NCBI RefSeq assembly: GCF_001194135.2
Contig: NC_068985.1
Span: forward strand, 108,547,382-108,595,200
Direction of reading: 5' to 3'
Source: Octopus bimaculoides
Lineage: Eukaryota
Length of the DNA: 47,819 bases
Below, one piece after another: positions 1 through 47,819 of this stretch. Below the pieces are notes generated by a model that had not been told where the DNA came from, made no database searches, and worked only from the letters and a program-made list of their open reading frames with translations. Each line of letters starts with the position of its first letter. The stretch's first letter is position 1. Made by a program: the position numbers and the translations under genes.

Positions 1-13789: not shown

Positions 13790-13835
<46 letters not shown>

Positions 13836-13842
13836 CATATAT

Positions 13843-14007
13843 ACGACGGGCTTCTTTCAGTTTCCGTCTACCAAATCCACTCACAAGGCTTTGGTCGGCC
13901 CGAGGCTATAGTAGAAGACACTTGCCCAAGATGCCGCGCAGTGGGACTGAACCCGGGACCATGTTGTTGGTAAGCTAGCTACTTACCACACAGCCACTCC
14001 TACGCCT
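13843..14007 (-). mobile_element. Family-A SINE 5' half (close to the 4571-4986 copy), inverted
   Basis: acgacgggcttctttcagtttccgtctacc...cttgcccaag...gggactgaaccc...cacagccactcctacgcct is nearly identical to 4825-4986. Confidence 0.9.
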
Positions 14008-14059
14008 ATATATATATATATGTATGTATAAATGTATGGATGGACGGAAGGATGCATGT

Positions 14060-14270
14060 ATGCGTGTGCATCTCTCATCTCCGCTTGATGATCAGATGCT
14101 GATTTGTTTACGTCCCGCTACTTTGCGGTTCAGTAAAGAGAAGGTGATAGTTTAAGTACCAGGAATACAAAAATATGTGCTCGGGTAGATTTGTTGTACT
14201 AAGCCCTTCAAGGAAGTACCCCAGCATGATCTGATTCCAGCATGTGAAACAAGTAAAATGTAGAATACAA
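14060..14270 (+). mobile_element. Family-A SINE 3' half (diverged)
   Basis: tttacgtcccgctactttgcggttcag...taagtaccagg...ccccagcatg...tgaaacaagtaaaa is the forward 3' half with tail. Confidence 0.7.
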
Positions 14271-14479
14271 GAGAGGAAACAAATTAGCAAAAGACATATC
14301 TGTCACCTGAAAAACATCCTGATTTGATAGCATATATCATGCGTTCGTTAATTGTATTATATAATCGTGGGTAGACTTCATTTATCGTTTCTTCTGTCTG
14401 CATTGCTCAAGACATCCACTTGTAGGTGCATCCATATTTGTTTCAACGAAATATCGACGTTATGACAGCTGGAGAATGA

Positions 14480-14635
14480 GAAGGGTTGTAAGAGAACTTA
14501 GTAGATTGAAGAAATATTAAATGAAGCGTCTTACTCAAGGACAAAATGCACTGACCATCTGGTTCAGGAATTCAGCCAACGACTTTTTGATCATGAGCTT
14601 AACATCCAGACCACTAGGCAAGACGTCTTCACACT
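14480..14635 (-). mobile_element. Degenerate family-D SINE
   Basis: tcttactcaaggacaaaatgca...ggaattcagcc...gatcatgagc...accactagg matches 41130-41227. Confidence 0.6.
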
Positions 14636-15689
14636 TTTCTTTTCTTTAACTATTTTGATACTGACTTATCAAATTTCAGATCACTTTAGAATTCGGTCTT
14701 TGCAGACAAACCAAGAATTACAATTGCAAATAAGATTTTAATTAGAGATATATTTTACGTTTTTGTTTCGTTAACCCCCCCCCCCCCCAAAAAAAAAAAA
14801 ACTACAAATCGGAAACCAATAAGTTTGATCAATTCTAACGTTTGTCGTAATTTTTTTATGATTATGAAATAATAGCTGAATGTGTATGAAGGGAAAAAAT
14901 GCTCTGTCGTTAAAACAGTGTTATTGATTGAGGCATAACGTTCATAGTATTATCATTTCATTTCAGCGTAAGTAACCCAGTGGAGTGGAAGAAACGGAGA
15001 ACTTATTCAGTCGTAAATATACGGACGTTTTAGGGGTGTTTGATGATGAGATCGAATGCAAGGATCATTAACATATGTCTATACATACATGCCTACGTAC
15101 GTACATACACATATACATACATACATGCATACATATTTTCCGTCAGTTTATCTACAGCTTTTCTTGTTTTTCTATTTCCATTCCTAACGAGTCAATCTGT
15201 AGCACTTTCGTTACAAAATTTCTGCCAAAATACACTTTCTTTGTTTCAATTAATTTTATAAATAATGAAAAATTAAGTAAAATAAAACTGGCTTTTCGAA
15301 CAAGATATATTGATGTTCGTGTGATATATTGATGAAAGGTTTTATTATTTCATATCTCTTTAAAATAGGACGTCTGAAGCATAGAATTAGGGGCGGGCTT
15401 TGTGGGGGAGATGGTACCAAAAGACTATATTTCCAATAAGAAACGTCGAATACCATCAGGATAATTCTATTCCAGTAGTTTTCTTCCTTTAATCATTTCA
15501 TAATGGAAACACATGCAGGTAAGCATACATAACAACGAACATTATTTATACACACACACACACAGACACACACACACACGCACACACACACACACACATA
15601 CATACAAGCACACATATATATATATACATGCACACACATAAATACATACGTACATACATAAATACACGCATAATACATACATACATACA

Positions 15690-15723
<34 letters not shown>

Positions 15724-15826
15724 GATACATAGAGGCAAGCAGCATCCGCTAAACAACAACAGCAAAAATAAATGCACAAATTAGTGCTAAAACGCGAAGA
15801 GAACGTTCAACGTGTCAGCAGTGATC

Positions 15827-15915
15827 TCCTCGGGATGTATTCTCTTCCGCATGATCTTTCATACATTTTCAACGTATCCTCGGGATGCATTGTCTTCCGC
15901 ATGATCTTCCATACA
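15827..15915. repeat. Tandem duplication, 39-bp unit, period 50
   Basis: tcctcgggatgtattctcttccgcatgatctttcataca (15827-15865) vs tcctcgggatgcattgtcttccgcatgatcttccataca (15877-15915), 3 mismatches. Confidence 0.9.
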
Positions 15916-15929
15916 AATTCAAAACAGCC

Positions 15930-16840
15930 AGATTAAAATGATAAAAAAAAGTTTGGATGTGACACTCTCTGCATACCAAAAAGAAACTATGCATGGTTGT
16001 TTTTACGAAGATTTGAAGAAGACAGTAATATCAATATGATACGCAGACTCTCTTGAACTTATAACCGATACATGATATCACACTCCCAAACCTAAGCATT
16101 TGAAATCCAAGAAGGGGAGATGGCCCCGAAATAACTAGCAAGCAAAAGAGCCAGTGAAGCACATGGAGCCCCAAGATGCAACCGAAAATATAGAGTGTGT
16201 CATATTTCTGTAACAGACATCAAACACGTGTGATTAGCACCTGCCCAAAAACCTCATCAAGGTACTACCAGCCAACGCGACACGGCGTTGTCGCACAAAG
16301 CAAAATAGAATGTCGCTAGAAAAACAGACTGTTCTGGAGCATATAGAGAGAACCCTTCTGTTATTGCATACATACAGAAACATCAACACAAGGAATACTG
16401 GTGGAACCTTCGTATCAAAACAAGTTTAAACATAACAGGACGGATATTGTTGTTTGGGAGAGACAAGAAAATGTATATGCATGTATATGTATATACATAA
16501 GAAAATGTATATACAAGAAAATGTATATGCATGCATATGGTATATACATTTTCTTGTCTCTCTCAAACATAGAAGATAGATGCTATGCGGATGTGATCAA
16601 AGAGACATAAGATAACTATGGATAGCCGATTCTAAACATCCGGCTTCTCTGTCCAGATTATAAATTCACATTTATACCAATACTAATCGGTATTCTTGGT
16701 TTTATAAGCAAAGGACAAAATTACAATCTGGATAAGCTAGGTTTTTCAGAAAAAGAAATCAACCAGCTAATTCGAACAGTAAAAATACAATCTGTAAGTG
16801 GAACAGTAAAATATATAAGACTTTTCTCAAGTTTTAGATG
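15930..16840 (+). mobile_element. R4/Dong-type non-LTR retrotransposon 3' remnant (CCHC knuckle plus restriction-like endonuclease)
   Basis: Interrupted translation: YQKETMHGCFY, AFEIQEGEMAPK, YRVCHISVTDIKHV-ISTCPKTSSRYYQPTRHGVVA (decayed CX2C..H..C then RH-D-like), KHNRTDIVVWERQE (RPD motif), DNYG*..LCPDYKFTFIPILIGILGF..LDKLGFSEKEINQLIRTVKIQSVSGTVK. Multiple stops and frameshifts. Confidence 0.85.
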
Positions 16841-17108
16841 TGGGTTTGTTTTTGATATCTACATTCCAGCGACAGAAATTTGTATACGCGTTAGAAACCT
16901 CTTTAGAGGAAGATTACAAATATTTAAAATAGAAGAGAACATGCATATATTAGTATATACATACATCATGCATACATGCATATATATATATATATACACA
17001 CTCGCATAAACAGACACACGCATACATATGTATACACACACACATAACTAGGTGTATCTGCCTTTAATTCTTCCTCTTTGCCTCTCTTTCTCTCTCTCCT
17101 TTTCCCAC

Positions 17109-17152
<44 letters not shown>

Positions 17153-17599
17153 CACTCTATCTCGATTTTAACTACAATGTGCTCTAAGAAGTTTTATCGG
17201 GGACCACATTCTCCATCTCAGTTTTGTCCAAGATTGGAAAAGGATTCATATAGGGCTTACCACTGTCATCTCATTTAAAAAAAAAAAAAAAAGCAAAACA
17301 TTAAAATGATATGGTACTTCTAAGGTAGGATCGATTTTCAGTACAGGCGGCAGCGGGGATATAGAAGAGACTCTGGAAAAGTAATTCCAAAGGAAACCTT
17401 TCAATTTCCGCAGCCTATCAAATGAAAGGTGTCGACTGGCACATCTGACCTTTGCAACTAACAAGTTTAATTTAACTCAGCTGACTAGTGAATTGCAATT
17501 GAGAGGCGTCAGCTGTCGCAGCCATCTTCACTAGTCAATATTATGTAATTAAAATCTCTTTAGATATTTTCGATTTTTATATTACACATAGGCGACCAA

Positions 17600-17750
17600 C
17601 TGACTGAGTTGTTAGAGCATGTGTTAGATTGCTGTGTGGTAATCAGTCCGGTTCTTTTAGCTCTGAGTTCGAATCCCGCTAAGATCAATTTTGTCTTTCA
17701 TGCTATCGAAGTCGATAACTAAAGTATTAGTTCTCTTCTGGAGTCGATTA
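17600..17750 (+). mobile_element. Family-B SINE, degenerate
   Basis: ctctgagttcgaatccc (B-box)...ttttgtctttcatgctatcgaagtcgataactaaagta. Confidence 0.7.
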
Positions 17751-18029
17751 TTCTCTTTCTTTCATTCTTCATCATACATTCTGTCTCCTGGAAGAAATCG
17801 GCTGCAGTCAGATCGAAAGAAGGAAAAACTTCACTGGAGAGGAGACCCATTCAGTCGCGAATGACTATAGGACTGCACCTAGAAAGTTCCCCTTCAAGGC
17901 ACAAGTCTGAGTGAAGTTGTTTGTCGAAGACCAGCAGTCACCCACGAGTATCAGTCTTGCCTCTCCACTACGTTACGGAAACATGAACAAACCAACACTT
18001 GCTTGCCAAAGACGAACACACACGCATAA

Positions 18030-18080
<51 letters not shown>

Positions 18081-18267
18081 NNNNNNNNNNNNNNNNNNNN
18101 NNNNNNNNNNNNNNNNNNNNNNNNNNNNNNNNNNNNNNNNNNNNNNNNNNNNNNNNNNNNNNNNNNNNNNNNNNNNNNNNNNNNNNNNNNNNNNNNNNNN
18201 NNNNNNNNNNNNNNNNNNNNNNNNNNNNNNNNNNNNNNNNNNNNNNNNNNNNNNNNNNNNNNNNNNN

Positions 18268-18310
<43 letters not shown>

Positions 18311-18314
<4 letters not shown>

Positions 18315-18452
18315 CGACGGTCTTCTTTGCAGCCACCAGAAATTAGTCGGCCTGAGTCTACAGAAGAAAACACTTGCCCTGTGTACTGGGCAGCTGGATT
18401 GGACTCGAAACCATGAGCCTGCAAAGGGAGCTTCTTAACCACATAGCTATGC
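18311..18452 (-). mobile_element. Family-A SINE 5' half, degenerate
   Basis: tatacgacggtcttc...cacttgccc...cttcttaaccacatagctatg. Confidence 0.7.
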
Positions 18453-18479
18453 TTGCATGTTGACGTTTATAGCAGAGTT

Positions 18480-19830
18480 GAAAAAAATGCTTGGCTCAGA
18501 AGAATGCTGACTCAAATAGGTACAAAACATACATAACATTCTATCTGTAACTCATGGCTTGAAATCGCACGTCAATAGCCAACTATGCGTGATCGATTTT
18601 TACATCGAACATTCAATCTTCTTTCTAAATCAGTTTCAACACCAGAAATTCTTTGGCACATTTATCAGGAACTTAAACAGATTTCATTCTAAATCCAAAT
18701 TCTCTTAACTTAGTTCAAGGACATATCGGTAGGATTTATATCCGTGGACTGTCAAATACTCCAAAATTTCACTACCCGCAACAAAAATTTATGAGAGTTT
18801 CTCAAGCATTGCAACGTTTTTACATTGTCCTCTGTCTTCCAGATTTCTATTTTGCTCATAAATGCCTTCAACAAACTAATGAATTTCATGCTGTTATATG
18901 CTTTTATTCCATCTAAACATAAAGTTTATCCAGTTGCTGAATAATATCTACCAAAAGGTAAAATTTATTTTCAGCTCATCCCCAAACTCAAATCCATTCA
19001 GTTACATATCTTCTCGAAAGTCACAAAACATTTGTGCAAAGGATGACCTGATTTCAGGCAAAAGATGATTTGTACTCTTGTCAATACGTAACAGCATAAA
19101 AAGCCGCAAGTTGAGAGCTTCTCTTTTAAAGAAATCCAGAATTTGAATTGTTTTATTTAAAAAAAACCCCCTTTTTGCGTGGTGCTGGATGTGTTTCTGT
19201 GACCAGTAACTGATGACAGGTTTTTAGAGCTTGATTTTTATTATGTGCGGTTTAAATCTGAATTTTGTCCCCAATACTATCTGCACAGCGACTACACTTT
19301 ATCTCACGAAATGTTTTCTGATTCCTTGGAAGGTGAATGCTTTGCCAAAATATCTGAGATATTTCTCTATAGACAACAAAAGAGAAACCTTCCTTTAAAT
19401 GAAACTGAGGAGCATATATGTTGCAAATACCAGAAACTTGTAGCACAATAGCACATTTATCAATTCGTGAATGCTGCAGATTTGATCTTCTGCACAATTT
19501 GATTCTTGTTTTCAATGACCAAGTCCTTGATCGTTCTTTGAACTGGTTAAAAGTGACATTACTGCAAATTTCTTTTCTCTAATCCAGTTGCCAACGCATT
19601 TTCCACATTTTGAGAGTACAAGGTTTGATAAAAACTTTACCGATTCCATGTGATATTTTTTTTCTTTTCTGATTTGTTATCGGTATATGATGAAGTACCA
19701 CGTTATGTGAAGATTCAAAACATTTTGATTTATTTCTCTGAATGAACATACTAAATCCAGTTTCATGTATAAAGCATTCTCATAATGTTAAAAGGTACCC
19801 TAGTTCTTGTGTTGAAAGCAAATATACTGA
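18480..19830 (-). mobile_element. Decayed hAT (Buster/Charlie-like) transposase
   Basis: Minus-strand fragments in collinear order: IGKVFIKPCTLKM, IQILDFFKREALNLRLFMLL, LVDIIQQLDKL, KFISLLKAFMSKIEIWK, NVAMLEKLS, and TYL-ESAF (the TYLCE..FS dimerisation motif). Many stops and frameshifts; TIRs not found. Confidence 0.82.
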
Positions 19831-20999
19831 AACTAAAATGAATAAGCAAATGATTATAAATGGAATATTTCCATTTATGAATATCCATTTATGAATATCT
19901 TTGATAATTATAAATGAAAATATAATGTGAAATATTTATTGATATTTTAAATCTAATTTATATTATTCAATAACGAAATGCAGTTGTATATGATATACAT
20001 AATCCACAACAGTTATAGTATTAGACTTTGTAATATAGTGGGCACATTGAGGCAATATCCATTAATTATACTAAGGAGCTCGAAAGGGGTCCATGCGCAA
20101 TGATCGAAGCAACTAAACGACAATTTTTGATCCTTTAAATTAACCTTAACTGTACACATTCATTCCTTAGAATACAATAATAATCATTCTGTAGATACAA
20201 CGCACAACTTCGCATCGAAGACTCTTAAATAGTTTCTGGATTTCACGTAATTACATAAATCTTAATCTTTCATGAAGATCCAACCTAAATAGTTTTCCAC
20301 ATTATCTGTAAACAACCCTGCACTCCAAATCCTATATCCACAGAGATGCACCGACGCCTGTAATAAATATTAAAATGATAAAATGTTAACCGGTTTGGTG
20401 AGCAAGTGAAATTTTAACCATCGAAATATGCATGAAATGTCTGATTCTTTATCATAATATTGGCAACATTTACAAAATTCGGCGATATTGTATTTTAGCG
20501 TACCAAATTAATTACAGAATACTTTTGGTCTTTTAATAAGTATCTAAAGAAGAATTTGGATATTTTTTTCAATATAAAATACTTATTGATTTCATTTGAT
20601 TTCTTTTAAAAATAAGAACGTGTATTCTCAAGAATCGATTGTTAATGTCTGCATTATAGCAATGAATATATTTAAGATTAAATTGTAAAATAATCTTTAC
20701 CAATAATTGCTTATCAACGGACATTAAGACAAAGTAGCTCCATATTATAAAAAGTGAAAAATGAGTATATTTTTAATTTAACAACAGAAAATCAATAAAA
20801 TAAAGGGAAGAACATATTGTTCACGTAGAAGACTTAGAATGTTTCCAAATGTTCATATCTGTCATTGCAATACCGCCATTTAAACTCTTTGACGTAACTA
20901 GCAAACAGCTCTTCTAATGAGACATCTATGTGCTTCAATTTTTTATCATATGAAAGAAGGGTGATATTTAATGATAACGAAAATACAACAAAGATGTGG

Positions 21000-21150
21000 T
21001 CTATAATGGTTTCTTATTCTAGCAGTTTTAAGAGGAGGGATTACATGATACTCTGAACCCAAGAACTTGACTAGTACTTAATTTTTGGGACCCCGGTAAG
21101 GTGAGAGGCAAAGCTAACCTTGGCGAGATTAAAACTCGGATCGTAAGACA
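21000..21150 (-). mobile_element. Family-B SINE remnant
   Basis: ctagtacttaatttttgggaccccgg...aggcaaagctaaccttggcgagattaaaactc. Confidence 0.55.
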
Positions 21151-21209
21151 CTTATTCCTTATGAAACTTTTTTCTAATTTGATTCGCTAATTTCAAGTAT
21201 ATTTTATTT

Positions 21210-21620
<411 letters not shown>

Positions 21621-21649
21621 CCAACTGGAGAGAATACAAAAAGCATTCA

Positions 21650-22250
21650 TGAAGTCCCCGAAATTGGAGATCTTAGCTCCTTGGAATACGCCTGTTTATA
21701 GAAGAACGCTGGCGAGAACGAAATTCTATAATACATACGTTGAAGTTTCCTGAAGATTGTATTCCAAAATTTGTTACACAAAAGAAAGAAAAAAAATGGG
21801 TGCTACTTTCTTCAACAAGATTTTACATCCGAAAATATACAGCATCAAAATTATCAGTAGCACATTTCTTTCAAAAGTAAACATCAGATTAGATCGAGAG
21901 AGATAGAAAATTTCACATCCTTGTCTAAATTCGTCTGGAAAACAAAGTAACATAGATTAGGGCGTACTCCAATAACATCGGCAACAAAACCTCATCAAAC
22001 TTCAATTAATTACTAACTTGCAGACTATGGCTTACTGGAAAATTCCAATCATCAAAATCCCCATCCATATAACATACTGTACAAACTGTGATAGAATGAA
22101 GTTGTCTTCAGAGAAAATTCCTTTCGAACAGATTCCATACGCCCAAATACTGGCGATCTACCGATTCAAACCTGAGGGGAACAGATTAAATAATCTTCGG
22201 GGAGTAGCTGTTCTTTGGCGATGATCACACATTTGGATGAAGTACTTACC
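21650..22250 (+). mobile_element. Heavily decayed Penelope-like element 3' region (GIY-YIG endonuclease)
   Basis: ENFTSLSKFVWKTK* at 21906-21950 resembles the PLE T.LSK.IW.LK motif; downstream NPHPYNILYKL..NE resembles the LLNKR.E tail. Confidence 0.5.
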
Positions 22251-22753
22251 TTAACAACATTGCAGCTTAACTAATAATAAATACAATTTCAGGTCCCTAC
22301 ACGTAACCGACGTCAAGAAGGAAAATTGGTTCACTCATGTGTTGCTGATATATAGCTCCATTCATTCATTCATTCATTCATTCATTCATTCATTCATCCA
22401 TTCACTCATTCTCCGGCATGATCGCAGTCAAATGACGAACACATGAAGGAATAAATGAACAAAATATATATACATATATATGTGGGTGTGTGTGTGTGTA
22501 TTTGTGTGCGTGTGTGTTTGTGTGTGTTTGTGTGTGTGTGTGTGCGTGTGAGTATGTGTGTGAGTTAATTATTACGAACAAAGTTTTGATAGTGGCTTGG
22601 TCGTCGTCATTAGACTCGCTGATGACGGTGATAAAATGGAAACTTCTACGTCACTGACTTCATTGTGAAACACTAAAAAACAATACTATGACCTGAAGCT
22701 GACATACTTAAATAAACATACCTGTGTACAAAGTTCGAAACGCATGAATAAAT

Positions 22754-22810
22754 TCTGAGCAATTACATAACCCAAATTTCATCTGAACAATTACATAACC
22801 CCAAATTTCA
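22754..22810. repeat. 28/29-bp tandem duplication
   Basis: tctgagcaattacataacccaaatttca then tctgaacaattacataaccccaaatttca. Confidence 0.9.
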
Positions 22811-23076
22811 GCAATAGAAGTTTCTTCACAACGCTTCAACATCACAATCCACCCTACACACAAACTGCCATTGAACTGATTCCCCAAAACGCCAGTAAAA
22901 TTTTATCTCATCAAAGATTATATAAAGTAATCGGATACTTGCTTATCTGCCTGAAACTTCGAAGTAACTGTCAATACTATTCTTATTAAAACAGTAAATT
23001 TTTGTCCTTTCATCCAAATAAAAAGGTTTCAAGCCGGTGCCCCAGCATAGTCGCAGTCCACTGACTGAAACAAATA

Positions 23077-23116
<40 letters not shown>

Positions 23117-23468
23117 NNNNNNNNNNNNNNNNNNNNNNNNNNNNNNNNNNNNNNNNNNNNNNNNNNNNNNNNNNNNNNNNNNNNNNNNNNNNNNNNNNNN
23201 NNNNNNNNNNNNNNNNNNNNNNNNNNNNNNNNNNNNNNNNNNNNNNNNNNNNNNNNNNNNNNNNNNNNNNNNNNNNNNNNNNNNNNNNNNNNNNNNNNNN
23301 NNNNNNNNNNNNNNNNNNNNNNNNNNNNNNNNNNNNNNNNNNNNNNNNNNNNNNNNNNNNNNNNNNNNNNNNNNNNNNNNNNNNNNNNNNNNNNNNNNNN
23401 NNNNNNNNNNNNNNNNNNNNNNNNNNNNNNNNNNNNNNNNNNNNNNNNNNNNNNNNNNNNNNNNNNNN

Positions 23469-23543
<75 letters not shown>

Positions 23544-24107
23544 TTTTAAGATTGCATGTGCATTGCCGCAGAATTATGATATTGGCATCATCACATGTGG
23601 TTTTCTACTGAAAGCTACCTGAAACTTCCCTTCATACAACACAATACAGCGAATTCAACAGACCCACACCGATCAAAGACACCTGCAATACCTCCAATAC
23701 ATCCCCTCCCACAACAACAAGAACAAGACCTAAGCTTACACCATTCCAAACAACGCCACCCCATGGTTGCCCCACCTCCAATCAACATATAGAATTCTAA
23801 AGCATCACTCAGCTTCGCTTTTTAAAAATTATTCCCCAAACACGCAAGAACCCAATTCCTTTCCATCAAGTCTTATTGATTCCTTCGCCATATTAAAGGA
23901 TTTTTTAATCTTTTATTTATTTATATATTCTTTTACAAGGTTTTGACTTCAATATTTCACCGGAAGCTACGAAGATTCGCCATTATTCTTCATTCTTCCT
24001 TTTTCTCTTCTTGTAAACCTTTTCTTTCTTTTTTTTCCTATTTTTCTCATTTTCGTACCTGCACACTTCATTTCTTTTATTTAGTTTCCTTTTCTCCACA
24101 AACACAT

Positions 24108-24226
24108 CTTCTTCTTCTTCTTCTTCTTCTTCTTCTTCTTCTTCTTCTTCTTCTTCTTCTTCTTCTTCTTCTTCTTCTTCTTCTTCTTCTTCTTCTTCTT
24201 CTTCTTCTTCTTCTTCTTCTTCTTCT
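24108..24226. repeat. (CTT)n microsatellite running into a gap
   Basis: Direct reading. Confidence 0.95.
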
Positions 24227-24914
24227 NNNNNNNNNNNNNNNNNNNNNNNNNNNNNNNNNNNNNNNNNNNNNNNNNNNNNNNNNNNNNNNNNNNNNNNNNN
24301 NNNNNNNNNNNNNNNNNNNNNNNNNNNNNNNNNNNNNNNNNNNNNNNNNNNNNNNNNNNNNNNNNNNNNNNNNNNNNNNNNNNNNNNNNNNNNNNNNNNN
24401 NNNNNNNNNNNNNNNNNNNNNNNNNNNNNNNNNNNNNNNNNNNNNNNNNNNNNNNNNNNNNNNNNNNNNNNNNNNNNNNNNNNNNNNNNNNNNNNNNNNN
24501 NNNNNNNNNNNNNNNNNNNNNNNNNNNNNNNNNNNNNNNNNNNNNNNNNNNNNNNNNNNNNNNNNNNNNNNNNNNNNNNNNNNNNNNNNNNNNNNNNNNN
24601 NNNNNNNNNNNNNNNNNNNNNNNNNNNNNNNNNNNNNNNNNNNNNNNNNNNNNNNNNNNNNNNNNNNNNNNNNNNNNNNNNNNNNNNNNNNNNNNNNNNN
24701 NNNNNNNNNNNNNNNNNNNNNNNNNNNNNNNNNNNNNNNNNNNNNNNNNNNNNNNNNNNNNNNNNNNNNNNNNNNNNNNNNNNNNNNNNNNNNNNNNNNN
24801 NNNNNNNNNNNNNNNNNNNNNNNNNNNNNNNNNNNNNNNNNNNNNNNNNNNNNNNNNNNNNNNNNNNNNNNNNNNNNNNNNNCACAACCACCACCACCAA
24901 CACCACCATCACCG

Positions 24915-24956
<42 letters not shown>

Positions 24957-25661
24957 CCACCACCACCACCACCACCACCGCCACCACTCACATTACATAC
25001 CTCATCAACCTCCCCTATGCTCTCCACTACTGTAACTAATGGTTATATATTGTTTGGCTGAGCAAAAATTGAATAGACTCCATTTAACAGTCAGCAGAGT
25101 TGTATGTATTTAGATTTGACTTTTTAGATGCATTTAAACATTTCTCCACTCGCTTAACACACACTGCAGCACACACACAGCGACACAAATACACGGACAC
25201 ACATATACATGCACACATAATTAATCCACACACACATGCACACACACACACACAAGAACGTTACATACGTAGCTGTAAGCAAACATACACCTAAACACAT
25301 ACGCGTAGAAAGGTACGCATACATAATTACGCGCACGCCCACACACACACACACAACACACCCACATTCATACACGTGTATGTGCAAACCTACACGTAAT
25401 ACAAACAACATAATAAATCGCTGAAAACTTTCAGAACATAATTATTGTTGATAGGAATGGTGATGGTGGTGGAGTGGCAGTGGGGTGGGTTTGGGGGCGG
25501 AGGTCGGCGTGGTCGGAACTATATTAAGTACACTGAAATGATAACAAAATACCATCACTAATAGCACCAACTTCAACAACAAAAGCAACAACAACATCAA
25601 CAACAACAACAACAATAATAATAATAATAATCATTCTTTTTATTATTATTATTTCACATTT

Positions 25662-25740
25662 TTCCACGTGGGCAGCTTGGGGGGGGGAGGGGGGGATTAG
25701 AAGATTACATTGACGCCAGTGTTCAATTGGTACTTATTTG
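25662..25740 (-). mobile_element. Family-B SINE 3' end truncated by a gap
   Basis: gattacattgacgccagtgttcaattggtacttattt matches 26775-26810. Confidence 0.65.
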
Positions 25741-26724
25741 NNNNNNNNNNNNNNNNNNNNNNNNNNNNNNNNNNNNNNNNNNNNNNNNNNNNNNNNNNNN
25801 NNNNNNNNNNNNNNNNNNNNNNNNNNNNNNNNNNNNNNNNNNNNNNNNNNNNNNNNNNNNNNNNNNNNNNNNNNNNNNNNNNNNNNNNNNNNNNNNNNNN
25901 NNNNNNNNNNNNNNNNNNNNNNNNNNNNNNNNNNNNNNNNNNNNNNNNNNNNNNNNNNNNNNNNNNNNNNNNNNNNNNNNNNNNNNNNNNNNNNNNNNNN
26001 NNNNNNNNNNNNNNNNNNNNNNNNNNNNNNNNNNNNNNNNNNNNNNNNNNNNNNNNNNNNNNNNNNNNNNNNNNNNNNNNNNNNNNNNNNNNNNNNNNNN
26101 NNNNNNNNNNNNNNNNNNNNNNNNNNNNNNNNNNNNNNNNNNNNNNNNNNNNNNNNNNNNNNNNNNNNNNNNNNNNNNNNNNNNNNNNNNNNNNNNNNNN
26201 NNNNNNNNNNNNNNNNNNNNNNNNNNNNNNNNNNNNNNNNNNNNNNNNNNNNNNNNNNNNNNNNNNNNNNNNNNNNNNNNNNNNNNNNNNNNNNNNNNNN
26301 NNNNNNNNNNNNNNNNNNNNNNNNNNNNNNNNNNNNNNNNNNNNNNNNNNNNNNNNNNNNNNNNNNNNNNNNNNNNNNNNNNNNNNNNNNNNNNNNNNNN
26401 NNNNNNNNNNNNNNNNNNNNNNNNNNNNNNNNNNNNNNNNNNNNNNNNNNNNNNNNNNNNNNNNNNNNNNNNNNNNNNNNNNNNNNNNNNNNNNNNNNNN
26501 NNNNNNNNNNNNNNNNNNNNNNNNNNNNNNNNNNNNNNNNNNNNNNNNNNNNNNNNNNNNNNNNNNNNNNNNNNNNNNNNNNNNNNNNNNNNNNNNNNNN
26601 NNNNNNNNNNNNNNNNNNNNNNNNNNNNNNNNNNNNNNNNNNNNNNNNNNNNNNNNNNNNNNNNNNNNNNNNNNNNNNNNNNNNNNNNNNNNNNNNNNNN
26701 NNNNNNNNNTATAATTATTATTAT

Positions 26725-26898
26725 TTCAAATTTTTTTTCCACGAGGGCAGCTTGGGGGAGGTGGGGATGAGTCGATTACATCGATCCTAGTATTCAACTG
26801 CTACTTATTTTATCGATCCCGAAAGGATAAAAGGGAAAGTCGACCTCAGCGGAATTTGAAATCTGAACGTAGCGACAGACGAAATACTGCTCGACGCC

Positions 26899-26949
<51 letters not shown>

Positions 26950-27147
26950 GCTTAAAATATTTGTGCAAAGTCAACAATTTTTGGAGTGGTGGAGGTTGCG
27001 GCGATTACAGCGACTCCAGTGCTTAACTGGTACATATTTTTATTGACACTGAAAGAATGAGGCCAAAGTTGATTTCGAAGGAATTTGAACTCAGAACGTG
27101 AAGACGAAATGCCTCTAAGCATTTTGTCCGGTGTACTAGCGATTCTG
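26725..27147 (-). mobile_element. Two family-B SINEs separated and flanked by (TAA)n
   Basis: gtcgattacatcgatcc...gacctcagcggaatttgaaatctgaacg (26725-26900) and gcgattacagcgactccagt...ggaatttgaactcagaacg (26950-27147), with (AAT)n at 26900-26948. Confidence 0.8.
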
Positions 27148-27186
27148 ATGATGATTACGATGGTAATTATGATGATGATGATAGTA

Positions 27187-27326
<140 letters not shown>

Positions 27327-27691
27327 TGCATTCATTTTTCCACGAGTGAATAGAACGAGTTACAATGAGAGTTTGTGTGGGAGATTGCATTCAAAGAGAA
27401 GTATAAGAGATGAGGGGGCTAATAAAATAAAAAAAATGTACATAGAATACAAAATAAGTGAACATATCTATGATGCAATTCCCCTTGATACAAGATAATC
27501 TTCACCCAGAGCCAGTCAAGGAATCCCACATATCGAGGTTCATCATGATCACAAAGAGTACAAGATAAAATATAATTGTCCCTGCTTTGCGGTAGAGAAG
27601 AAAATCTGAGAGGATTGCATTAGTTGATTCCATCAACACCAGTATACAACTGAAAAGTTTAAGATCTTTCGTCTATGGCTGGTAGTAGATC

Positions 27692-27872
27692 TCTCTTCAG
27701 AATACATTATTTACATCATTACATTATTTATATTTGACTGATATTTATCCTCATCTTGTTTGTTGTTTAACAACAAACAAGATGAGGACAAATATCCGTC
27801 AAATGTAAATAATGTAAATAATGTACATAATTCCTCATCTCTTAAATATAGAACTATATTCTCTTCAGAATA
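27692..27872 (+). mobile_element. Centre-deleted palindromic PLE pLTR element with 13-bp TSD (no ribozyme)
   Basis: Direct repeat tctcttcagaata at 27692-27704 and 27860-27872. The inside matches both outer arms and the 3' tail (aattcctcatctcttaaatatagaact) of the 30788-31159 element, joined at gttgtt-taacaac. Confidence 0.85.
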
Positions 27873-28594
27873 ATCAACATCGGCTTTTGATGAGACCCCA
27901 ATCGACCCCCACTTTACTAATTCCTTAATTTGTCAAAAGCACGTTTTGCACTTCGAGAACGAGGTGCAGATCCCAATTTTGTAGTCTGTGTACCCAATCA
28001 ATGTAAAATGTGGGCACACTAGATTACCCCTTTCTTCTGCCTCAATCAAAATATCTGGATCAGTCGATGCAGTTGCTTCATTTCCATATTGTGGGTTCAA
28101 GACACCCAATCAGTACCTGTCAAAAATAAGGAAGATGTTCGAGCAGGCATCTCCACTTTATCAGTAAGCCCCACTCGATCACAGCATGGAGCAACGGATC
28201 ATTGCTATGAGTCACTGACATTAAAGAGAGGGAGAATAACCGCCTTACTACGGTTGATGGTGCATGTGGCTATTAATCTGAATGTTCTGCTTTCGCTGTT
28301 AGCTACGCACACTATCACCGACTCACCTTCCCTATCCAGACACTTCGCGATCGAAATCTATCTCAAATAATACACAGAGCTGACAAAGTCGTATATACCA
28401 CGACGCTGTTACTTCGCACAACGGCGAAGTTGATGAAGGACCATTGTTGTGGGTTTGAGATTTGGTCCTAAGTTATTTAATGTTTGGTGGGCGTAAAACA
28501 CTATCTCATCAGATATTCCAAGATATCTGAAATGCGCACGCACGCAGGCACACACACATCACAGACAGACAGACAGACAGACACACACATAGCC

Positions 28595-28669
28595 GGTCAT
28601 AGAGTGATAATTAGTTTCGTACCTATAAAGAGCTTGGCCTTATAGATGACTCGTCAGACTTTGATGGCC
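28595..28669 (-). ncRNA. Degenerate type I hammerhead ribozyme motif (PLE-associated)
   Basis: GGCCAUCAAAGU-CUGACGA-GUCAUCUAUAAGGCCAAGCUCUUUAUAGGUAC-GAAA-CUAAUUA-UC/ACUCUAUGACC: intact core, about 12-bp stem II with a bulge, imperfect stem I, palindromic UAAUUA in stem III with a C-A mismatch. Confidence 0.6.
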
Positions 28670-28789
28670 TAAAGCGCATAATCATTCTATACCTGGAGCA
28701 ACAAATACGTCATGGGCAGTTAGTTTTAGAATATTTGTCCGTGCGGAGTGTGCTCCGGCGAGAAGGGGTCTTATATTGGCTCTGGCCGT

Positions 28790-29330
28790 GGTGATATTCG
28801 AAGAAGTTGCATTGGTCCCAGTCAACGAATTGAGAATTGCAAGCTTGTAGTAGGAAACGCTTTAAATGTGGGTACTGACTAAGTACTTCTTCCTGGAGTT
28901 TGATAAGGTCTCCGGGTCAAGCGGATTTATTAGGATTCTTGCTCTCTCTGTTAAGCAAAGCTTACATCGTTTTCTCCCAGTTATATCAGTCCCCAGTTGT
29001 TCAAGGAGCTTCCATATGCCTGAGGCGTATTGGAACCTGTAAGAAACCCATTAACTGCATTTTTCAATGAGAAAATTTCTCTCTATTGACAGATGGGTGT
29101 AAATACACAGAACCAGCTTGCTAACCCATCTGACCAGACTGGGATGTATGCATTTAGGAGTAGTTATTTCCTCTTCAGCCGCAGAAATTGCACATGGCAT
29201 TGTCGCGAGCTGTCACAAGAGACCATAACTCTCTAATGATATTCCCGTCATCATTCTTTGAATGACTGGTAGCGCTATTTGACAGCTCAGCGTAGATGAA
29301 ATGTAGGGTAATATCAGTAAGCAGTGATGT
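28790..29330 (-). mobile_element. Penelope-like element GIY-YIG C-terminal remnant
   Basis: Minus frame from 29044: SYRFQYASGIWKLLEQLGTDITGRKRCKLCLTERARILINPLDPETLSNSR, then after a frameshift QEEVLSQYPHLKRFLLQ. This matches the PLE endonuclease tail (IW.L..., RCxLCLxE, LLN.R.E..S.C.H...FLL). Extent beyond about 29050 is uncertain. Confidence 0.75.
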
Positions 29331-29390
29331 GCATAAATATGAACTTCATACCAGTTCCAATATGCTTGTGGCATATGCATACATTTCATA

Positions 29391-29426
<36 letters not shown>

Positions 29427-29504
29427 TGTATGTATGTATGTATGTATGTATGTATGTACGTACGTACGTATGTATGTATTATGTATGTATGTATATATAT
29501 ATAT

Positions 29505-29652
29505 GTGGGAGAATATACAAATAATAACAACAGACGAGGACAGGTGGTGTAAATAACAAAAGTATATATTAGTATGACGCTCGGGAATACGGAAAGTCTT
29601 TGACGTTTCGAGCTACGCTCTTCAACAGAAAGAATACGGAGACAAGGAGAAA
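29505..29652 (-). mobile_element. PLE pseudo-LTR fragment of a second family, truncated by a gap
   Basis: Contains the minimal HHR at 29597-29633; sequence is unrelated to the other HHR-bearing units. Confidence 0.6.
29597..29633 (-). ncRNA. Minimal type I hammerhead ribozyme motif with A6-to-U core variant
   Basis: UCUUU-CUGUUGA-A-GAGC(GUA)GCUC-GAAA-CG-UC/AAAGA: 5-bp stem I, 4-bp stem II, loopless palindromic ACGU stem III, GUC cleavage triplet. Confidence 0.65.
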
Positions 29653-29955
29653 NNNNNNNNNNNNNNNNNNNNNNNNNNNNNNNNNNNNNNNNNNNNNNNN
29701 NNNNNNNNNNNNNNNNNNNNNNNNNNNNNNNNNNNNNNNNNNNNNNNNNNNNNNNNNNNNNNNNNNNNNNNNNNNNNNNNNNNNNNNNNNNNNNNNNNNN
29801 NNNNNNNNNNNNNNNNNNNNNNNNNNNNNNNNNNNNNNNNNNNNNNNNNNNNNNNNNNNNNNNNNNNNNNNNNNNNNNNNNNNNNNNNNNNNNNNNNNNN
29901 NNNNNNNNNNNNNNNNNNNNNNNNNNNNNNNNNNNNNNNNNNNNNNNNNNNNNNN

Positions 29956-30014
<59 letters not shown>

Positions 30015-30842
30015 CATAAACACGCATACATGTATGTATGTATGTATGTATGCATGTATACATGCAGATATATATGTTTATATATGAATTATTTTTTAGG
30101 CTATTTTACATTATTTTGCAGTATATTTGACGATATAAAAAATGTTTATGAATATATATAGACACACGCATACACACATACATACACACACTCACACACA
30201 CACAACAAACAAACATATTTATACATGAATGTATATGTGTATTAGTTGTTTTTTCATATCATTTGTCAGACATGATATGCTGTAGTCATGCTCTTATGCT
30301 ACAACACGCATATTGTATGTCAAGACTTCGTTGCAAAGATTTACGATCGATAGATACAACATTGTTGCATATCAAGATATCATTTCAAGAAAACCTCACA
30401 ACACGCATATTATATGACCAGATGTCGTTTCGAAAGCATGATGTTACAACAGATATCGTACAGATATTGTATATAAAAATAAACATTCCCAAGGAATGCA
30501 ATAAAGAAATACTCAATAAATATATTAATAGGAGAAAGTGAACTAACTTTACCGAATATGAATGCATACCACTTAGACTACCGCACCTAAAACGTTCAGA
30601 TACTTTCGAATAAATTTCATATCAGGAAACTACTGGAGTAAGCCCAAAACCTTCTTTAGCACATGTACTGGCAATTAGCCTTTATTGACTCCGATATAAA
30701 AACATCATTAATCCGCTATGGTATCAAAACATGGAACTTACTCCAAATTTGGCTTTTAAGATTTAATAGCAAACACTAAATTCTCTACATTATTTACATT
30801 ATTTACATTTGACGGATATTTGTCCTCATCTTGTTTGTTGTT

Positions 30843-30888
30843 AACACAACGTTTCGGCTGACATACCCTCCAGCCTTCGTCAGGTGTC
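30843..30888 (-). ncRNA. Minimal type I hammerhead ribozyme (left-arm copy)
   Basis: Exact reverse complement of 31025-31070. Confidence 0.8.
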
Positions 30889-31024
30889 TTGGGGAAATTT
30901 CGAACCTGGGTTCTCATTCCTAACGATGTTACTATTATTATATTATTATTATTATTACTATTATTAATAATATAATAATAGTAACATCGTTAGGAATGAG
31001 AACCCAAGTTCGAAATTTCCCCAA

Positions 31025-31070
31025 GACACCTGACGAAGGCTGGAGGGTATGTCAGCCGAAACGTTGTGTT
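31025..31070 (+). ncRNA. Minimal type I hammerhead ribozyme (right-arm copy)
   Basis: GACAC-CUGACGA-A-GGCUG(GAGGGUAUGU)CAGCC-GAAA-CG-UU/GUGUU: stem I GACAC:GUGUU, stem II 5 bp, palindromic ACGU stem III, predicted cleavage after 31065 (GUU). Confidence 0.8.
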
Positions 31071-31249
31071 AACAACAAACAAGATGAGGACAAATATCCG
31101 TCAAATGTAAATAATGTAAATAATGTAAATAATTCCTCATCTCTTAAATATAGAACTGTACTAAATTCTCTATTTAAAATAATGCCTTCAAAACAAAACT
31201 GCATGTGTGTGTGTGAAGTGTGTGCACGCGCTTGTGTATGTATCTGCAT

Positions 31250-31452
31250 TTGTTTCCCACCTCCACTTAACAACCAGTTTCGGTTTCCTTACGTTCCTGT
31301 AACCTGGCAGTTCGACAAGAGATACCTATAGAATAAGCAGTATCAAGCTTAAAAATAAACACTGGGTTCGATTTGTTCTGAAAAACACCCATCGAGATGG
31401 TGCTTCAGGGTGGCCGCAGACCAATAACTGAAACAAGTAAAAGTCAAAAGAA
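31250..31452 (+). mobile_element. Family-A SINE 3' half
   Basis: acgttcctgtaacctggcagttcg...ctgggttcgatttg...ggccgcagaccaataactgaaacaagtaaaag. Confidence 0.75.
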
Positions 31453-31858
31453 TAACATATCCTCTTGTAGAGTTTGGGTTCACTAAGGTCACACGGTGAT
31501 GCGTCAGATAATCGCTTGTAACAGAGCGGTGCTGTGATAAATAGCCAACCGAGTAAAATTACTACCCGGAACTAAATTATTCTGGTCTGTCTGTCTCAAA
31601 ATGTTGAGGACGGGGAGGTGCGAGCACCGGAAAGGGCAGTGCTATAATGGGTAGCGCCAACCTGATACCTGCTGAGGCTTGATCAAGCCCCAGCTGGGTC
31701 GTGTGGGCGAGGGTGTCCAGAAACATTACCGATGCTGTGTCGAGGAGCATCACAACATGACGTGTGGAAAAACTATACTCATTAATGACGGGAGGGAGCG
31801 AGCTGTCGTAGCAGACAAGGGTTCGTTGAAGAATTGTAAGGGAAAGAAAGAGGGCAAC

Positions 31859-31959
<101 letters not shown>

Positions 31960-32330
31960 TACATACACATGCAAACATACACAAACCTAAGCTGAGAAGC
32001 TCTTACGTTAGGGTATCCCCGAGTAGTTCAAAGTTCCAAGTTTATTAACGGGCAGTCTCGAGCGCTTTTTTAATCTCCCTAATCTCAGTTACAAGAGTTG
32101 GTTCATCACAAATCTATCGGGGTGGTGGAGGATACACTTGCCTAATACCCCATAGTAGTTCGTAGCTTGTATTGGAGTGTCTTAAGATAGTGAATTGAAC
32201 TTCCTAACACACACGGTTGTGTGTTGATGAGTTTGTGTGCGTATGTGTGTATGTGTAGATATACATAAATGTATGCATTTATATGAATATAAATATTTAT
32301 ACACACACACACACACACAGACACACACAA

Positions 32331-32441
<111 letters not shown>

Positions 32442-34262
32442 CATATATATATGTGTGTGTGTGTATTTATATATACATATAATGCATACATATATGCATA
32501 CATGCATACATATACATACATGCAGACATACACACAAGTATGGGTGTTGTGCGCGTGTCTGTGACGAGGGTGGGTAATGTCTAATTGATTATAACAATAT
32601 TCAAATTGGTATTTTACACAGAAATTGCCACATTACTGTTAAAAAGTATCAAAAGGCCACATTAGTACCTCCTTATTTGTGGTAGACATTCAGGCACCAG
32701 TGAGACCTTTCTGGACTGTTATGTCTGTATACACATAAACAAGAAATCATGCATGAACAAAGGCCGATGTCAATGCTACTACTGGTAGCGGTGGTGGGGA
32801 ATATGCTGCTTGCGGTGGTTGTGGTGGTGGTGGTTGCGGTGGTGGTGGTGGTTTGGTGGTAGTTGTGGTGGTAAAATGTTGGTAAGGTTATTAGATGTAT
32901 TGGAGATGGTAGAAATAATTATGATGGCGAAGGTGGAGGTGGTGGTGGTGGTGGTGGTGGTTGTGTTGGTGGTAGTGTTTGGAGTATTGGTGGTGGTGGT
33001 TGCGGTGGTGGTGGTGGTTTGGTGGTAGTTGTGGTGGTAAAATGTTGGTAAGGTTATTAGATGTATTGGNNNNNNNNNNNNNNNNNNNNNNNNNNNNNNN
33101 NNNNNNNNNNNNNNNNNNNNNNNNNNNNNNNNNNNNNNNNNNNNNNNNNNNNNNNNNNNNNNNNNNNNNNNNNNNNNNNNNNNNNNNNNNNNNNNNNNNN
33201 NNNNNNNNNNNNNNNNNNNNNNNNNNNNNNNNNNNNNNNNNNNNNNNNNNNNNNNNNNNNNNNNNNNNNNNNNNNNNNNNNNNNNNNNNNNNNNNNNNNN
33301 NNNNNNNNNNNNNNNNNNNNNNNNNNNNNNNNNNNNNNNNNNNNNNNNNNNNNNNNNNNNNNNNNNNNNNNNNNNNNNNNNNNNNNNNNNNNNNNNNNNN
33401 NNNNNNNNNNNNNNNNNNNNNNNNNNNNNNNNNNNNNNNNNNNNNNNNNNNNNNNNNNNNNNNNNNNNNNNNNNNNNNNNNNNNNNNNNNNNNNNNNNNN
33501 NNNNNNNNNNNNNNNNNNNNNNNNNNNNNNNNNNNNNNNNNNNNNNNNNNNNNNNNNNNNNNNNNNNNNNNNNNNNNNNNNNNNNNNNNNNNNNNNNNNN
33601 NNNNNNNNNNNNNNNNNNNNNNNNNNNNNNNNNNNNNNNNNNNNNNNNNNNNNNNNNNNNNNNNNNNNNNNNNNNNNNNNNNNNNNNNNNNNNNNNNNNN
33701 NNNNNNNNNNNNNNNNNNNNNNNNNNNNNNNNNNNNNNNNNNNNNNNNNNNNNNNNNNNNNNNNNNNNNNNNNTGGCTGTTTCTATTGATGCAAGTGGTG
33801 ATATGTAGTTGCACTGATGGTGCTGACTGTGAGATTAGATGTAGCCGCGGTGGAGGCGGCGGCGGCGGCGGTGGTTATGGTGGTGGAAGTGGTGTTGTTG
33901 TTGGTGGCGTTAACAATGGAAAGGGTGGTGATGTGACTGGTGGAGTGGTAGAAGTGGTGGTGGTATGCAGCCGTAATTGTCGAGTCGGTGGTTGCAATAG
34001 TATGTTGCTGTAGTAGTGGTAGTGGTTACAGTTGCATTGGTGATGGTGGTGGTGCTGGTGGTTTTGGTGAGGTTTGCAGTATTGGTAGTAGTGATGGTAC
34101 GCCAGTGAAGTATTAGCTATGCTGGTGTTGGTGGTGGTGGCTGTATGTTGGTTTAGATGTCAATATGGAGATAATGATGATGATGATGATGATGATGATG
34201 TTCGTGATGGTGCTGTTGGTAGAAAGGACGGTAGTAATGGTTGAGGTGGTAGAATCTTGGTG

Positions 34263-34936
34263 GGATCTATTTTAAAACGGGGGCGCCAGTATTTTCTTAA
34301 CGAAACACTAACGAAACACTTTGAAACTTGGGACACTGGTAGAATGTGTCATATAAAACATCTTTTACTCTTAGTCTTCTTAACAAAAAAAAAGGAATTC
34401 GCAAGTTATTCCATGTAAATGTTGTCGTATTTCTGTAATTTCAACCAATCACTGACGTCTATTCAGCTGTATAGAGTTACTGCTGGGCGGTCATAAAAAT
34501 GTTATTCCCTGTGACATATTTCATCCGGTTTAATCGTAATTTATACGCATATATTGTTTATATAATAAATTACGCTGTGCGTATCTATGTGTGTAACAAT
34601 TTTAGAGTTCGGATTCTCGAGTTAGGGTTAGTTTTAGGGTTAGGGTTAGGGTTACGGTTACGGTTAACAGTCTAGTTAGGGTTAGTGTTAGGGTTAGGGG
34701 ATTAATACGATATACACCGTTACAGCGCTAACTGTTTTCAACTGAATAGACGTCAGTGATTAGTAGAAATTATCGAAATAAGACAATTTTTTACATGAAA
34801 TAAATTCGAATACAAAATTTTTTTTCTGTTCTATAACACAAAATAGATAAGTATACGAAGTTTGAAAGTCTTTCCGTACCAAAAACACTACATAAAACAT
34901 AAATGAAAACTGGCGCCCCCGTTTTGAAATAGATCC
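34263..34936. mobile_element. 674-bp MITE, probably Merlin superfamily, with internal TTAGGG repeats
   Basis: 28-bp TIRs ggatctattttaaaacgggggcgccagt (34263-34290) and actggcgcccccgttttgaaatagatcc (34909-34936), 1 mismatch. 8-bp TSD tcttggtg at 34255-34262 and 34937-34944. GG termini with an 8-bp TSD fit Merlin rather than hAT. Confidence 0.85.
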
Positions 34937-35596
34937 TCTTGGTGTAGTATGGGTGTAGTTAAGTTGTTAGTAGTCATGATAATTGTATGCTGATGTGTTG
35001 ATTTTAGTAGCAGTATTGGCTGCAGTTTTAGTGGTATATTGGCGGGTGTCAGATGTGGTAGCGAGACCGCAGCAGTGATAATAGTTGTAGTTGTAGTTGT
35101 GGTGGTGGTGCTGGTGGTAGTCGTAGTAGTTGTGGTAATCGTGGTGTGGTTGTGGTGGTGATGTTATGATGCTGTGATGTAGATCAGAGTGAGGTGAATA
35201 TTGATGGTGTTGGTATGTTTGCAACGGTTGTGGTTGCGGTTGATGTGGCTGGATGTTGAGGTGGTATTATTAGAAGTGTTGTTGTTGTTGTTGTTGAGGT
35301 GGTGGTGGTGTTAGTGGTAGTCTTAGTCGTATGTTGATGTGGTGTTGTGTAGGGGATGGGAAGAGGTGATAGTGGTAAGAATACGTTGATGTGAGGCTAG
35401 ATGTATAGATGGTGCTGCTGGTGGTGCTGGTAGTGGTAGTCATAATGGTAGTGGCAATGGTGATGATAGTCGTAGTGGTGGTGGTGGTGGTAGTAGTGGA
35501 CGTGATAATGGTGGTTGTAGTGATGGTGGGAGTAGTGGTAGTGGTGGTGATATTAGTATTGTTGTTCGGAGCTGTGATGGTGGTGGTAGTGGATAT

Positions 35597-35668
35597 CTTA
35601 ATAACATAGGAATCACAAGGATCCATCGAGGAAAAAAAAAAAAACAAAAAAACAATTGGGAACCACTG
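35597..35668 (+). mobile_element. hAT-type MITE right-end fragment
   Basis: Ends in ttgggaaccactg, the reverse complement of CAGTGGTTCCCAA, a typical Charlie/Buster-type terminus; left end not found. Confidence 0.5.
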
Positions 35669-35884
35669 TGTTAGAGAGTAGTAATGATAATGGTGGTGGA
35701 GGTGAAAGTAGTCATTTTGGTGTTAGATGTGTTTGATGTTGATAGTGATGAAATGGTGAATGTTATGGTAACGGTGGTGTTATGACGGTGTGTTTCTTAG
35801 ATATGTTGCTAATGATTGTGAAGATGGTGGTATTGGTTTGATATTAGATGTGAAAAAAGTCTGTCGTATATAATATGGGCGTGT

Positions 35885-36090
35885 CTTTGTGTCTGTGTTT
35901 GTCTCTCACCACTGCTTGACAACTGGTGTTGGTGAGAGTACGAACCCCGTAACTTGGCGGTTCAGCAAAAAAGACTGATAAAATAAATACCAGGCTTTAA
36001 AAGATAAGTACTGGGGTCGATTCATTTGACTAAAAATATTTCCAGGTGGTGCCCCAGCATGGCCGCGGTCAAATGACTGAAACAAGTAAA
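35885..36090 (+). mobile_element. Family-A SINE 3' half
   Basis: ccccgtaacttggcggttcagcaaaa...tactggggtcgattcatttgac...ccccagcatggccgcggtcaaatgactgaaacaagtaaaag. Confidence 0.85.
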
Positions 36091-36109
36091 AGATAAAGAG
36101 AGCTTCCTT

Positions 36110-36420
36110 CCCGATGTGAGAAACCCCTATGCAAAGCCACGAGTAAACACAAAACCTCTAGCAACACCTGGTGAGTAAGTAGACGCCTTTTTTTCCCCCT
36201 TCTCCAAACTTTTTCCGGTCATTATGGAAGATTTAAGAATAGGTTGCATAAATGTTCGTGGCTTGGGATCGCCCTGGAAGCAAGTTCGCCCGTTCAACGA
36301 ATTCAGGTCACTAACTATGGAGTGAAGGCCGTCAACGAAACCAGGATTTAGGTGACCCGCCTTGTATTCGCCGATTGTAGCTGAGAAATGGAACATTTTG
36401 AGCGTATGGTTTTCATACTC
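36110..36420 (+). mobile_element. L1/Tx1-type LINE fragment: start of the ORF2 APE endonuclease
   Basis: From ATG at 36224: MEDLRIGCINVRGLGSPWKQVRPFNEFRSLTM, then after a frameshift VKAVNETRI; contains the N-V-R-G-L and E-T motifs of APE domains. Confidence 0.75.
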
Positions 36421-36999
36421 GTTAATGACGTAGCAACATTTTTATTTACCAATTCGCTACTCGTGCTTGATGTCTCAAAAACTTGTGGTTTCGGTCCAGC
36501 AAGCTCTAAGATTCTTTTGTTGTTTCTTTTTTTCTTTTTTGCAATGGATTTCTTCGTAGATATGTAGTAACTGGAATGTCCATCCATCCATCCATCCATC
36601 CATCCATCCATCCATCCATCCATCCATCCATCCATCCGAACATATATATGTAATAATACAAATAATATGTGAGTATATGCATATATACGTACATNNNNNN
36701 NNNNCATCCATCCGAACATATATATGTAATAATACAAATAATATGTGAGTATATGCATATATACGTACATGTATGTACATACCTACATCTACATGTATAT
36801 ATAGATGAATATCTGGGTACAGGATGTTGCAAAAAAAAAAACGTGGACAAAATGGTAAACAGAGCACAGAAAACACACAGGCCACATAGAGAACATTTCC
36901 TTCATCAGCTGCCACCATTCTAAAACTAAGCGTTTCGAAGGTAAACTTCCAAACTAGTTCCTTCCCTGAAATTTCCTCCCGATGCATTTGTCGGCTCGG

Positions 37000-37097
37000 A
37001 GCCAGAGTGGAAGGCACTGAGGCCCACTGTGTCTCGCAGTGAAACTGAACCTGAAACAGGTTGACTGCAAAGCGATCTTCTTAACCACACAGCCATG
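37000..37097 (-). mobile_element. Family-A SINE head, degenerate
   Basis: gcagtgaaactgaacc...cttcttaaccacacagccatg. Confidence 0.6.
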
Positions 37098-37483
37098 AAT
37101 TTACAAGATCTAATCGAATCTCCGTTATTTTCAAAACTGAGTATTTCAGTTGTTCGATCAACTAAATCACCTAGTCGTTCAATCCGCAGACACTTCTATC
37201 AATAACGCAATTCTCGGGCAAAATATCAGCATGACACAACGTGTGCAAAGGCAGCATGTTCGAACGATACGTACAATGCAGCCAATGCTCTGCTACTGGT
37301 TTTATACATCCAATAATATCTCATCTCAAATGATCGACCTGAAGTTCTTGAAAGAAACCCCACTGGCTCCTAGAGGTCACGCAGTGCTATGGAAACCGAA
37401 GGTGCACGATTGCGAAATGAATTTCTAAAACAGATCCGGTCGTACTTACGTCAATAATACGAACTAACAATAAGAATGATGAC

Positions 37484-37528
<45 letters not shown>

Positions 37529-37612
37529 ACTACAGATGGTGGTGGTGGTAGTGGTGGTTATGTCGGTGAAGAACGATGATGATGGAGGTAGTGGTGGTAG
37601 TGGTGGTGGTGG

Positions 37613-37682
<70 letters not shown>

Positions 37683-37858
37683 AAGGAGAGGGAGAAGGAA
37701 GAATAGGTGGATGTATTTGTCTTTCTGTAGACTCATCTCCATGAAATATATCAATTATATATTTGCAGATGTCTTCCTTTCTGTCTTAGGTTTTCTAAAT
37801 ATAAAATCATTTTCCAGTTTTTTCTTGTTCATTTTCTTTCTCTGCTTATCTCGACTAT

Positions 37859-37889
<31 letters not shown>

Positions 37890-38179
37890 TTTGTTTATTT
37901 AGTTATTTATTTGTCTATCAGTTACTCCCGTCAGTACTTTATCTAAATATATATATTCGACTATTTATCCGTCAGATTTTGTGTGCGTATGTGTCTTTGT
38001 GTGTGTGTGTCCTTGTGTGTGTGTGTGCGTGTTTGTGCGTTTGTACATGTACTTATATCATGGTTTCTATCTTCTTATCAATATGTATCACATTTTTTTC
38101 TTTCTCTACACCAACAGAAAAAGAAATAACTCCTTTAAACTTATTTCATCATATAAGCCATTACTGTTCTACTTTGGAT

Positions 38180-38660
<481 letters not shown>

Positions 38661-39180
38661 AGAAAAATTATCAGTGACAGACTAAAAGCACCGAACTATT
38701 TTTTTTGGCTAAAATGTTAATTGAAATTATCTTTCACTAACTTTGTAATAATTTGCCATTTAAAATAAAAAGGAAACAAAATACAGATTAATACAGATTA
38801 TAAAATAAAAATTAAATTGAATTAAAACAAAGACAAAACAGATGACATATTGGAATCAAATATGAATTGTATGAAGAGTAATTGTTTGGTAGAGCGGCAA
38901 AAACAGAAACGACACATGCTGTACATATATTCTACACTATATTCTGCCATCTTTATTTATTTATTTATTTATTTATTTCACCCAGTTTTCTCCATTCGAC
39001 ATAGCTGCGCTGCGATATATTACAATGTAGACACACAGGAAATATATCAGTACAATAGGATCTGATCATATTAGATTTTGTTGTGCCATCTTTTGTCTGA
39101 CTTTGGTTCAGAAAGTAAATAGGAGTTGCTTGCTGCAGGGAAATATTGATTGGAATCACACACACACACACACACGCACG

Positions 39181-39224
<44 letters not shown>

Positions 39225-40403
39225 CACACAGAGGCATACATGCATACGTACAAACATACACACACCTATATCATGTACACACAAGTGTGCACAAAAACAC
39301 ATAGAAACACCTGTGTATATGTATGTAAATGTAGGTAACCCTGTGTGTACGGACGTACATACATACACACACACACACGCATGCATATATATTTTATATA
39401 CAGATATATACATATATATATATGTTTATATACATTTACATACATATATATATATATATATATACTGAGACATACACGCACACATACATATATATATATG
39501 CATATGCACACACATACATGTACAAACCTATATGCATATATATACATATATATATACGTATAAACAAATGCATACTTACATATACACACACACACACACA
39601 CATATATTCACACACAAACACATACACATACATAATCATAGAACAAAACAACAAACAAGGACAACAATGGTTCTTTTCAGTGTTTGATTGTTTTCCTAGG
39701 TTGCTTCCCGTTTATTTATTCCCCCTTATCACTTATTTCATTTTAAAAGATAAGATTTTATGCACATTTCAAACTAGTTTATTTTAGCGTACAAACAAAA
39801 AAAGTGAGCCACGTTGTCTTGTTGCCCTATAGAGACAAGAACAAATAATTTGATGCAAATGAAATAACGGTTGTAAAACTGCAAGAAAAAAAAAATGCCT
39901 TTTGTACAGAGGTAAATAGTTCTCTAGTTTGCCACCTACTCGTACCACTTAAGGCAAAGGAAAAAGAAAAAAAAAGAAAAGAAAAAGAAGAATTATTTTA
40001 GTTTAACAACCGCCCTCATCTTCACCACTCTTATTTTAAAAGTTTGTTCGGATTATTCTCTTCATTTGAAAGTATAAAAAAAAACTAAAAAAAATAAATA
40101 AATAAAAAATAAAAAAAGAATTAACGGAAATAAAGAGAATGGGAAATGCTTTTACAAAGCTTCGTGGAGTCTGAATACTTCTCGGGAATTTTTGCGATAT
40201 AAGTTTTAGAGTAGAAGACAATATATTGATTCTTATAGCTATTGTGCAAAAACCGTGATTGTCAAACAAGGAATTGATTGTTCTTACTACTGTGTAACAG
40301 ACTGACTGTATTTCTTGTCTCCTATCATTGACTGACTAATAACTGTAAAACTACTTATACAAACTTATTGTTGACAAACAACTATTATAGATGCTGCTAT
40401 GCA

Positions 40404-40900
40404 AAGTGTTTTAATAGAATGCCTATGTTGGCTTTAACTCTTTCAAACTAAGAGTAAGCATTAATGGGTCTGATTTTGTTTGAGTTTAACCCTGAATGAC
40501 GCAAAATCGGGTAGCCATATGCTTTCTTTTATTTTTCTGGCGTTTACGGTTCACCAATTAGGAGAAACGTTGTTATTGATAGCCGTATGGTACACAAGTG
40601 TTTTAATAGAAAGCTATTGTTAGTTTAAACTCTTTGAAACCTCAGGTACGCATTATAGGGCACGACTTCGTTTGTGCATATCCCTGCAAGACACAAAAGC
40701 GGACAGCCACATTTGTATCTATGCCAGTGTTTACAGCTCGCTAATGGACAGAAACATTATCATTTTCAATCGTAAACACAAAACCATGCGACAGCTGTAG
40801 TTTGCGTATTCTAGGGGTAAAGTCAAACGAAATCACACCCGCTAAAGCGTATTCGCAGTTTAAAAGTATTAATAGAAAGTTAGTGTAGATATCAGCATGG
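40404..40900. repeat. Three diverged copies of a 117-bp module (40404-40520 +, 40596-40712 +, about 40786-40900 -)
   Basis: Copies 1 and 2 align without gaps at about 73% identity (32 mismatches in 117 by my count); the reverse complement of copy 3 shares tacgc.tta..ggg..tgattt.gtttga.ttta.ccct...acgcaaa. Confidence 0.75.
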
Positions 40901-40971
40901 CAAACTGATAAAGAAAGTCGTTCCATAGTCGTAAGATCCCGGATCCAATCTTACTTTATGGTATTTTAGTA

Positions 40972-41227
40972 GTAAAGTAAAGTTCCTTCCCAAGTCATCC
41001 CGACTCATAAGGGCTAGTTTCTCGGTTTCCATGGCCTATAAATTCCTCAACTGGACAGGGCGCCAATCCGTCGCACGATTACTCATTTTTGCCAGCTGAG
41101 TGGACTGGAGTAATGAGAAGCGTTGTGTTTTACTCAAGAAGTCAATGCGTTGCTCGGTCCAGGAATCGAAACCGCAATCATACGATCATGAGTCCAACAC
41201 CCTAACCACTAAGCCACGCGCCTCCAC
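40972..41227 (-). mobile_element. tRNA-derived SINE, family D (OR-like)
   Basis: Minus-strand head GTGGAGGCGCGTGGCTTAGTGGTTAGGG (A-box)...GGTTTCGATTCC (B-box), followed by a non-tRNA body. Confidence 0.85.
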
Positions 41228-41777
41228 ATGATATTTTAAGCAAGTCTTTTGTTTACTATAACCCTAGTTTGATTCAAGTTATAAAACAAAATTCGTTTGA
41301 CAGTGTAGAAGTGCTTCAGATTTATTGCATTTCTAATTCAAAAGCCTAGCCTTACTACACACTGTGTCACGTCCATTCAAGCTGAACTTCCAGCTCATTG
41401 AATTAGCATGTAACTGGCTGAGTATTACTCAACCGCTATGGTTCAGTTTGCTAGCAGTTCCCTTGATCGAGTAACTGTAATGCTTATCGTCGGCAATGAC
41501 GGGTTCTCGTATTTTACTTAACTTAGTGATTGGTTGTATAATATACATAAATAAATACATAGTTATTACTGAGGTATTATCAATCTAAATAAAATACTTT
41601 ATAAGCTCTCTGTTAGCACACCAGGCTAACAATATTGCTTGGATTAGTAAGGAACTCTGCGTATCCCTGTAGCAGGGTTCGAGTTTATATTTCACCATTC
41701 AATATTGCATAGCCATGGGTATGTTCCAGTTATACTGGCGTTTACACGGAGCGATATATCACTGAGTATGTAGAGAG

Positions 41778-41840
<63 letters not shown>

Positions 41841-43009
41841 AACTGACATAACCACTAAACGGCATTAGATAAAATGGGCAGAACATTAGTTAGCTCCTTC
41901 TGTGATGTAATCCGAAACTTGATTGATTCCGTCTGGGTCAACCCCCAAGTTACCACACACGTCAGTGATAATTCATCATAGATCATGCGTGTGATGTTTC
42001 TGGGAGCTATTATATTATTGTATTTACATTTTTACCCTTAAAAAATGGTGGGGAATATTTGCACCTAAGTAACAAGCATAATAAGCATCCCTAATTTAAC
42101 CATGATTGTGCTGAAATAAGTGCGGCCAATGCATAAATGTGTACCAAATATTTTTGCTAACATTGTATTACTAAAGAAAACAATCATTGGATTCGCCTTT
42201 GTCACAAAGCTGATAAATAACGTTTGTTAATCTAGTTTATTTATTTATTTATTTTTCTATTTATTTATTTATTTACATGGCTTCATTTAACAAATCTGAG
42301 ACCTTGAGGGATAAACACAGAGCATAATATATTTTACACTGATTGGCTGGTTGTTAGTCCAGACCATTGTCAGTTCAGCAAACTGCTACACTACTTGCAC
42401 AAACAGTAACCAAGAAGCCAAAGAGGAAGTCTCAACGGCGTCATTACACTTGCTAGAAATATCAGTCAAATAGTCTTGCAAAAAAAAAGAAAAAAAAAGA
42501 AATCGAATGTTATATTAGATCGTGCGGTCCAAGACTCAATGTGTAAAAATAAATCGTGATGGTCATGGCTAGAATTTGTTTACAGATTAATTATAGGCCT
42601 GATTCAGAGCTTACCTGATTTAATGCCACCGTATAGCTATACTCCGTTGCGAAATTTCGGGCTAAGTATCGACCCTGAGGTTAAATATCTCAGCAGTCAC
42701 AGAGGCCCTAAAGTGGGGATCAGATGTGCTGACCTTCTTTTTTTGGTTAAGCCATTATATAATTAAAAAAAACCAACAAAAACAACAAAAGCAACATAAA
42801 GGTGACCGTCTAATTATCAATTGTGGTAGCTTTATATTACTTGACATCCGCTTTACTTTATCAGAGAAGAAGGCATGTTTATGCTTTGGTGCGTTGGCTT
42901 TTTCATGTCACATGAACCTCTTTATGCAAACTGGTGTGCAGCTTTATATTTTCTGTTTTATGTTACTTGAGGCAGCTGTATATTCTAATGAGCAAACTCA
43001 TGTTAGCTA

Positions 43010-43460
43010 GGGGAGCTTTAATTCCTCTGGTGTAGCTTTATGTTATCCAGAGCAGTTTTATGTTATCCAGAGCAGTTTTATGTAACCCAGACATATTTAT
43101 ATCTTTTGGGACGGGTTTTCGCTCCCTGGGCAGGTGTATGTCTCTTGGGGTATATCTATGTTATGATGTCAGACTCAAGTTACTTGGGGGTAGGTTTATG
43201 TTCCATGAACGACCTTATGTTATATGAAGGAAGTTTTTATTCTGTGGGGCAAGTTTGTAGTCCTTGGGTGAGACTAATGTGCCCTGGGTAAGCTTTATAT
43301 AGCTTGGTAGTTGCAGCATTATATTAGCTGTGTCAGTTCTTTATTCCTTAGGACAATTTTATGGGACTTGAGACGGAATAATGTTCCCTGGAGCAGCTTT
43401 ATGTTATCTGGGCAAGATTTGTTACCTGGGCAGGTGTATGATCCCGAGTAGTTTTATGCT
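43010..43460. repeat. Degenerate about 20-bp minisatellite
   Basis: Unit gcagttttatgttatccaga (2-3 near-perfect copies at about 43020-43090) decaying into gggcaggtgtatg...cctg variants. Confidence 0.65.
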
Positions 43461-44589
43461 ACCTTCGACAGCTGGTCATCGACCTTCCCGCTGACCTTCC
43501 AGGGAGCATCATTACCATCGTCACCATCGTTATCATCTTTTTTATCCTCTTTATTGTCATCCTTATTAGTTATCCTTGTCTTCATTATCTTCGTGGTTGT
43601 CGTCATCGCCGTCGTGGTCTTCACCTTGTCCAACATCGTCATAATAATTTTAATCACCACCACCACCACCACCACCACCGCCACCACCAACACCACCACC
43701 ACCACCAGCAACACCATCATCATACATAACAACAGCAATCAATAAGTCACTTTCTATTCAAAATGATATATAGCTTTACGTGATTAAAACCTGACACACG
43801 CACACACATGCACACTCACACACACACACACATACGCTTACACACACACATACGCTTACACACACACACATACGCTTACACACATAGCTGTACGCATATA
43901 GCCACACTCACATGAATGAGAAAACAAACGCACGCACACACAGCACTCACACATACACACACAATCGCACGCACGCACGCACGCAAACACACACACATGC
44001 ACACACACACACACACACGCTTACACACACCGCTGCACGCATATAGCCACACTCACATGACCGGGAAAACAAACACACGCACACACAGCACTCACACATA
44101 TAAAACACTACACACACATATATACACACACACAGCACTCACACATATAAAACACTACATACACATATACACACACACACACATAATCAGTCTCACACAT
44201 ACAAGTACACACACGTATTATAACAAGGTACTAGCGAGAACCAATTCCTCTGTACACCAAATCAATTGACAAGACACCATTTGCTAACAATTAATCTGGC
44301 GTGAAAGGTTTTTAACTGACAAAAGCGGATCTTCCACATTAATAACGCAGAACCATATTCTGTCACACTCGGCCATCACTCACGAATTTTCAGTTGTGAT
44401 TTAAGACCCTGGAAAAAATTCCAAAAAAAAAAAAGACAAAAAAACAAACAAACAGAAAGTAATTGATCAAGTTGGAAGTGATGTGGCTGTTATTGCTTTT
44501 GCAGTCGTTGTTGCTATTGTTGCTGTAGTCGTAGACGGTGATGTTGGTGTTGTCGCTGTTTTCTTCCCCGTTGATGTTGCTGCTCTCTT

Positions 44590-45545
44590 TCTTTTATCTC
44601 TCCTCCTCCTCCTGCTCCTGCTCCTCCTACTCCTACTCCTGCTCCTCCTACTCCTGCTCCTCCTGCTCCTGCTCTTCCTGCTCCTCCTCCTGCACCTCCT
44701 CCTCCTGCACCTCCTCCTTCTGCACCTCCTCCTCCTGCACCTGCTCCTCCTGCTCCTCCTCCTGCACCTCCTCCTGCTCCTCCTTCTCCTGCTCCTCTTG
44801 CTCCTGCTACTGCTCCTGCTCCTCCTTCTCCCCCCCTCTTCCCCCTCCCAACCCAATCCTCCTCCTTCTCCTTCTTCTCCTCCTCTTCCTCTTCATCCCC
44901 TCCTCCCCCTCCTCACCCTCCTCATTTTCGTTCTTCTAATTTCATTCTTCCCACGATCCTTCCTCCTCCTCATTTTCATTTTTCTACTTCTCATTCTCCT
45001 CCTCCTCCTCCTCCTCCTCATCATCATCCTCATTTTCATTCTTCTTCTAATTCTCATTCTTCTTCCCACGATCCTTTCTCCTCCTCCTCCTCCTCATTTT
45101 CATTCTTCTAATTCTCATTCTTCTTCTCATGATTCCTCCTCCTCCTCCTCCTCCTCATCATCCTCATTTTCATTCTTCTTCTAATTCTCATTCTTCTTCC
45201 CACGATCCTTTCTCCTCCTCCTCCTCCTCATTTTCATTCTTCTAATTCTCATTCTTCTTCTCATGATTCCTCCGCCTCCTAATTCTCATTCTTTTTCCCA
45301 TGATCCTCTCTCCTGTTCCTCCTCCTCATTTTCCTTCTTCTTCTAATTCTCATTCTTCTTCCCATGATCCTTCCTCCTCCTCATTTTTCTTCTTCTTCTA
45401 ATTCTCATTCTTCTTCACATGATCCTTTCTCCTCCTCCTCCTCCTCCTAATTTTCATTCTTCTAATTCTGATTCTTCTTCACATGATCCTTCCTCTTACT
45501 CCTCCCCTCTTCCTCCACTCGTCTTCCTCTTTTTCCTCCTCTTTC
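44590..45545. repeat. Polypyrimidine domain: (CTC/CTG)n then an about 50-bp tandem array
   Basis: Unit ttcttctaattctcattcttcttcccacgatcctttctcctcctcctcctcattttca repeated about 9-10 times at 44920-45490. Confidence 0.88.
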
Positions 45546-45669
45546 AAGGTCAGCTGTGATTCAGGAAACGGTTGGTTGTGGTATTTGTTTTGGGGGAAAG
45601 ACCTGGCGACCTGACATTACTTATATCTAAGACCAACACTAAAACTCAATAAAAATATTGATTTGAAAT

Positions 45670-45950
45670 TTTAGCCCAAGGCCATCAATTCCGGAAGAGG
45701 GATTTAAGTCGATTAGATCGACTCAGTACTCAGCTGGTACTTATTTTATGTATGTGCTGTACATTGGCTCACTGAAATCGACGTTGCCTTAACAGGTGCA
45801 CGGTGTACCACGTATTGGATGTTGCTGTGATTACAGAATAACAGGAGTTGAAGTCATTTGCCCAGGAAAAGTTCTTGGACCACTTTTTCCAAGAATTGAA
45901 ACAACGATCATCGCGATTAGGAATGCAACATCCTAACCACTAGGCCATGT
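45670..45950 (-). mobile_element. Family-B SINE 3' fragment (45670-45750) and degenerate family-D SINE (45820-45950)
   Basis: aagtcgattagatcgactcagtactcagctggtacttatttt; tttgcccaggaaa...gaattgaaacaacgatc...cctaaccactaggccatg. Confidence 0.65.
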
Positions 45951-46484
45951 TCCGTTCTTTCACCTCCCATATACAGAACAGTAGGTAATACATTCACTGG
46001 TATTACAAAGAGCTGCCGTTATAATTGTTTCACCACAGGCTTCCCAGATGGTTCCCGATTATAAATGTACAAAAGAAAGATTGTGGGGTGGTGGAAGCAT
46101 ATATAAAGCTACCTAATGCACCAGACACCTCGGACCTTGGTCAGAATATATGAGCCACATGTTTCAAAGAAAGCTGACCTCAAAGGTTAGAGAGAAAGGG
46201 TTTAAGCCAGTCGTGAACAATAGCCATGAGATTATTCTAATGAGTTTCATCACCATTAAAACGCCATGACGAGTGGCGCTAAAATTATTTTATCCAGAAA
46301 ATAATATCTCAGAGATCACAAAGCGATGACGGGGCAAGAGGATTATTATTGCAAACAAAACATAAAAGACGACTTAGAAAATTAGAAAAAAAATATAAAG
46401 ATGCATATAAAAATATAAATAATCTATATTATAATAAGCATAATCAAAGTATATATCTGTCAGTCTTTTAAGCTATCTATCTAT

Positions 46485-46590
46485 CTTTCTATCTATCTAT
46501 CTATCTATCTATGTATCAGTCAATATACATATACACATATACATACAAACATACGTATACATACACACATGTACACACACACACACACAC

Positions 46591-46664
<74 letters not shown>

Positions 46665-46719
46665 NNNNNNNNNNNNNNNNNNNNNNNNNNNNNNNNNNNN
46701 NNNNNNNNNNNNNNNNNNN

Positions 46720-46762
<43 letters not shown>

Positions 46763-47090
46763 GTACATTATATATATATCGATACACATGTATTATATTT
46801 ATATATGTAAATACACATGTGTGTATATATATAAGCGTATATAAATATACACGACAATACATGTATATACATACGTACATACATACATATATACATACGT
46901 ACATGCCTGCGTCCATACATATATACAAACTTATAAGTAGGCATTTATCATTTCTTGGCGAGACGTTCCATAAATATTTCAATATTTCTAACTCAAAATA
47001 TTCATATTTAGTCATGAAATCTCCCCTTTATTGCTTCAATATTGTTTTTACTATTTTGGTAGTTATAAAGATCGTTCAGCTGTATTCATA

Positions 47091-47122
<32 letters not shown>

Positions 47123-47158
47123 CATACATATATATATACATACATATATATATATACA

Positions 47159-47198
<40 letters not shown>

Positions 47199-47319
47199 CA
47201 TACAGACATATACAGACATATACAGACATACACATATATATATAAACATACATACATATAAGAATATATATATGTATGTATACCAATGTATGTATGTATA
47301 TATACATATGTATATATAC

Positions 47320-47367
<48 letters not shown>

Positions 47368-47596
47368 NNNNNNNNNNNNNNNNNNNNNNNNNNNNNNNNN
47401 NNNNNNNNNNNNNNNNNNNNNNNNNNNNNNNNNNNNNNNNNNNNNNNTATATACACGCACTCACGCACACATTCACATACACAGACGCATATGCATATTT
47501 GAAAGAACCCACATAATAACGCTAAGCTCTCTCTCTGGCATGTAATTATTTGGTATAATACATACATTCATTCATTCATACATACATACATACAAT

Positions 47597-47629
<33 letters not shown>

Positions 47630-47656
47630 CAAACACACACACACATATATATATAT

Positions 47657-47698
<42 letters not shown>

Positions 47699-47819
47699 CA
47701 TAGAGAAAGAAGGAGAGAGAGATTTAAAAAGGCAGAAGCTTAATATCTTGCAACAAATATTTATTTACATGCGAGAACAAGAGTAAGTGGCCGACAGATA
47801 TATATATATATATATATAT
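46485..47819. repeat. (TA)n/(TACA)n/(CA)n microsatellite field with two gaps
   Basis: Direct reading. Confidence 0.92.

What the first reader, a model, noticed from the sequence alone, without database searches (positions are those of the whole stretch)
30775..31172. Mobile 372-bp palindrome carrying an identical hammerhead ribozyme on each strand
Seen: 162-bp inverted arms with one mismatch, an 18-nt AT spacer, a 13-bp TSD and a right-only 3' tail. Each arm holds GACAC-CUGACGA-A-GGCUG..CAGCC-GAAA-CG-UU/GUGUU, arranged head-to-head. Established: Penelope-like element pLTRs carry minimal type I hammerheads with a palindromic, loopless stem III that cleave as dimers, and inverted pLTR arrangements occur in PLEs. 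Inference: this ORF-less unit inserted as one piece, recently (near-identical arms). A read-through transcript from either side would fold into a 162-bp hairpin that sequesters its own ribozyme and could feed ADAR or Dicer. Transcripts starting in the AT-rich centre would instead release active ribozyme from both strands. That would make it a compact sense/antisense ribozyme switch that may itself be a transposing unit.
Basis: partly seen in the sequence, partly recalled or inferred. Interest (0 to 1): 0.85.

Follow-up and report, generated by a model that had tools for sequence, protein, structure and literature searches.

The report
Head-to-head Penelope-type hammerhead retroelement insertion
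The palindrome is real, but it is the ordinary scar left when a Penelope-type retroelement carrying a hammerhead ribozyme inserts as two inverted copies in one event in an octopus genome; it is not a self-mobile ribozyme switch.

Summary
Arms 30788-30948 and 30965-31125 mirror each other with one mismatch around a 16-nt centre. A perfect 13-bp target-site duplication flanks the unit, and only the right arm carries a 34-nt extension (one extra 9-mer plus a 26-nt tail). Each arm carries a complete minimal type I hammerhead of the kind published for Penelope-like elements (PLEs), although Rfam does not detect it.

The "mobile palindrome" reading fails. A second insertion of the same family at 27705-27859 has its own 13-bp duplication and the same right-only tail. 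Its palindrome centre lies elsewhere, its arms are about 63 nt, and it has no hammerhead. Related loci show further, different junctions, and solo copies end exactly where the inverted arms end (...TAATG).

This matches published PLE biology: inverted 5'-truncated copies, a one-sided tail, and two adjacent reverse-transcription start sites with cleavage and extension of both DNA strands. The duplicated ribozyme is therefore a passenger of the insertion mechanism.

The host is an octopus; the only named relative is from Octopus bimaculoides. No reverse-transcriptase ORF was linked to the family, so it may be a short non-autonomous element. This is a new member of a known kind, of low to moderate interest.

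The parts
30775..30787 (.). Left copy of the 13-bp target-site duplication ACTAAATTCTCTA.
   Evidence: D7, 100% identical to 31160-31172
30788..30964 (-). Inverted (left) copy of the element's 3' module, read on the - strand. Its outer end stops at ...TAAATAATG after two 9-mer units and has no tail. The innermost 16 nt (30949-30964) most simply continue this arm's (TAA)n tract.
   Evidence: the phase argument for the centre is inference from the sequence
30843..30888 (-). Minimal type I hammerhead motif on the - strand. The predicted cut lies between 30848 and 30847.
30949..30964 (.). It is 16 nt, AT-only apart from one C, and partly self-complementary.
30965..31125 (+). Sense (right) copy of the same module. 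It mirrors 30788-30948 with one mismatch (31007).
31025..31070 (+). Minimal type I hammerhead motif: stem I GACAC/GUGUU, core CUGACGA, an extra A, stem II GGCUG(G)/(U)CAGCC, GAAA, and palindromic CG. The predicted cut is after U 31065.
   Evidence: features compared with PMC4209133
31126..31159 (+). Right-only extension: a third 9-mer unit (31126-31133) plus the 26-nt tail TCCTCATCTCTTAAATATAGAACTGT (31134-31159). This is the stretch between the proximal and distal 3' ends of the family.
   Evidence: the same tail occurs in copy 2 and in P0001, P0011, P0020 and P0024 as ...SS(S)LKYRT
31160..31172 (.). Right copy of the 13-bp target-site duplication.
   Evidence: D7
27692..27704 (.). Second insertion of the family: left copy of its own 13-bp target-site duplication TCTCTTCAGAATA.
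27705..27767 (-). Second insertion: inverted arm of about 63 nt. Its outer end is ...TAAATAATG after three 9-mer units, it has no tail, and it has no hammerhead.
27769..27859 (+). Second insertion: sense arm starting at AACAACAAAC, 5 nt 3' of the predicted cleavage site, so it lacks the hammerhead. It ends with the 28-nt tail at 27832-27859. A single T (27768) forms the centre.
27860..27872 (.). Second insertion: right copy of its 13-bp target-site duplication.

Best explanation
The unit is the product of one Penelope-type (PLE) target-primed retrotransposition event in an octopus genome. It is not a functional device.

The family's RNA 3' module reads, 5' to 3': a leader of about 40 nt, the min-hammerhead, an AC-rich stretch (AACAACAAACAAGAUGAGGAC...), the repeat (UAAAUAAUG)2-3, and a tail of 26-35 nt.

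Proposed steps:
1. The element's endonuclease nicked the two DNA strands 13 bp apart, which produced the target-site duplication.
2. The sense (right) copy was reverse-transcribed from the distal start site, so it carries the tail.
3. The inverted (left) copy starts at the proximal site (...UAAUG), so it lacks the tail.
4. The two copies were joined head-to-head by a template switch or by self-priming of the cDNA. In copy 1 this happened inside a (TAA)n tract. In copy 2 it happened 5 nt past the ribozyme cleavage site.

The two 'identical ribozymes on opposite strands' are therefore passengers of the inverted duplication. The insertion is most probably dead on arrival. If transcribed by read-through it would form a perfect 161-bp hairpin.

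The element is probably a short non-autonomous relative (retrozyme-like or SINE-like) mobilised by a PLE enzyme, rather than the truncated pLTR of an autonomous PLE. I hold that sub-claim at about even odds.

Shown: the anatomy, the second copy, the relatives and the motif. Inferred by analogy with published in-vitro work: the enzymology, the order of steps and any ribozyme activity.
For: 1. Anatomy: one perfect 13-bp duplication around two inverted copies and a one-sided extension.

2. An independent insertion 3.3 kb away has a different 13-bp duplication and the same one-sided tail. Its palindrome centre lies about 105 nt further 3' in the element, and it has no hammerhead.

3. The outer ends of both inverted arms fall in the same phase of the 9-mer repeat...TAAATAATG followed by TA of the target.

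4. Solo relatives L068 and L069 end at the same ...GTAAATAATG with no tail.

5. In a distant family (L067) the inverted arm ends at ...CCTTAATG without a tail. The sense array there ends with a 35-nt tail, and the whole is flanked by a 13/15-matching direct repeat.

6. L065 carries the tail on both arms and has an asymmetric centre.

7. Published PLE features match:
- an inverted 5'-truncated copy next to the insertion and a 30-40-bp tail at one end (PMC8557442);
- inverted pLTRs with a TSD, a 31-bp tail on one of them, and palindromes at the junction interpreted as self-priming (PMC3846280);
- a PLE protein that cleaves and extends both strands and starts reverse transcription at two adjacent internal sites, with the tail being the sequence between them (PMC11167929);
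- 'dual min-HHRs ~100-700 bp apart on opposite strands' in Schistosoma (PMC4209133).

8. The hammerhead meets every sequence criterion for PLE min-HHRs.

9. Host: the only named relative is an Octopus bimaculoides protein, and another relative maps to GCA_001194135.2.
Against: - No reverse transcriptase or GIY-YIG ORF was found in the window.
- No such ORF was linked to this family. The exhaustive protein search gave 72 short ORFs and none with RT. The link to PLE enzymes therefore rests on the insertion signature and the ribozyme type only.
- The near-equal arm lengths (they differ by 16 nt in copy 1 and 1 nt in copy 2) are not predicted by two independent cDNAs. They need a template switch or fold-back, which has not been demonstrated for PLEs.
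- A 1-nt centre cannot come from a simple intramolecular hairpin primer.
- Rfam does not recognise the hammerhead, and no cleavage data exist.
- Only two copies from the source genome could be examined. The other loci are from other samples or species.
Confidence: 0.8

Rival explanations
1. One reading: the 372-bp palindrome is itself a non-autonomous mobile unit that transposes as a palindrome and acts as a sense/antisense ribozyme switch.
For: A single TSD flanks the whole palindrome, and the arms are nearly identical. Both strands encode an intact min-HHR.
Against: Four head-to-head insertions examined at the DNA level have four different junctions: window copy 1, window copy 2, L065 and L067. 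Copy 2 has no ribozyme at all. Solo and tandem copies of the same module exist. A palindromic RNA template would be a perfect hairpin (-285 kcal/mol) and a poor template. A single min-HHR is reported as inactive on its own (PMC4209133).
Confidence: 0.04
2. The unit is a 5'-truncated pLTR of an autonomous Penelope/Poseidon- or Neptune-type element, not a short non-autonomous element. Apart from the nature of the source element, this is the same mechanism as the best explanation.
For: In PLEs the hammerhead lies in the pLTR, and the pLTR plus tail can include the start of the ORF (PMC3846280; PMC11167929). Frame +2 of the arm is open from ATG 30996 through the tail.
Against: The exhaustive search with that frame found only short ORFs of 34-321 aa, none with RT. 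Homology among four copies begins near 30990-30997, which suggests a unit of about 170 nt. The related family in L067 is a 310-nt ORF-less unit with 129-nt tandem sub-units.
Confidence: 0.4
3. The unit is a foldback/MITE-type DNA transposon with terminal inverted repeats.
For: Long inverted arms, a flanking direct duplication and no ORF.
Against: The termini are asymmetric, with a 34-nt extension on one side only. The inverted region has a variable inner boundary between copies. Solo one-armed copies end at the same internal site. Tandem arrays occur in a relative. From general knowledge, a 13-bp TSD is not typical of known cut-and-paste superfamilies.
Confidence: 0.03
4. The unit is an assembly or sequencing fold-back artefact.
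For: The window is a gap-rich draft with 14 runs of N totalling 5205 N. PMC8557442 states that PLE tandem/inverted structures cause problems in short-read assemblies.
Against: The flanks are unique and carry a perfect TSD. One arm has an asymmetric tail. There is one arm-to-arm mismatch. A second, differently sized palindrome of the same family has its own TSD. No gap lies within 800 bp.
Confidence: 0.02
5. The unit is a co-opted hairpin-RNA locus (an endo-siRNA or miRNA-like precursor, or an ADAR substrate). This would be compatible with the insertion origin.
For: The predicted hairpin is perfect over 161 bp. Rfam hairpin-miRNA models score it at E down to 1e-32, though far below their gathering scores.
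Against: Those Rfam hits are to unrelated plant MIR families and reflect hairpin shape only. There is no expression data, no conservation evidence, and the insertion is young.
Confidence: 0.05

Closest known systems
Minimal type I hammerheads (min-HHR) of Penelope-like elements (Cervera & de la Pena 2014, PMC4209133)
   Same: CUGANGA and GAAA boxes; an unpaired nucleotide between A9 and G10.1; the G10.1-C11.1 pair; helix II of 5-6 bp; helix I of 5 bp; helix III reduced to A-CG-U with palindromic 15.2-16.2. That paper also describes pairs of motifs 100-700 bp apart on opposite strands.
   Different: The host is a cephalopod, and my search found no paper linking hammerheads with Octopus bimaculoides. 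Here the motif could not be placed in a pLTR next to an RT/EN ORF. Activity is untested.
Canonical PLE insertion architecture: inverted 5'-truncated copy plus one-sided tail plus TSD (Arkhipova et al. 2013, PMC3846280; Craig et al. 2021, PMC8557442)
   Same: Head-to-head inverted copies; a tail on one of the inverted ends (26-34 nt here against 30-40 bp published); a short TSD (13 bp here; 8-10 bp in the Adineta examples); a palindrome at the inverted junction; severe 5' truncation.
   Different: There is no ORF and no direct pLTR between the inverted copies, so the whole insertion is just two 3' modules. The TSD is 13 bp in both window copies.
Poseidon PAc of Anolis carolinensis, in-vitro mechanism (Frangieh et al. 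2024, PMC11167929)
   Same: Two alternative 3' ends separated by the tail. Both DNA strands are apparently used. The hammerhead lies a few tens of nucleotides upstream of the start sites (51-94 nt here, about 85-92 nt in PAc). An AC-rich stretch lies just 3' of the ribozyme.
   Different: Here the pattern is only inferred from genomic scars. There is no sequence homology to PAc. The start region is a 9-mer repeat rather than the described AC-rich stem-loop.
Non-LTR retrozymes: tandem hammerhead repeats of animals expressed as circRNAs (Cervera & de la Pena 2020, PMC7229834; Li et al. 2026 preprint, 10.64898/2026.07.22.740005)
   Same: Short ORF-less units carrying a type I hammerhead and thought to depend on PLEs. 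A related family found here (L067) does form 129-nt head-to-tail units.
   Different: The window copies are inverted, not tandem, so they hold no pair of same-sense ribozymes and cannot release a monomer or a circle. Retrozymes mostly carry canonical hammerheads with loop-loop contacts, not min-HHRs.

Membership tests
PLE minimal type I hammerhead (PMC4209133) | Conserved boxes CUGANGA ... GAAA in type I order, with H17 after U16.1 | tested here: met
   CUGACGA at 31030-31036, GAAA at 31058-31061, U16.1 at 31064 and U17 at 31065. The same motif is mirrored on the - strand.
PLE minimal type I hammerhead (PMC4209133) | [quoted passage not shown] | tested here: met
   A at 31037. Only the 'extra=1' form of the descriptor matched.
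PLE minimal type I hammerhead (PMC4209133) | G10.1-C11.1 pair closing a longer-than-usual helix II | tested here: met
   GGCUG(G)/(U)CAGCC forms 5-6 bp with an 8-10-nt loop. The published range for Schistosoma is 7-8 bp and for Drosophila virilis 6 bp.
PLE minimal type I hammerhead (PMC4209133) | Helix III absent or minimal, with palindromic 15.2-16.2 (dimer-forming) | tested here: met
   A-CG-U at 31061-31064. ACGU is self-complementary.
PLE minimal type I hammerhead (PMC4209133) | Short helix I (4-5 bp) | tested here: met
   GACAC/GUGUU, 5 bp including one G-U pair. It forms in the minimum-free-energy fold of 31021-31075.
PLE minimal type I hammerhead (PMC4209133) | Self-cleavage as a dimer or with protein assistance | not testable with these tools
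   This needs in-vitro transcription. Published min-HHRs cleave poorly, and not at all as single motifs.
PLE minimal type I hammerhead (PMC4209133) | Covariation supporting the helices within the family | tested here: inconclusive
   Stem II has U-A in the octopus family and C-G in the L067 family. Codon-level counts (R,R 13; W,R 8; W,Q 5; R,Q 5) are equally well explained by CpG decay. Older copies are simply decayed.
Rfam hammerhead families (Hammerhead_1, _3, HH9, HH10, _II) | Covariance-model score at or above gathering, or any hit at E<=10 | tested here: not met
   There were no hammerhead hits. There were also none for the intact tandem motifs of L067, so these models do not cover hammerheads without helix III.
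Penelope-like element insertion | Short target-site duplication flanking the whole complex insert | tested here: met
   A perfect 13-bp duplication flanks each of the two window insertions. L067 has a 13/15 match.
Penelope-like element insertion | Inverted 5'-truncated copy adjacent, head-to-head, with variable truncation | tested here: met
Penelope-like element insertion | Optional tail of about 30-40 bp at one end only, with two alternative 3' ends | tested here: met
   The right-only extension is 34 nt in copy 1 and about 28 nt in copy 2. Solo copies end at the proximal site. L065 has the tail on both sides.
Penelope-like element insertion | Element encodes a telomerase-like RT plus a GIY-YIG endonuclease | tested here: not met
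   No such ORF lies in the window or among 72 protein-level relatives. The source genome could not be searched, so an autonomous partner may exist elsewhere. For this reason the unit is filed as 'PLE-type insertion of an HHR-bearing element', not as an autonomous PLE.
Non-LTR retrozyme | Head-to-tail tandem repeats of about 150-450 bp, each with a type I hammerhead | tested here: not met
   The window copies are inverted, not tandem. A relative in L067 does show 2.7 tandem units of 129 nt.
MITE / foldback DNA transposon | Symmetric terminal inverted repeats with constant termini | tested here: not met
   The termini are asymmetric, and the inner boundary varies between copies.

The most novel reading that the evidence does not exclude
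The position of the head-to-head junction may not be random. It could be set by the ribozyme itself. In this reading, reverse transcription runs to, or nearly to, the 5' end of hammerhead-cleaved RNA (copy 2 starts 5 nt 3' of the predicted cut), or it switches template at the stem II hairpin, as several protein-level relatives suggest. Genomic palindrome centres would then record in-vivo hammerhead processing in the PLE cycle, which RNA-seq has so far failed to show. Young perfect hairpins of this family might also be a recurrent source of long dsRNA in a lineage with very active ADAR editing.
Probability: 0.08. Interest if true: 0.55.

Novelty: new member of a known kind. Interest (0 to 1): 0.25.

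Why it matters
For genome annotation, 'ribozyme palindromes' of this kind are insertion scars of Penelope-type retrotransposition. They should not be called MITEs, miRNA precursors or ribozyme devices.

For PLE biology, the two insertions in this window, together with the relatives retrieved, offer natural in-vivo junctions from a mollusc. These junctions fit the model of two start sites and priming on both strands, a model so far based on one lizard element in vitro. They also suggest that the hammerhead plus 3' module is shared by short ORF-less elements. A genome-wide census of junctions would be a cheap way to test the self-priming and template-switch models.

No new kind of system is implied.

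Tried and rejected
- Rfam at gathering score on the whole window, at E<=10 on 1 kb, and at E<=10 on one arm gave no hammerhead. It returned only generic hairpin hits to plant MIR families far below threshold. I reject these as shape matches.
- ARAGORN on the window found no tRNA. I dropped my suspicion that GGTTCGAAAT in the arm is a pol III B box, because the homologous stretch in the L067 family is not that unit's box-like region.
- An IMG/VR scan with the core pattern returned 58 phage contigs. Inspection shows complete phage hammerheads with a real helix III. They are convergent and not related to this element.
- A metagenome scan with a 20-mer conserved in all four arms gave six chance 20-mer matches and no homology.
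- Pfam on ten non-repetitive ORFs of the window gave nothing, so there is no RT/EN and no gene context.
- The word-indexed protein search gave only one hit. The exhaustive HMMER search was what opened up the family.
- Codon-level covariation of stem II is explained by CpG decay and is not used as evidence.
- The U3-A8 variant core pattern gave 17 matches against 8.35 expected. None is associated with repeats, so I did not pursue it.
- The idea that the arm's open frame is the N-terminus of a PLE ORF is not supported, because no long relatives were found.
Full report

Yes. The repeat finder reports an inverted repeat with arms 30779-30954 and 30959-31134, 176 nt long and 97% complementary. It also reports a perfect 13-bp direct repeat, ACTAAATTCTCTA, at 30775-30787 and 31160-31172.

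A base-by-base mirror comparison shows perfect complementarity from 30788/31125 inwards to 30948/30965. There is one mismatch (30906 C versus 31007 A) and a 16-nt centre at 30949-30964.

The right arm runs on for 34 nt that the left arm lacks. These are a third copy of the 9-mer TAAATAATG-type unit and the 26-nt tail TCCTCATCTCTTAAATATAGAACTGT at 31134-31159.

The nearest assembly gaps are more than 800 bp away.

**2. Is the hammerhead real?**

Each arm reads GACAC-CUGACGA-A-GGCUG-(10 nt)-CAGCC-GAAA-CG-UU|GUGUU. This lies at 31025-31070 on the + strand and 30843-30888 on the - strand.

- The core pattern occurs only there in 47.8 kb, against 0.06 expected by chance.
- I wrote a descriptor from the published criteria: boxes, an optional extra nucleotide, G10.1-C11.1, helix II of at least 4 bp, a palindromic 15.2-16.2 insert, U16.1, H17, and helix I of 4 bp. 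It hit only these two places and hit nothing in 300 Markov-simulated windows.
- The two hits are one event duplicated, so the motif alone is modest evidence on a genome scale. The context is what makes it convincing.
- The minimum-free-energy fold of 31021-31075 forms helices I and II.
- Rfam finds no hammerhead at any threshold tried. It also misses the intact tandem motifs of the related L067 family, so the negative result reflects the missing helix III.

Cervera and de la Pena (PMC4209133) list the features that distinguish PLE min-HHRs. [quoted passage not shown] All are present here. They also report that single motifs show no detectable cleavage and that dimers cleave weakly.

**3. A second insertion in the same window**

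BLAST of the arm against the window found a second copy. Read out and aligned, it consists of:

- a 13-bp duplication TCTCTTCAGAATA at 27692-27704 and 27860-27872;
- an inverted arm at 27705-27767;
- a single T at 27768;
- a sense arm from 27769;
- the same tail at 27832-27859, on the right side only.

Its right arm differs from that of copy 1 at 2 of 95 positions. However, its palindrome centre is gttgtt-T-aacaac, 5 nt 3' of the predicted cleavage site, so this copy contains no hammerhead at all.

The outer ends of both inverted arms fall in the same phase of the 9-mer repeat...TAAATAATG, followed by TA of the target. Copy 1 stops after two units and copy 2 after three.

There are therefore two independent events with the same termini logic and different inverted junctions.

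**4. Relatives elsewhere**

A word-indexed protein search with the open frame of the arm found one protein, A0A0L8FV75 of Octopus bimaculoides. This identifies the host lineage.

An exhaustive HMMER search found 72 short ORFs of 34-321 aa, none carrying a reverse transcriptase. They fall into two families:

- An octopus-type family, MRTQVRNFPKTPDEGWRV.QPKRCVNNKQDEDKYPSNVNNVNN..SSSLKYRT, from Logan contigs. One member is an annotated isoform in GCA_001194135.2.
- A distant family, ...SRVRQTPEEGWRTYRPKRCGNNNKDEDNSPKTLNDKNHQASSQKFRQL, from long ENA contigs, often matching two or three times in tandem.

The conserved peptide P-[DE]-E-G is simply the translation of C-CUGANGA-A-GG.

Several ORFs read from an antisense arm straight into a sense arm, at different points. 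Examples are P0011, P0062, P0069, P0064, P0029 and P0002.

At the DNA level:

- L065 is an old head-to-head copy. It has the tail on both sides, an asymmetric centre and decayed cores.
- L068 and L069 are solo sense copies that end at ...GTAAATAATG with no tail. Both have broken hammerheads.
- L067 has a 13/15-matching flanking direct repeat. It has an inverted 310-nt copy whose outer end is ...CCTTAATG without a tail. This is followed by 2.7 sense units of 129 nt that start at GAAACG and end in a 35-nt tail.

The proximal end ...TAATG and the distal tail are thus conserved features across two families. The head-to-head junction differs in all four insertions examined.

**5. What it is and how it arose**

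These features are the published signature of Penelope-like element insertions:

- Inverted pLTRs with a 9-10-bp TSD, a 31-bp tail on one of them, and palindromes at the inverted junction attributed to self-priming (PMC3846280).
- In vitro, a PLE protein cleaves and extends both strands. It starts reverse transcription at two adjacent internal sites, with the tail being the sequence between them. Hammerhead cleavage is not required for insertion (PMC11167929).
- Dual min-HHRs 100-700 bp apart on opposite strands were already noted in Schistosoma.

I therefore read 30775-31172 as one PLE-type event:

1. Nicks staggered by 13 bp.
2. A sense copy begun at the distal site.
3. An inverted copy begun at the proximal site.
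4. The two copies joined head-to-head.

The arms are almost equal in length. They differ by 16 nt in copy 1 and by 1 nt in copy 2. This argues for a template switch or fold-back of one cDNA rather than two independent cDNAs.

Read on the - strand, the 16-nt centre of copy 1 continues the arm's (TAA)n tract in phase. I therefore assign it to the left arm (inference). A (TTA)n cDNA end could fold back on itself.

The 1-nt centre of copy 2 cannot be an intramolecular hairpin primer. It needs a jump between strands.

These mechanistic steps are inference. The literature itself calls them unresolved.

**6. Autonomous or not?**

No RT/EN ORF is in the window or among the relatives. Homology among four octopus-type copies starts near 30990-30997. 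The distant family is a 310-nt ORF-less unit with 129-nt tandem sub-units.

This leans towards a short non-autonomous element mobilised in trans, close to the "non-LTR retrozymes are PLE derivatives" idea. I could not search the octopus genome, so this stays at about even odds.

**7. What it does now**

Most probably nothing. Dispersed older copies have lost core positions. P0001 back-translates to changes at C11.1, C15.2 and stem I, and L065, L068 and L069 are also decayed. The intact cores here therefore reflect youth, not selection.

A read-through transcript would fold into a 161-bp perfect hairpin (-285 kcal/mol). It would contain one sense ribozyme fully paired to its complement. A transcript starting at the centre would contain one lone min-HHR, which is the inactive configuration.

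The Rfam hits to MIR families are shape matches far below threshold.

**8. Verdict**

The identification as a Penelope-type hammerhead, and insertion in one recent event, are supported. The "mobile palindrome" and "ribozyme switch" readings are not.

This is a new member, from a cephalopod, of a known kind. Its value is mainly as a clean natural example of PLE insertion junctions.

Noticed in passing
window 27178-27331: This is a strand-switching microsatellite. (ATT)n turns into (AAT)n, giving a palindrome of about 75-nt arms at 85-96% complementarity. It lies about 370 bp upstream of the second insertion. The centre of copy 1 (30927-30985) has the same (TTA)n to (TAA)n switch on a smaller scale.
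   Followed up: partly
window 27768-27775 versus 31066-31075: The second copy's arms begin at (T)AACAAC, 4-5 nt 3' of the predicted hammerhead cleavage site GUU|GUGUUAACAAC. This could be coincidence, or near-run-off on ribozyme-cleaved RNA. Only a genome-wide census can test it.
   Followed up: partly
L001-L058 (IMG/VR contigs): 58 viral contigs carry CUGANGA-N-GGCUG...CAGCC-GAAACG followed by a full helix III and a GUC cleavage site. These are complete phage hammerheads with the same extra nucleotide after A9 (mostly U). Some have a loop 2 (GGAGGGAUAC) resembling the octopus one (GAGGGUAUGU). I treat them as convergent.
   Followed up: partly
L067 9717-10393 (ENA ERZ21867824 ctg121048l): A distant relative family has a 310-nt ORF-less unit. 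Its 5' part looks pol III-like by eye (TGGCGTAACGG ... GGTTCAATTC), but ARAGORN and Rfam call no tRNA. Here it is inserted as an inverted full copy plus 2.7 tandem 129-nt hammerhead units, which is a retrozyme-like array. The host animal is unknown.
   Followed up: partly
P0030 (NCBI GCA_001194135.2, gene range >130 kb): An annotated Octopus bimaculoides protein isoform of 94 aa contains GEGWRVYQPKCCVNNKQDEDKYPSK. This is a translated copy of the hammerhead module, apparently exonised in a gene with an EF-hand_2 Pfam hit.
   Followed up: no
L069 86-268: The solo copy in L069 follows directly on an ORF fragment resembling the N-terminal part of a non-LTR (LINE) reverse transcriptase (...DQIHNFWLNRLTEVQEIL...). 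The resemblance is judged from memory only. It could be an insertion into a LINE or a chimeric read-through.
   Followed up: no
window 31173-31800; also 35946-36092 and 4576-4621: The right flank holds a (TG)n run and then a dispersed repeat with weak copies elsewhere in the window (73-85% identity). From memory, its sequence (..cgttcctgtaacctggcagttcgacaagagatacctatagaataagc..) resembles an abundant octopus SINE-like repeat.
   Followed up: partly
whole window: The window is 32.6% GC, has 14 runs of N (5205 N in total) and is extremely rich in microsatellites such as (CA)n, (TA)n, (AAT)n and (CTAT)n. No protein-coding ORF was recognisable, and Pfam was negative on the ten best candidates.
   Followed up: partly
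window 31134-31142 versus 30821-30829: The first 9 nt of the tail (TCCTCATCT) equal the reverse complement of AGATGAGGA inside the arm. The tail could therefore pair with the arm in the RNA, 45-60 nt apart. This may be chance.
   Followed up: no
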